Program-made: the position numbers and the translations under genes
From: Yuukianura sp. NJ FZ-2021
Lineage: Eukaryota
Assembly: GCA_046563655.1 (NCBI GenBank)
Contig: CM102290.1
Coordinates: 8,494,001-8,558,000 of the forward strand
Direction of reading: 5' to 3'
Length of the DNA: 64,000 nt
The notes under the pieces: generated by a model
Told to the model about the DNA's origin: nothing
What the model saw: the letters and a program-made list of their open reading frames with translations, nothing else
The model's database searches: none
Shown here: piece after piece, positions 1 to 64,000 of the stretch
Position numbering within the stretch: the stretch's first letter is position 1
Layout of the letters: each line of letters begins with the position of its first letter

Positions 1-1374
1 TAATTAGTCAATTAATCTATTAAATCACTTACCTTACTGATACTGACACCAAAACATGAGATGAGAAGTGATGAGATGATGATGATTGATGACGATGAAA
101 GACAAATGACGACGAGACGGAAGAAAAAGGAGAACAAAAACAAAGAAAACACGAAAGAAAAAACAAAAGAAAACAAACTCGCTTTTTATACTGAAAAAAA
201 TTCCGCGCGGAAAAAGTCTCACGTTTACGCTTTAGTCAGCATATTGAAGAAACAATATTAATTTACACGTGATGCGAATTTTCAAGATTTCAAAATAAAA
301 CGATTACAAGAAAAAATTAATACAAAATCGTTTTTTAGTTTATAAAAAATCGGTTATTCTAATTTGTACAAAAGCCCTATGTTTCCTCTGTGTAGGGTGT
401 AGCGAGGAATAAAAGTTGGCAATATTGTTTACCCTTTATGCAAAACCGATTATCCAGTCTACTTTTGGCGTTTACGTAAACAATGTTTGTCATGATTGTC
501 GGTATTTTTCCTTAATAAACAACCTTGGGAAATCTTACATTGTTTATACGTTTACCGTTTTGATAATCCAATGTAGTCAATGCATGCGGCTATGTATATG
601 TTTACACAATTAAATACATTGTTGGCTACCTTCGTTTGGAGAATGTTATACCGGCATGCCGTAAGTGCAGGGTACTGGTACAATCTAGTTAAGCGCCAGC
701 CAACGCGACGTGTTTACATTTCTAACTACGTCATGTACTGCTTTCTACATTGTTTATGTTTATTGTACCGGGAAAATATACTTAACTAAAAACAAGATAT
801 GTTTATATTCCACATTTGACATATAACAGCGTCACATTACATTCCTGAACCTTACCTTCGCTACTTTTGGTATATGCACGATATTAGCAGTAGTAAGTTT
901 GAAGTGTCGCTTGGTTAATCTTTACTAGGAGTGCAAATACAAAATTATTAATGCATTTGTTCATATTCTCGTCAGGCGAGGCACTAAACGGGCCAAAAAA
1001 CCTAGCAGTCGACTTACATCCTGCGATACCCGGGGAATAACTTCCATATCTCGGGTTCCTCAGTGCCAATAACATGCTTCCACCTACACTCCCGCCTCCG
1101 AAAACACCGAAACACAACAACCTCCTCTTCCTTTCGTTGCCCAACTTTCCCAAAATAAGAAAGATGCAATTTATTTCGGAAGATTTCACAAATTATTTCT
1201 ATTCGGGAAGAAAATATTTACTTGATTGGAGGCACATTTTGTAAAGATTGGAAGGAAGGGGGTTAAGGGCTTCGCGTTATCATCATTTCATTCGAGCCCT
1301 TCCCCATCTCCCCCGCCACATTTCAAAATAAATATGGAATTCGGGTTGTCATTGTTTCAAAGTGTCGGGGGCCC

Positions 1375-4300
1375 TTAGCGACCACCCATTCCAAACTCCC
1401 GGGCATCGTCCTCTGTTACGTCGCCATACTGCCAAACACCTCGATGTTCAGTCTTCGCCTCCTTCTCTGCTTGTTTATACTTTTGGATCTGAAATAATTG
1501 GACGTTCGTTTAGATACTTCGTTAGACTTGTACTTTGACAAGAGTTCATTAACACAAAGAAACAATTAGACTTACTAGCTTTAGAAGGCGACGCTCCCTT
1601 CTGTTCTCAGCATGTAGAAGCCCATCGCGTAGCAGAAGTTCTTGCACGTCCTCTTGAGTCGTACTGGCCTCATTCATCAAAGTCACGTACTCAACGCCAC
1701 CATTCTGGAACGAAATACACTTTTTGTTAGTTTTTCTTATAATTTAAGACAAACTGACAAAATAATTTGGAAAGCTCGATTTCATCGTTACCTTGTACTC
1801 AACATTCAATTGAAATCTGCCGTAATCCAACTCTTGTTTGAGTGCAGCGTTGCTCTCAGCTGCGTAGTCGGGCTACAATATAACAATCAGCAATCGTTGA
1901 GATCATCATGAAATGCTGTCCAAAATGTACTTTTCGTTTTTAAAATACCGCTTACATCAACTGGAAGAGTGACGCAGGCCAGAACGTACTCTTTGGCATA
2001 TCCAGGAGCCGTTGCTCCAGGTAATGATGGCAACGCAGCGCACTTAGCACCAGAAATCGTCTCACCGTTTCCATAGTCAATGTACTGAATTTGAAATTGG
2101 CGATTTGGAAGCTCTTTGACAATTTTGGCTCGGTACCACTCTCCGTCCGCACTGTATTTTGCAACGAATATCGTGTCTGAAAAAAAAATGTAAGACCAAT
2201 GACATAACGAAACTCGCCGTATCGTATCGGTTATCGTTTCGCTACTCCGATACGGCATAAAAGTACAACGTACCTCTCTTTGGCGTGAAAGAACCAGACA
2301 GCGGTGGATTTGCTGCCAGTTCTTTTCGAATTTCGTTAGTTAAACTTTCCAGTTTGTCTCCCTGTAAAAAAAAATACGTGTGTAAAGTGTACGTACAAAG
2401 TCTAAAAATACATTCAGGAGTTGGAAGCTGTTTTCCTTACATCATCAGTGTACTGGACAAAGACATGGAGATCGTCCGTGACGTGTGTTACTACGACCGT
2501 TTTCAGGTCCACTTTTCGTTCCGTCTTGTCGTCTTCTGTTTTGACTTCATCCTTAACTTCGACATAGTCATGCCAGATCTAAAGTTCCAGAAATTAGTTA
2601 CAAAATGTCTTTAATTGATTACCAATTGTACAATTTAACTCTTACGTTCGCTCTTCGTTCCTTTACACTGTCTTCAGCTTGTTTAAGCGACCGGAAGTAT
2701 TGTGTTTTCTCTGCTGTAAAATGAACTGATGCATATCCAGCTTCGACTAAAGCCAAACTCAAATTCCGGCTTCCAATCCACATCCACCTAAAATTACAAA
2801 AGCCCAAAATTATTTCTAAAAATCACATTACATATATACACATTGTCATTTTATGAAATACTTTGGAATTTTGATCTCAAATGCTTTGATTCTTACCCAA
2901 TGAAGTTTCCGGCCTTGTCAATGTCATCAACTTCAATTTCGACGTCTCTCTGAAGACACAAATCTTTTGTAAAGTTTCTTGCTTCATTACCAAACGGTTC
3001 TCCAGCAATATTTTCTCGTGTTTTGGGATCTGGTCGGTCTCCTCTTGGACAACTGATTCCAGCCAACAGGAAAGTAATGATTCTGGACTCACGTGGGACG
3101 TACAGTCGGAGACGAGAACCTGAAGCCACAAATTCTACAACAGCTGATGTTCGTCCTGCTCTCTTGAAGAACGGAAGAAATTGCTTGGCTTTAACAGAAT
3201 CCTGTTAAAATTAATCATAAGTTAAAAACAAATTAATGAAAAATTAACAAACTAAACAGAGTGTTAAACTCACCCCTGTGATGTCCACGACAGTTTGTGT
3301 CTTGATTTCCTTTTTGCTGTTAAGTCCCTTGGATTCCTTGATAGCTTTGGCTTCGGCAGCGAGTAATAAGTCATAGTCGGATGCTCTCTGATCGTCATCT
3401 TGTCGATACCTCACAACTGTTGCATAACCTTTACTCAACAGTGCCTCTCCAATGTTCCTGTGAAACACAGACAACAAACATTAACATTGTATACAAACAT
3501 ACGGTTTATACATTAACATTGCAATCGAATGAAATGAAAGCGAGAAAAAAAATTAATCACGATTCGTGATTCACGAATGGAACAAATCACTAGAAAAAGA
3601 TTAGATAACTTTGTATACTTACGTTCCTTCGCATTTCACAGTGCAGCACATCTTTTCTTGAAATCCTTTATCGGCTGGCTGGACATAATCAACGGTGACT
3701 TGAACGTTATGACCAATCAGCTTTTTGCGCATGTACTCTCTCGCTTCAAACATAAGCGGAACGTCATAGAGTGGACGGAAGTTGGCCCGCTTTGTATCAG
3801 CATCCTTCTCCTCCTGGGACCTTTCATCTGGAAGTCTTAAGACATTTAACGATTAGTATTTGAACATCGATTCTTCGGTTACGTTCATGTTATTCATCAC
3901 TAATACCTGGGAGCGCGAATGCTGGCAAGAAAAATCTTCCTTGTCGTGCCATCAGGTAATCTGACCATGAGAGAGTCTCCATTGAAAATTTCCGTGACGA
4001 CGGCAGTGAACTGGTGACCTTTCATGCCACTATGGCTCCCCACATTCTCTTGGTAATCTCTCCAAATTCGTAATTTACGCTCCTTTGCGGATTTTTCAGC
4101 TGCACGTAACTTTTCAGCTCCTCCAGTAACAAATCCCATGGACCAATCAATGCAACGAGCAAAACCTTCTCGGAGAAGAAGTTCAGCAATGTTTCCATTC
4201 TGAATAAGTTATATTAAAGTAAGTTAAAACAATTAGGCAATATCAAAAAAGTAAAGTAAACAGATTGGTCTTACGGGATGAACAATTGATCCAACAAAGT

Positions 4301-5603
4301 TTTGATTGTTGACAGATTCCAAAATGACTTCGACATCCTGCTGGAGTAGTCGAAATTCTGTAAAGTTTCGAGCCTCTTCAGCAAACGGTTCAGTGGCAGT
4401 TCGATCCGGCTTTCCTTCAGAGTCTAGTTTGAAACCAGGAGACTACGAAGCAAAAGGCAAAAACTATAGTGTTTGAACTTTACGTCATTGTAAACGGATT
4501 CGAACTTGAACTAAAACTTACCCGAATACCGGACATCATGATTGTGATGTAATGATTCGTTTGTGGCAGAATGACTCGGACCGTTGAACCATCTCGAACG
4601 TGTTCGACAATCGCAGGCACTGGTTTTCGCGCCAGTTTGTCAACAAGTGTCCTTGGCTCATTCACGGTCCAAATCACTTCACGTAAATGGCTCTGGACAA
4701 AAAAATGACAAAAATTAATACACAATTGAAAATGCAATAATTTCGATAACATCCAAAGAGAAGTAAATACCTCGGCATTGGGTGACCATTTTCCACGCTG
4801 AGCTGATTTTGCACTTTCTTCAAGTTCTAGCAATTTTTCATTTCCTTTTCCTTCTTTACGTACAGAAGCCAATCCTTCAGACACAATAGATTCAGCAACG
4901 TTTTCTCCTGATTCAACATCGTTTCCCAGATAAATGGATCCATATTCACGACCACTAGCTGGAGCCTTGTAATCCACAACGAAAAGAACCATTTTGCCAA
5001 GAAGTTTCTTCCGAAGGAATTCGCGAGCTTCAAAAGCATATGGCTCTTCCTTTGTGTCTTCCCTGCGAAACAAACAAGAGAAAACAAACATTCAGTAAAC
5101 AGTCTGTAACTATTGCAATTATGGTTTAATGAGTAATCACTTACGGTTTGACATTACCGCCAGGTCGTCGTCCAAGTCGTGGAGCCGTGACATTCGACAG
5201 ATTGAGTTGTCGATCAGGAAGCGGTGGCACGCGATTCGGTGGTCCTCGGATCATCACGGAATCTCCCGATAAAACCTGCAACAATCAATAAAACACTTAA
5301 AGCCACTTTTCGGCATGAATTCGTATCGTAATGTATTATCGCCCACGATTCTGGATCATGCTACATAAACTAGAGACCGACCAGAAGTCTAACCAGAGGC
5401 ACTATTTGTACATCTTGTGCCTATAACCTGGATCTTCTGACATACGTTTACACAAGTGGAGCCAAAAAACCGGCTTAAATCCAATTTACATCTAACCGTT
5501 CTTGCAGTCCCATGTTCAAGTTGTATCCAGGACATACCTGTTTGATAATTCCTCGACACAGGAGTGGTGACAGTCCACTTGGAGTCGGAGTGGGTGTAGC
5601 CAT
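1375..5603 (-). CDS. SND1: Staphylococcal nuclease domain-containing protein 1 (Tudor-SN), multi-exon
   Basis: Starts [35 protein letters not shown]-domain peptides [52 protein letters not shown]; Tudor [22 protein letters not shown]; ends [25 protein letters not shown] introns join the ORF fragments. Confidence 0.96.
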
Positions 5604-8600
5604 GTTAATTTCAATTTCAAATTCAAGTTACCGGCTAAGATACGGAATGGGCTCAATTTGACAGTCTTTTTGAAGTACTCAAATGATGTCGTATGGCTCT
5701 GGAAGACAGTCACAGACTCGACGTGTCCGGAGGAAGTAGTGCCCAATGGAAGAGAGAAGATAGTACGTTCCTAATTAACAATTAATACTAAAAAGTTAAG
5801 ATGTTTATCCAGGAGAACCTCAACAAATGCCGACTGACTTATGACTTATTCAAGCGCATATGTTTCTTACTCAAGCCGCACGCAGAATTCCTCTCGTCCA
5901 AAACAATCCAAATGACACAATGGAACGGATGAGGGACACGTTGCTTCCAACTCTCTCAACTACTCAGCTTGTTCCCAATTCGCACTACGGAGTTATGTGC
6001 CACCGTTTAGAACTGACACATCAGCTGGTTATCTGTTGAGCAGTTTTAGTGTAAATAAACAATTATAGGCTTTTTCAACCTTTCTTGCTGTAGAAACACT
6101 GAAGGCAAAAAAATAGGTTACGAATAGATTTTATGATAACACTTTTCTTTTAAATACGTTTGTAAAACATCATTTACGCTAATATATTATTAATTGGCTG
6201 TTATTAAAGGCTATTTTATTTTATTTTTTTTTATTATCTCGTTTGTGTGTCTCTCAATTTTAAATTTGTATAATTATTTTAACTTTTGCGGCGTTTATTA
6301 TTTTATGTGTTAAATTTCTAAATTACGCTTTAATGTTTGAATAATATAGGTTTATTTACAAATCAAATTATTATAACAGATATACGTTGCGCACCACACT
6401 AACACTAGAATGCGAAAATGATTTCGCTATGATGCCGGTAGGTGGCGCCGATAGACTATTTTTTATTTGCCAATGACGCTTTATAGAAATCAATATTTTG
6501 AGTGACTAAATAAAAAATAATAGTAAAACTATATATAAAATCTGTAGGTAACAATTCTAATTAGAGTTGAATACACAGTTAGTCATACTTTACACCGTTA
6601 CAACATTACAACAACTAATTAATGTAATTGAGCTAACGTAAGATACAGGCTAACGTTATTGATTTCCATATTTCATCGAAAAATTATAGTTCTACTCCTC
6701 AAAAATTCCCAAACTATGTAATAGAATTTGCAAAACGCGACATGAAATACTTGTAATTTCATAATTACCAAAAGTAATTACTGTAATTAGCTCCAACCAT
6801 CATAGTCACAATCCCAAAGATTGGTCGTTCATTTTCAAATCTTTTGCAAGTATAATTTTCATATTCACTTGAAACAAAAGTTCAAAAATCAATTGATTTT
6901 AATATAACAACAATAGGAAAGATGTTACAGGTTAACCTAATATGCTGCTGTGCATTTCTAATTAATTGAATCCATTTTGACTCAGTTGACGTTTGGGCGG
7001 GACGAGCGCTTGAGCATAACAATTGTGGCCAGACTCATTCATTTTTTTTATGTTGGAAACCGTTGTTGTACAACTTTTGAACAACTTTGTACAAAATGGT
7101 TAAGTTAAAATATGGAGCTAAATAAATTGAGTCAAAGTTAATAATGGAGAGCGACCGCATGGAGTGCATACGAATGAAGTCACCCACACTTAAGTTCAGA
7201 GTAACTTAACGTAAGTAATATGTGGATTAATTGCTCTCGGAACAATTACTACATCGCGTCTTCGATTCCCAGTAACAGACAATTTCCAAAAAAAAAAGTT
7301 GAAGTGATTTTGATCAATTTCCAAGTGCAAATTTTTGGCGACTTCCCATTCTTGTGAGGTAAGGGCCTTCGTAGCCCATAAATCAAGGGAGAAGATCAAT
7401 TTACTCTTTGATCCTATCAATTTTTCCATCTCGCAAAAATAACAATTGAGGGTGGGATGGAGCTAAACTGGTCGATTCCCTGACTCTTATGTACGCTTAA
7501 GTGTTGGACCAGTATTTTTATTGACGGTCACTTACTACACATTACCGAACAAAATACCTAACCTAAACATATCCGTAGTCACCGTCTATAGGTGGCCGTG
7601 CATAAGAATTATAGTCCATGAGTGACCGTTCGTAAATGTCGGGTTACGCAACTTGGTCAGAACATGAACATCTTTGGACTTCTTGTCTATTATGACTCTT
7701 CAAACTAATCTATACAACAGTCAACAACAGCAGAAAGTTTACAACACCATAAAAATTTACTAAACATACACAAAAGATTTACTACAAATTGGAGTAAAAC
7801 ACAAAAAAAGGGGTACAGAAAGTTTTAACGGAAAATTACATCTAACATACGAGTTTTCTGAAGAAAGAAAATTCCATAAAATAAGTTTTAAAAAATGTTT
7901 TGAATAAATTGTGATCAATATTTTAACACGTCACAATTTCCGACCAAAGATTCAAAAATTATTGATTGTGATGCACTGAAAAGTTTCTTTTGCGAGCAAA
8001 AACTAAAATCTTGCTTATAGAGTTTGACTTTCTAATATAACGCTGATTTGGGGTTTTTAAAGTTTTTTTTTGTTTTTTGTTTTTTTTTAAAAAACCTTTC
8101 CTTACACTTAACCTTTTCTAAAATTCACGCTTTTTATGCATATCTTATTGTTTGCTTTTTTTTGCAAGGTTTTTCCTTGTTTGTGGAGAAATAAATGTTT
8201 TTGGCGAAACGACGCGTAGCCTCTCGTGGACATGAGGAAGAGGGAAGTCGGCTTGAGTTTAATTACAAGGTGCGTAGAAGTTGTAAATTTAAGTACAATT
8301 ATGAATTTAAATGTAATATGATTGTAAGTGAAATACTTAACGGGATGAGTTGCGTGGGATGAAGCTGGAGGAGATGGACTTTGTGTCTAAATTTGAGCTG
8401 TGAAATTGGACCATTTGAAGCCAAAGTGAATTGGGTTGTTGGTCATTTGAGTCCAAATTTGGTAAGTTTAAAGGAAGAAGTGTCTAATTATTCATATTTT
8501 TCAGACAGGAACAACACTGTTACACCACTCAAACACAAGGGAAGAATACATTAATTAACAATAATCTTAACCTATGCAAAAGGAAAACACCCTAAATTTA

Positions 8601-10911
8601 CATCTTCAGATGAGCTAAACGTTTTGAAAGAAAAGAAGCAGCATTGGCATGTTTTCCACATTTTTTTTAAATTTGCATTTGGAAGCAATCGAGTAGAAAA
8701 TACGATTTTTTTGGCGCCGGTGTTTCAAATATGCCAAAAAGTGGAAGTAATAATTTCGAATTTTCGAGTGCAAAATGACAGCCAGAGTCTTAGAAACTGT
8801 TGAGTACTATTTAGTTTATTAAAGAACACCTTTGGAATTTTTGAAATTTGGAACTATTTTTTTTTTGTTAACCTCTATCTTAGTTCATGATTTGCAAAAA
8901 GATTACACAAATTTCTGAGCATAAAATTTAATCTATTAAAAGGTCTGAGTTCGAATTTGAAAGTATTTAAAATTTTGCAATTTCTCAAATCCTCATAGAA
9001 ATTTTGAGATTTTGAGAATTTTTACAAAATGCCAACCATTTTCTTCAGTGAAGCAAATGTTGTGAAAATTCCAAAGTTTTGAATAGTTTTTCAGGTTTTT
9101 CAATGTTGATTTTTCTGACGGTATTGCAACGCCTTAGAATCCGAAGAAAATTTAAAATTTTTGAGGTCCAAAACTTGTACAAATGCAACAAAATTTTGTG
9201 TTTACTTTTCTTTATACTTTGCCCGCGTATAATTTTCTGTTCTCGCTTATGTTACATTTTATCTCAAATTTCGTCCATTTGAAGCGGGAGATTTCAAAAT
9301 CCGAAATTCGTTTTGATCTCTTCTAATCTTGTTTTTTTTTAATCCAGTCCCTGTATAGTATGGTTTTGTTGTTGTCCTGACTCATTTGTTGGTTGTTTTT
9401 TCGTTGTAATGAGAATGAGTGTTTAGAATGAAGACTAAGGACTCTTTTTATTCCTTTGAAGGTAAGTTATGCATGTGGTGGACTTGGTGTGTTGGTGGAT
9501 TTGGGTGACTCCACCCTGTGAAATGGGTGAAACCCAAAACCCAAAGTCATTTCAAAAGCAAAAAGAAAAACACTTCAAAAGAAATTTTGGAATTTGAACT
9601 CCACCTCTGACAGATTTCTCAATATGGCCCATAAATAGGCATCCTCATCATCACTCCAAAAAATAAGAAAAAATTGCGATTCATTGAATCCCGCCGATCA
9701 TCAGTTAGCTGGACACTCAACTTTCGACGGCTCAGCATAGTCGTCGCAAATGTCACCAACTTGTAGCAGGAACTCCCGCGGGATCAAATGTCACTGGTGG
9801 TCGACTAGGAGAAGATGTCGCCGTGTCATTGGCTGGGGAACGACGTCCTGTGATTGGCTCAGCAAAAGTTGTCACTTGTGCGTGGTTGGCTCCAAGAAGA
9901 TAATTTGTCACCACTCGAATTCTTGTCTCAACAATTTACTGCCAGTCATACTTTTGCGTTGATGAATTTGCCCCATTTGAAATATCCAATGATGTTGCCG
10001 AAAAAAATTGCATAAATACGATTTCAGTTATGTACATTTCAAAATTTGAGGAATTTGAACACAAAACGATGGAGGCACGGATGAAGTAGAATGAATGTTA
10101 CAAAAAATAGGACGAGGGAAGCATAACTACAAATTATTTAGACGTTGGTTTGTGAAAATTTTGGCTTTTTTCTTTTATTAATTTCTTGTCATTCTCTTAC
10201 ACTTTAGAGTATATTTTAGCGTCAAAGTTTTGTATAATCTTAAAATTGAATCTTGAAATTTGAATCACTTTTTGAAAGTTTAAATTTAAATCACAGAAGT
10301 TAAGTGTGATTTCCGTATATATATTTAGCACTCTTTTTTTATGTTCTAAACTCTTGAGTAATTTTAGTTTCAAAATTTAATAACACACACGATGCTTGAA
10401 ACTTTCAATTTTCTCCTCCCTTGGTTCGCGTGTGAACTTTTAACATTTTTTTCTTTTGTTCCTCATCCGTAATTTGGAAAATCATCCACTTGAATTTTTT
10501 TTCTTGAAATTTTGACACTTTGAGGTAGACGATGACATGACACAAATTTGTTCCCCTCTTCAACCTGTTGCGTTGCTTATTCGAAAAAAAGGAGAGTTCA
10601 CAATTTACGTAAGCACAACAGTCACCGTATACACTCAAGGTTAAAAATCGCCTTTGAAGAAATGCGTTTTTAGAATCCCAGATTTCTCGATTGCCAATAG
10701 TATGCTTCACTAGATTCTTAACATTTGCAGTTTCGAATTTCTCATATGAAATCTGTGTGTTTCATAATTTGGAAATTCGGGGGAGATTTTCCTCCCATTT
10801 TTAAAATTTCACGGTCGCCAATATTGTTTTAACACTCCGTAGTGGTGTCGTAGAGCCTCAGAGTCAACAGAACAAAACTCGTAGAAATTGTGAAATTCGG
10901 CAGTGATTTTT

Positions 10912-12036
10912 TCAAATCTCTTGACGATTTTCAAGGACTTCGGATTCCAATGCAGGCACTGCAGCCCGATTGTCGCCAACACTAATTCCTTGAACATTTT
11001 CGGGCAAGTAGTCTTTCCAACTTCGGAACAAATAGCGGGTAAATTTTCGTAATTGTCTAAATTTACAATAAGTTGCACCTTCAGCAGATTCCAGCTGCTG
11101 CGTCTGAATCAGGAATCCTTTTTCCTTGAACGTTTTCTCCAGTGTCTCACGCATCAGCGATTTTCTCGTCCTACGCTTGCGTTTACTCGAGTCCCTACAC
11201 GACACGACTGACGCCGAGTCATCTTCGGAAGACGAGGAGCAGTCTTCCGCTCGAGACGGAGAGTGGATAGGCGAAGTCAGTTCCGAAGGGTCTACAGGCT
11301 GGAAGCTTCCAGCGCTCTGAGGTACTGGAAACGGCTGAATCGCTGGCACTTGTGGTATTTTACAGCCGAGAAGATGACCTTGACCTTTGACTCCCCGACT
11401 CGGCTGTTTGTCTGAATAAAACCGAAAGTTCCCGCCAGAGTCAACACTGAGCATTTTCTTTTCCTGGAGCGTTGGTTTCACGCCTCCGGTAAATTTGAAC
11501 TTGCAGATACTCACTTCTGACGGTGGGGGAGGGGGGTGGGGCGGTGGGTGTGAGCCCAACTTGTCCAGCAATTTCTTCGTACGCTTTCTGGAGCGTGGGG
11601 GTGGGGCAAGTGGCTTTGGCCTGACTAGAACTGAATCACTGCTGGTGGTAGAGGGGTGTCTTTTGTCACGTAAACAGAGGTTGAGGGGTTCTTCCGGGGG
11701 GAGTGCGGGGTCAGGGGTCACCACCCCCGGATCAGACATCACCGGAGAGGTGTCATGACCTTGAACTAGAGTCGTGTTGGGGTGATTGACGTAGGTCAGG
11801 GGGAAGGAGATTCCATAGTTTTTGGATATGAGGTGGCAAATGTCAGCTTTCTTGGGCTTCCGGCCGCGCCGTGGCCTTGTGTCAAATGTCATTTCGCCCA
11901 TGTACGGCAAGTTGTTCATGAGGGTTCCGGTGGCTGGAAGTCCACACTTGTCGCCTTCGAGTCCATGACGCTTCTGACGACTTCCACTGTCACTGGAGTG
12001 ATCCAGCCGCCGCCCGGCTGAACTACCCGTGGCCAT
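10912..12036 (-). CDS. Uncharacterised protein, probably nuclear (374 aa; true start may be Met40 at 11919)
   Basis: Uninterrupted 374-codon GC-richer ORF in AT-rich DNA; basic PRRGRKPKK motif, EPLNL motif, NLS-like KRKRRTRK, ordered C-terminal block ATYCKFRQLRKFTRYLFRSWKDYLP; upstream splice acceptor (tttcaattttcag) near 12426. Confidence 0.75.
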   Translation of the reverse strand: MATGSSAGRRLDHSSDSGSRQKRHGLEGDKCGLPATGTLMNNLPYMGEMTFDTRPRRGRKPKKADICHLISKNYGISFPLTYVNHPNTTLVQGHDTSPVMSDPGVVTPDPALPPEEPLNLCLRDKRHPSTTSSDSVLVRPKPLAPPPRSRKRTKKLLDKLGSHPPPHPPPPPSEVSICKFKFTGGVKPTLQEKKMLSVDSGGNFRFYSDKQPSRGVKGQGHLLGCKIPQVPAIQPFPVPQSAGSFQPVDPSELTSPIHSPSRAEDCSSSSEDDSASVVSCRDSSKRKRRTRKSLMRETLEKTFKEKGFLIQTQQLESAEGATYCKFRQLRKFTRYLFRSWKDYLPENVQGISVGDNRAAVPALESEVLENRQEI

Positions 12037-14047
12037 AGGGCGCTGAATCCATCTTGACCTTTGACCTTTAGTCTACTGCTAATACTGGACGCTTCGGCTT
12101 CTGGCAGCTTCTCTACTCCGCCGTGTCTTCATGTCGACTTCAGTCGAGAAACAAAAGACGGGAATGGCAGTGGAAGGTGAAATTCGCCTGAATTCGTCCA
12201 AGCTCAAACAGGGTTTGTCAATCTCTTCATGCAAAATGTTGGGTGGGTTGTTGGGTTTCATATGAGAAAGGGGTGAATCGAAAAAGAGGAGGGTGTAGTT
12301 GTAGAACGTTTTTTAGTAGTTGCTTAAGAAACCACTAAAATTTTGAAGACTTAAACAGACTTATGAGTAAACCGCATTGACCCATTTCATTAACCCGGAA
12401 ATCCCGAAGGGGTATATTCACAATTCTGAAAATTGAAACAGTTGTAGTTACTAACTCAAAGACTAAATTCTACTTTTTTGAATTTTTTTTGCGTATGCAA
12501 AAACCCATACATTTTAAGCCATTAACCCTCCGGGGTTTAAGCCTTGACCCCGCCAAACCCTGGCGGAGAAGAGGTGAAAGAAATCTCGAGTGAATTTCTT
12601 TTCATTATATTTTTGGGCCTCCACTTCACCAAAATTTCTGCACCTCATCCCTGATCTTCTTTTTCGAAAAAATGCCGATTCGAATTATATTGCAAAAAAG
12701 TGGAGTTCCAAAAATAGATTTTCTCAAAAACCGAAACGTTTTTTCGCTTTTCAAATACAAAGGGAAAAAAGGCCCGGTTTTTCTTCAAAAAAAAATACCA
12801 CAAAAAATTTTGCAAATGCAAACATATCACTGGTCCAACTTTTGCGTAGTGTTCAAAATTAGTCTATTTTGAGCACTACACACTTTTGAAAGAAAATCTG
12901 AAAAACTTTTTTTTACAAGTGCCAAATATGGACTAGATCCAAAATTCGCTTTGAAACACTGTGACTTCGGATCTATTTTCAGGTTTTCGTTCCAAATTCA
13001 AACCGAAAAACGTGTCGGAAAATTTTCAGACCAAAATTTATTTCGGAATAAAAATTCTTGATCAAAACATTTCCGCTTTCGTCAACTTCTTTACCAAAAA
13101 AATTCGACGAGGCAATTTAAAGGTATTTTTCTTTTTCTTCAAATTTTAGCTTTGATTATTTTGATTCAAAAATTCAAAATCTTGCTTCTTTGTGTGATGC
13201 AGAGCAAACTCACTACTTGATGCAAAAACTCGATGATTGATGCAAAAATTTGGCGCCTGAATTCAAGCATCTAAAATGCTGCATCTTTGCAAAGTAAAAA
13301 AAAACACAAAACCAAAGAAAAAAAACTTTTTTTTTTGGCTTTTCATAACTTTCTCTTACACCAATTTTATTTCATCGGTAAGATTTTCAATTGAACAGAA
13401 AATAGAGCAAGGTTTGAACAAGTTTTTTTGAAACCTTCCGTAAATATGACATAAACCAGTGCCACCGAGCAAAGGTTATTTACAACACACACGCTTTCTT
13501 GGAAGGACGCCTGTTCTCTTTTCCGCTTTTACATTTCTCAAGTTCTTCCCTTATTTGAACATAGTACATAAGGGAATATTAGAACTAAGGAAGACTATAT
13601 ATATAACGAAAAAAAAAACATAAATAGATTCAACTCTGACTCTCATAAATAAATAAAAATAAAAGCAGCCAATTACAATTTGGAAAACAAACAACAAGTT
13701 TTGAACAAAAGCCATTTTAAAATGAGAGGGAACCGTTATGTTTTAAGCCAATAACATTTTAGAACTTTTTCTGGAAAAAAGTTATTCCATTATTTCCAAC
13801 ATTTGTGCAAAAACAGGCACGAAACAAAATTAATTGTACCAAGAGAAAAAGTTCACTCGGGTAGGAAGTATGCTATAGAATTGTCAAGTGATTGGGGAAG
13901 GATTATAGGGAAATTAATTGGTTGGGAATTGTAAAGCATTTGAATTAATTGACAGTTAGAAATCTTCAATGTTAGTTCAACTATTTTGAGTGACAACTGA
14001 TGAAGTTAAGAGGAAGCAGAAAAAGGTGTTCACGGTTTAGCTCATTT

Positions 14048-17000
14048 TTAGCGACTGCTCGCAGTCGACCAGTCTTCATTTTTGACTTCCTTCTCGGGCG
14101 GAGCCCAAATGTCGCTTACGAATGGATTGAATCCAAGTCCAGCCTGTTTCAAGAAACAAACCTTTTAAGTTTTCATATTCCCGACAAAAAAAAAACTGTA
14201 ATGTAAACTTATTTCATGTCTACCTCAATCTCCCGTTGATTTTGTAGTCCAATTCCGTTTCCAGAGTTGTTGCGTAGTGGATCCGGGCGTGTTACAGCCA
14301 AGTTAGTAGCAGGACGGGGTGTTGCAGTGTCCGATGAGAATTCCTGTGACCAGTAAAAGTTCGAACGACTCTGTGGTGGTGGATTTTGCCAAATGTCAGA
14401 CATTGAGCGTCCCTCGCGTCCGTTAGTGTTTCCCAGTCCATCAAAATCGGCTCGGTCAAATGGCGAAGAGCGGGTTGTTGGCAATTGGTTAGACCATCCG
14501 TTTCCAGTTGATGCCAAATTATCCGAGTTTGGCATAAATCCAGGAGGGGAAGTATTTCGAACGCCTTGTTCCAAACGACTCTGGTAAAACGATGTTCCCG
14601 GCCAGTGGTCTAAACATAGAAATAATATTAAAAATTCATACCACTAAAAGTAGCGTACCCTAGATAGCATCAGAATACACAAAAAATCTTACTGTCCATA
14701 GAAGAGTGGTATGACGGGAGAGCAGAGTTGTCCGACAAACCATTCAAATGTCCACGAGAAGAACCAGTAGAAGCGGATGTGAGCGTCGCAGTGTTACCGC
14801 CACTTTGAGTATTTCGTCCATATTGAGATTGTGAGCCAGTACTAGGGAGCCGATCATAAGAATTCATGTGCCAAAGTGTCGAGAGCAAGTCAGCAGGAAG
14901 AGCCGAGCTAAAATTGCATAGTTCGTTGTTAGAGCTAGGTGGAGTAGTGGAAGAGGGCGGTCGTCCGAACGGCGGAATGCTTGAAGTTGATGACGAGGAC
15001 GGATACAATTCCATTGAAGAACGAGAAGGACCATTCGAGTTGATCCTACCATCCGAATTCCGAGTTGGTTCCCAAGGTCCACTAAATCCAAGATTCGATG
15101 AGTGGTAAGCCGGTGGTTGGTTGGAAGTCATCGTCATTGCCAACGTAGTGAAAACTCCATTTACAAAGCTTCCAGTCGACGTAGCCGCGGAAGTTGATGG
15201 GGTTTGACGCGGCTGGCCGATTACTCCTGGACGACGTACAGTATTAGTATTGTTGCTTCCTGTAGCTCCACTTTGAATGCCATTTTTGTAGACGTTCCTT
15301 TGATGTTGTTGTTGATGAATTGACGGCTCGATACCTCCGTTCTGATTTCCAAACTGTTGAGAGTAAAAGGGTGGTGGCCGCATAATTGCATTCGGAATTG
15401 CACTGTAGCCCGGTGGTGGAGATGTGTACATTTGAGTGGAACCATAAAGTTCATGTCCCGATCCGGATGAAGCTCTTCGTTGCAAAAATCCATCTTGTAG
15501 TCCACCATCTTGAGACAGGCGTGGCGTTCCAGATCGCGAAGGAAAATCCACTGGAGATCCGCTGCCTAAAAGCATAAAGTTGTCAATTATAAAACACATT
15601 AGTGCTTTTTGTTCAAGTTGTTTGCCCGGTGAACGATTACTTACCATGACTTCCAGAACTCGAAGATCCACTCAACTGTTTCTGTTTGAAAGTTCCCGCT
15701 TTCTTAGTTTCAATGTTGTTATTGTTTATAGACGTGGAAGAAGTCAGTGGTTGCTTCGTTGTCTGGCGATTACCGTTGCTTACTGTAGTTGGAGAGAAAG
15801 TATTTCTAGTCAAACTGGAGTTTTTCAAATCCAACAGTTTTGGAGCCTCGGCAGTAGTTTTGAAATTTTCAACGTGTGAAAATGTGGAAGTCACGCCTTG
15901 ATTTTTCTGTTTCTTTGAAACCTGCTTCTCCTTGCGTTGCACCTTGTTTGAAGCCTTTGCTACTTCCACAGTTTCGGTAGTAGTCGTTGCTGATAAATCT
16001 ACTGGTGAAGGAGTTGTTTCTGGGGTATCCAAATGTTGTTCATCAGTTACAGGAGAAGTAGTTGACGGCCGAGATTGAACTTCTGCAGAGTCAGATGGCT
16101 CTTCCGACTTAGCTTTCGTAATAGGTTGCGTGGGCGTTTTTGGTTTGAGAATCTGACCCCTCCCCTTCCGTTTTCCAATTACTTCAGTATACTTCTTGGT
16201 TTCTGGAAGGACAGGCGTGCTTGATTCAGCAGTATGCCCAGGTTCCTTTTCTTCTACTTTGATCCATTTGGCTGTTGTAGCCGTACTCGTACTGTCTCCG
16301 CTAGCATTAAGTTCTGAAAGATACGCCGCAGTCTTTGAGTGGTGATTGTTCTTTTTCCTATTCCTGAGACCAATGGGTTGGTATGTGTCAGGACGAGTCT
16401 GTGTTTGAGTTTGCGCAGTAGTCGCAGTCGGTGCAGTGGTTGGAGCCGGTGGTGTTGAGAAACTCACAGGAAGAGTAGTCGATGGTGGTGGGCTTCGTTG
16501 AGGCGGAGTTTGACTTGCGTTACTCGGTTTAATTTTAGCAGCTAGTGGAGCTGGAGTGGCAGGTTGCGGTGATTGAACGTTTAGTTCTTGCTGGCTTCGT
16601 TTAAATCGATTGTCCACTCTTTCGTAAACCTCCCTTAGGTCAAACTTGATCTTATTTTCATCTTGTCCAGACAAATCTAAAGAAATTTACTCCTCACTTC
16701 AGTACAATCTTCTTTTCAAGTGACAACGAAAGCAAAAAGGACGAATACTTTGTAATTACCTTGAGCAGGTCGTACACGCACAGTGGACAGGATTGCTTGA
16801 GACACAATATGATTTGCATCGAAGTAGGCAAAGCACGATGCAGCCACGAATCCACTGAAGACGACAATCATAAGAATGTACTTGAGCGATTGTTCCCACG
16901 AGGGTCGTGTGATAATAGTCGAACAAGTGTCAAGCATGGCACTAGGAATCATGGCAATGAGTGTATAGTTGTAGCACTGCAAACCAAATATAAGTTTGAA

Positions 17001-20000
17001 TTTAATAAACATAACATGATGCATTAGCTAGGAAAGCTAAGGAATAAGAATAATTTACCACTCCATTAGAATCCAGAAGTCGCAGAGAACGAACCATTCG
17101 TGACATTGTAAAATCCGGCGTGTAGGCAATATCTATTGAATGGGTTTCGTTTGGTTGAAGTGTAAAGGCATTACAGTTCAAAATTCGGAATCCGAACCCT
17201 TCACACGATTCACCGGCGGATAATGTCCAGAAGCCAGGCCAGTACCCTTGTGGTGGATAAATCTCAATGACGTCAATGTTCAGCGGGATGTCACCAACAT
17301 TTCGAGCCAGAAATGATCGCCGAACTGTTAGCTGAGGTGGTAAGTACTTGCTCGCCGATGCTTCTACGAAAAAATGTAGAAAACAAGCAACCAGTAATCA
17401 GCTGTTCCAGCTAGTATATTGCATTGAATTGAATATCTAAAAAAAATATTGGAAGATTCGTTCTAACATTAAGCTAAATGAAAGTAGCCAACTCACGTTC
17501 ACATCCTTGAAGTAGTTTTTCAGTTATCTGAAACAACAGGGAAGATCCAGGAGTTCCACTTCCCAAAGTCAACAAGCCAGTGCCCGCACGTCCCTTCACC
17601 CACATTGTCTCAACTCCGGTCAAGTTGTTCCTAAAAACATTAAAGTTTTTGGTTGCACTTGATTCAATTTACGCAATACGGTTACATTACAAGGTAAAAA
17701 TAAGCTTAACTAGTAACCCAAAGTGTGACATTAGACAATCCATAACACAATACCTGATTATAATCTGAGTTGACGCTACTTGTTTTGATATCGGTTTGAA
17801 GCGACAGCGTAAGTAGAACTTAGCCGAAGGCGGAATCACAAATGACACACCAACTCTGGGTTTCGTCTCCATAAAATCCCCAACGATTGACCGTTGTACT
17901 TCCGTAAATATTCCAGACTTCTCAGTCGACTGACTGGTATCCGATGCTAGCCCGTTCAAAGAGAATACTGAAAACAATTACAACGTTATTCTATCGCATC
18001 ATGAAAATTTCCGAGTTGCTACCTCTTAATTACCAAGTATTCGAAATTAACGTTGTTATGCAGTGTGGCTTACCTAGCGCTCCTTCAGTGATATTCCCTC
18101 CTACACCGTTTCCATGAACATACTGTAACCAGTTCGGTCCATACTCCGTTCCCATCAGAGCGTGCACAAACAACGGTGTACTTGTGGGGTTATGAACCGG
18201 TACATCAATAAAAGTTTCATTTCCAATAGCCGTCAACGGAAATACGACAGCCTTTGATCCGGTGATCCTCGGCCACATGTAATTGACCTTCGTTGGTATC
18301 TTGAACCCCTTGGCAGCTCCCGTCTCCACCCAAAGTGTCATATTTGACACTAGAAACAGAATAATGGCGGTTACAACGATTATCTTAACGATTACCGGCA
18401 CTTTAATCCTCTTCTTCTTAAGTCTCCTTAGCCTGGGCATCCTTTCTACCGTTACTTCCTTCATTGTTACACTAAAGACTAAAGTTCAATTGTTCTTAAT
18501 CAGACTATCAAAAACTAAAACTGACGATTGTTGACTGTTCAAATCCCGATTAACTCTTTAGCTGTCACTTTGACAAAGTTCCAAACTGGAATGAAGGTAT
18601 TTTTACCACCAAAGAACAGAACACAACAAAAAACGAACGAAATGCGGAATGAAGGAAAACGTTGCTGAACGAGTGAATTCAGTTTCAGACAAAGGAATTG
18701 CCGTTCTCCTTCGCCTCAACCCCTCTCCTACGCGCTTGTTCCCATTTTAGCCTTCTTACAGTCTCCTTCAACAGAGGGACACACTATACGTAAATTGGGT
18801 AAATGCTGATCATTGATTACTGTAATTGTACACTACTCTATAACACATTCTCAAATGAAATTATTGTTGAAAAAGAAAAACTAAAAGCTATAATCCGCAG
18901 TATTTGCAAACCGAAAGATAATAAAATTCAATGAACTAACATAACGTTCTGTTCTCGACGAAGAGCAGCCGAGTGAAAACAAGAACAGTTATAAAACTGA
19001 TATGTAGAAGTTAAGAATCAATTGGATTAGTAAATTGGACTTACGATTGAGTTCTTTAACGTCATCAAAACGATTTTGTAGTTTCTTCAAAATGTTCCAA
19101 TCCACTTCGGCACTGTCCCAGTTGATATCACTCGCTCCAACCCAGTCTTTCCCCACTGAAAAATAAATTCAGCAAGTTACATTATGTATACAAACATAAC
19201 ATAACACATTTACACTCATTCTTTGTACTGTACAAGCATAAAACAATATCAACTAATTCCATAGTATTCTTAGTTAGTTTGTATGACAAGATGGCGAAGG
19301 CTGTTGAAAAGAACAGAGTAAATCAGTCATCCAAAGAAAACATGAAATTCAATCCATTTTCAAATTCAAAAGAGTCCTGCATATACAAAGGTCAAAAATC
19401 GGTCGAAGTAAACTTGGGCCCCCCGCCTGTCCCCACCCGTTCAAATTTTCGCGCTGCTTCAATTGTCCCCACCCATTGTCCCCACCTGGTGGGGACAAAT
19501 GTCCCCACTTGGTGGGGACAGATCTGTACCCACCAGCCGTACACCGAGTCCCTCTAGCGGCTGAATTGGAACTAGCAAATTCGAGCTGGCAACGTTGTAG
19601 CATTGCTCCGTTGTACCCACTCAGGGCAGATGTAATCAACATAGCGAAATTCAATAAGTCAAACCTACTGACGTAATCAGTATTGCGTGCTTTACCAAAC
19701 CTAACGCCGCGCCTTCGGCGCGGGAAAATATAACAGGATTTACCAAATCAAAAAGGAAAAAACGTTGCCAGCTTGAATTCAAAGGTTACTGTATTGCCGC
19801 TAGGTGGACACACTGCTTTTGGTTGTGGTGGGGACAAATGTATCCATCCGGTGGGGACACTGGGTGGGTACAATGGAGGCAGCGCGAAAATTTGAACGGG
19901 TGGGGACAGGCGGGGGGCCCAAGTTTACTTCAACCCAAAAATCAACATTTAAACTCCACTTGTCACCTTTGTCAAAAGAATCATGGTGACCCATTGACCT

Positions 20001-23000
20001 CGTACTTTGGTATCGGTTACGTAGTTACATATTACATATCACATGTAACACACAAATCAGGACATACAGTAACGGACCAACACAATCGAATGAAATCAAG
20101 TCATCAGAAGATATCTAGCTGATTGCTGATTACTATAATTTCGGTTACGATTTACATCAAAGTCAAAGCTTATAGAAATGACTCACTTGGTGAATCTAGT
20201 AAAAATCCAGAATAGCATTCCTGTCCACAGAGTTGTTTAGGATCAAAATGAACTTTTCCAACAAGAGTTTTGCGATGTGGAAGAATATCCAAGTGTTGCA
20301 TTGACATGGACGTAAACCACAGCGGAACTCCTTCTGGACGAGCAACAATATTCCTCAAACCAATCGTTTGGTTGAAGGTTGAGCTCAAGTGTAGTTTTTC
20401 TATTGAGATCTTTCCCTGTAAAACAAACAAAAAAAAACATATCAATAACTACCAAAACCATTCTTTAAAGAATTGACAAAAGGAAAACTTGACCTTTTGA
20501 CACTTACCGGAAACGCTTTGTCAAACACAACCATATCACTCTGAACGGATCCTTTGGACACGGCCACGCTAAAACGCACACGCAGCGTTTGGTTATGATC
20601 TGTAGTCACAAACGACTCTCCAGTAAACACGCCTTCCACCGTTGGATCCTTGACTTCAACAGAGAAAACAGCCATATGACCCGGTTGAAGAAACAACTAC
20701 AACAAGAAGTCAGTTTGTTACAATTCAACTTCACTATTCGAAAATTTCAAACCAGTTGAACTTTGACCTTGACCTACCGATTTCTTCAGCCCATCGAAGT
20801 TTTCTTGCATTTTGGCGAGATCTTCCTTCCTTCCTTGTCTCATACCCACCAGATCAACCTGTGCCCATGTAATGTTTGAACCCCATGACTTCAGCCTCAC
20901 TTCCACCGGATTCAAATTCCCCACTGAAAAGTATTCAATATGAGTCGAATAAAGTTCCACCCTCCCAAACTTCAAGTGACTCCCTTCCAAAGTGTGCTAA
21001 AATTAAAAAAAAAAGTTATCTTTCATTCAAAATTCATCAAAAAGTTTCAGTCATTTCCATTCTTGTAACCCTACCGCTTGTAACTTTCCATCGTAGCAAC
21101 TAATTGGTAACTTCTTGGCAGTGACGTTGCTCTTGAGAGTAAGAAATATTTCTGATTTGGGATCACACAGTTCTGATGGATTCTTGACCTTGATCCGGAA
21201 GAGGTCAACTTGTTCTCCAGAAGGAACTATGATCTGAGACGAACCATTTCCACTGTTGAAGTTTGTCAATTTCAACACCTCTGGATGACTGAGAGTCACT
21301 TCGTAAATGGCAACAGCAGTTGGAAAAGTATTCCGAATACTGAAATTTTCAAACAAGTATTACAGTTCATTGTCAAAATTCCTCCAAATTTTATTTTTAT
21401 CCCCATCACCTCATCGTTTTCCAAAATTACCTAAAATTTCGAGTAGGATAACGGCTCGTTTTGACAAAAAAGCCAAGCGAAGAACTGTTGTATTCCAGCT
21501 CTCCGCTGAGTACGACTGCCCGAAATGGAATAGTAATTGCATCACCGTGATCGCTACAAATCTCGACAAAGCCTGTCGTGTCTTTCGGGTTAGAAACTTC
21601 TGACGCTATTCAAACAAAAAAATCAAATCAAAACCTTGATTTTCAAAATCCATTCTTGACCCTTAAAAACACATTTTTCTTAAAGTTGTCCAACTTACGG
21701 TCAAAAGTTACAAGAGCCACGACTGTTGAGGCGGTACTGTCTTGCTCAATAGAGATTGGACGAAACTCTATCTTTACAGCTCTGTTCGGGTTTCCTTTGA
21801 CCGTCACGGACTACAACAGCAAATAAAGATATTATATAAATAAAACACAAATATTAATACCATTACATTTATATGTGAAGTATTATGCATTTTTCTTTTA
21901 CCTGCACATTCACTGTGAGTTGTTGAGCATTGATGAGTGACAAGGACAGTGTCTTCGGCTTATCCGTCTTCACCAAAAGGCCAAAATCCAGTGACTCTTG
22001 TGGTGAGTAGATTCCAGGAGACGAGCTCACTTGAACTTCCACTGGAACTAGTAGGTACTCTGACCCAGTTCTTGTACTATTCACTCGAATTCTATATCAT
22101 ATAAAAAGAATTCATATCACATTCAATTAGGTATAATCTTGTTTCTTTAAGGTGCGTTTATGGTTATTGCTACAAAATTACTTGATGTAACCAGTATGAT
22201 TTCCTTCGGCCTTGCCCTGGAACGTTCCCTTCATAACCGGTTTCGTCTGAAATGGTTCGATGGCCCATGCTCCCTCCTCTCCCCCTTCCAGGGGTTCGGG
22301 CAGAGACAGGCGGAAGTCAGAGCCACTGGACAAGATTTCTACGACTTGAATTCTACTGCCATGCGGATTGTGCATAGTGATCAGCGGCTCATAACTTCCG
22401 TTCACCGGAATTCGAGCTCCGACTAAAGGTTTCAGTCTATATGGATTCGGCAGTCCTATTCCTTGTACCTTCACCAAAAATACAAAACATTAATTAATTG
22501 AGTTGCACAAGAAACGTTTCAATTAAGTTCAGTCGAAAACTTTCGACTCACATAGTATTTAAATAGCCCTTTAGAGGTATGGATGTAGAGGTTGGAGTCT
22601 ACCAAACCCTCGGATCGGCTCAAGAACACAATTTCAAACGTTGTATTACTGCCGGGACTTATTACCTAAAATCATAACAAAATCATGAGTAGTCCCACTT
22701 TGTTGGTGGTGGCGGTCATAAATCATTCCAATTTTGTGTGCATTTTCCAACCTTATCCGCAAAGAATGAAGAATGGAAGTGGACAGTACTGCCCGAGATA
22801 GAGATCAGTTTCACACTTTCGTCCGTCAATTTGTTATCCACTCTAACGACTCCTAGACTTGGTATTCCCACAGTACTGCAACAAAAACACATAACATAAG
22901 TGCTTTTTAAATCGCATCTTAACTCTTCATTTCAATTAAGAACGGAAGCTCTTAAGATAGAATTAGCACAGGATTTTACCTCTCTTTGAAATCCAAAGAT

Positions 23001-25333
23001 AGTGGATGGAAGGATAGGATTTCTGATCCATCTGGTACAATCCGCTCACTCAATTCACTCTCATCTCCTACTAATCTAAAAACAACAAAGACAACAAAAT
23101 GTCACATTAGAATTTCTAAAATCAAAATTTCATACAAAAAATGGCACAGTATTGGCATAATTTTATTTTCAGAAACACAAGACACAAGCCATTAAAGACA
23201 TAACATTGTTTCCAAATTCTGAGAGAAAAACATCACGCGTAAACTTCAAAAAACGTTGAGATAGAATCCGCACCAGCGTAAACAAACGTCTATTCCGCAT
23301 CGAAGTTCTTGCTAGATTCGGTTAGTAAGGATTTCCGATTTTTAAAAACGTGCGAAATTTTGAAGATTGCTTGACTTTTATATACAGGAAAAGTTCATTT
23401 ACATTTCATTATTTCCTAAAAACTTCCGCTTTTACTTCTAGCATCTGTACTAATTGCGTTCTCCATCATCATCAAAACACTCCGCATTCTATTTTTTCAG
23501 TTTTTATCAAAATTCGGATCAAAATCAAAGTGTAGAAAACTCTTCTCACACATAAAAATAAGAACTCTGATGCCTTACTTGCTCGTGGAAAATGACTGGC
23601 CAAGAATAAGTCTTAGATCATCCTTCTCGTATGTCAATTCTGTAAAAGAACAAAAAAAAATGCTTAGAATCATAATTTTTTTTTCATTCCTTGACTCGTG
23701 ACCTCTGAAAGGTCATCCATTGGGAGTCTTGTAACTCTCGTGACTCTTGAATAACGTCATGCAGAGAGTAGCATAAATTGTATAATCATGGATTCAACAT
23801 AACCATTTTAGTATGTTTCATAATAACCTAGAAAACTTCTCAAATTCAAACACAAAACGAGACATAAAAGTGCTCTTCACAGCACTTTTAATTTTTTTAC
23901 GAGTTCATTGGAATAAGACACCAAACAATACTTTCGTTTGTTCCGACGATGCAAAACTGAATGCAGTGTCGGAACAAACATCTATCGTTTGATCCTTGAT
24001 TTTCCTAGAATGAAATTAGGAGTTACAAGTTCTAGAAATCAATTGTTATGCTTTGTGTTTCAAACAATTAACGCAGTGTAACAATAAATAACATCGCAAA
24101 ACTAATAATAGCTGCTTATGGTTATGTCTGGAAGTTCCAATCGTAAGTAGTAAAGTAAGTTTTGACACGTACACAAAAGAGACGCATGTCTTTATAGTCT
24201 AATTTTGTTAAGCAAAAACAATTTTGTTTCTGAGAACATGAACTATTTTGGATAATATTTTGGTTTTTTAGTCACGTTTGCACGCTTATAACAAAAAAAA
24301 ACATAACCATAAACAGTCTTAAAAATTTCTTTTTCAATAGTACGCATCAAAATTCAATTCTTACACATTGACTTTGTCATGTTTGACAAGACATATCTCC
24401 ATTAAGGTCAAGGGTCATCTCCGCGGGATAAACTTTTCGAAAAAAGACATTTTGAAATCTTTTGCATCAAGATCGACTAGGTTTACAGATAGTATTTCTG
24501 AATAGAATGGAAGTCAAAGAGTGAGGGCTAAATGAATTGAACATTGAAATTTATTAGGACTACATATTTTGTCGCACTTCACACGCGTCTGTGAAATCAT
24601 TGTTGCCCTTAGTCAGCAAATAAGCGCTCTAACGTTCACTCCTTTATGATAAAAACAACGTTGTTTTTAGGGAAACTGCGCAATTAAATAGTGGTATCAA
24701 ATAATCACCACATCACCATGATTTACTACCTACTGCAGGTATTAAATTCACGGAAAGTACACTGGCCGAGATAAGATTTAAATCTTGATTGATTTGAATC
24801 AATCAAAATCAAAACGCCTGAGGAACTCATAACTCGTTACATTAGTTTCCAGCTCTTAGTATTTTACATGTCCAGAAATTGAAACGATGAAGCAATGGAT
24901 ACCCAAATTTAGACTCGACAATGACATTGGACTGGAAACAATAACAATAACAGGGTCAATAATTCATGGTTAACTATTAACAACCAAGATTAGCAGACTT
25001 TAGATTAGAGATAGACGTTACACTTTTTGGTTTAGAGTTATCGGAGACAAGGATTGTCTTTCGTCTGTAGTCAACCGGCAAGTTCTGGACATAAATGGTC
25101 TGGATACATAAAGTGATGAGGAACGATTCGGGATTATTGGACGACGTTCTTGGAATAGTAAACTGTAGACGATTAGTTATTCCTTTATCAATTAATGATT
25201 GATATCGTTACCCAAGTGTTACTAATCATACTCTAAACATACCGGAAGTACGATGACGATGATCCACAGCGAGGCAACCGATATGGAGAAACAAGGCCAG
25301 AAGACATCTTGTCCAGAAGGTCATTTTGGGCAT
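14048..25333 (-). CDS. TMEM131: Transmembrane protein 131, multi-exon
   Basis: Signal-peptide exon MPKMTFWTRCLLALFLHIGCLA; TMEM131-type peptides ISISGSTVHFHSSFF, GLPNPYRLKPLVGARIPVNGSYEPLITMHNPH, IRNNLTGVE, CEGFGFRILNC, IAYTPDFTMSR; TM segment LKYILMIVVFSGFVAASCFAYFDA; long S/T/P-rich tail ending FNPFVSDIWAPP...SSR*. Confidence 0.93.
19401..19935. mobile_element. Non-autonomous TIR element (MITE, 535 bp) in a TMEM131 intron; Merlin-like by termini and TSD
   Basis: ~100-bp imperfect terminal inverted repeats (GGTCGAAGTAAACTTGGGCCCCCCGCC... / ...GGCGGGGGGCCCAAGTTTACTTCAACC); perfect 8-bp TSD CAAAAATC at 19393-19400 and 19936-19943; no transposase ORF. Superfamily assignment is inference. Confidence 0.88.
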
Positions 25334-27376
25334 GGATTGCTTCCTAGTATTAGTGGTTCTTGTTGTTGTTCTCCATTCTTGCTCTTCTGACCTGTAGAGT
25401 TGGATTTCAGCCTTGCAGTAGCATGGTTCATTTCCCCTCTTGTCGCAAACGTTCATGCCCAGTTGGTTGTTGTGTCCAAATGACCTTGTCATTTTTTCTG
25501 GAACGGTTCTCGTGTAATTTATTATGGAAACCCAGTCAAGTTCATGTGCCGAACAAAGTTTTTTCAGTTCAATATTCAATTTGAGTAGGGTAAGTCTCGG
25601 TGCTGTGTCTATGTTTCGTTGAGTTTCTTTCCTTCGAAGGTGGTGTCCAAGTCGTCGTGTCAGCTGATTGATGATCTAGGAACCTTCACTAATTAATTAT
25701 TGTCTTGGAGGGTAATCAGTGCACTAACTTGTGTGAGTGACGATGAGAACAAACCACACACCTAACACAACTGCACTGACAGGAAAACCTTACCTTCACA
25801 ACTGCACTGTTTTCACTCCATGCTAAACTCGCTCCCGTAGTACAAAGCACTAATGACCAATTCCTCCGCACCAAGTGCCGCACCAATAAATCGTCATTTT
25901 ATTTAATTTTCTCTTGTTTCTTTAATTTGTATTTTATTAATTTTTTTTTTACTTCAATTAGGTATAAACCAAAACCTTTTGTTGGCTGTAACGTGAAATA
26001 AATTTAACGTTGCATTTAAAACCTAATTTAAAACGGAACGCTTCCGTTCGAGGTTCGACTCACTACTTATTCAATGTAGCTTTTTGAAAGTTATTTTTTA
26101 GTCAACATAATTATAATATAAGATGAACGTAGTTATGTATATTAACCATTTCCTTTCGTTAACCACTTTGCGATAAATTCGTTATTGATTGATCAGCATG
26201 CCAGGGTTTTGAATTGTAAATAGTTATGACAATTAACATTCGAATCGCGTTTACTAGTTTCAAAGCAGTGATTAAAACATTAATTAGTGGTGTCTTTGTT
26301 ATTGTTCCCTGTTATTCAAAAAAAGGTTTATAACAATATTATTTCATAGTAAAAAAATATTTCCGCACCGGGAGTGCAGATATGTGGTAGATCAGAGGCG
26401 AGAATTTTGTGTACAATTGTGTGGAATGGTACGCGGACCGTGTTCGAACAAGGTTATCCCGAACATGAACTCCGTCTGTGAAAGGCGAGAGATTTGTTTC
26501 TTACAAAAAAAAAACGATACTGCAAAATTAGTAAGTAAAATATTGTACGAAACTTCATTGAATTGTATTGGAGGAATTGTACGGAGAAACAAACTACTGA
26601 AAAGACATTGGCTAGATTGTATGCCTGGTGTGAAAAATATAGTAATTTTTGGCACGGAATTTGATACTAATCGTGAACGCTTTTAGCAACATTATGAACA
26701 GGAAAGCGGTACATAATATTATTTTCTTTATAGGTAAAGGACATCTGTAAGTGACATAATTAGGGTATGTATTACATAATTAACTTCTTTGCCTTACAAA
26801 AGTTCAACTGTATTAGTATGTATCCACCACTCCCGAGCCCGCCCGCGCGCGCGTTGCGTTCTTTGTGTTTTTGTATTTGCAAGCCCTATCAGCTGTTTTG
26901 TCTGACTCGTATCTCGTCCTCCAAAAATCTTAAGACGACGAGAATTTAGCACCGGGACCGGGACGGGAGACGATTAACAATTAAGCTACTAGATAACTTT
27001 GCGGTGAATGCTGTTGCTGTTCCTGCTATCAGCTAACCTCCAATTGGTATGAAACGCTTATTTGTTTAATTTTTAGGTACCGTCAACAGAAAAATCGTTT
27101 TATTAAAGTAACCTAATTGGCAATTGAAAATTTATTACTGTTTACAGGTGTCTGAATTGACAACAGTATACTCATGGTCATATGCCGCTGAATCGTTTGA
27201 TGTTCGCTTTGCTTATTTTTATGCTGAGGAAATATCGTGATTTTTGGGCATCCAGATAATTCAGTATGCAGTATCACTTTCACTTCTACTAACAGAACAC
27301 AGACAGTAATTTACCTGGGATGTGATGTGAAGATGTGACTTAATAAACTAATTAGACTGTCGTGTGTATTTCAGAA

Positions 27377-28920
27377 ATGTCGGCATTTTCCTACCGGGTT
27401 ATTCGCTTCACTGGAGAACGAGTTTTGAGATTCGCACCGCTACTAACCAGCTGCAGTCCTCCTTTAACTTTACGTGTCACAGCTTACAGACCGATTTCGG
27501 ACAGCTCCAGACATACCAATGCGAACGCTGATTTTGACGAAGAAGCCAATGCTGAATTCGAGAAGGAAAGCAAAGCTCGGGAAAACCGCATAAGGTTTTT
27601 GAAAAAGGCATTCTCTACAGCTCTCTTTGGAACTACATTTGGTCTGATTTACTTGGCTCGACGAAGAAGACGAGCTGAAATGTCACAGAATTTGGAAGGT
27701 TGTGTTCGTTTTGTAGATGAAGACTATGAACCCGGTCATTCCGAGTTCTACCGAGTACCATCTCCAAAGACTGGCAAACCAACGTATGTCTTCCCTTCTG
27801 GAATGGTCAAGTCAGGCACACTTCGTCAACTCAAGCAATTCAAAGTTCGGCCCACCGACGTCGTCGTAGCTAGTTTCCCGAAGGCTGGTGAGGAATCTCA
27901 TTCCTGTCAGTTTATTTTGATAAACTAAAACTAACTTGTTTGTTTTAGGAACTACTTGGGTCCAGGAAATTGCTTGGTTGATCATGCACAATCTGGACTT
28001 CCAGAAAGCTTCTGAAAGAGTACTTGAGAGTCGGAGTCCTTACTTGGAGTACCTGTATCCTGGCATTCACTCTGTTACCCACATGGAGTCTCCGCGACTA
28101 ATGAAAACGCATGTGCCGTTTGACCTCCTTCCGTCCGATTTCATCAACAAGGCCAAAGTGATTTACGTTAGACGTAATCCCAAGGATACTGTTGTGTCCT
28201 ACTACCACTTTGCTAAAATGCTCGCCATGTCCAACTACAAAGGAAATTTCGAAGACTTTCTTTCTACGTTCATCAAAGACAAAGGTATATTCCAAAATTT
28301 TTGTATGCCTCAACCATTTCGAATAACATAGCCTACTAATCAATTGCATCTTCAACTTTGACATTTCTTTGGCATTCCAGTTCCTTACGGTCCGTACTTT
28401 GATCACATCGAAAGTTATGCTGAGCAGCAGGATCATCCCAATTTACTCATGCTCTCATACGAAGAACTCAAGCGTGATCCCGCCGAAGCTATTCGGGTAA
28501 CAAACTTGAACAAAACTTAAAAAACTTTTAAAACAAAAACCATGTTACAACCATAAACTCAGACTTTTGAAGAATCCTAACTTCATCTAGCCTATTGCTT
28601 TGCTTCTATTTCAGAAAATCGGAGTCTTCCTGGAAAGACCACTGACTGAAGAAGACGTAGAAGCGTTAGTGAAACACACAAGTTTTCAGGCCATGTCTGA
28701 GAACACATCCGTCAATTACTCCCACTGGGATGCCATTGGGATCCGGAAGAAAGACGGAACGCAGTTCTTTCGTAAAGGTCAAGTTGGTGACTGGCGAAAT
28801 TACTTTACGGAGAAGACAAACAGCGAATTTGACTCTTGGGTTCAATCCAAAAACAAAGGAAATGTTCCCTTTGAGTATGATTTGCTCCAACCACAAGAGG
28901 ATCATGGTCTGATGAACTAA
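27377..28920 (+). CDS. Cytosolic-family (SULT) sulfotransferase with ~110-aa N-terminal extension; exons ~27377-27887, 27949-28284, 28381-28496, 28615-28920
   Basis: 5'-PSB motif SFPKAGTTW across intron 1, RLMKTH, 3'-PB motif RNPKDTVVSYYHF, C-terminal FRKGQVGDWRNYFT; intron phases are consistent. Confidence 0.93.
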
Positions 28921-31060
28921 AAAGAAAAACATACTAAATTCAAATTACTAATTAGTTTAACTCAAAGTCAATCTTAATTAATTGAACAATCCTGTCATAC
29001 ACCTTTCTGGTCCATTACTTTATAAACTATTAAATTAGTTTTTATTTAGCAACGATTTTCTAAACAAAGCCAGCGTTCTCTCAGGTTTTACATAACCTCG
29101 GTATGTCTCTTTTTAAAACACATTTTCCTTTTTCGAAAAATACGTTTCCTGCTTAACATGTTTTCTAAATATTGACAATTTCAGAGTAACTATAATGTAG
29201 CTTCTCTACAAAATGAAAAATATGTGATCGTTCCACTAGTACAATTTAGTGCTTAAGAGTTATTATGATCTCGAGCATTTTTATTATAATCAAATTGCTC
29301 AAAGAAACAAAGAATTTTCATTGTTGGCCGATCATGCATAGGCAGTCGTTCAAAATTTCTAAATTAAAAAAAAAGAGGTTTTTATAACTTTTTCAGTTTG
29401 ACTAATTTTATAGCTTTAAAGGGGTGGGGAGTTTAAATTTCTTTTGATATTTTATGGGGCGGTGGGAGATCCTTGACGGTAGCAAAAACAATGAACTGTA
29501 AATTCGCTTTCACCTTTCGATTTTTTCTTCTGATTGCCTAGTATGTTATTTTGTTCAACAGTTTTTTGCTCAACATATTTTAGGTTAGGCTAGTGCTGAT
29601 GCTGCTTACGAATTAACATGATGAACATTGTATTTTTAATGAATTTAACTCATTAAAGACAAAGAGCGAAGCCGTCATACTAGTAGTCAATGCTAGCTAA
29701 TTTGTGATTTGCTTGTTAATGTGCGCTGAAGAAAATTATTGTCCAGCATTTCGTAAGTTATGTTTACATTTGTTTGTTTTTTCTAAAAACTTTTCTAAAC
29801 TTGTAAAAAGAATTTATAACCTTGGGTTTTGTTGTTTTGGCAGAAGCAGAGTTAATTAAAAGTTAAGCAACAAAATTTAGTTTTTCAGTCTCGGTTGCTT
29901 CACCTTTTTGCTTTCTAACACATTTGTTTAAAAACGTTTTGTGTTTTCCTTTTCTAAATGCTATTAAATAGGCTATCAAAAAAGTTCTGAAATAATATAA
30001 CAATTATTCTCACTTTCCGTTTTCTAGGATTTGAGCTGCAATGAAGACAAGACATGATAAAATTTCCTTTGTTGGAACTTCTCCAAAAAAAAATCAACTT
30101 TTTACATTACAAGTAGAACCGAAATGTCAATTTTTGTCAAATTAATTAAAAAAAAAACACGGGTATTGATTCCATTCTAATTTGTAAACCGGTTTCAAAC
30201 TAAACATGAATTAAGCAGTTTAAAAATTGAATTAAATTAAGGTAAAACAGTTACATAGAAATTCATATAAAAAGGGAGGGAGTTGGCTCGAATGTACTTT
30301 TTTTAAAATGAGTTTCTGTAATACTGGCGCAAAACTTTGGATTTTTGTGTAAAAAGCCGAAATTAAAATAATTAAACTAATTTCTAACCCTGTTAAACGG
30401 CTAAGCACTTACGTATAACTATTCAACAGCATTTGATAGTAGAGCGTCATGTTTCAAATGGCCAATTTGAAAATTTTGTACACACAAGACAGATGTGTTT
30501 TGCAAGGTGTAGTTTCAAAGGTTCAAAAAACAGATAATTTTCATTTTCAAATTCGCCATATAAATTTCATTTTTTTTTTGTTTTTCAAAAAATAAACGGT
30601 ATCACTTCCAACAGCAGCCACACAGTATAAAGCAGGCCATAATTCTCTAATAAGCTCCTACTTTTCAACAAAATGTTAACAGTTCGTTCTAAACTTATTT
30701 TAAAATTATTTTTTTTTAAAGAGTTTGAATTTTCAAACCTTTTAAGTTATTAGATGCACTGAGCCTTGACCTTTGTCCTTAAATCCTACCAAATACTCTT
30801 GTCTTCCGTCGAACAATCGTTATTTTAAACGTCTCAATGTTCAGTATGCAAATAGCCTGCGTTGAGAGCGGACAGCGTGTTCCTAAAATTCAACAAATTG
30901 TTCACTTTTATGTTTACTTAATTTTTACTTAGGTTGATAAAAATGTTACTCAAGTTACCTTAATTTTGAGCTGTGTTCATAGATTGAGATATTTTGGCCA
31001 TTTGGATTTGGATGAAAATGATCTTTTTAAAAGTTGGAGGTGGCGTTTGAAGAAAAAAGT

Positions 31061-32262
31061 TTATAGAACGGTAGAGTTATGTCGTGTTTTCCGAATGACG
31101 GTTGTAGCAACTTCTTCGGACTCTTCTTCTCGTTCCATTGATGACGAACCACCAAAACCTAGTTTAATCTTGGATCGAGTGACGACACTTAGGGCAGCAG
31201 TTCTATCAAAGTCAATTGTGGCGTAACCTAGTTCACCGGTTGTCGAAGTTACAGTTCGGGAAGTTACACTAGTTGTTCTACTAACGACTCTGGACGTAGG
31301 AACGGGAGAGTCTGTGGGTGTGAATATCGTAGGTGGAGCTACTGCTGATTCAAAGGACTGAGAAGGCCCTTGTTGCTCCAGATCCAGTTCGACGTAGTTG
31401 ACTTCAGGGTTTTTGGCTTCTTGGGAAGCGGTAGGAGCAAGGTTTGTGTAGAGGGCAGCATTAGGAGATTCACGGAAATGAGGTGGTGGTAGGCCGTTGC
31501 GTAGTTTGCCAAGGCGACCGTTGGAGGTCGACGGTTTGGGATTAGTAGCACTAGAGTCAAGGTTGGCGTAAGACGAAGACTCTGTTCCCTCCACGTTGAC
31601 GTAAAGTGGATGTTCCTCTCCGCCATCTCGAACAATGTCTACGGCCGAACTCGTTCGTCGTCTTTGTTGCATGTCGTCATGAGAGTCCATGATATTGACA
31701 TAGTCAAAGGTAGGACTGAGTGACAAGGGACTAAGATTGGCTTGAGCAGAAGCAGAGCTCGTCGTAGGAAGGCGTGTATTGAGTGGAATGACTGGAAGGG
31801 CACCAGGATTACCCTGAATCTTAGCCTGTAGAAGCTCAAACAGTGTTTGAGCTGCCGAGCACTTGAAGGCATATATTCCATGCCCTGTTGGACATCTAAA
31901 AGACATAAAAATCAGGATAAGGAATCGCCAGCTCAATTAACTACAAATTGATTTGATATTAAGTACAAAGCAAAGCAGAAATTGACGTAGACTTACCGCC
32001 TTCCCGCTTCAAATGAAAAGAGATCGTTTTCGTAACCATAACGACGGAGTGCGCGAAGAGGCCAGACCAGTGAAGGGCGCCCGTTGATATGGAGTATGAG
32101 GTCACCTTCGGTCACTTCTAACTTTCCAGGTGAAATGTGACGACCCAATTCATCTACATTGAGTACAGGGAAGACAGTTTTTCGTCTGGCAGAAACGTGA
32201 CCATCCCGTCCGAATCCGTCGGATGTAATCAGTTGGGACAAGTGACTTCCAATGCACCCCAT
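31061..32262 (-). CDS. FRS2: Fibroblast growth factor receptor substrate 2/3-like adaptor (IRS-type PTB domain)
   Basis: N-terminal MGCIGS myristoylation motif; PTB peptide WPLRALRRYGYENDLFSFEAGRR|CPTGHGIYAFKC; Grb2-type YVN/YAN/YTN sites; SHP2-type NYVELDL and YATIDF; C-terminal RKTRHNST typical of FRS2. One intron ~31896-31996. Confidence 0.9.
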
Positions 32263-33202
32263 TTCACCAACATCTCCTGCTTCCGCCGTCTCGAACCAAA
32301 GTACGGATCTGTTAAAAGTTAAAGTCAAAACGTTCAGACACTTTTAAAATTTAAATATCCTATTATCATCATCACTTCACAATATAATTACTCACTGGCC
32401 AACTTAATCATAAGACTTTTCACAACTCAACACAGACGGAATTCCCAACAACTTTGTTTACGTTACTTACGTATAGAACCGATATGACTGAACTTGAACA
32501 TTGGTCCACGGCTTCTGGTCTTTGATTATCTGAAGGTGGTGGTTGTAAACCACTATGCTGCGTCATTATTTGCAAGAATCCGGATATGACTTGGAATCTG
32601 CATCAACCGAGACCAAAAGATGAGGATTCGTATAGACCTTAGTATTAGCGACTCGTCATTCATTCGTTGCATTTGTTTATGTTTACATGAATGTTGGGAT
32701 AAGTGCAACTTACAGATTGATGGAATTTGTTGCTTGTGCGTGAATACCTCCTTGTCCTTGTGATGTTGATAGTTTGAGATTGAGATTGACTTGAATTGAC
32801 TGAATCTCCTTCGCATCCTCCGTCCGCAAGATTACTTTCTGAAATGACTTTGAGTCACACAGTAAAAGAGCGTAGATCACGGACATGAACTTCCGTTGTA
32901 TTTCTGTCGTGTTTTTGGCATTTGCTTTTCCTCTTCCAACGTCCTGGCGCCTCCACTCATCCGGTGTAGCCCCAATCACACTTTAACAGTTCACCCAGGG
33001 TGGGCGTTTTAGAATTTAAGCGTATACTATTAGCCTAATAACGTTTTAATTTTTTTAATACCATAATTCCGTTCATACATTAACTAAACTAATAAGTAAC
33101 GCAATTCACAGATTCTAATCGACAGTCACTTGTGGACCAATATCGTAATGGACAGTCACCAATGGACGCTCAGCAATGGACACGACACGTACACGGAATC
33201 TT

Positions 33203-33534
33203 ACTCTAATGGACGGTTACTTAAGGATAGTCATACTACCTCGACATCAAAACTTTAGGTTCAAGCAGCAATAAAAACAAAAAATTTAACCTGCGGTACC
33301 ATTGTATAATCGTACCCAATAACTTTAGAACGGAACGTTAAGAGATTTGAAACAAGCTGAACCTTACATAAACCAAAAACCCAGGTTTGTTAGGCGAATT
33401 CTTTTAAATTCACACGCTAAAATTCTTTCAATTAAAAAAATTGAATTGTTTATTTTATTTTTTGTCTGCAATGCTTGAACATACTGTCGCGATGTCGATT
33501 AGTAACTATCCTTAAGTGACCGTGCATTAGAGCA
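33203..33534. repeat. Degenerate inverted-repeat element (MITE-like relic)
   Basis: ctctaatggacggttacttaaggatagt...tcgacatc (~33204-33248) is the imperfect reverse complement of gatgtcga..actatccttaagtgaccgtgcattagag (~33491-33532); related gacggtcactt/agtgaccgt words occur at 7520-7630. No TSD identified. Confidence 0.5.
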
Positions 33535-34618
33535 GGTGCCTATTTGTTCATTAGCAATTTGTTATGAGTAATAACCAGCTAATTATTTATATTTTCATAT
33601 GCTAGGTAGGAATGTGTAGCAGGTTTTGAATATCTCTCAAAATATGATTCCAAAGTCCCAAATTTTTACAATTTAATTTCGTTTAGCACCATAGTTTTTG
33701 AATTTAATTTTGAGAGGAGTTGAATTGGGTTTTCAGGTTTGTTGGGGCGACAAAACTCTAGAGACGCGGCTTGTTCTAGCGGTGTTTCCTTACCTTATCG
33801 TCTTCTAGAGGCGCTTTCTTTGATGTCTAGAATCTTTGACTTGTGTTGAATTCGTCAGTCAGTGGATGGAGTAACGATAATGTTTCGACATTGTACACAG
33901 ACAGAGACATGATGCAATTTGGGATTTGGAACCAACACGGATCCAGTCATAAATTCTCTGGGGAAAACAAGAAGATGCGGACTTGTCCAGCTCCAACCGA
34001 TCCAATTTTTCATTTGTCAAGGGTCAAGTTACAACAGTTTAAGTAAATTAGCTTACCTAGTAACACACCACTTGACATCCTATGCATCAATCCAATTTTT
34101 AGGAATCCAATTTTGAAAAAGTTTTTTTTTAAGTTCATACTGTTCGACAAAGTTCAAAGCTCTTACTAAACTTTGATTAAATCGTCTTTCCTCTTTTCCT
34201 TTTGAATTTATCTTCAACCGCTTAGAGTTGGACGCATGCATTAGTGATATCGCCATTGTTTTTAGAATTTCTTTTGATTCAGTTTCAGGTCAAAGGTCAA
34301 GCTCAAGGTCAATGACACCTCAGTATGTTAAAAGGAGGGCGGGGTAATGGTTTCTGCTAATGTCAAAATCCCAAATTCATTTCTATAAGAGTGTCTTTGG
34401 CAATATCGCGTTTTCGATAGGCGCGAAAACTTTGAACTCTTTTGGATCAAAAACAGAAAGAAAACCGCAATTGATTTCGACTTTTCACAAGTTTGTTCGC
34501 CTCGGTAATCAGCGTGCAGCTAAATAAAAAAGAAATTAACTTCCGATTATCGATTAAATTAATGCGAAATACACTTGAAAGACCAGCCTAGTAACTCTAC
34601 CAGTCATTAGCGGTAACA

Positions 34619-35388
34619 ATGGTAAGTTTCGCATTCTCATCTTACCGTTGTAATTTCAATATTTCATGAATTCTTAGAACTTAGAACCTTGATGAAAATT
34701 GCTAATTGGTTTGGTTGTGGCATAATGGAATACCTTTTTCTGATTCCTGTAGTTGCCACTGTCAGTAGTCCGTTCGGCACATAATCTTCCGGTGGTATGT
34801 AATAGACACCTTCAAATTTTCATTATTTGAATATACATTCTTTTTCAATTCTGTAGGTCGAATTTGGACCAGGAAAGAGGAAACAATACCTAAGCTGTTT
34901 AATTTTGTTTGTAGTTGGTTGAACTCAAGAGTGGAGAGACCTACAACGGTCATTTGAAAGCCTGTGATGGATGGATGAACGTTTGTCTCGTAGATGTCAT
35001 TTGCACTGCACGAGACGGAGATCGATTTTGGCGAATGCAAGAGTGTTACATTCGTGGAACAAATATCAAGTACCTCCGTATCCCTGACGAAGTCCTGCAG
35101 TTGGTCAAGGATGAACAGGGTTCGGGACGCGGTCGTGGCGGTTTTCGTGGACGTGGAGGCGGAGGACGCGGTGGACCTCCAAGAGGTAAATCAATTAATG
35201 AAATAACCTTAACAGTGACTGTTGGAATTTCTAATTAATCAATTACTTTACATCAAGGTGGAGGACAAGGTGGACGTGGAGGTGGAGGCGGAGGCAGTGG
35301 AGGGTTCAATCCGCGCGGAGGACGTGGTGGTTCGTTTGGTGGTCGTGGAGGAAGGGGAGGACGTCGCGGCGGGAACCAGCAGCAGTAG
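34619..35388 (+). CDS. LSM4: U6 snRNA-associated Sm-like protein LSm4; exons: ATG only (34619-34621), ~34753-34794, 34915-35185, ~35258-35388
   Basis: [37 protein letters not shown]...[22 protein letters not shown] followed by an RGG-rich tail ending NQQQ*. Confidence 0.95.
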
Positions 35389-35983
35389 CTCACTGTTTAG
35401 AAAAATACTAAGTTAAGTTAATTAATATTTATGTTCATTTTGTATTAATTAACCGCTAAGCTCCAGTGTACAATAAAACAAAAGACTAATACCAATACAA
35501 GAGTTCACTTACTCACTGATCAATTACCACTGATCACCACAACCGTCTTTAGAACAAAAGTACACCAAATTAGACTGACCAGATAGAGATATACTAACAT
35601 ATATAAGCGATTTTTGTCTAATGATCTTACCAAGTTCAATTTTTTTACACAAATCGTTCCTCCCACAAATTATCCAATTTAGTACACCGGGTGTACTATT
35701 AGGGAAAATACGGTATCTAAACTGTTTGATTTGTTAAATTGGCGAGTGGAGGGAAAATACGTGACAAAATTTTTTGAAAGAAAAGCGCGAAAGTTTCCTT
35801 GGCATACCGGTACTAGTGGCTTTGACTTTTTATCATTCAAAATCTTTGGCAAAGTCGTGTGTCAGCTGATCTCGTCCTTCTCTCATCTTCTATCTACCAC
35901 CCGCGAGTACAAGACCGGTTGTCGATTAAATTGATTGTACACCGATTAGTCTAAGCCTCATTTAATTTCACTTCCTCTGCAAC

Positions 35984-36657
35984 ATGTCGTTCGGTGACGT
36001 CTCAACAGCTGCTGGATTGGCTAAACTCAATGAACATCTCAAGTCCCACTCCTACATCGAAGGGTAATTTAGATTAAGAATTTGCTAATTTTTGCACATG
36101 AATTCCAACAGATTAACAATTGGCTGATTCTGAACAGGTATTCTCCGAGCACTGCTGATACCAAAACGTTTGATGTCATCAAATCCACTCCGGATTCTTC
36201 ACATCCTCTTGTCCTCCGATGGTACAATCAAATCAAGAGCTTCTTCGGAGCATTGAAAGCCAGTTTCGGGGCATCCGGAGCATGTGCTGCTCCTGTCAAT
36301 AACGGTGCTGCTGATGAGGATGAAGATGTTGATCTTTTTGCATCTACTGAAGAAGAGGTAATACTTTTTATAAAAGGATTGACTGGGCAATTGAGAATGT
36401 AATAATGTGTTATGGTTCGCAGGATGCCGTGGCAGCCAAGATTCGAGAAGATCGTGTCAAAGCCTGCGCAGAGAACAAGAGCAAAGAGCCTGAGTCCATT
36501 GCCAATTCAAACGTCATCCTAGATGTCGTCAAACCGTGGAATGACGAAACAGATATGAAGAGTGAGCATCAAAACCAGATTTTCCGTATGATTTTTTTGT
36601 GGACTGAATTGATTTTTTTCATTAGACCTGGAAGACGCTGTGCGCTCTGTGGAGATC
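35984..36657 (+). CDS. EEF1B: Truncated, diverged elongation factor 1-beta copy (5' part of a putative chimeric gene, or a partial pseudogene)
   Basis: MSFGDVSTAAGLAKLNEHLKSHSYIEG|YSPSTAD...LRWYNQIKS...DEDEDVDLFAS..EEE|...KIREDR...SNVILDVVKPWNDETDM.|LEDAVRSVEI; similarity stops before the canonical DGLVWG...DIAAFNKI C-terminus; three intact GT-AG introns. Confidence 0.88.
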
Positions 36658-36801
36658 AGTTTTTCTGCTTTAAGTGGGGTTCGTTTTCCATCTACTCCAG
36701 GAACGTTAAGTAATCACAATGAAGTGCAGAATCAGTCTGCTACATCGAGTTCATTCGTTGAACCACTTCATGATGCCGGTCGTTTCTCTTGCACTGCCAC
36801 G

Positions 36802-38921
36802 ATGGATTCCATTCCAAATGAAGTAAGGTCAACTTGATTTCTAATTTGTTAAGTTCAAAACTAAACCCTCGAGATTGAAGCCAATCAATAGTTAAACGTT
36901 TGTTTCAATCCACTGTTTGTTGGATCTACATTCCGTTGAATAACGTATTTTAAAATATTTTTAACGTATTATAAAATATTTTAAGATTCATCATATCGAA
37001 ACAAGAATTTTGACAAGCTTAAGCATGTCAAAATAAGTTTTAGAAATGTTCTTGTTGACGTCTTAGTGTAAAATTGAATGTTAAACTCCGATTTGACATA
37101 AATAATCTATGTGATTATTAACAACAATCTTGTCTTTCAGATTCTGCTTCAAATAATCGGTTGTTTGAGAAAACAAGAAATAGCAAAGTTACGCCTGGTG
37201 AACCACCGATTCAATCAACTTTCAACGACATGCTTGCCAAAGTTGTTTCGGGTGGACTTTCTGGAAGACTCGGACATTGTGAAGTTTATTTCTGTGTTTG
37301 AACGAAACAAAACTTTCGTTCCGTTCCAAAAGTTTGGATTTGGTAAAAATCTCTTGACGTACGGACAGCCGTTGGATGAGTTTTGTGTCAAATTTGGAAG
37401 TATTGTGAAATCCTGGCGATTTTGGATGTGCGTCGCTCCTCAACCGGAACACGAGAATTCACTTTTAAACAACATCCAAATCCTGTTTGACAAATTCGAA
37501 AATGTAGAAGAAATCGAGTACCCAATTGTGAAAGAAGAAATGTCCAAAGCTGTGGAAATTCCTGTACTAAAAAATTTGGAAACAATCAACATCGACTTCT
37601 ACGATTCTGAGGACCAATACGACGATTCCCCTCTCCTGGATCTTTTGCAAAAAGCTCCAAATCTTAGGAACGTTTCAATTCAAAACTTTGATGATATACA
37701 CAATTACGACTCATTATACCCTGCTTTGGTTCCAAACCTCCTAGACAAGATCTACAGAATCAACGGACGCGTCCTCATTCAAAAGTTGGTTGTACTTGTA
37801 CAGTTTCCGGCTTTGAATATGGATGAACTCGAAAACTTGGTTGCAATTTCAACAAAATGCAAAATCCTGGATTTGGAATTATTCCTAATGCCCCGGGATC
37901 CCAGTTCTGGAAGTGCATCACAAACACTCGAAATTATCTCAAATTGGATTCATAATCTGACATCGTTGCGCAGACTTTTTCTGGAATGTCAGGACACCGA
38001 TGATTCTAGTCCAATTACACTTCCTCTCCGTTCTCTCGCAAACATTGCATGTTTGGAGTTCTATTTTCTATGCGAATCTATCGCCTTGCGCCAACCCGTG
38101 GAATTTCCAGCTCTCACAACGCTCGATTGCATTTATCGTGGAACAACCGATAAATTCATCTTCGCTGGATGCATTTTTCCAAATGTGAAATTCGCACAAA
38201 TCTATTTGAAAACGGAGCAGGAACGTCAACAGTGGCCGCTAGTACTCCCCAACGTTACTGACTTGTGCGTTGTGTCTGAAACATTAGAAGGCATTTTCCG
38301 GTTTCCGAAAGTCCAGAAACTGCACATTTATACCGAGTCCGAGACTCCTGGACCTGATTGGGACCGTGACCTTCAACTTAAACACTGGAACCACCTAACT
38401 AATGGAGCTCAATACATCTCACACAGCATGATTACCAATTCTCTCCTAGAAACTGGCAAAACTTCGGAATCAGTTGACTCCTTTCGCAATTTTCCGGGTA
38501 AGCATAATATTTTAAAACACAATTTTAATTTTTGATGGATAAATTAATAATTTTAAAGTCGCAGTGCTTGTATTAACAAATGTTTCTGTTTTTAACTAGT
38601 GCTGACACATTTAAAGTTCCTCCACTGCAGCATTGAGTGCTGGAAGGGCGTTATTTATGCCAGCCAAACTGGGCAACTCCGACGCCTTCAAAAACTCGTT
38701 TTCGATCCTAGGGTTTTGAATGAGGTAAGTGTTGAATCACTTTCAAAAGTTAGTACTAATATTTCAAAATTTGAAAAAGAAGAACATTTAAATAAAAATA
38801 TAATTTGTAGTTTGAGAAGGAGCAGTATCTGGAAGTATTGATGAAGTACCACGATTCAGCCATTACTACTGCAGAACATTGCATACCACCGTTCCTCTGG
38901 AATGAATTATTTCTGGATTAA
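36802..38921 (+). CDS. F-box protein with LRR-like C-terminal region; exons ..36822, 37141-38497, 38600-38724, 38811-38921
   Basis: F-box consensus assembled across a phase-0 intron: MDSIPNE|ILLQIIGCLRKQEIAKLRLVNHRFNQL; LxxLxL-type segments (LKNLETINI, APNLRNVSI, LTSLRRLFL, FPALTTLDC, FPKVQKLHI); exon phases are consistent to TAA at 38919-38921. Confidence 0.82.
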
Positions 38922-39663
38922 ACAACCGCATCTGTCCAACCTTTTTTCATCGATACAATCTTCCTAAGTTTCTACAAGTAAACACTAATTCTAATACAGA
39001 AAAAGCTAGTTTAGTAGAAATGAATTCAGTCAATCAATCAATTCAACCCATAAGTGCAATTGCTACTATTTTTTTAGATTTAAGCTTTAGTTTAAGAATA
39101 CTCCGTCCGTCTCAAGCGCCAAAATACTGTATAAGACCACTCAAAGCTAAATGAGCTCATGCTAATCCTCTCGTAACGTATAGTCATTAAAACATAAGCT
39201 TAAACGTAATACACTTTGGTACACAAAATAAAAACAGCATTTGAGAAAATAATTAAGACATTTTTGGATTTAGAAATTTTTAGTACGGCATTTTTTATGT
39301 CAAACATTCAATTTGTTCCAAATAAAGCAAAGTACAGCTCAGAATTTTTTTTAAAGTTTTTTAACTTTCAGTTTTTTCCAGCCCAAAGTTTACTCAATCA
39401 GTTGAAGTTTTCTTGAATGGTTTCTCCCATCCCTCAGCACTACAAAGAAAAATCCAGTGGAGAAAATTTTTATGCAAAGACTTTTTTCCTCAGATCTTGC
39501 AATCACACTTAATTAAAATTAATTTTAAATCAACTTCCCGCCTTTTGTTGGTATTCGAGTCATTGATTCCTTTTTCAAATTACTCTCACCTAAAAAAGAA
39601 ACAATTTTTTACTGTTGACGCACTTCATGTTTCGAAATTTTGAAAAACAAATTGTGTAAAGCT

Positions 39664-39718
39664 CATTGAAGAAAGCATCGGCCTGCCACGGCCTGCCACG
39701 AGGATGCTTTCTTCAATG
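39664..39718. mobile_element. 55-bp miniature inverted-repeat insertion
   Basis: Perfect 16-bp TIR CATTGAAGAAAGCATC/GATGCTTTCTTCAATG; flanking direct repeat TGTAAAGCT (39655-39663, 39719-39727); internal tandem GGCCTGCCAC x2. Confidence 0.75.
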
Positions 39719-41007
39719 TGTAAAGCTTATCCCCACTTAGGAAGAACTTCAAACTCTTCCACACTGAAAACCTCCATTGCCCAATTTTTGAATCTTTGAA
39801 AATGTTAACCACGAAGGCCAGGCCATTCAAAATTTTCTGAGACTTCTAGACATTGGAACGAAACTGCGAATTTCACCAATTCTTTGGAAAAGTACAAACT
39901 GAACACGACGTGACCGTGCGACATACTTTTTAACCTACTGCGCAGGTCTGTTTTACTACACAACTGACGTCTTTATCCCCATTTTACTGTGTAAATTAAC
40001 CTTTTAATTGCCGCTAAATTTTTTTTCTGTCCTGTTATTCGTTACTAATTCCCCATAAGTCATAAACAAACAACAGTCAGACTAGAGCCAGTTTTTAGTG
40101 TTGCAGGAGCTGAAGCAGCTGATTTGCGAAAAGTCCGCGTCTCTTCAAGCTCTAAAATTCTTCAAATACGCAGATAAACAAAACATTTTGCATTTACAGA
40201 CACACATTTGCACGACAGACTGAAGTACTACTGCTGAGATTGCATAACCTAACCATATCCAATTCCAATCAGTAATACTCGCAAAACTCGGCAAATCGAT
40301 ATTGGGGCGTTCAAATTCATACATCACTCACTGCTAGGAGGACATCACTGAGTGATATAGTCACCGGATTATCTTTGACCTCGTCCTGCAAGGATTTCAT
40401 TTTCATTCCCACCTCTCGGTCTCGACGAGGCTTTGGGTGTCCACGTTTAATTTGGACCATTTGCTGAGCTAAGGTAAGGTAAGAAGCAAGGAAAAAGCGT
40501 CGATGGGTTGAAGGAAGAACGCAGTGAATGTCAAGTCTAATGCTCATATTATCCGGGATTTTGATTGATTGTTTCGGGTATTGTGAAATCCGAATCCCGC
40601 GGACATGAATAACCATGGAATCTTTTGTGACTTTTACATGGAGTGTCAGATGTCAGATATAATCGTTTAATTCCATGTTCCTTTGATACCAATACATTGT
40701 TTGAAATTAAATTTATTCTCAAAAACCTCATTAATTTATAAATGATAAATTTGAATAACTTAACAAATTAAAATAAAATACTCCTCATGAAAACCTATGG
40801 ATATCCCTATTATTCCGTGCTAATTACGGGCGCCAAAATGAAAATTTACGGTAATACACAAGGAAGCAAAAATAGGGAAAAGATGAGGTTTTCAGTTCAA
40901 GTGACACCTAAAAAGTAAAGAATTACAATTAAAACATTGTATTACGAGTTTAACTTATGATTAGTATCGAATAAATGTGATTAACTTACCGCTGTTAAGT
41001 TTCAGTT

Positions 41008-42517
41008 TCAGTTGGATGGGGAACGAGATCGACGGGGACCACGAGAGCGACTGCGAGATCTCGAAATACTTCTGGAGATTGGTCGACGACGTGGAGAGCG
41101 AGAGCGGCTGAAAAGGATAACAAAATAGGATGTGAGCACTTAGATCAATCAATTAGTTAAATCAATGATTAACAACAGTTATTATTTTAATCAACTGAGG
41201 GCTGCTGCAGTTGAACGTGCATATGAAAAAAAAACGAAAAGAATAAAAATTAAATGAAACTCATACGTTGATCCTGATTCAGTAGCAGATTAGATAATCT
41301 GTGACTGATTTGAGTATTGAGTGAGAAAGAAGATGGAGGATGGACGTTGTTTTGTAGCAATTATGGAGGAAAAAGAAGATTGAGATCGGAATTCGTGAGA
41401 TTGTAATCGTTTGAGATCTTTTTGGATTATTAGCCTGATTGAGATTGAGATCGTGAGATTGAGATTGCGATTTGCGACCATTCTCTCGAAGACCGTATCG
41501 TAGTAGAGACTGATTTTGACAAGATGGTTGCCTCTGTCCATCTTAACATCCAGACCAGGACGAGAGATCGCCGTTATGTCTAGTGTGATCGGGTGGAGGT
41601 TGAGGTAGGTGTAGGTGTATCTTTTTTTTAGTCAAGAGTGTCATGCAGATTGGAGAAGGCTTTATTTATGGGGTGAGTGAACGCGAGCGAGAACGACGAC
41701 TGTCCCGACTAGATGGAGACAAAAAAATTGGAGAAAAAGCTAAAAATCCAAGTGATGTAGATTTGCCAAAAGAAAAGCTCTGAAATAACTCCCTTCAAAA
41801 ACACCAATACTAAAATAACATTATGCGGATCCATCCCAATAAAACTTACCTCCGAGGTCGTCGTCGATCACCACCACCGTTCCAACGGTCTCCCCCTCCG
41901 TATCCACGACCACCGTAGTCTCGCCCTCCTCCTCCATAACCTCCACGACGACCACCTCCTCCACCATTGCTCCGAGTACGTCCAGTAGACATTTCCACCT
42001 TAATCCTGGTGCCACAAATCCTCCTAAAAGAATCACAATCACTGCCAATTTTCCATTTCTAAGTCACACAAGTGTAATTCTATAACAATGTTCTTACGTT
42101 CCGTCCAAGTGACGAACTGCATCCTCGGCATCTCTTGGATCTTCATACTCAATGAAAGCAAATCCAGGAGGGGATCGAGCAACCCAGACATTCTGCAATA
42201 ACGCCAATAATAGTTATCAATGTCAGTGTCAGTTCAGATACTAAGAGTATCAGTGGTACATTTCCAATTAATCGATGAATAATTCCTCTTTTTTTTACCC
42301 TGAGCGGTCCGTACTTGCTGAAGACATTCTCTAGTTCATTTTTTGTGGCATCATTACCAAGATTTCCAACGTAAACCTAAGGACCAACAACAAAAACACA
42401 TAACAATTGGTTCTCTCATGATTAATGGTATTTAGTAAGTCATATAAAATTGAGTTACCAGGATACCAATACCTTGCTTACCTTACAGCTGAGATCCCAG
42501 TCTCGATGGCGTGACAT
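41008..42517 (-). CDS. Rbp1: SR splicing factor Rbp1/SRSF3-like (single RRM + RS domain), with alternative last exons
   Basis: [83 protein letters not shown]; Gly-rich linker; distal exon [33 protein letters not shown]; no zinc knuckle. Confidence 0.93.
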
Positions 42518-43499
42518 GACTTTACTCTTTTCTAATCAACTTCTTTACCTCTTACTCACCGTCACTACTAACAAGATAAACCTTGTACTAATTTTCAGTT
42601 GCTCTTCGCTAATTCAAAGAACAATTTCTAACAATTAACTTAACGTTTTCCTTTACAAATTTCTCCTTTGTTAGAAGACACTCCTCCGGCGGTACGGTTG
42701 CGGTTTTTTTTAGAGAAAAAAGACAAAAGAACCGAACCGGTGTCAAACCGTAGAATCGACACGAAACTCTTTGCACATTGTCGCCGCAAGGTGACGCGAG
42801 TGACATAATATTCATCTTCGCAGAGACGCCACGAGATTTGCGAATCGCAAAATTGCAAATTGCAATGCAACTTGCGGTACATTTATGCACGGAACAAATT
42901 GACTCCATTCCTGTTTTCCTTTTATTGTCACTCATTCGATATTTTAATTGTAAAATGACAATTAATGACAACTGATGATGACGATTACTCAAAACCTGAT
43001 ACACGGAGAAAGTTGAACAGAAGAACAAGGCAGAAGGAGGCAACAAATTGTTTGTGACTTGTTATGGAATCTTAAGTTAGTAACAATTAAGTAATTAATA
43101 ATAGTGAAAAGTCAAAGAACTTATGTTATTTAAGTATAATTATAATTAAATCACAATGAAATAGATACGAGGCTCCTAAGTATAACAGTTGGGAAGTTCC
43201 TTTCAGTCCAACACTCGAAAGTTATCCAAAATAGAACACGGAAACAGTAGGCTTTCTGTCTCCATTGGATGTCGCACGGTCCACCGCTTCCATTGTTAAC
43301 AGTTTCCCTTCATCTTCGGACGACTGACTTTCGCAAAAAGCTTCGAAGCTCGACCACTCATCTTGACCGACATTGATTCCAGCGCTATCTCGGGCATGGT
43401 CAATTGAGCCCCAGCAGCAAGCTGAAGCTGACGGTTCCGAACGAAGTAGGAAAGGTCACGTTAAGGTCAATAGGTCACGGAGGTCAGTCTTCACCGAGA

Positions 43500-46400
43500 T
43501 TATGAGTGACGAGATTGAAGTTCTTCTGCTACCGCAACTCTGTTTTTAGGAGAACTCGTCGCTGTCGTCAAATCTTCCATCACAATCGCACTTACGTTCG
43601 ACGGTTTGTACTTCCTAAAACAAAATAAAAAAAAGCAGGATTTATTAAATATTCACAATTTCAAAAAAAAACGTCTTGTTCAGGTTAGGTTCATTTTGGT
43701 TACATTCAAACCTTCTTTTCTAGTTTTTTTTTGTGTTTAGAAAAAAGTAAGTGCCATCTCCTCAAAGTGCCGAAAAACGAAATTGCGGCTCAAATTCAAT
43801 TCAATTTTCTCAAGACTCTTATGCGCATCATAACTCTGTTTTTTCAAACGATGGTCGGTACGACCTAAACCATGAACAGCATCACCGCTTCCTTCCGCCG
43901 CATCTTCAAATTAATTGCTTTTTCCCCTGCGGGAACTTACAATTTTCATAACATCAAAATCTAGACACAACGTTACACGAAGTTCCACGTTAAAAAAAGC
44001 ATTCCTCGCTCTCCAAAATCCAGTTTCCAATTTTCATCTCAAAATTAAGAAAAGTCGGCGAGGATTCAGAACTCTTCTAAGCGCAAAACTAATTAACGTA
44101 ATCATACCTTGATTAATCAATTAATTTACCATGTACTTGTTACATTTTAATCAACTTACGTGTAAGGTGACGCTGGCGTGCCAACAACTAGGAGTTGGCT
44201 CCCTCTCATATGAAGTCTCCAAAGGCCTCGGTGGTAACCCCTTGCATCCAAGTCCCAAATTTTGAAACACTGAAACCCAAAAACAGGAACAAACTTAAGT
44301 TTAAGAAAAAAGTTCGAAAAATAGCAACCTTTAGAACACGATCTGTCCAGATTGAAGGTTTTACCTTTGCCACTTGGAGCCAAGTCTTGAAATCTCTAGA
44401 GTCCTTCATTCGAATGTACATTGAAAAAATTTGGGGCTGGAAAACAAAGAAATCCGATTAGGAACAAATGTCACTCCAGCGTTTTTAGGACAAAACTACA
44501 CAGGAAACCAGCGTTTTCACAAGTCCTTTTCATACATTTAGAACAAGCCTTTTATGCCCATTACCACAATCACCGCAACTTTTGTCTCAAGCGATCCCGA
44601 TCCCATTATGTTCTCAAATTCGAACCATCTCATGTGTACAAAAGTGCACATTCAGGGATTAATAAAGTTATCCACTTCTACCGAGGATAAACTATAATTA
44701 TAATACTAATGAGAAAGTGCACTTCCGGAATTGCGTACTTACACATTGCAATTTTTGGTCCCAGACCAAACTTGTTCTTGTATTATGAAACATGAAAACT
44801 TTAAAAAACAAACAAACATTTTTTTGGAACGTTTGAAACTGGACCAGTGGACCCCAAATTTTTTTCACATCAGGGAAAGAAGTGGTTTCTTGACAAGTTT
44901 TTTTAAAAAAATCTTTCTTCCTTTTCACTATGATGTATAAAGCCTTTAAAAAAACAGTGCAAACTGATTCCGTCGTTAAAAAACAGTGTGTATAGTCTCC
45001 CATTTGAATTTACTTTAAATTATGCAACCCATGGCAATACCTGGTTTTGGGACGCTTCGACTGGCGGCACAAAATCGCTGTCACACGGTGACTTGGAGTG
45101 GTTGAGCAGTCGGGATTCTTCCAGAAGCCTCCCAACCAATTTCTCGTAATTCCCAGCTCTGAGACTAAAACGCAAAAAACTCAAGTTACAAGTTTGTTTT
45201 CATATGATATGTTTTTTTTTTCATTGTCAATCCTATGGCCCACTTTTCTCATTTTGCCCATCTCTGGAAGATGTGTTTAATGAAACGCAATGATCTCCTA
45301 AGACAGGAGCAAAGGAACTACACAGTTGGGCATAAGAAACATAAGTCCCACTTTAGGGAATTTCATTAGACTTTCAACATAATCCAATAATTGACCCAAC
45401 CAACCCAAGAAACTTTGGAACACGAACGCACAAACACAATCTTCTAAAAATCCACTAAAAACGATCCTCGTCTCTAATTCCATTTGAGAGGCACTTAATC
45501 CAAATTGCTGATTTTCGTTCCTTCACGCTAATATTGACCTTCTCGTTCCACATTTTTCAAATCTCGCGCACAGATCGCCATCCTAAACTATACATATCCA
45601 AACCCAGTCTTAAAAAGTAAACAGTCTCAAAACAAATACAAACAGAAGAGAAAGGAAATGGGAATTTTCGCTTCCTTTATACTCCGTCTCCTAGGTTTTC
45701 TCACTGAAGGGGTGGAGCCTATTGTTGTGACCATCACGCTTAAAGTGTAACTCATCACTACATTCTTTAGTTAAATCCAACGCTTGTAACATTAAAAGTC
45801 ACCCCTGACCTTCCCTTATCCCAAGTGACCGGTGACCTGTGAGGTTAACATAACATGTAACTTCAAAAATAAGCTAGGCTCCACCCCCTCAGCCCACACA
45901 TCGTTTAAACAGACTATAAATTGGCATTGGCTCCTTACCTGTCAACATTCTGTAGTTGAATTGTGGGCAGGGTATTGAAGGATCGTTTTTTAAAGTAGAC
46001 ATCTTGGAAGTATGCGTTCATATTGAGACCAGAAGCTCCAAAGTGATAGGTACGTGACACGTCAGGGATAATACACTCGCGACCTTTGCGGACCGTGCCA
46101 AGACGCATCCACATGTCCCAGTCCCACCGCTAGGAAAACAGGAAAACCATATTAAAATATCATATCTTTCTTCATCTTGACGTTTTTATTAACTTTTCAA
46201 AAAAGTTTGTTTAGAGAAAGAGAGGTGAGAAGTGAAGTGACAGAGGTTACTTTCCGTGGCTTCAAAAAAGCGACATGAACGTTATGATCTTAAGGAGGTG
46301 TGAAGTGATTTATACGTCGGATTATCCACCGTGGTTTCAACACTCAGTTTCACTTGGAAAAAATTTCATTTTTTTTACCGCACGAAATTTCGAACTTTCT

Positions 46401-49400
46401 GTTTTCCAACGTTTTTCTTTATTCTGAAAAACTTTTAAAATCAACGAATGCATACAGAGAAAACTTATTACTTATTGACGCCCCAAAAATTTGATGCGCC
46501 GTTTGATGCTTTAACCAAGCATTTTCGAAATTTTCAGTCTTTGAGATAAAACAATTTTGTTTCTTTTTTGTTTTTTCAAATTATTTTTGAAATTTATGCT
46601 CTGCAGTATTCAAATCATTAGGAAACGCATTGTACATTTCCCTCCCTCGCCCATTCAGCTCCAACATTGCTTATTAATTTACAAACTTCCCAAGCGCAAG
46701 CGTTTTCCTGCATCATCACTTTCCTTCCTCCTAAAAACCGCGTCGTTTTACAAAGTTGCCGAAAACAAAAGAAACAACAGTAAATTTCATCGTCATCAAC
46801 CTTAATAACTGTCATCTTCCCTCGCTTCTCACATCCATTACGTTTAGCCTAGCAAGTCGCATTAGGCTAAGCACGAAAACCTATTTTCCATTAGGTTAGA
46901 GCCATTAGGTTAGTTAGGTTTACCTTTTCAGGTGTTGGCCACCCTGGTTCCAGCTCCTGCTCGTACAGACTCCGCTTCAGGATCCAGCCAAGACCGGGCA
47001 TCGTCTCTACTCTGTACAGCAGCGTGGGATCAGCGCTCGTGTGTTCATACCCCTGGTCGTTCCAGGCAGAGATACAGTAAAGCGTAGGATCTTCCTCCAG
47101 GAGACGCACCGTTTGACTAAAATATCTGCCAAATCCACAGAGAGTAAGCTAGTTAATTGATTAATTTAATCAAGTTTGGTTTAATTAAGTTAATGATCCA
47201 TTAAAGGACGTTCTCACGAGAAGAAATCTGGTGAAACGTCCAAATCCTCTTCCAGAATTATGGCGTAGTCCGCATTAGGGTAGAGATTAAAAGTGGCCGT
47301 GAGTGAAGCTTTGTAGTGTTGTGAGATCCTTGCATTTTTTGAACCCAGCGGTGTGTGGTGAATTCCACGAAGATTAAATAGACGACTCACAGCCAGTGGC
47401 TCTTCGTAGTATCCATCAATAAATACACTAATCATATTAGGATTTGCACCCTCGGCGGATAGTAACGAGCGTAACATTCTGAAAAAAACAACAACAAAGG
47501 TCAAAGGTCAACTTAAAAAAAATCTCCTCAACAGTCTTTCTGCTTAAAATTTTGCTCAACTTTACCTAAATAAGTAATGCGGTCGATTACTGGCAATGAC
47601 AGCAACAGGGTAATCAAAAGTAGAATAGTTCAGAATCTAAAAACAAAATTAAATATTTTTTGATCAAGGTCACATGACCTCTTCAGTCAAAATTTTTGTC
47701 CGATGACCTCAAGGTCATAGGTCAAGTTTGATAACTTACAGCAGAAGGAGTTTTTGGAAAAGTAAGTGGAGCGGGGTCACGACAACTACAGACGCTGCCG
47801 TATCCTTCAACCAGGTTGCAGAAAGTTCTTCGTCTTTCATTCTCCTCATTGTCTTCCCAGCGACATTGACTTTCTGCACATACCAAAACAAGAAAAAGCG
47901 TTAAAAAAAGCAAGAAAAGTGAACCCGACACAAAAGTGGCACGCGGGTTTTAGTTGATCAAACAAACCGAAAAGAGAGAAGGAAAGACTTAATCATTGTC
48001 TCGTTTTACCCGCCAAAGACACGAGTGGAATTTGAACTCGAATGGACACTGGAGGACCCCATGAATGGAAGTCTGTACTTTTGCTCATCTCCTCTGCGTA
48101 GGCTCTAAAGGGGACTTTGACCTTGAGGTCACCTTTCCGTGTCACCATGGCCCACATGTCACGCCAACCTAAGTGAGCAGCCTTCTCGGAGCCAAGCAGA
48201 GCCAACATCTTCCGACAGTTTCCTTTCATCTGAAACGTTCCTTCATCCTGTCAAAAGTAAACAAATCAAGTTATTAAAAGTTCTTAGAAGTCACAAGATA
48301 AGCATTTTCGAAAAGAAAAAAAAATTTAAACAGTTCAAAACACCGAAAACATTTTTGTTCCATTGGAAAAAAAAATTCTTCATGTGACAACATTTTTCTC
48401 TCGCCCCACGTTTGTACTTTTTCTAAAAACGTTTTCTTGCGCCAAGAAACGTTTTATACCAGAAAACGTTTTCCTTGTACCAAATAACGTTTTGGCACCG
48501 GCAACTGTTCTTCCTGCACCAAAAAACTATTCCACTTTGATTCGAGTAACGTTTTTCCATCGGTGCAGAAACGTCTTCTCTCGTCCAAAATCGTCGTTTT
48601 GTTTAATTTTTTCGTTTCCTCACACTTGAAACATCGCTTCCACACAGCGGCAGCAGCAGAACTTGAAACTTTCTCAAGTGTTTGATTATGAACCGCGCTC
48701 ACATTCTCATGAACCGTAAAGTGGTGAAAATAACGTTATACCACACCTACAACCTCAGCAAAAGATTCTTAACATTTAATCCCTCCATTAGTTATGCTCC
48801 ACATCAGCGTCACTTTTTCCAGCGATATGTAATTACCCTCAAAGAGTCTCTCAAACCTTCCCGCTCTCTCTTCATCATAACTCCCAATTTACCAATTTTA
48901 AAATTCATGTCGTTTCCCCTTCATTTTAAAACCTCATCACCCAGCGTTCCTTCCAGCCTTCTCTGCTCCTTCCAGTGCTCTCAGCTCCTTCCAGTGCCTT
49001 TTCCAGCGTCGAGAGAAGGGATTAAGGCAGAGAAAGTCCTTGCACAGCACATGGAAAGTGGAAGAGAGATTAGAATTCGTTTACTAAGAATTAGAGCAGT
49101 GCGGAAGCAGAGCCGCACCTTCCATTCCGTTCCTTAATTGCAGCATCTCCTCTCCAATCAACTAATCAGATTACTCAACGCTACGCAACCTACGCTCTCC
49201 TTAGTACTTTTAAAATTAAACTCAGATTTAAGCACTTGAGACACTAACATCTTTCATCTCCTCAAGTCAGTGGCTCTGAGGAGGATCAAGGAAGCTAAAG
49301 AAGATGAAAGAGAGTCTCGAGATTCGAGAAAACCGAAAAACTTAACCTAACCTTTTAGCCTAACTAAAAAACCTAAACAGTTTGGAATATGCAAATGCAT

Positions 49401-52400
49401 GGTCACCACAACCACCACCAATAATCCACTTATCCCTGGTCCCCACCCTAACTTTCCCAGTGAAAAACCACCGTACACGACTCATTTACGCTTAAGAGTT
49501 TGCAAATTTGAAAAACCGCGGCCGCAAACTAACTTTTTAATTAACACAACTTTCCGTTTTTTAAAACTTTTAAAACCCTCACGGTTTTCATTAGGCTAAG
49601 CTTTTCAATTTCTTTTTCAAAATCGAAACAGAAAAACGCTTTTGTGAAAAATAAACACTTTTGTCATCACTTCATTTAAATTCACAGTTTTCGTTCCAAT
49701 TCGAAAATCCGGACTTCTGTTTTTCCTTTTTCGCAAAACAACGTTCGTTTTCCATTTTTAAAATTCGTGTTGAAATTGAAAATGTAACAAACAAAAAGTA
49801 TGAAAAATATTAACCTAAATTGAAAATTTTGCATTTTTGTATTGAAACAGGTTTGAGAAAAAAAAAACAGCAGCGAACAAGAGCGACATGAAAAATAGAC
49901 AAAAAAGACTTTGGAGGATAGTTGCAGAAAAAGTGTTTCGATTTTTGAAAACAGGATAGTTTTGTTTCGCCAAATTATTAATTCCCCCTGTTGGTGTATG
50001 GACAAAACGTTTCTTCCATCTAACCATTTCATCCGGACAAAACTAGACGAAACCTTACATCCTCAGGATGAAATATCGAAAAAGTGGATATCCACCAACA
50101 GTGCCCATGGACGATCGTTTCCATTTGGATGCCCTAGATTAACTGTCGCCTAAGTTAATGTCACTGTCCACTCACTAGTATTAGACTATGTTTACCTTGA
50201 TGGCAAAGATGAGGATGCGTCCACTGGCAACCATGTTGAGGAAGAGGATAAGAGCTTCGTCTTCATGGGGTGAGTAGGTGTCAAAGATGCGTTGAGCCAT
50301 CACACTTCCGGTAGCCTGGTTCAGCACTACCACATGGATCCCACGGTTTTTACCACTCTCCTGGTCATCAACCACCTTAAAAAAACTCACAATTTCAAAA
50401 AAAATCCAACATTTGAAATTTTTAATTAATTTCACAATTCTAATTGTTTGCTCACCGTTGCACCTCCAATGATCACTTCCACTCCAGACTTACTCGACAC
50501 TACTTCAACGGATAGTCCATGACCTCTACTCCCATCTCCGATTGACCTCCGCACAACTCCATCTCTTCCAGGTCCACCGCTCACTGGAGAAAGCATAAAG
50601 CATTAAAAATGTACATCTAGACATACGTATTATAAATGTAACACAAGAAGAACTTCAAAAACATTGATTGAAAAACTTAACCTTCACTTCACACTAGTTG
50701 AAGTAATGGCGCCTATGATTTTAAACTCATTAATTCTTTATGACGAAGGTTGCAAACTCCAAAATCAAGTCGGGTTTTTGTCTTAATTTTTGTTAGTTAG
50801 TTGTGTTAGGTTAGGTTAATCAAATGGGGAGAACTTCATATTAGTCACGGTTGAGGTTCTGGAGGGGGGAAGCTGAATGATAAATTGAAATTTAAGTGGG
50901 TTTAAATTAGCTAAAACATTCAAGAGTTCCTCAGATCTCTTCAGAATACTCTGTTGACAAGAGAGAAATAATTTCCACATGGGTGGCTCTTCACCACAAA
51001 AATACTTCCGTACCCACCCCTGAAAATTACCCCCCCCCATTCTACAAATTAACCCCCCCCCCAACCGGAGAATTCAGCTTCCGTATATAGACGTTATAAT
51101 TTAGACGATGCCCTTTTTTTTTGTACATGTTAAATCCCACCGCTTTCGACTGGCACCAGCATAATTTGATAACTTGTTTTTCGAATACCGTGGCAACTTT
51201 TATTTTTATTCTTGGACTTTGTCAGTGGCGGTATCTTTTGAATCTTTGGCAGATCACTTTCCTATTCTTTGTTCACACAATGGAACTTCTTAAGCAAGAC
51301 GAAACCACCAAGGACGCTTCGCATCATTTCCTCTTCTTTTCATTCTAAAGGTTCATGACCTTCGCACATCTCTGTACTTTGCCCTCACCAATGTTCATTC
51401 AACCAATCACTTTCTGCTGTGACCCTTGGAAACAAATCAGCATGGTTACCTAACCTCAAGATTCTCAGCCTTGCATAACCTCATTTTAGCATCGAAAAAA
51501 CTGAACTCTAAAAGGCTGGAGCCACGTTCTTCACGCCAGAAAAAAGTCTGAAATTTTTCAATTTCCCCAAATTTTCTGGCATTTCTTCCAATTTTCTTCA
51601 AAATACTGGCAGTAGTTTGGAGTTCCAGCGATCATCACCGTGTTTCTGGGAATTTGAAAAAGTAAGCGCCAATAATGGGACTGAATAAGAGGAACTAATT
51701 CGTAAAAGATGAAAAGAGCGGGAGAAAATGTGAAGTTTAAAAGACTTCTGGTGGAAGGAACCCTGCAGCGCTGAAACGCTGGAAGCCTTTTGGCTGAAGT
51801 GTGCTAATGGGTCTTCGTTGAACCGAACCTCAGCAATGTACGCTTAATTAAGCTTGTGTCTCCAAACCAAAAGCCACGTACCACTCATTTCTTGCAGCAT
51901 AATGACCTCACTAATGGACATTAGTACACTCATCCTCATCTCATAAAAGAACGTCATCGAGGATTCTGTCGAACCAAACTCAGCATAGCCCACATAGAAA
52001 CTCTTCCAACATCTAAGTCTAAACTTACGAGGTCAAAAGTTCACACATTCTAAAAAAAAATTTGAAGCGAGATTCAAACGTTAATAATTATCAAAAATTG
52101 TCAGTTTCAAAATTTTGCAATTTTTTCAAATTGATCCATGTAGATCCGTGTAGGCTAGCATTAATTAAGTAAAGTACGATAAACGATTAATTAATTTACC
52201 TGAGGACACAGATGCAGATGACGAATAGGAAGCCTCCAACTGTTCCTGCTGTGACCTAAGCCTCCTGCCCGTTTCCACTATGAAGATGAGGTTGAGGCCA
52301 ATGGTAAACAAAAGAATCACGAGCACCACGCCCTAAAGTAACAACAATCACAACCAAATCAATTGTAAGATCAATTACTCAGCCCCATTTTTGGCTAAGA

Positions 52401-55400
52401 ACACAAATTCTCCACGGGCATGCTGCGCAGACTCCCAAAACTCCATTAATTACCTTCATTGTTTACCTTAAGTCCGCGCATGATGCTCCACCCCCTATCC
52501 TCAAACTACAGTTTGACCTTTGCCAAAAATGTTCAAAAGTTTGACCTTTGCTAAATCCCTGTTTGGTCAAAAGTTCGAGCTTGGCTGTAAGACACTATCA
52601 GTGATTCGTGATTCATCAAAACTTTGACATTTGCAAACATTTGTTGGTCAAAAGTCTGGACTTGCTAAATCCGTTATTGGTCAAACGTTTGACCTTTGTT
52701 AAGTCCGTGATTGGTCACAGCTTTGACCTTCGCGAAAATCCGTCAATGTCCAAACCCTGTATCAACATTGATTTTTTCGCAACTTTTTTTTGTGCATCCT
52801 CTTCCTAGTGACCTCAACTTGTCCATCAGACACAGTAGAACATAAATTCACGTCACTCTCCATTTCTATCTAACCTAACCAACCTACTTAACCTAATCAA
52901 ACAAAACTGCCTAGATGTAAATGTACACACCAAAAATATTTACAAAAAAATCCAACCACTGAAAAAAATTGCAAACGGAAAATTCGTATCGCAGTCTCCA
53001 AATGTTTTGGAGTGAATTCATGAGAACGTTGGCATAATAAATCTCAGCTTTAGGATTGTTTGGGTAGGCTAGCAACCTATTTTGGCGTTAGGTTAGCAGC
53101 CTAAAATCTGTAGGAGTCTGTCGTATGAATTGTTTTTATCAAGTTGAATTTCGTGTTTCGTTTAGATAGTAGGAAGCGAGGATACAGGAAGTCCAGATAA
53201 TGGAAACGGAAGGAAAGTTTAATTTCCCCAGGACAGTTGGGAATTTAGATTCACTTTTGTATTCTTCCACTTGTCCAAACTAAAAACCACCAACTGTACA
53301 ACATGCTCCAAACGTTTTACACCTCACTTTCACCAAAATTCTAATACATACAGTGTAAATTTATCCCCGCCCGAGTTTTAATTTCTTTTTGCTTTCCCCA
53401 ACTTCTCTTTTCAAGTTACACGAAGTGTTAGGTGAAGACAGGTCCTGAGTGTTTTTTTTTTACATACGGAGAAAGTGTACCCCGAAACTGCTTTTTGACT
53501 ATGCTGTACAAGTCCATATGCCAGTTATGCTAAAATCCAGCGCACCTTTCCCGGCCCCATTATCGTCCTTAGTCCAATCCACTCTCTGTCCCCATCAATC
53601 TCTCCGGCTTCCGCTCCCACTAAAAACTCACTCAACTTTCTCCAAACAAAAATCCAATTCAAAACACTGCCATACTCTCATCTCCCTAAAATACACCTCG
53701 CAGTATGGCCATACACAAGCGACGTCATCCTCACTTGGGTGGAAGGGAGTGGGATTTCCCCAAAATCATATTTTTTCGCCACATTCAACGAAAAAACCTA
53801 AAATACTAAAAAAATATATATGCAAAAAAAATTAACAAATGTCAACATCAAACTGAAACAAAAACAAATTCTTAATCTCCGCTCTAGTGCAGTAGTCAAG
53901 TATTAACCCCCACTCGCGGGCGCTTGCTGACGTGAAATGTTGAACGTCCAACGGTCGTTTAACCAAACTAAAAATCTAATAAAATTTAATAAGTTCCTCA
54001 TACAAACATAACTGCCTCAGGAATCAGCAAAACTTTTATCCTACACCGCTTCCTGCTCTTTTTTTTAAGTCTTTTTTTGAACTCGTGTGACGGACACGGT
54101 TAGTTCCCAAAAACGACTTCCAGATGCCTTTCTTTTTATTACAAATTCGATAATTCACCAAAAGCCACGATTCCAGAGTCTTTGATCTCCCGGGAATGGG
54201 AAAATATAAAAGAAGCACATGGGAATATCTCCCTATGGAATATCACAAAAAAAGTAAAAGTAAAAAGAAAAGTGTCCAAGAAGACTATTTCCCTCAGTTG
54301 GATTTTAGTAGAGTCTCTTTCATACTCAAAATGTTCAAAAAATCAAACTTATGCACTGCACGCACTTTCTTCTGTCTTTTGAACATAAATTCACAGAAGA
54401 GAAAAAGAAAAAAAATGAATTTCAAATCAAACTTTTTTTTCTTGATGTAGTTTGCATGACATGTTCGACAACTCCCGTCAAAGTTTAAGAAAAAATCATT
54501 TCTAAATTTACAACCCTTACACCTCAGAGAACACTCGACGTTTTCTTATATAACGCTCCTACGTGCTTCCGTACGTCAGCAAAACTGACATTTTATATAA
54601 GCCGCGTCCTATACAAAACTAGAAACATTGCACAATTGTTAATTTTTTCATTTAAAATTCACAAGTTTGAAACAGTACTAAATTTATAATTCTAAAAAAA
54701 AACGATCTATGTACCAAAATGTTACAAAATTTATTACAATTTTAATTTCACAAAAATTAATTAATTTCAATTAGCTTACAGTATTACATATAATGTAGTA
54801 CTCGTTGCAAGAATTCAAAAAATACAGTATCCCCCAATTTTCTATACGCTCTCGTTCAAAATACTTTCCAAAATTCCCGAGTGTTTGACTTAAAACATAC
54901 AGTAAATTTTCATTTCCGTGTACACAAATACCTTGAAGAAAATACCGTAAATATTCCTGTAGGCATCCAAACTTAGACGAATATCGTACATTTGCTTTGG
55001 GTGTATTAAATTCAAAAAATAGCGTTTTGCAGATATAGAAGTGTCTCGGCCTAATGCATTCTGCCATGGCATTAGATTTTTTTTCAAACAAGTTCCTGCT
55101 CGGCGCCTATAGGAAGCATTACGGTACTCAGCCTTACGCTCCAGCCTGAAACCTCCAGTCGACTTTGTCACTGTCCGAATTCTCATTCACACGGGGCAAG
55201 TGGAACAATGCTTTTAGCATTGATCTTTCCACCAACTGCCAAAAACTCTGCTTCCAAAAACCTAACGTGATATACACGTGTAATTCCGTGTAAGTTTTCT
55301 CATGGAAAGTGTACTCTTCCCCAACAAAGAAAAACACACCTCCCGAAGGACAATTTGTTACACTCAAAACCTCAGCAGAGATTTAGTGATGATGACCATG

Positions 55401-58400
55401 TTTCTGCGGTGTACAAACCACTGTCTCCGAAAGCCCTTGTAGTCCCACTGTCTCCTCTGCGAATAATTAATTGTTTGGATTAGAACAACCCACACTGTAG
55501 TTAGTTCCCTCATCCCCTCAAACCCAAATCTCATTTCACCCCAGTCCCAAACCTCCAAGCACAAACCAACTTTAGAAGCGGTTAATTTTAAAACCCAAAA
55601 CGACATAAGCCGCACGCACTCAGAGACCAACTTTGAGAAAGATGGAAAACCGCCTTTGGCCCTCTCCAGCTCAAGAACATTTTAATTAGAACTCGGTTTT
55701 ATTTGACACAAATTCACAAATTTTACACTCCACCAATTTACTCTTACAGCGTTAAAACCTAATATTAGAATAATGTAACTTCCTTGGCCTAACTAACCTA
55801 ACCGTCCATCAGTTCCTCCATTATATTTCATCAGTACTACTTAATCTGACTCTGACCTTAGTCTGGTAAACTGCGACCATAGCCTCACAAAGTTTGACCA
55901 AAACCTAACCAACGCAGACAAAAAACTGAACCACGTCGTGTTACTTGTTGTCTTTTCAAAAAGTTGTCCAACTTTGTTGCCTTCAGCCAGGTTTAGTTTG
56001 GGTTCAAATCCTTGTTCAAAAAGTTTCTTAAACTTTTAAAAAACTTGCACAAAAGCCTTTCTTCTTCCCCCAAAATGTTAACTTTCTCCCCAAAATTGAC
56101 TCATTGTCTGAAAATGGACTTCCGCACACGGCCCGGGTTTTTTCAAAACGGTGACAACCTACAGGAAAGTTTTGTTTTTCCTATTTGACATGCGCCGCAT
56201 CCCTGTCCAAAAATAATGCTGTCCTTTCCTTCTTCATTGCCCAAAATCAAAAAAGCCCGGGAGACTATGATTTCAAATCCGTTTTCGACTCGGCTCAAGT
56301 GATAAGTGACGCCAATCCTATGTTGGCTCAGATCACAACAAAACAGGAGGAAGCTGAGAGCCAAATTGATTGATTGACACTTCAATGAAACGTCGAGCTT
56401 CCCCATTCCTTCTGTGACACATTCACATCCGCATCAACTCCAAAATGCCATCCTGTTACCTCCAAATTTTCAAAAAAAAAAAATACAAAAATTTAAAAAA
56501 AAAAATCAGGAGTAGAAATTTAAGCTCGTCACAACCAAAGCTAAACATTTAAGCGTCACTAGCTGATGAAGTTTTTTCGCGCACGAAAAAAACTTCTTTA
56601 ATTTTTTACTAGACTGCTCGCACGTCGGCACCGGGCGGAGCCGGACTCTGCTTGAATAGAATACCCAAGTGACTGACGTTTGACAGAGTTACGTTATGCC
56701 TAGTATGGCAGTCGGACAATCCCTTCCAGAACTTTTAGAGCATCTGACGGGACTTGCCTGCTCTTCCAGGACTTCCAGAACATATCACCCAAACAACTCC
56801 CATCCAGGATATCCTAGACTTCCTGGACGACTTTCAGATTGGGCTCTAGAGGGGCATCGGACCAGAAAATCATATAAAAATTTGAGATCCCGGGTTTTTG
56901 TGGACGGTCGACGGACAGGAGTTACAAAAAGGCGATCACTAAAGAGGATCCCATTAGAACAAAGTGGTGGACACAAGAGAAAAGCCTGCCCATAAAATTA
57001 CCCACAGTTGACCATCGCTTCCCGCCAGTTCGAATCCACGGCTCCGCTTTCCTCCGAAAATCCTTGTTTGATCCATTCTCAAAAAACCCAAAAATTGGGC
57101 GCCCCACTGCACCGCGTCGTCGTCCGGGCAAATTTCCAAAATTTAAACTTTACCGCCAAGAGACACATTTTCCCGCCATACAACCAAAAGCCCCTCCTCC
57201 TCCTGACAACCAATTAAGACATGAAAGGTTTCCCTCAAAAACAGAAAATTACATCCTGCTCAAAGTTGTTCATTAATTAACTCTCTCCAATCTGCACAAC
57301 TTGCCGCACGACTTTCACCGGACCCCCACCCACCTCCCGCAGCCCCCCAGACACACATGCTAATCCACTCAAACCCTGCTGCACAATCACCGATTCATCA
57401 ACTCTGAAACTCAAACCCACAAAGGAGTCTCACGAGTCAAAGGGAATCAAAACTCAATTTCAGTTTTACACAAACGCACAAACACACACAAAATCCGCTT
57501 CATGAATTATAAAACCAAAAACCCCAAAGTCAAAGACCAACAAAAACTCATTTTCCAAAGTTTCGGTCAGGAGCTGAGCATTTTCAAAATGGCTGAAAAA
57601 GGCGGTAGAGAAAATTCAACGTTTGTTATATAGGATAACCATGGAAATCGTTTGATGAAATCGTGGCACAATTACTGCCAAAATGCTTACGTCCTTTGAA
57701 TGTCCGAGTGTAATAGTATGAATAATAGTAATAATAGTCACTGTCAACGGTGTTCCAATTGGACAGACTCACTCATCCATCACTTCCTGACTCATTAATT
57801 CCTAAAACCAAAGTTATCTCACCAGCTTTACAACATTCACAACCTGTCAAAATCCATTCTTCTTCCTCAAACATTCAAAACACGCTAATCAATTACGCCA
57901 AAAAATTCATTTTCAGAGGAAACGTTCCAAATCAAATTGTTTTTATTCCACACAAACAAAAATCGTGTGACCATTTCCGAATGAAACCGTGTTGCCCGGC
58001 ACGGCACACCCTGCAAAAATTGAAACGGTCAGAAATCATGTGTAGAAAACAAGGAAAAAATTGATGTGACCAGCGTGCTAAAAAAAAAAAAAAGTCGTGC
58101 TCACGCAAAATTCTGTCCAATTTCCGCCATTATGATACAGTGTGATACAACTTAAACAAAACAGAATCAGTTAAACTCTTGTTACGAACTCACTTACTAG
58201 TAAACCTTCAGTGACCCGGAATCCGTATGTTCACTAGGGGTCGGAATCCGGATTTTGGCTCCGGATTCAAATCCGGATTTTTGACGGATTCGGATTATCC
58301 AAAATCCGGATTTTTAAATACTGAAATCCGGATTTCTACGGATTTCAAGAGCTATTCGAGGGCATGTGCGGTATCAAAAAAAAATAGCCAACCTCAGATT

Positions 58401-59906
58401 TACTCAATTTCAGGGTTCGTAAAATACCGTATTTTGTATTGTTGTGCCAATGTTGTGCTAATGTTGTGCCAATGTTGTGCCAATGTTGTGCTAATGTTGT
58501 GCTAATGTTGTGCCAATGTTGTGCTAATGTTGTGCCAATGTTGTGCCAATGTTGTGCTAATGTTGTGCTAATGTTGTGCCAATGTTGTGCCAATGTTGTG
58601 CCAATGTTGTGCCAATGTTGTGCTAATGTTGTGCCAATGTTGTGCTAATGTTGTGCCAATGTTGTGCCAATGTTGTAATGTTGTGCCAATGTTGTACCAA
58701 TGTTGTGCCAATGTTGTGCCAATGTTGTACCAATGTTGTAATGTTGTGCCAATGTTGTGCCAATGTTGTGCTAATGTTGTGCCAATGTTGTGCTAATGTT
58801 GTGCCAATGTTGTGCCAATGTTGTGCTAATGTTGTGCCAATGTTGTGCCAATGTTGTGCCAATGTTGTGCCAATGTTGTGCTAATGTTGTGCCAATGTTG
58901 TGCTAATGTTGTGCCAATGTTGTGCCAATGTTGTAATGTTGTGCCAATGTTGTGCCAATGTTGTGCCAATGTTGTACCAATGTTGTAATGTTGTGCCAAT
59001 GTTGTGCCAATGTTGTGCTAATGTTGTGCCAATGTTGTGCTAATGTTGTGCCAATGTTGTGCCAATGTTGTGCTAATGTTGTGCCAATGTTGTGCCAATG
59101 TTGTGCCAATGTTGTGCTAATGTTGTGCTAATGTTGTGCTAATGTTGTGCCAATGTTTCATTTGTTTTCAACACTAGTAATTTGATTCAAAAAATAAACA
59201 CGCCGAATTTATCATCAAGGTTTTAGCTACGAGTTTTTCCAACCTGCAATTTCGACAGTTAAATCAATTTTGAATTTCTTATGGGAGTTAACACTAAGTT
59301 AACATTGAAATCCGTCAAAATCCGAAATCCGGATTTTAAGAAACCCGTTCCGGATTCCGACCCCTAATGTTCACACAACTAAAAGTTAGGTGTGATGTAA
59401 ATACATGTTCACAGCCACAGAGTCACGTAGTGACTTGGTAGGCCAAAATCTTACCTTGAACTCGTGATAGTCAATTATGTGTACATCCCTGATTAAGTCA
59501 TATGACTAATCTTAAGCCGTGTTCACACCAGCAAAAGTTCGGTGTGACCCGAGTTCCACTCACGCAAATTAAAACCCCGTGACTAAAAAAGTTTATGTGC
59601 ATATCCCCGGTCGTGTGACCAACGCATGTTCACACATAAAACTAAAAAGTCGATGTGATTGGAATATTTAAATGAAAAACGCTTGACCACCAGAATTTAT
59701 GTACACATAAAAACAAGTTTTGACCAGTAGTATGTAGTATACAGTATGTGCGCATTTACAAAGGGAATTGTGTGACCTTGACTAACCTGGACAATTTTCT
59801 TGCAGTAGCGTCGACGTGTATTGAATGATCTAGCAAAATAGAAGCGACGATGAGGAACAAAGAGAGTTGGTTGGAACGAGCCGCCACCAGAGGTCGCTTG
59901 ATCCAT
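43500..59906 (-). CDS. POMGNT1: Protein O-linked-mannose beta-1,2-N-acetylglucosaminyltransferase 1, multi-exon
   Basis: Type II TM ([19 protein letters not shown], ~52270-52333); stem [33 protein letters not shown]13 peptides [97 protein letters not shown]; stop TAA at 43500-43502. First coding exon (59787-59906) is less certain. Confidence 0.93.
52511..52742. repeat. Degenerate ~33-bp tandem repeat in a POMGNT1 intron
   Basis: Recurrent unit resembling ttggtcaaaagtttgacctttgctaaatccg, about six diverged copies. Confidence 0.6.
58235..59366. mobile_element. Non-autonomous hAT-like DNA transposon (1132 bp) in a POMGNT1 intron
   Basis: Perfect 18-bp TIR TAGGGGTCGGAATCCGGA / TCCGGATTCCGACCCCTA; perfect 8-bp TSD ATGTTCAC (58227-58234, 59367-59374); subterminal AATCCGGATT repeats at both ends. 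TAGGG termini plus an 8-bp TSD are hAT hallmarks. Confidence 0.9.
58438..59157. repeat. 11-bp minisatellite (AATGTTGTGCY)n, ~65 units, inside the hAT-like element
   Basis: Direct read: units AATGTTGTGCC / AATGTTGTGCT with rarer AATGTTGTACC and 8-bp AATGTTGT variants. Confidence 0.97.
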
Positions 59907-60748
59907 TGCTTCTCAGCACTCTTCTTCAAATTGTATTGAAAGATCCACGACCACAGCCACGGTCCAGTAGCGACATTTCAGCGGTCCTCCCGGAAGTGGA
60001 GTCTCCCGCGTCCTCCCATGTGTCACCACCAAAAGTCAACTGCTGGATCCTTCCCTCTTCGCCCAATCCACGTCCAGCATCTGTCTCCTACTCCGCGGAT
60101 ATCTGAAACAAGTAAAAATAGAAAGTTGTACTTTTCTTCGTCATGTTAGAGTAAGTTACTCCAGAACTTATTTCCTGGCTCTTCGTCAGCAACACAAATC
60201 AATGAGAGGCAATGGCCCAACTCTGAACCCTGTCTGTCACTCAATGCCCAACTACTAAAACTCTCCTTTCCTTCGTCATTTTTCCGATAATCAAAATAAC
60301 AATATAAGGCGAACCGAGCCAAAAACTGGAGCAGCGGGGAAAGCAACTTTTTAGTTGAGCGTAGTTTCTCAAATGAAAGCAAAATCAATACAACTTTCCC
60401 CTTTGAAAACACTGTCACCAAAAGCTTTTCCGACGTCAACAGATCATGCTTTACTACTCGTCATTTTCTTAGCCTAATTCAAAATCTGCCGCCAAACTAA
60501 AACCCAAGCTTCCATTGAAATCGAAAAGTAGCATTGGCAGTACTGCTTCAAATGTAGACAAATGAATACTGCGGTATCCGGTAATTATGAAAATACCGCG
60601 GTACACCTTTCAATGCAGAAAAATGAATAGAAACATAAATTTTGTAGAAGTGAATACAGAATACTTCAGCATCTTGATACCAAAAAAATAAACTGAAATA
60701 CCGTAAAGAGATTTTGGAGTCTTTCAGTTTTTCGAATTTTTGATTATT

Positions 60749-60850
60749 TGATTGGTCGGAGTGGAAAAAATTTAAATTCTGATTGGCTGGCGTACAAAAG
60801 TTTGAAACGTTGATTGGCAGGGTTAAAAATTATTCAAATTCTGATTGGCC
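60749..60850. promoter_or_regulatory. Array of four TGATTGG (reverse CCAAT) boxes at 31-bp spacing
   Basis: ATTGG begins at 60751, 60782, 60813 and 60844; spacer sequences are only weakly similar. Confidence 0.5.
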
Positions 60851-63487
60851 AAGCACTGCAGAGAGTTGTCGTCACCCTCGTTTTTTACACTCGTTTTTCA
60901 AATTTGTACTATGCCAAATTGACTTTGGCACAAAACTCAAAATGTAATGAAACACAGGCGAGGCAGGCGTTTTCATTTTCACAAATTTCCATTTTCCCGC
61001 CATTTATAAAATCCCCCCTGAAAATGTGAAAACTCCCTTCTTTGTTTATTCTTCTTCGCCCTGAAAATTTAGTTTTTCAAAAAATAAAATTTGGATAAAG
61101 GGAAATGTGACACGCCAAAATCCTCTTCCACTTTTCAGGCTCATCTCATTTTGGCTCATTTTCCAAAAACGAAGAAAAAAATATGGAACTAATTTTTAGA
61201 ATTTTTTTTTAGAAAATCAAAGGGTGGGTCCATAGTTTCCCACTTCTTTGCCAAAACTATAAAATTCTCTCTCTCTTTTTCCAAAAAGCACCCGGAGTAC
61301 ACAAACCATCATCATCTGGATCCAGTCAACACCCAAACTTTTTTCGTTCTTTATTTTGTATTTAAAAAAACCGTTTCTAGAAAAAGCTGCTGCCTGTTTC
61401 GATGGTTTCTTGTGTCACGATGCCAAAAAGTTAAAAGTGAAAAGCTTTTGAAAAGACTAAAGAAACGGGAAGTTGGAGTTAATAAAAGGAATATCATGTT
61501 ACAAACGAAAACGAAATGTGAGAAAGATACTCCTAATTGATTCTTTGTGAAATCCAATCACTTTACGCGTCAAGTCCCTTCAGTAACAATTTCAAACAAC
61601 AACTTTTTCAAAAGGGAGACTTGTTAAAAACAATTTTTGAAAATTGTCCTAATTTGGGTTTTCCTAATTCCACAAAACTGTATTTTCCTAATAATCTGCA
61701 TTGCCGCTTTCTCCGTCTTTTCACCTTTCGTTTTTCGATGGAAAAATCATTTTTGCTCAAACAGACTTTTTTGAAATTAAAAAAAATGCAAGACAGGTAA
61801 CTTTTTTTAACTATGTTTAATTTTGCATATCACGTCAAAATCTTTTGAAACTAGATCTATGTTCGAACGCTCACAGTTCAAACTGCAACCAGAAAAAAAA
61901 ACGTTTTCGATTATTTCGGAATTTTCTAATTTCGTGTTTCGTGAGCAATCCTAATTTTTATCGGGAATATAACCGTTGAAGAAGAAAAAAAAACGAAATC
62001 GCCAAGAAAGCTGAAGACTTCCGAATAGAATTTTGGAAAAGACCGATTTCCTTCAGGGTCACAGTCACAGAATTTCGCGCACTTTTCAAAAACAGCAGCG
62101 CTTTTACCAGTCTAACTCAGAAACCCTGTGTGTATCGCTTTTCAGCGGAAATGCCTTGTTCCTTTAGTACTCGTGTAAAACCTTAAAGAAAAAGACGACA
62201 AAAATTACTGAAAACTGTTCATGCGCATAATTACTTTAAACCACATCATTTCCAAGTAATGCTTCGCTGAATAATCAAAATGATCTCAAAACACACAAAA
62301 GGATTCTCCTTCAAAGAACGAATCTAACCAATTCACCCCGAAATCATTTCGACACACACCGAAACCGAAATTTTGAAACTGCGAAACCGAAGTTACCAAA
62401 GTTCGTATTCCCCTGCCGCCAGAAACTTGTGTTGCCCCAGTACAACAAAACTTCTGAGTGTTTCGATAACTGTGACAAAATCCAAAAACACTTCTCGATT
62501 CCCAACTTTATGCAATTCATTTTAAGGCACCACTTCTCCTTGCGGTAACCAAGTTACAAATTCCAATTACAAAACTTGTAACTTTGTAACTTTCAAAAAG
62601 GACTTCACTTTTTTTCAAAACTTTGAGTTTTTTTTTTGAAAAGTGACATTTTTTTTTTGATTTTTCCTTTGAGACCGAAATCTCCGTCCCTGTTCATTAT
62701 GGCTTCCATGTCACACATAAAAAAAATCCACATTTTCAAAACTTCCTAAGGTTTCGTTTGCTGTCGAATTCTTTTTTCTCCTTTAAAAAAAAACTTTGTG
62801 TCAAAGTCATTTTTTCTCAAAAACTTTTCTTACAAATTTTTGCTTCCGTTCATCACATCTGTTTCGTCAGAAGCTTTCCGGTGTTCCGGATCGCATATCG
62901 ATACGCCAGAGCAGTTGACAGGTCGGGTCAACGACCTCCCCCGTCTTTTTTTTTTCAAAAACGAAAATGTTTACTTTGGCAATTAGGTAAAGACAAATGA
63001 ACTCTCTCTCTGTTTTGAAAAAAAAAACTAATCAATGGAAAGCCATTGATTCTGTCTTTTACTCTTTTGCCAAAAAAGAGAATCTTTACAATGATTTACG
63101 TTATTTTCGTCTTATTTCCCGCTAAGCCTCGAAAATACCAAATCAGAATCCCTCTAGGACCATGACACAACAATAGAAGAAAAAAGAAGTAAAAAAGGAA
63201 GCTAGAATTGAATCCAGGAACTCCTAACTTTCTCTTGCGTTTTCATAAACCCGCGCCTTTTCAATTCTGTGAAAGGATTTCCACGGATTCCAACTCCACA
63301 ATTTCACAATTGATTTTTTTTGCGGTTGAAAACTCCGAAATGAAAGTTACGAGTACAATGAAATTTTCGGCGGCAATTGGTACATCCAAATTAAACTGCT
63401 ACTCCTGAACTCAAAATCATAATAATAATAATAAATATTATAGTACATAAATAAATGAGTAAATATATGAACTAAAAAAAAACCTTA

Positions 63488-63620
63488 CGGAAAGACTTGT
63501 AGTTCAAGTCAAGATCAAATAAATTTCGCACAACGGAGACCTAAAAAAATACCAACTTGCGTCGCAAAAAATATCGGCGCGCGGACAGAAGTGTGCCGTG
63601 AGAACTACGCTTTAGTTTAT
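63488..63620 (-). other. Candidate non-coding first exon of POMGNT1
   Basis: Minus-strand donor CC|GTAAGG at ~63487 downstream of a CG-containing promoter-like patch; an unpaired acceptor (ttgtttcag) at ~60104 precedes the ATG exon. The 5' boundary is approximate. Confidence 0.35.
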
Positions 63621-64000
63621 AATTTTGTCTGGCAATGACAAAAACAAAAGAAAATTAGAATCATGTCAGCGTCCCGTCGTGTCAATTAATTAGTTAAAGA
63701 GTTAGGTTAACGTTGCTTTTGAGTTCCCCTACGTTGAGTTCATAACAGTAAGAGTGGATCTCTGTACTTTTTAGCATATTAAGAGAAGCCAAAGTTAAGT
63801 GTGTATCTCAGGACGCAGAAGGAGCGGAATGAAGTATAATTAGTTACCGTATCTACTCTCTTTTGTTGCCGCCCTGAACAAAGTTTCTTCTTTTGTTCTT
63901 TGACACCCACCAAAAAAACGGAGTTATAAATAGGACATTCTGCGTCTAGCCCAAATTGTGATCTGATCTCTCGAGATCTATGAGCATGTCTGTCCAAGTC

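Follow-up and report, generated by a model that had tools for sequence, protein, structure and literature searches.

The window, meaning the whole 64,000-nt stretch of DNA analysed here, lies on contig C8 of a springtail genome of 98.7 Mb in 22 contigs, and its minus strand carries TMEM131, the single copy of this gene in the genome (one match only). The gene model comprises 23 coding exons (14048-25333) encoding 1,931 residues, with all introns of the GT-AG type and no internal stops. When the exons were compared with Pfam, PF24495 (E 2.7e-32) and PF24501 (E 2.4e-21) scored above cut-off, and on single exons PF12371 (E 1e-5) and, weakly, PF24499 (E 6.7e-4) scored below it. Over its first 1,130 residues the model is 62% identical to the protein of Allacma fusca, 60% to that of Orchesella dallaii and 56% to that of Folsomia candida, and its identity to non-springtail proteins is at most 34%. 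Hydropathy peaks only at residues 5 and 1098, corresponding to a signal peptide encoded by exon 1 (25243-25333), which resembles the Allacma and Folsomia N-termini, and to a single transmembrane helix encoded by the exon at 16760-16976. The last exon (14048-14143) encodes a conserved C-terminal GFNPF-x-S-x-IW that matches the Allacma, Folsomia and Orchesella C-termini. By its sequence, the gene is a clear TMEM131 orthologue with a signal peptide, a luminal Ig/PapD-like array, one transmembrane helix and the conserved C-terminal motif.

The last exon is easily overlooked, as exon 22 continues for four codons into an 80-nt intron before reaching a stop, and retention of that intron could give a form without the C-terminal motif. 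The null models and intron statistics reported below, the genome-graft null apart, used the 21 introns of the gene model without this exon. TMEM131 stands head to head with a sulfotransferase gene (PF00685, E 4.6e-34; 27356-28331, plus strand), and just downstream of it, on the minus strand, a 386-codon open frame (10912-12072) contains a short Arg/Lys-rich motif and has no Pfam match. The Orchesella cincta annotation divides TMEM131 into two adjacent proteins (ODN00128.1 and ODN00127.1; P0062 and P0063), which, set against the one 1,949-residue protein of O. dallaii, is likely a split annotation.

Intron 14 and its open 3' end

Intron 14 (18350-19044, minus strand; GTAAGT...CTAG) is 695 nt long and occurs once in the genome. 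It separates exon 14 (19045-19155), which belongs to the full-length form only, from exon 15 (18074-18349), which encodes the last two strands of an Ig-like domain followed by the start of the Pfam domain Ig_TMEM131L_4. Since exon 14 spliced at 18350 yields a junction that aligns without gaps with Allacma, Folsomia and Orchesella TMEM131, the full-length form uses this position as its acceptor. Among the first 21 introns 17 measure 78-133 nt, the long ones being introns 1, 2, 13 and 14. The neighbouring intron 13 owes its length to a MITE-like element of ~545 nt (19394-19940) with terminal inverted repeats of ~110 nt and 151 genome matches, ~20 of them near full length at 86-98% identity, whereas intron 14 is long without a detectable repeat. 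A transposon origin of the peptide described below was rejected, the intron matching only itself in a genome search that can miss copies. Searches of the intron (L045) for non-coding RNA gave no Rfam and no tRNA match.

An earlier note on this DNA had drawn attention to the end of intron 14 as stop-free, in frame with the next exon and opening with an ATG at 18464, and as encoding a basic cluster followed by ~18 hydrophobic residues. Both observations hold. The frame runs through the acceptor into 18349-18074, and the 115 nt at 18350-18464 (minus strand), continuous with exon 15, form the coding part of a candidate internal first exon with a lead of 39 residues, the frame being open for 46 codons ahead of exon 15. 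The basic cluster (residues 11-21; 18402-18434) contains eight Lys/Arg among 11 residues, including RXR and RR, and is predicted to be cytosolic. A second in-frame ATG (Met9; 18438-18440) adjoins it, and a start at 18440 would leave the same anchor with an N-terminus eight residues shorter. The hydrophobic segment (residues 22-39; 18348-18401) overlaps the branch point region and the 3' splice site. Its mean Kyte-Doolittle hydropathy, taken over 19 residues from residue 22, is 2.78, compared with 2.27 for the gene's own transmembrane helix, and the 15 residues ahead of the segment carry a net charge of +8, the 15 behind it a net charge of 0. Type II signal anchors have 17-25 hydrophobic residues near the N-terminus and a greater positive charge before than after them, and residues 22-39 show this arrangement. 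The segment is a predicted signal anchor, and it may be cleaved after Ser40 as a signal peptide.

T-rich intron tails often translate as hydrophobic sequence, and null models were therefore needed. Leads were scored by hydropathy and net charge at four cuts: loose (1.6/+2), 2.0/+4, relaxed (2.5/+5) and observed (2.78/+8). Tails with real acceptor ends were simulated from a second-order Markov model of the long introns of this gene, 150,000 in each of two runs. ATG leads of 20 or more codons arose in 15,658 of 150,000 tails (~10%), and the four cuts were passed by 1,572, 69, 1 and 0 tails, respectively; the run that kept the last 25 nt of intron 14 unchanged gave 4,769, 242, 6 and 0. When intron 14 was shuffled 20,000 times with dinucleotides preserved, six shuffles passed 2.0/+4, one passed 2.5/+5 and none reached the observed values. 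In the third null 925,484 real genomic positions were grafted onto the acceptor, a design that preserves local patchiness and has real coding sequence among its material; it gave 6,418, 313, 5 (from 2 loci) and 0 passes at the same four cuts. A loose basic-plus-hydrophobic look is common, at 0.7-3% across the Markov and graft nulls, and the observed combination was reached in no null.

Real start codons gave a similar picture. We surveyed 14,474 ATGs on both strands of 464 kb, made up of 400 kb of C8 (40 evenly spaced pieces) and the window, and only the two ATGs of this frame combined a hydropathy of at least 2.5 with a net charge of at least +5. One further locus passed 2.0/+4 (L041, about position 1822, plus strand); its peptide looks like a normal N-terminus for a type II membrane protein. 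A smaller empirical scan found no basic-plus-hydrophobic lead at 152 acceptor-like sites before coding-like frames (94 of them with non-coding sequence upstream), a sample too small to bound the rate. Because the cuts were set after the peptide had been seen, the null figures overstate the case somewhat. The lead peptide is beyond chance and a statistically unusual sequence feature.

The rival explanation that survives best is that intron 14 is a plain intron, in which purine-rich sequence stands ahead of the T-rich 3' splice region and the two together read as basic-then-hydrophobic by accident. It is favoured by the frequency of simulated leads and of the loose look, by hydrophobic-looking ATG leads of 12-16 residues in introns 1, 18 and 20 of the same gene, and by the ~10 cases expected per genome at 2.0/+4 on our own assumption of 20,000-25,000 long introns per genome. 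On the same assumption, however, only 0.1-1 cases are expected at 2.5/+5, few of which would also lie before the transmembrane helix of a secretory gene, and the observed values lie beyond every null. The composition also counts against chance, because a pyrimidine tract would give Phe and Leu, whereas the segment contains six Val, five Ile, two Leu and one Phe. The last 115 nt of the intron have a GC content of 0.41, the highest among the 21 introns (0.20-0.37 in the other 20), and T occupies codon position 1 in 1 of 39 codons and position 2 in 20 of 38 (18350-18464). Read-through intron tails of the relatives P0001, P0002, P0019 and P0036 are rich in Phe, Leu and Tyr and have no basic cluster. 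Taking these points together, we regard a chance origin as unlikely, though far from negligible.

Measures of coding use were mixed. The synonymous codon score of the tail (4.46) exceeds that of 97% of 516 intron windows and of 76% of coding windows, and three-base periodicity is pronounced (p=1.4e-5) in a test that is partly circular; the whole-codon coding score, which is weak for a peptide so biased, did not speak for coding use and stands at the 3rd percentile among coding windows. With leave-one-out scoring the acceptor at 18350 is the second weakest of 21, which fits dual use. The start codon at 18464 has the context AACA-ATG, in agreement with the fly start consensus. It is preceded by a candidate 5' untranslated region of 278 nt without ATG (18465-18742, minus strand), a length matched by 1.5% of 14,575 ATG-to-ATG gaps in a genome sample, and the last ATG upstream of it in the intron lies at 18745.

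Relatives, promoter signals and other transcripts

A metagenome scan found three loci with the orthologous region (L002, L003 and L004). The nearest relative found, L002, is 79-80% identical in exon 15 protein and has a complete orthologous intron of 641 nt. This intron resembles intron 14 neither in DNA (best local score 23, shuffle mean 23.4) nor in protein (best score 34, null median 34), and the latter result ruled out a conserved cassette or micro-exon in the two long introns. At silent sites L002 is saturated, with 11 of 37 fourfold sites identical, and it is therefore too distant to refute the peptide. The L002 intron has an in-frame ATG lead of 12 residues with a short hydrophobic core, no basic cluster, the context AAAA-ATG and 248 ATG-free nucleotides before it; this combination of lead, gap and context was matched by 56 of 20,000 shuffles, and as the cut was chosen after the fact it is a hint only. 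Neither this lead nor the start of P0001 was accepted as supporting evidence, as prokaryotic gene calling will place a start in whatever intron tail it meets, and leads of this kind are frequent. Two other features of the L002 intron were observed: an A-rich then T-rich run at 408-550, which ends at a strong AG (541-542) 113 nt above the real acceptor, and a ~100-nt hairpin at 160-262, with weak miRNA-family matches far below gathering scores, which is perhaps a small inverted-repeat element. The run gives basic-then-hydrophobic strings in two frames, both out of frame with the exon and without ATG, and in this respect speaks for chance.

The orthologous introns of L003 and L004 (92 and 76 nt) have no ATG lead, P0003 reads through a short intron at the junction, and P0005 has no intron there. 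In all, the peptide is absent from five of five relatives with the intron in view, the closest of which (L002) is saturated at silent sites and none of which is a congener; this, too, is in line with chance. Residues 1-21 were covered by none of 46 phmmer matches, and an isoform starting at the 14/15 junction was found in none of the 13 members of four springtail clusters (Allacma, Folsomia and Orchesella). With the 130-residue frame as query, none of 253 longer homologue candidates scored; of 10 candidates near its length one scored, which was the L002 exon product. The ESM Atlas gave no match at 0.9 or above (best 0.79). Since relatives and annotated isoforms lack the peptide, the feature is non-ancestral in springtails. 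If real, it probably arose in the lineage in which intron 14 lengthened and is lineage-restricted.

Core promoters were sought with the consensus strings TCAKTY for the initiator (Inr) and those for DPE, TATAAA and DRE. The two TCATTC hexamers to which the earlier note had pointed, at 18652-18647 and 18594-18589 on the minus strand, are present, and further TCAKTY matches lie in the intron at 19000, 18858 and 18524. Three of the five matches are below the last upstream ATG (18652-18647, 18594-18589 and 18524-18519) and are weak candidate start sites. Five matches on the sense strand compare with 1.9 expected (1,000 dinucleotide shuffles, p=0.034), and 2.4% of 1,302 genomic 700-nt windows contain at least five. 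A DPE at +28 accompanies none of the five, and intron 14 has neither TATAAA nor DRE. The Inr matches exceed chance by a narrow margin only, and the promoter evidence is thin. The intron thus shows neither an Inr/DPE nor a TATA core promoter, and an Inr-only or broad promoter may be used; our literature search on springtail core promoters found no springtail data. The earlier note had proposed an internal promoter producing an isoform that lacks the N-terminal luminal half but regains targeting to the endoplasmic reticulum (ER). Its coding side is upheld, with a peptide far in the tail of three nulls and a charge polarity of the N-in/C-out type, and its promoter side is weak (Inr p ~0.04, no DPE or TATA). 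The extent of the loss it described needs correcting, as residues 1-755 would be missing, about two thirds of the luminal part (which ends near residue 1097) and not half.

A transcript could also begin further upstream, with a first exon, coding or non-coding, in intron 14 that uses the donor GTAAGA at 18759, or one in intron 13, spliced to the AG at 18505 or 18472; alternatively, a 60-nt cassette exon might explain the length of the intron. The score of this donor, 2.2, falls among those of true donors (1.1-8.0), and the two AGs score 2.3 and 1.1, so that a spliced 5' untranslated region is possible instead of a continuous one. The candidate cassette exon (18760-18819, minus strand) is open and in frame, but its splice sites are weak (acceptor -0.2), it has no counterpart in L002, and orthologous proteins have no insert at the 14/15 junction. 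We consider this group of explanations very unlikely; its upstream-exon version yields the same protein product as an unspliced internal start. Least probable of all is an alternative 3' splice site by which exon 14 would join the AG at 18479, in frame and followed by an open frame from 18485, adding 43 residues with a membrane segment to full-length TMEM131, or would join out-of-frame AGs to make a decay target, as the AG at 18479 scores -4.3, under all 20 training acceptors, and the insertion would place the basic cluster in the lumen and flip the downstream domains, contrary to the positive-inside rule.

Predicted short form of TMEM131

We consider it fairly probable that a lineage-restricted internal start gives rise to a two-pass TMEM131 of 1,215 residues, without the collagen-binding PapD-like domains and with the TRAPPC8-binding tail, analogous to the short form of TANGO1 (TANGO1S); the frame, its composition, its improbability by chance and the gene model are shown here, and promoter, transcript, topology and function are what we infer. 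The exons encoding PF12371 and PF24495 lie upstream of the new start and the last exon downstream of it. Judged from the sequence, a short form that lacks the collagen-binding end is probably a second product of TMEM131. A promoter in intron 14 would start transcripts ~60-190 nt above the ATG at 18464; these would pass the acceptor at 18350 unspliced and later be spliced as in the full-length message, and translation would begin at 18464 or 18440. The 1,215-residue product has two hydrophobic peaks, at residues 22 and 382. Its basic N-terminus would be cytosolic, and residues 22-39, as a type II signal anchor or a long signal peptide, would send ~340 residues into the ER lumen, namely a leftover hairpin of 25 residues and, after it, domains Ig_4 and Ig_5. 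Transfer would then be stopped by the normal helix (residue 382), leaving a cytosolic tail of ~810 residues with the TRAPPC8-binding end. By the positive-inside rule the N-terminus would face the cytosol and the shared part would keep its topology, with the Ig domains luminal and the tail cytosolic. Such a start would probably have originated by extension of exon 15 into the lengthened intron.

The N-terminal half of Orchesella TMEM131 (P0062) was modelled with AlphaFold (40 sequences, mean pLDDT 82.6), and the model, combined with VIA-align ranges and Pfam, gave a chain of Ig/ASH/PapD-like domains. Foldseek returned only look-alikes of the Ig array, with no solved TMEM131 among the matches listed. 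One domain of the model spans 587-737 (against 1wcq: Z 9.9, rmsd 2.4, 97 residues aligned), and the 14/15 junction falls at 713/714. Because the new start thus lies inside an Ig-like domain, two orphan strands would be left. On this model the short form is predicted to lack five domains entirely and a sixth for the most part, both PapD-like domains included, and the leftover strands would serve as a linker before Ig_4 and Ig_5, an untidy arrangement that would be tolerable if the hairpin acts as a spacer. Arginine-based ER signals of type II proteins have the form RXR or RR and are described as failing when near the membrane (in passages of PMC2799409). The RXR and RR of the predicted short-form N-terminus resemble such signals, but they would lie close to the membrane.

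TMEM131 is thought to act through its two ends, a luminal PapD-like end for procollagen and a cytosolic tail for TRAPPC8. In passages of PMC7015688, the PapD-like domain is reported to bind the collagen C-propeptide, and its deletion to abolish rescue; the last 140 residues of human TMEM131 are reported to bind TRAPPC8. With 0% rescue (n=20) by a PapD-less transgene in the worm, as given in the same source, the short form could not replace full-length TMEM131 in collagen recruitment. With the PapD-like domains lost and the TRAPPC8-binding tail retained, it could therefore be expected to recruit TRAPP III but not procollagen. Because the collagen-recruiting domains are missing, we propose that at ER exit sites it would serve TRAPP III as an adaptor independent of cargo, or else would compete with full-length TMEM131, in the manner of TANGO1S alongside TANGO1L. 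A bolder version is that a new signal anchor, arising within a 3' splice region, made a two-pass, PapD-less TRAPP III adaptor and so split cargo recruitment from vesicle tethering, and that L002 may start differently in the same long intron, the promoter being kept and the peptide turning over; we regard this version as tentative and on the whole doubtful.

That an internal first exon can bring a targeting signal of its own is already known. Within the same family, Maharzi and colleagues are said to have described, in 2013, a long and a short isoform of human TMEM131L, the short one reportedly lacking the signal peptide and being intracellular. That isoform is likewise shortened at the N-terminus, but it reportedly regains no topogenic signal. 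Among the matches listed for TMEM131, tmem-131 and TMEM131L, titles and abstract openings mention no signal-anchored short TMEM131, and in the main text of Zhang et al. 2020 (PMC7015688), on TMEM131, tmem-131 and CG8370, the word 'isoform' is absent.

The closer parallel is TANGO1S, the short form of MIA3/TANGO1, which has 785 residues compared with 1,907 and is reported to start in upstream sequence of its own, 'exon 6a' (passages of PMC8524724). It is described as an integral membrane protein with a unique N-terminus, without the luminal collagen-binding domain and with the cytosolic machinery-binding tail (passages of PMC5007089), and as needed for collagen export (PMC5007089, PMC8524724). 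Fly and worm, according to passages of PMC11841073, seem to make only long TANGO1 forms. Like TANGO1S, the predicted form is a short version of an ER collagen-export factor with a unique in-frame N-terminus (here 39 residues ahead of an open 1,215-residue product) that loses the cargo domain and keeps the cytosolic tail, whose binding is predicted. TANGO1S belongs to an unrelated family and has almost no luminal part and no defined signal peptide, whereas the TMEM131 short form would retain two Ig-like domains and have two membrane anchors; TANGO1S has been shown at the protein level in mammals, whereas the TMEM131 form is a prediction, seemingly confined to one springtail lineage, and its weight is limited accordingly. 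If true, it would be a clean case of an intron splice region doubling as membrane-anchor code, and a natural, correctly oriented tail-only form of TMEM131 would be a counterpart of TANGO1S from an unrelated family and would make it straightforward to test for a cargo-independent role of TMEM131 at ER exit sites.

Follow-up and report, generated by a model that had tools for sequence, protein, structure and literature searches.

The locus at 35984 to 38921 on the + strand raises the question of whether a partial elongation factor 1-beta (EF1-beta) sequence and the F-box-type sequence that follows it are read as one gene or as two. We examined it within the window, meaning the whole stretch of 64,000 nucleotides analysed here, which is animal nuclear DNA with short GT..AG introns. 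Pfam families found in the neighbouring genes are Tudor, SNase, TMEM131-like Ig, sulfotransferase, IRS-type PTB, LSM and RRM. Barring misassembly, the locus is a real genomic chimera, in which the 5′ portion of an EF1-beta gene runs into an F-box-type gene with the reading frame unbroken across the join. We consider it an even chance that the fusion protein is produced, be it as the sole product or as one isoform; joint transcription, translation and any binding are what we infer from the sequence.

Seven exons on the + strand could be joined into a single frame of 2229 nt (742 codons plus TAA). Each of the six introns begins with GT and ends with AG (6/6; lengths 74, 65, 64, 318, 102 and 86 nt). 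The exons, splice sites, 36823 to 37141 join and ORF of ~742 aa claimed in the initial annotation were therefore all confirmed on the sequence. The parts of the gene, with the evidence for each, are as follows.

35984..36063, + strand: exon 1, EF1-beta N-terminus (ATG at 35984; frame model, tblastn, alignment).
36138..36357, + strand: exon 2, EF1-beta N-terminal domain and acidic stretch (5dqs_D, P0001 and tblastn matches).
36423..36561, + strand: exon 3, central acidic helix, then the beginning of the GEF domain; one GTC codon is duplicated (2n51_A and 1b64_A matches).
36626..36657, + strand: the 32 nt at the 5′ end of exon 4, final EF1-beta-derived codons, ...VRSVEI (alignment).
36658..36801, + strand: exon 4 linker, 48 stop-free codons, Ser/Thr-rich, without detectable homology (similarity, codon and stop tests).
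36802..36822, + strand: 3′ end of exon 4, MDSIPNE (ATG plus six codons), opening residues of the F-box motif (Pfam profile offset of exon 5).
36823..37140, + strand: intron 4, 318 nt, 28% GC (donor GTAAGG; joins 36822 to 37141).
37141..38497, + strand: exon 5, remaining F-box and an irregular leucine-rich repeat-like region (Pfam, ESM Atlas, P0003 match, motif count).
38600..38724, + strand: exon 6 (frame open; the P0003 C-terminus has the same motif, ...THL.FL....CW...).
38811..38921, + strand: exon 7, with the stop TAA at 38919-38921 (frame model).

Poly(A)-type signals lie at the end of the gene (ATTAAA at 38917 and AATAAA at 39227), and the + strand contains neither AATAAA nor ATTAAA between 35925 and 38791, a span that includes intron 4. 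The N-terminus, inspected by eye, shows no evident signal peptide.

Similarity searches identified the 5′ exons as EF1-beta-derived. Exon 2 matched PDB entry 5dqs_D, 'Elongation factor 1-beta' (E 1.9e-4), and exon 3 matched 2n51_A (EF1-delta C-terminal region; E 7.7e-10) as well as residues 3-21 of 1b64_A (EF1-beta exchange domain). A word-index search with exon 2 returned two proteins among 49 candidates, the better being P0001 (66% identical, E 1.2e-19), and the homologue search with exon 3 returned none of six candidates. A metagenome scan seeded with P0001 gave 20 EF1-beta loci from diverse eukaryotes, among which the contig of P0001 itself did not figure, and seven of the loci had full-length open frames; six EF1-betas were used for comparison, L009 being left out as near-identical to L006. 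When these six full-length proteins were compared with the window by tblastn, they matched exons 1-3 only, with summed E values of 1e-13 to 1e-25. Homology to EF1-beta (5DQS, 1B64) thus extends over the N-terminal domain and the acidic region and into the GEF domain, of which it takes in the first strand and helix. The intron before ...YSPS... appears to be common to this locus and P0001, as the P0001 ORF enters from intron-like sequence at that point.

In the alignment, EF1-beta similarity persists through ...LEDAVRSVEI, the first ten codons of exon 4, and ends at 36657, in agreement with the abrupt end at LEDAVRSVEI (~36657) claimed previously. The GEF domain is kept to about residue 33 of the 91-residue 1B64 chain (residues 3-21 of 1b64_A plus about 11 more), and about two thirds of the complete domain (PF00736; 1B64) is missing. 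The remainder is absent from the 64 kb window in all six frames (tblastn; best E at least 0.63, not colinear). A C-terminal exon elsewhere in the window, as would be found if the F-box gene were nested in an intron, was rejected for lack of a credible tblastn match; the splice to a normal C-terminal exon that the initial annotation had named as evidence against a chimera was likewise not found within the 64 kb. We also rejected a hidden, frameshifted GEF remnant in the linker, for which z ranged from -0.67 to 0.88 over three frames and two modes. Between 45 and 232 of 300 shuffles reached the score observed for the linker against the EF1-beta C-terminus in the three frames, and ...KWGS... in another linker frame was not significant as a GEF remnant. 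The linker thus holds no residual EF1-beta similarity in these tests. The interaction of eEF1A with eEF1B-alpha in their complex is the basis for judging that the stub, with about a third of the domain, cannot act as a GEF.

The EF1-beta part has diverged at positions that are otherwise constant. Within residues 1-157, 46 columns are identical across the six distant EF1-betas, and 14 of these 46 are changed at this locus, two of the 14 being common to P0001. In the stretch ...AYA.KKSKKP..., which reads ...ACAENKSKEP... in the window, the changes are Y to C, K to N and K to E. The motif ...DVKPWDDETDM... has acquired a one-codon GTC duplication (a one-residue insertion) and a D to N change, and the helix ...HALRWYNHI... 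has lost H, A and H at three otherwise invariant positions. The relative-rate test against P0001 gave 12 versus 6 changes and was not significant (p 0.24); a changed selective regime is therefore read from the invariant columns only, and acceleration is clear only at these strictly invariant sites. In our reading, the EF1-beta-type copy at 35984-36657 is not the organism's working EF1-beta.

Despite this divergence, the 471 nt of the EF1-beta part contain no stop and no frameshift, and all six of its splice dinucleotides are kept. The initial annotation had described a decaying remnant (ACAENKSKEP; duplicated GTC codon) free of frameshifts and stops; the changes that it named and the intact frame are both present. 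Its proposal of a young chimera fared differently in its two halves: the chimera stands at the DNA level with its frame continuous, but 'young' is not supported, since 14 of 46 invariant EF1-beta residues have already changed. We simulated neutral decay with substitutions alone (~25% amino-acid change, d ~0.14) and obtained a probability of 0.16 that the frame stays open and of 0.19 that the splice sites are kept; the estimate assumes that all changes post-date loss of function, and indels at any realistic level, with ratios that were assumed, lower it considerably. The intact frame suggests that, until recently at least, selection has kept it open, and on this ground we argue that the EF1-beta leader is, or was, translated.

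These observations bear on the proposal that the locus consists of two units, namely an ordinary F-box gene, transcribed from within exon 4 and translated from ATG 36802 (537 aa), preceded by a dead or dying partial duplicate of EF1-beta, with the open join being accidental. We regard this as possible, though rather unlikely. The loss of many invariant EF1-beta residues, GEF stub included, is what such a relic would display, whereas an intact frame and 6/6 splice dinucleotides after so much divergence argue against it. The sequence around the F-box start speaks partly for and partly against two units. The ATG at 36802 is in good context (A at -3, G at +4), and the 537-aa ORF that it opens begins with the F-box, whose usual layout is at the extreme N-terminus. 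Exon 4 contains TCAGTY, which is the initiator consensus of arthropods, both precisely at the breakpoint (36656) and at 36732 (46 occurrences on the + strand of the window), and intron 4 is long and AT-rich, as first introns often are. With its own start codon, initiator-like motifs and long first intron, the F-box gene has all that it would require to function independently. The start context and the TCAGTY motifs in exon 4 were counted against a single message. On the other side, out-of-frame ATGs at 36719, 36770 and 36773 open a 39-codon uORF that overlaps the F-box ATG and would burden an mRNA starting at the breakpoint, or anywhere before 36719; this we counted in favour of one message. 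Two units are also disfavoured by the absence of a poly(A) signal that would terminate the upstream transcript.

The linker was assessed for signs of coding. More than half of its residues (54%) are S, T, N, Q, P or G, and it has no in-frame ATG, so that a coding linker would have to be entered by ribosomes coming from the EF1-beta exons. In a given frame, 7.6% of the noncoding-like windows of this DNA and 8.5% of linker shuffles were free of stops over 144 nt. Once the one-in-three odds of a matching frame are included, the two parts would fall into frame by accident in roughly 2.5-3% of cases, which is uncommon but not negligible when many windows are scanned; this chance was counted in favour of two units. 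A codon log-odds score trained on all of the window's own long ORFs was 9.0 for the linker (coding, 4.5 +/- 3.1), a value reached by 1% of 635 stop-free noncoding-like windows; this coding-like score speaks against two units. With globular-only training the linker scored 4.0-5.8, which 9-23% of noncoding controls reach, and this failure of the stricter training to separate the two was counted against one message. The codon test is thus compatible with coding but weak, because the full training set contains Ser/Thr/Pro-rich proteins. The window contains no paralogues or repeats able to mediate the join.

The region upstream of the EF1-beta-type start may supply the promoter of a single message. 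An LSm4-like gene lies immediately upstream on the + strand (ATG 34620, stop ~35386-35388, AATAAA at 35472), and two features follow it.

35870..35899, + strand: pyrimidine-rich tract upstream of the EF1-beta-type start (C/T in 25 of 30 bases).
35915..35935, + strand: 21-nt motif common to the upstream region of the LSm4-like gene (34543-34563; 86% identical direct repeat).

The tract is the one described before at ~35871-35895. By comparison with known motifs, 35870-35899 is a possible TCT/TOP-like initiator region with a putative promoter role. The 14-nt core of the 21-nt motif has two exact matches in the window (shuffles, mean 2.3 at up to two mismatches). Retention of the pyrimidine tract and of the motif shared with the LSm4-like gene was counted in favour of one message. 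Rfam and tRNA scans of the window gave no matches.

Taken together, we propose that the 5′ portion of an EF1-beta gene with introns (eEF1B-alpha type) was copied and that this copy was fused, within exon 4, to the opening exon of an F-box-type gene. The duplicated stretch would run from the promoter-like region through exons 1-3 to the first 32 nt of exon 4. Exon 4 then has an EF1-beta acceptor and the donor of the F-box gene with no poly(A) signal between, and so a live upstream promoter would by default yield a chimeric mRNA. Such a message, begun at the EF1-beta-type promoter and spliced at the exon 4 donor, would encode a single protein of 742 aa, consisting in order of the EF1-beta N-terminal domain, acidic region, dead GEF stub, 48-aa linker, F-box and repeat region. 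In this protein the F-box and repeat module is the likely working part, presumed to be an SCF substrate receptor, and the EF1-beta part most likely provides a housekeeping-type promoter, a translation start and an N-terminal extension.

The same exon 4 donor is pertinent to a further reading, in which the EF1-beta part is a truncated paralogue. If intron 4 were retained, or the transcript terminated within it, read-through of the donor would reach a stop after four codons (36835-36837) and yield a protein of ~216 aa with a new tail, a possible EF1-gamma decoy; the F-box gene would be separate or a second isoform. This length is near that of normal EF1-betas (about 206-230 residues), and the intact frame argues that the EF1-beta part is translated. 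We nevertheless hold this reading to be improbable: intron 4 lacks AATAAA and ATTAAA, its donor (GTAAGG) must function for the F-box gene, and the helix that would contact EF1-gamma is altered.

That helix also bears on whether the chimeric protein would bind EF1-gamma. In human EF1-beta, loop D21-V29 and helix C50-I59 contact EF1-gamma in structure 5DQS, as described in PMC9458455. The loop core ...SYIEGY... is retained at this locus, and the contact helix reads PLVLRWYNQI here versus CHALRWYNHI in 5dqs_D. The suggestion that the fusion tethers an SCF adaptor to the eEF1B complex is weakened by the changes at three otherwise invariant positions of this helix, whose alteration also counted against a single message. 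We think it quite unlikely that the 742-aa protein is made with an EF1-beta domain still docking on EF1-gamma, so as to act as an SCF-type receptor on the eEF1B complex or as a GEF-less module that would compete with the normal subunit. If it were so, there would be a direct coupling between translation elongation and protein degradation, and SCF ligases would be linked to the eEF1B complex by a working EF1-gamma-binding surface.

A misjoin of EF1-beta and F-box gene reads at ~36657 could in principle create the same arrangement, and a break that falls inside an exon would fit an assembly artefact. Against this, the window contains no N, the junction has no repeat, and no second copy of either side is present in the window. 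Moreover, the EF1-beta part is aberrant along its entire length, so it is not simply a normal gene that has been misjoined. We consider such an artefact very improbable.

Chimeric new genes such as jingwei and Sdic are known from Drosophila. A class of Drosophila chimeric genes that owe their origin to partial duplication or illegitimate recombination has been described (PMC1463047), and partial-duplication chimeras with an exonic breakpoint are described as a route to new genes (PMC1463047, PMC3449122). The locus resembles these in that the promoter-bearing 5′ part of one gene is fused in frame to another gene, with the break inside an exon. It differs from the Drosophila chimeras in having a core translation factor as its donor, and whereas those cases have expression and population data, this one is known from DNA sequence alone. 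Our literature search found no EF1-beta/F-box chimera. If expressed, the locus would represent a new gene that arose when a housekeeping promoter and 5′ half were pasted onto a fast-evolving F-box gene, with the exonic breakpoint still readable, and a lineage-specific ubiquitin-ligase receptor would have gained a new N-terminal domain and, by the same event, expression that is both strong and broad. If it is not one expressed unit, it would be an ordinary partial-duplicate relic beside an ordinary gene.

The identity of the downstream part was examined by profile and similarity searches. Exon 5 alone scored 16.1 bits against Pfam F-box-like PF12937 (E 0.0094; gathering cut-off 24.3) and 10.1 bits against PF00646 (cut-off 20.5); both scores come from exon 5 only, with profile positions 1-7 being encoded in exon 4. 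The PF12937 match starts at profile position 8 of 47, which is the first residue of exon 5, and MDSIPNE sits where positions 1-7 belong, supporting the 36822/37141 splice. In agreement with the F-box assignment, the nearest ESM Atlas clusters to exon 5 were F-box families (0.93-0.95). As in FBXL-type SCF receptors, the sequence ...IPNEILLQI...LRLVNHRF... fits the F-box pattern; unlike those proteins, the one predicted here carries a 205-residue foreign leader. Searches for homologues of the F-box exon gave none among 4250 candidates at E<=0.001, PDB sequence searches with the F-box part gave chance-level matches only, and an NCBIfam search with it gave no match.

The initial annotation had called this part F-box/LRR. 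The F-box pattern and the Atlas neighbours fit the first half of the name, with Pfam scores below threshold, but the canonical LRR pattern was not enriched (three matches versus 4.0 expected). Exon 5 without the F-box had ESM Atlas leads at 0.83-0.88, some of them to FBXL-type LRR, and exon 5 matched Pfam LRR_R13L1-DRL21 with an E value of 0.13. The motif P-N/K-h-x-x-h-x-h, chosen post hoc and descriptive only, occurs nine times versus 1.6 expected, with a spacing of 19-34 residues in the second half. Among 1.84 billion representatives, HMMER recovered a single relative, P0003 (E 2.1e-8), which itself matched LRR_14 below the cut-off (E 0.006). Pairwise, P0003 shares 25% identity over ~300 columns (E 4e-14), and its C-terminus also resembles exon 6.

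Sequence comparison identified a 21-nt motif in two copies, each 50-77 nt 5′ of a start codon: that of an LSm4-like gene or that of the EF1-beta-type exons.

34543-34563 and 35915-35935, + strand: copies of the 21-nt motif, 86% identical, core TCGATTAAATTRAT
34620-35388, + strand: LSm4-like gene

The core has two exact matches in the whole window, i.e. only these motif copies. The motif is similar to the DRE-type housekeeping promoter element.

The closest EF1-beta relative was a metagenome protein (P0001), with 66% identity over exon 2. The intron preceding ...YSPS... seems common to both. P0001 lacks an intron at the site of the window's intron 2 and has one within ...AAKKAK...; therefore, EF1-beta gene intron positions differ between the P0001 organism and the window.

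In the LSm4-like gene, the ATG runs straight into GTAAGT, and from the sequence the first coding exon appears to be the ATG only. GGN-rich direct repeats (35146-35372) encode the Arg/Gly-rich tail of the protein.

Other open frames were found elsewhere.

19349-20122: a pair of long open frames, one on each strand
10912-12072 and 14670-16686, - strand: large open frames of 386, 333 and 349 aa, rich in Ser, Thr and Pro

Neither frame at 19349-20122 had a Pfam match. Because these opposite-strand frames encode near-identical peptide stretches (...RENLNGWGQAGGPSLL...), their sequence suggests that this coding-like segment is an inverted duplication. Pfam likewise returned no family for the Ser/Thr/Pro-rich frames, which are adjoined by TMEM131-like Ig-domain exons (17002-18485).
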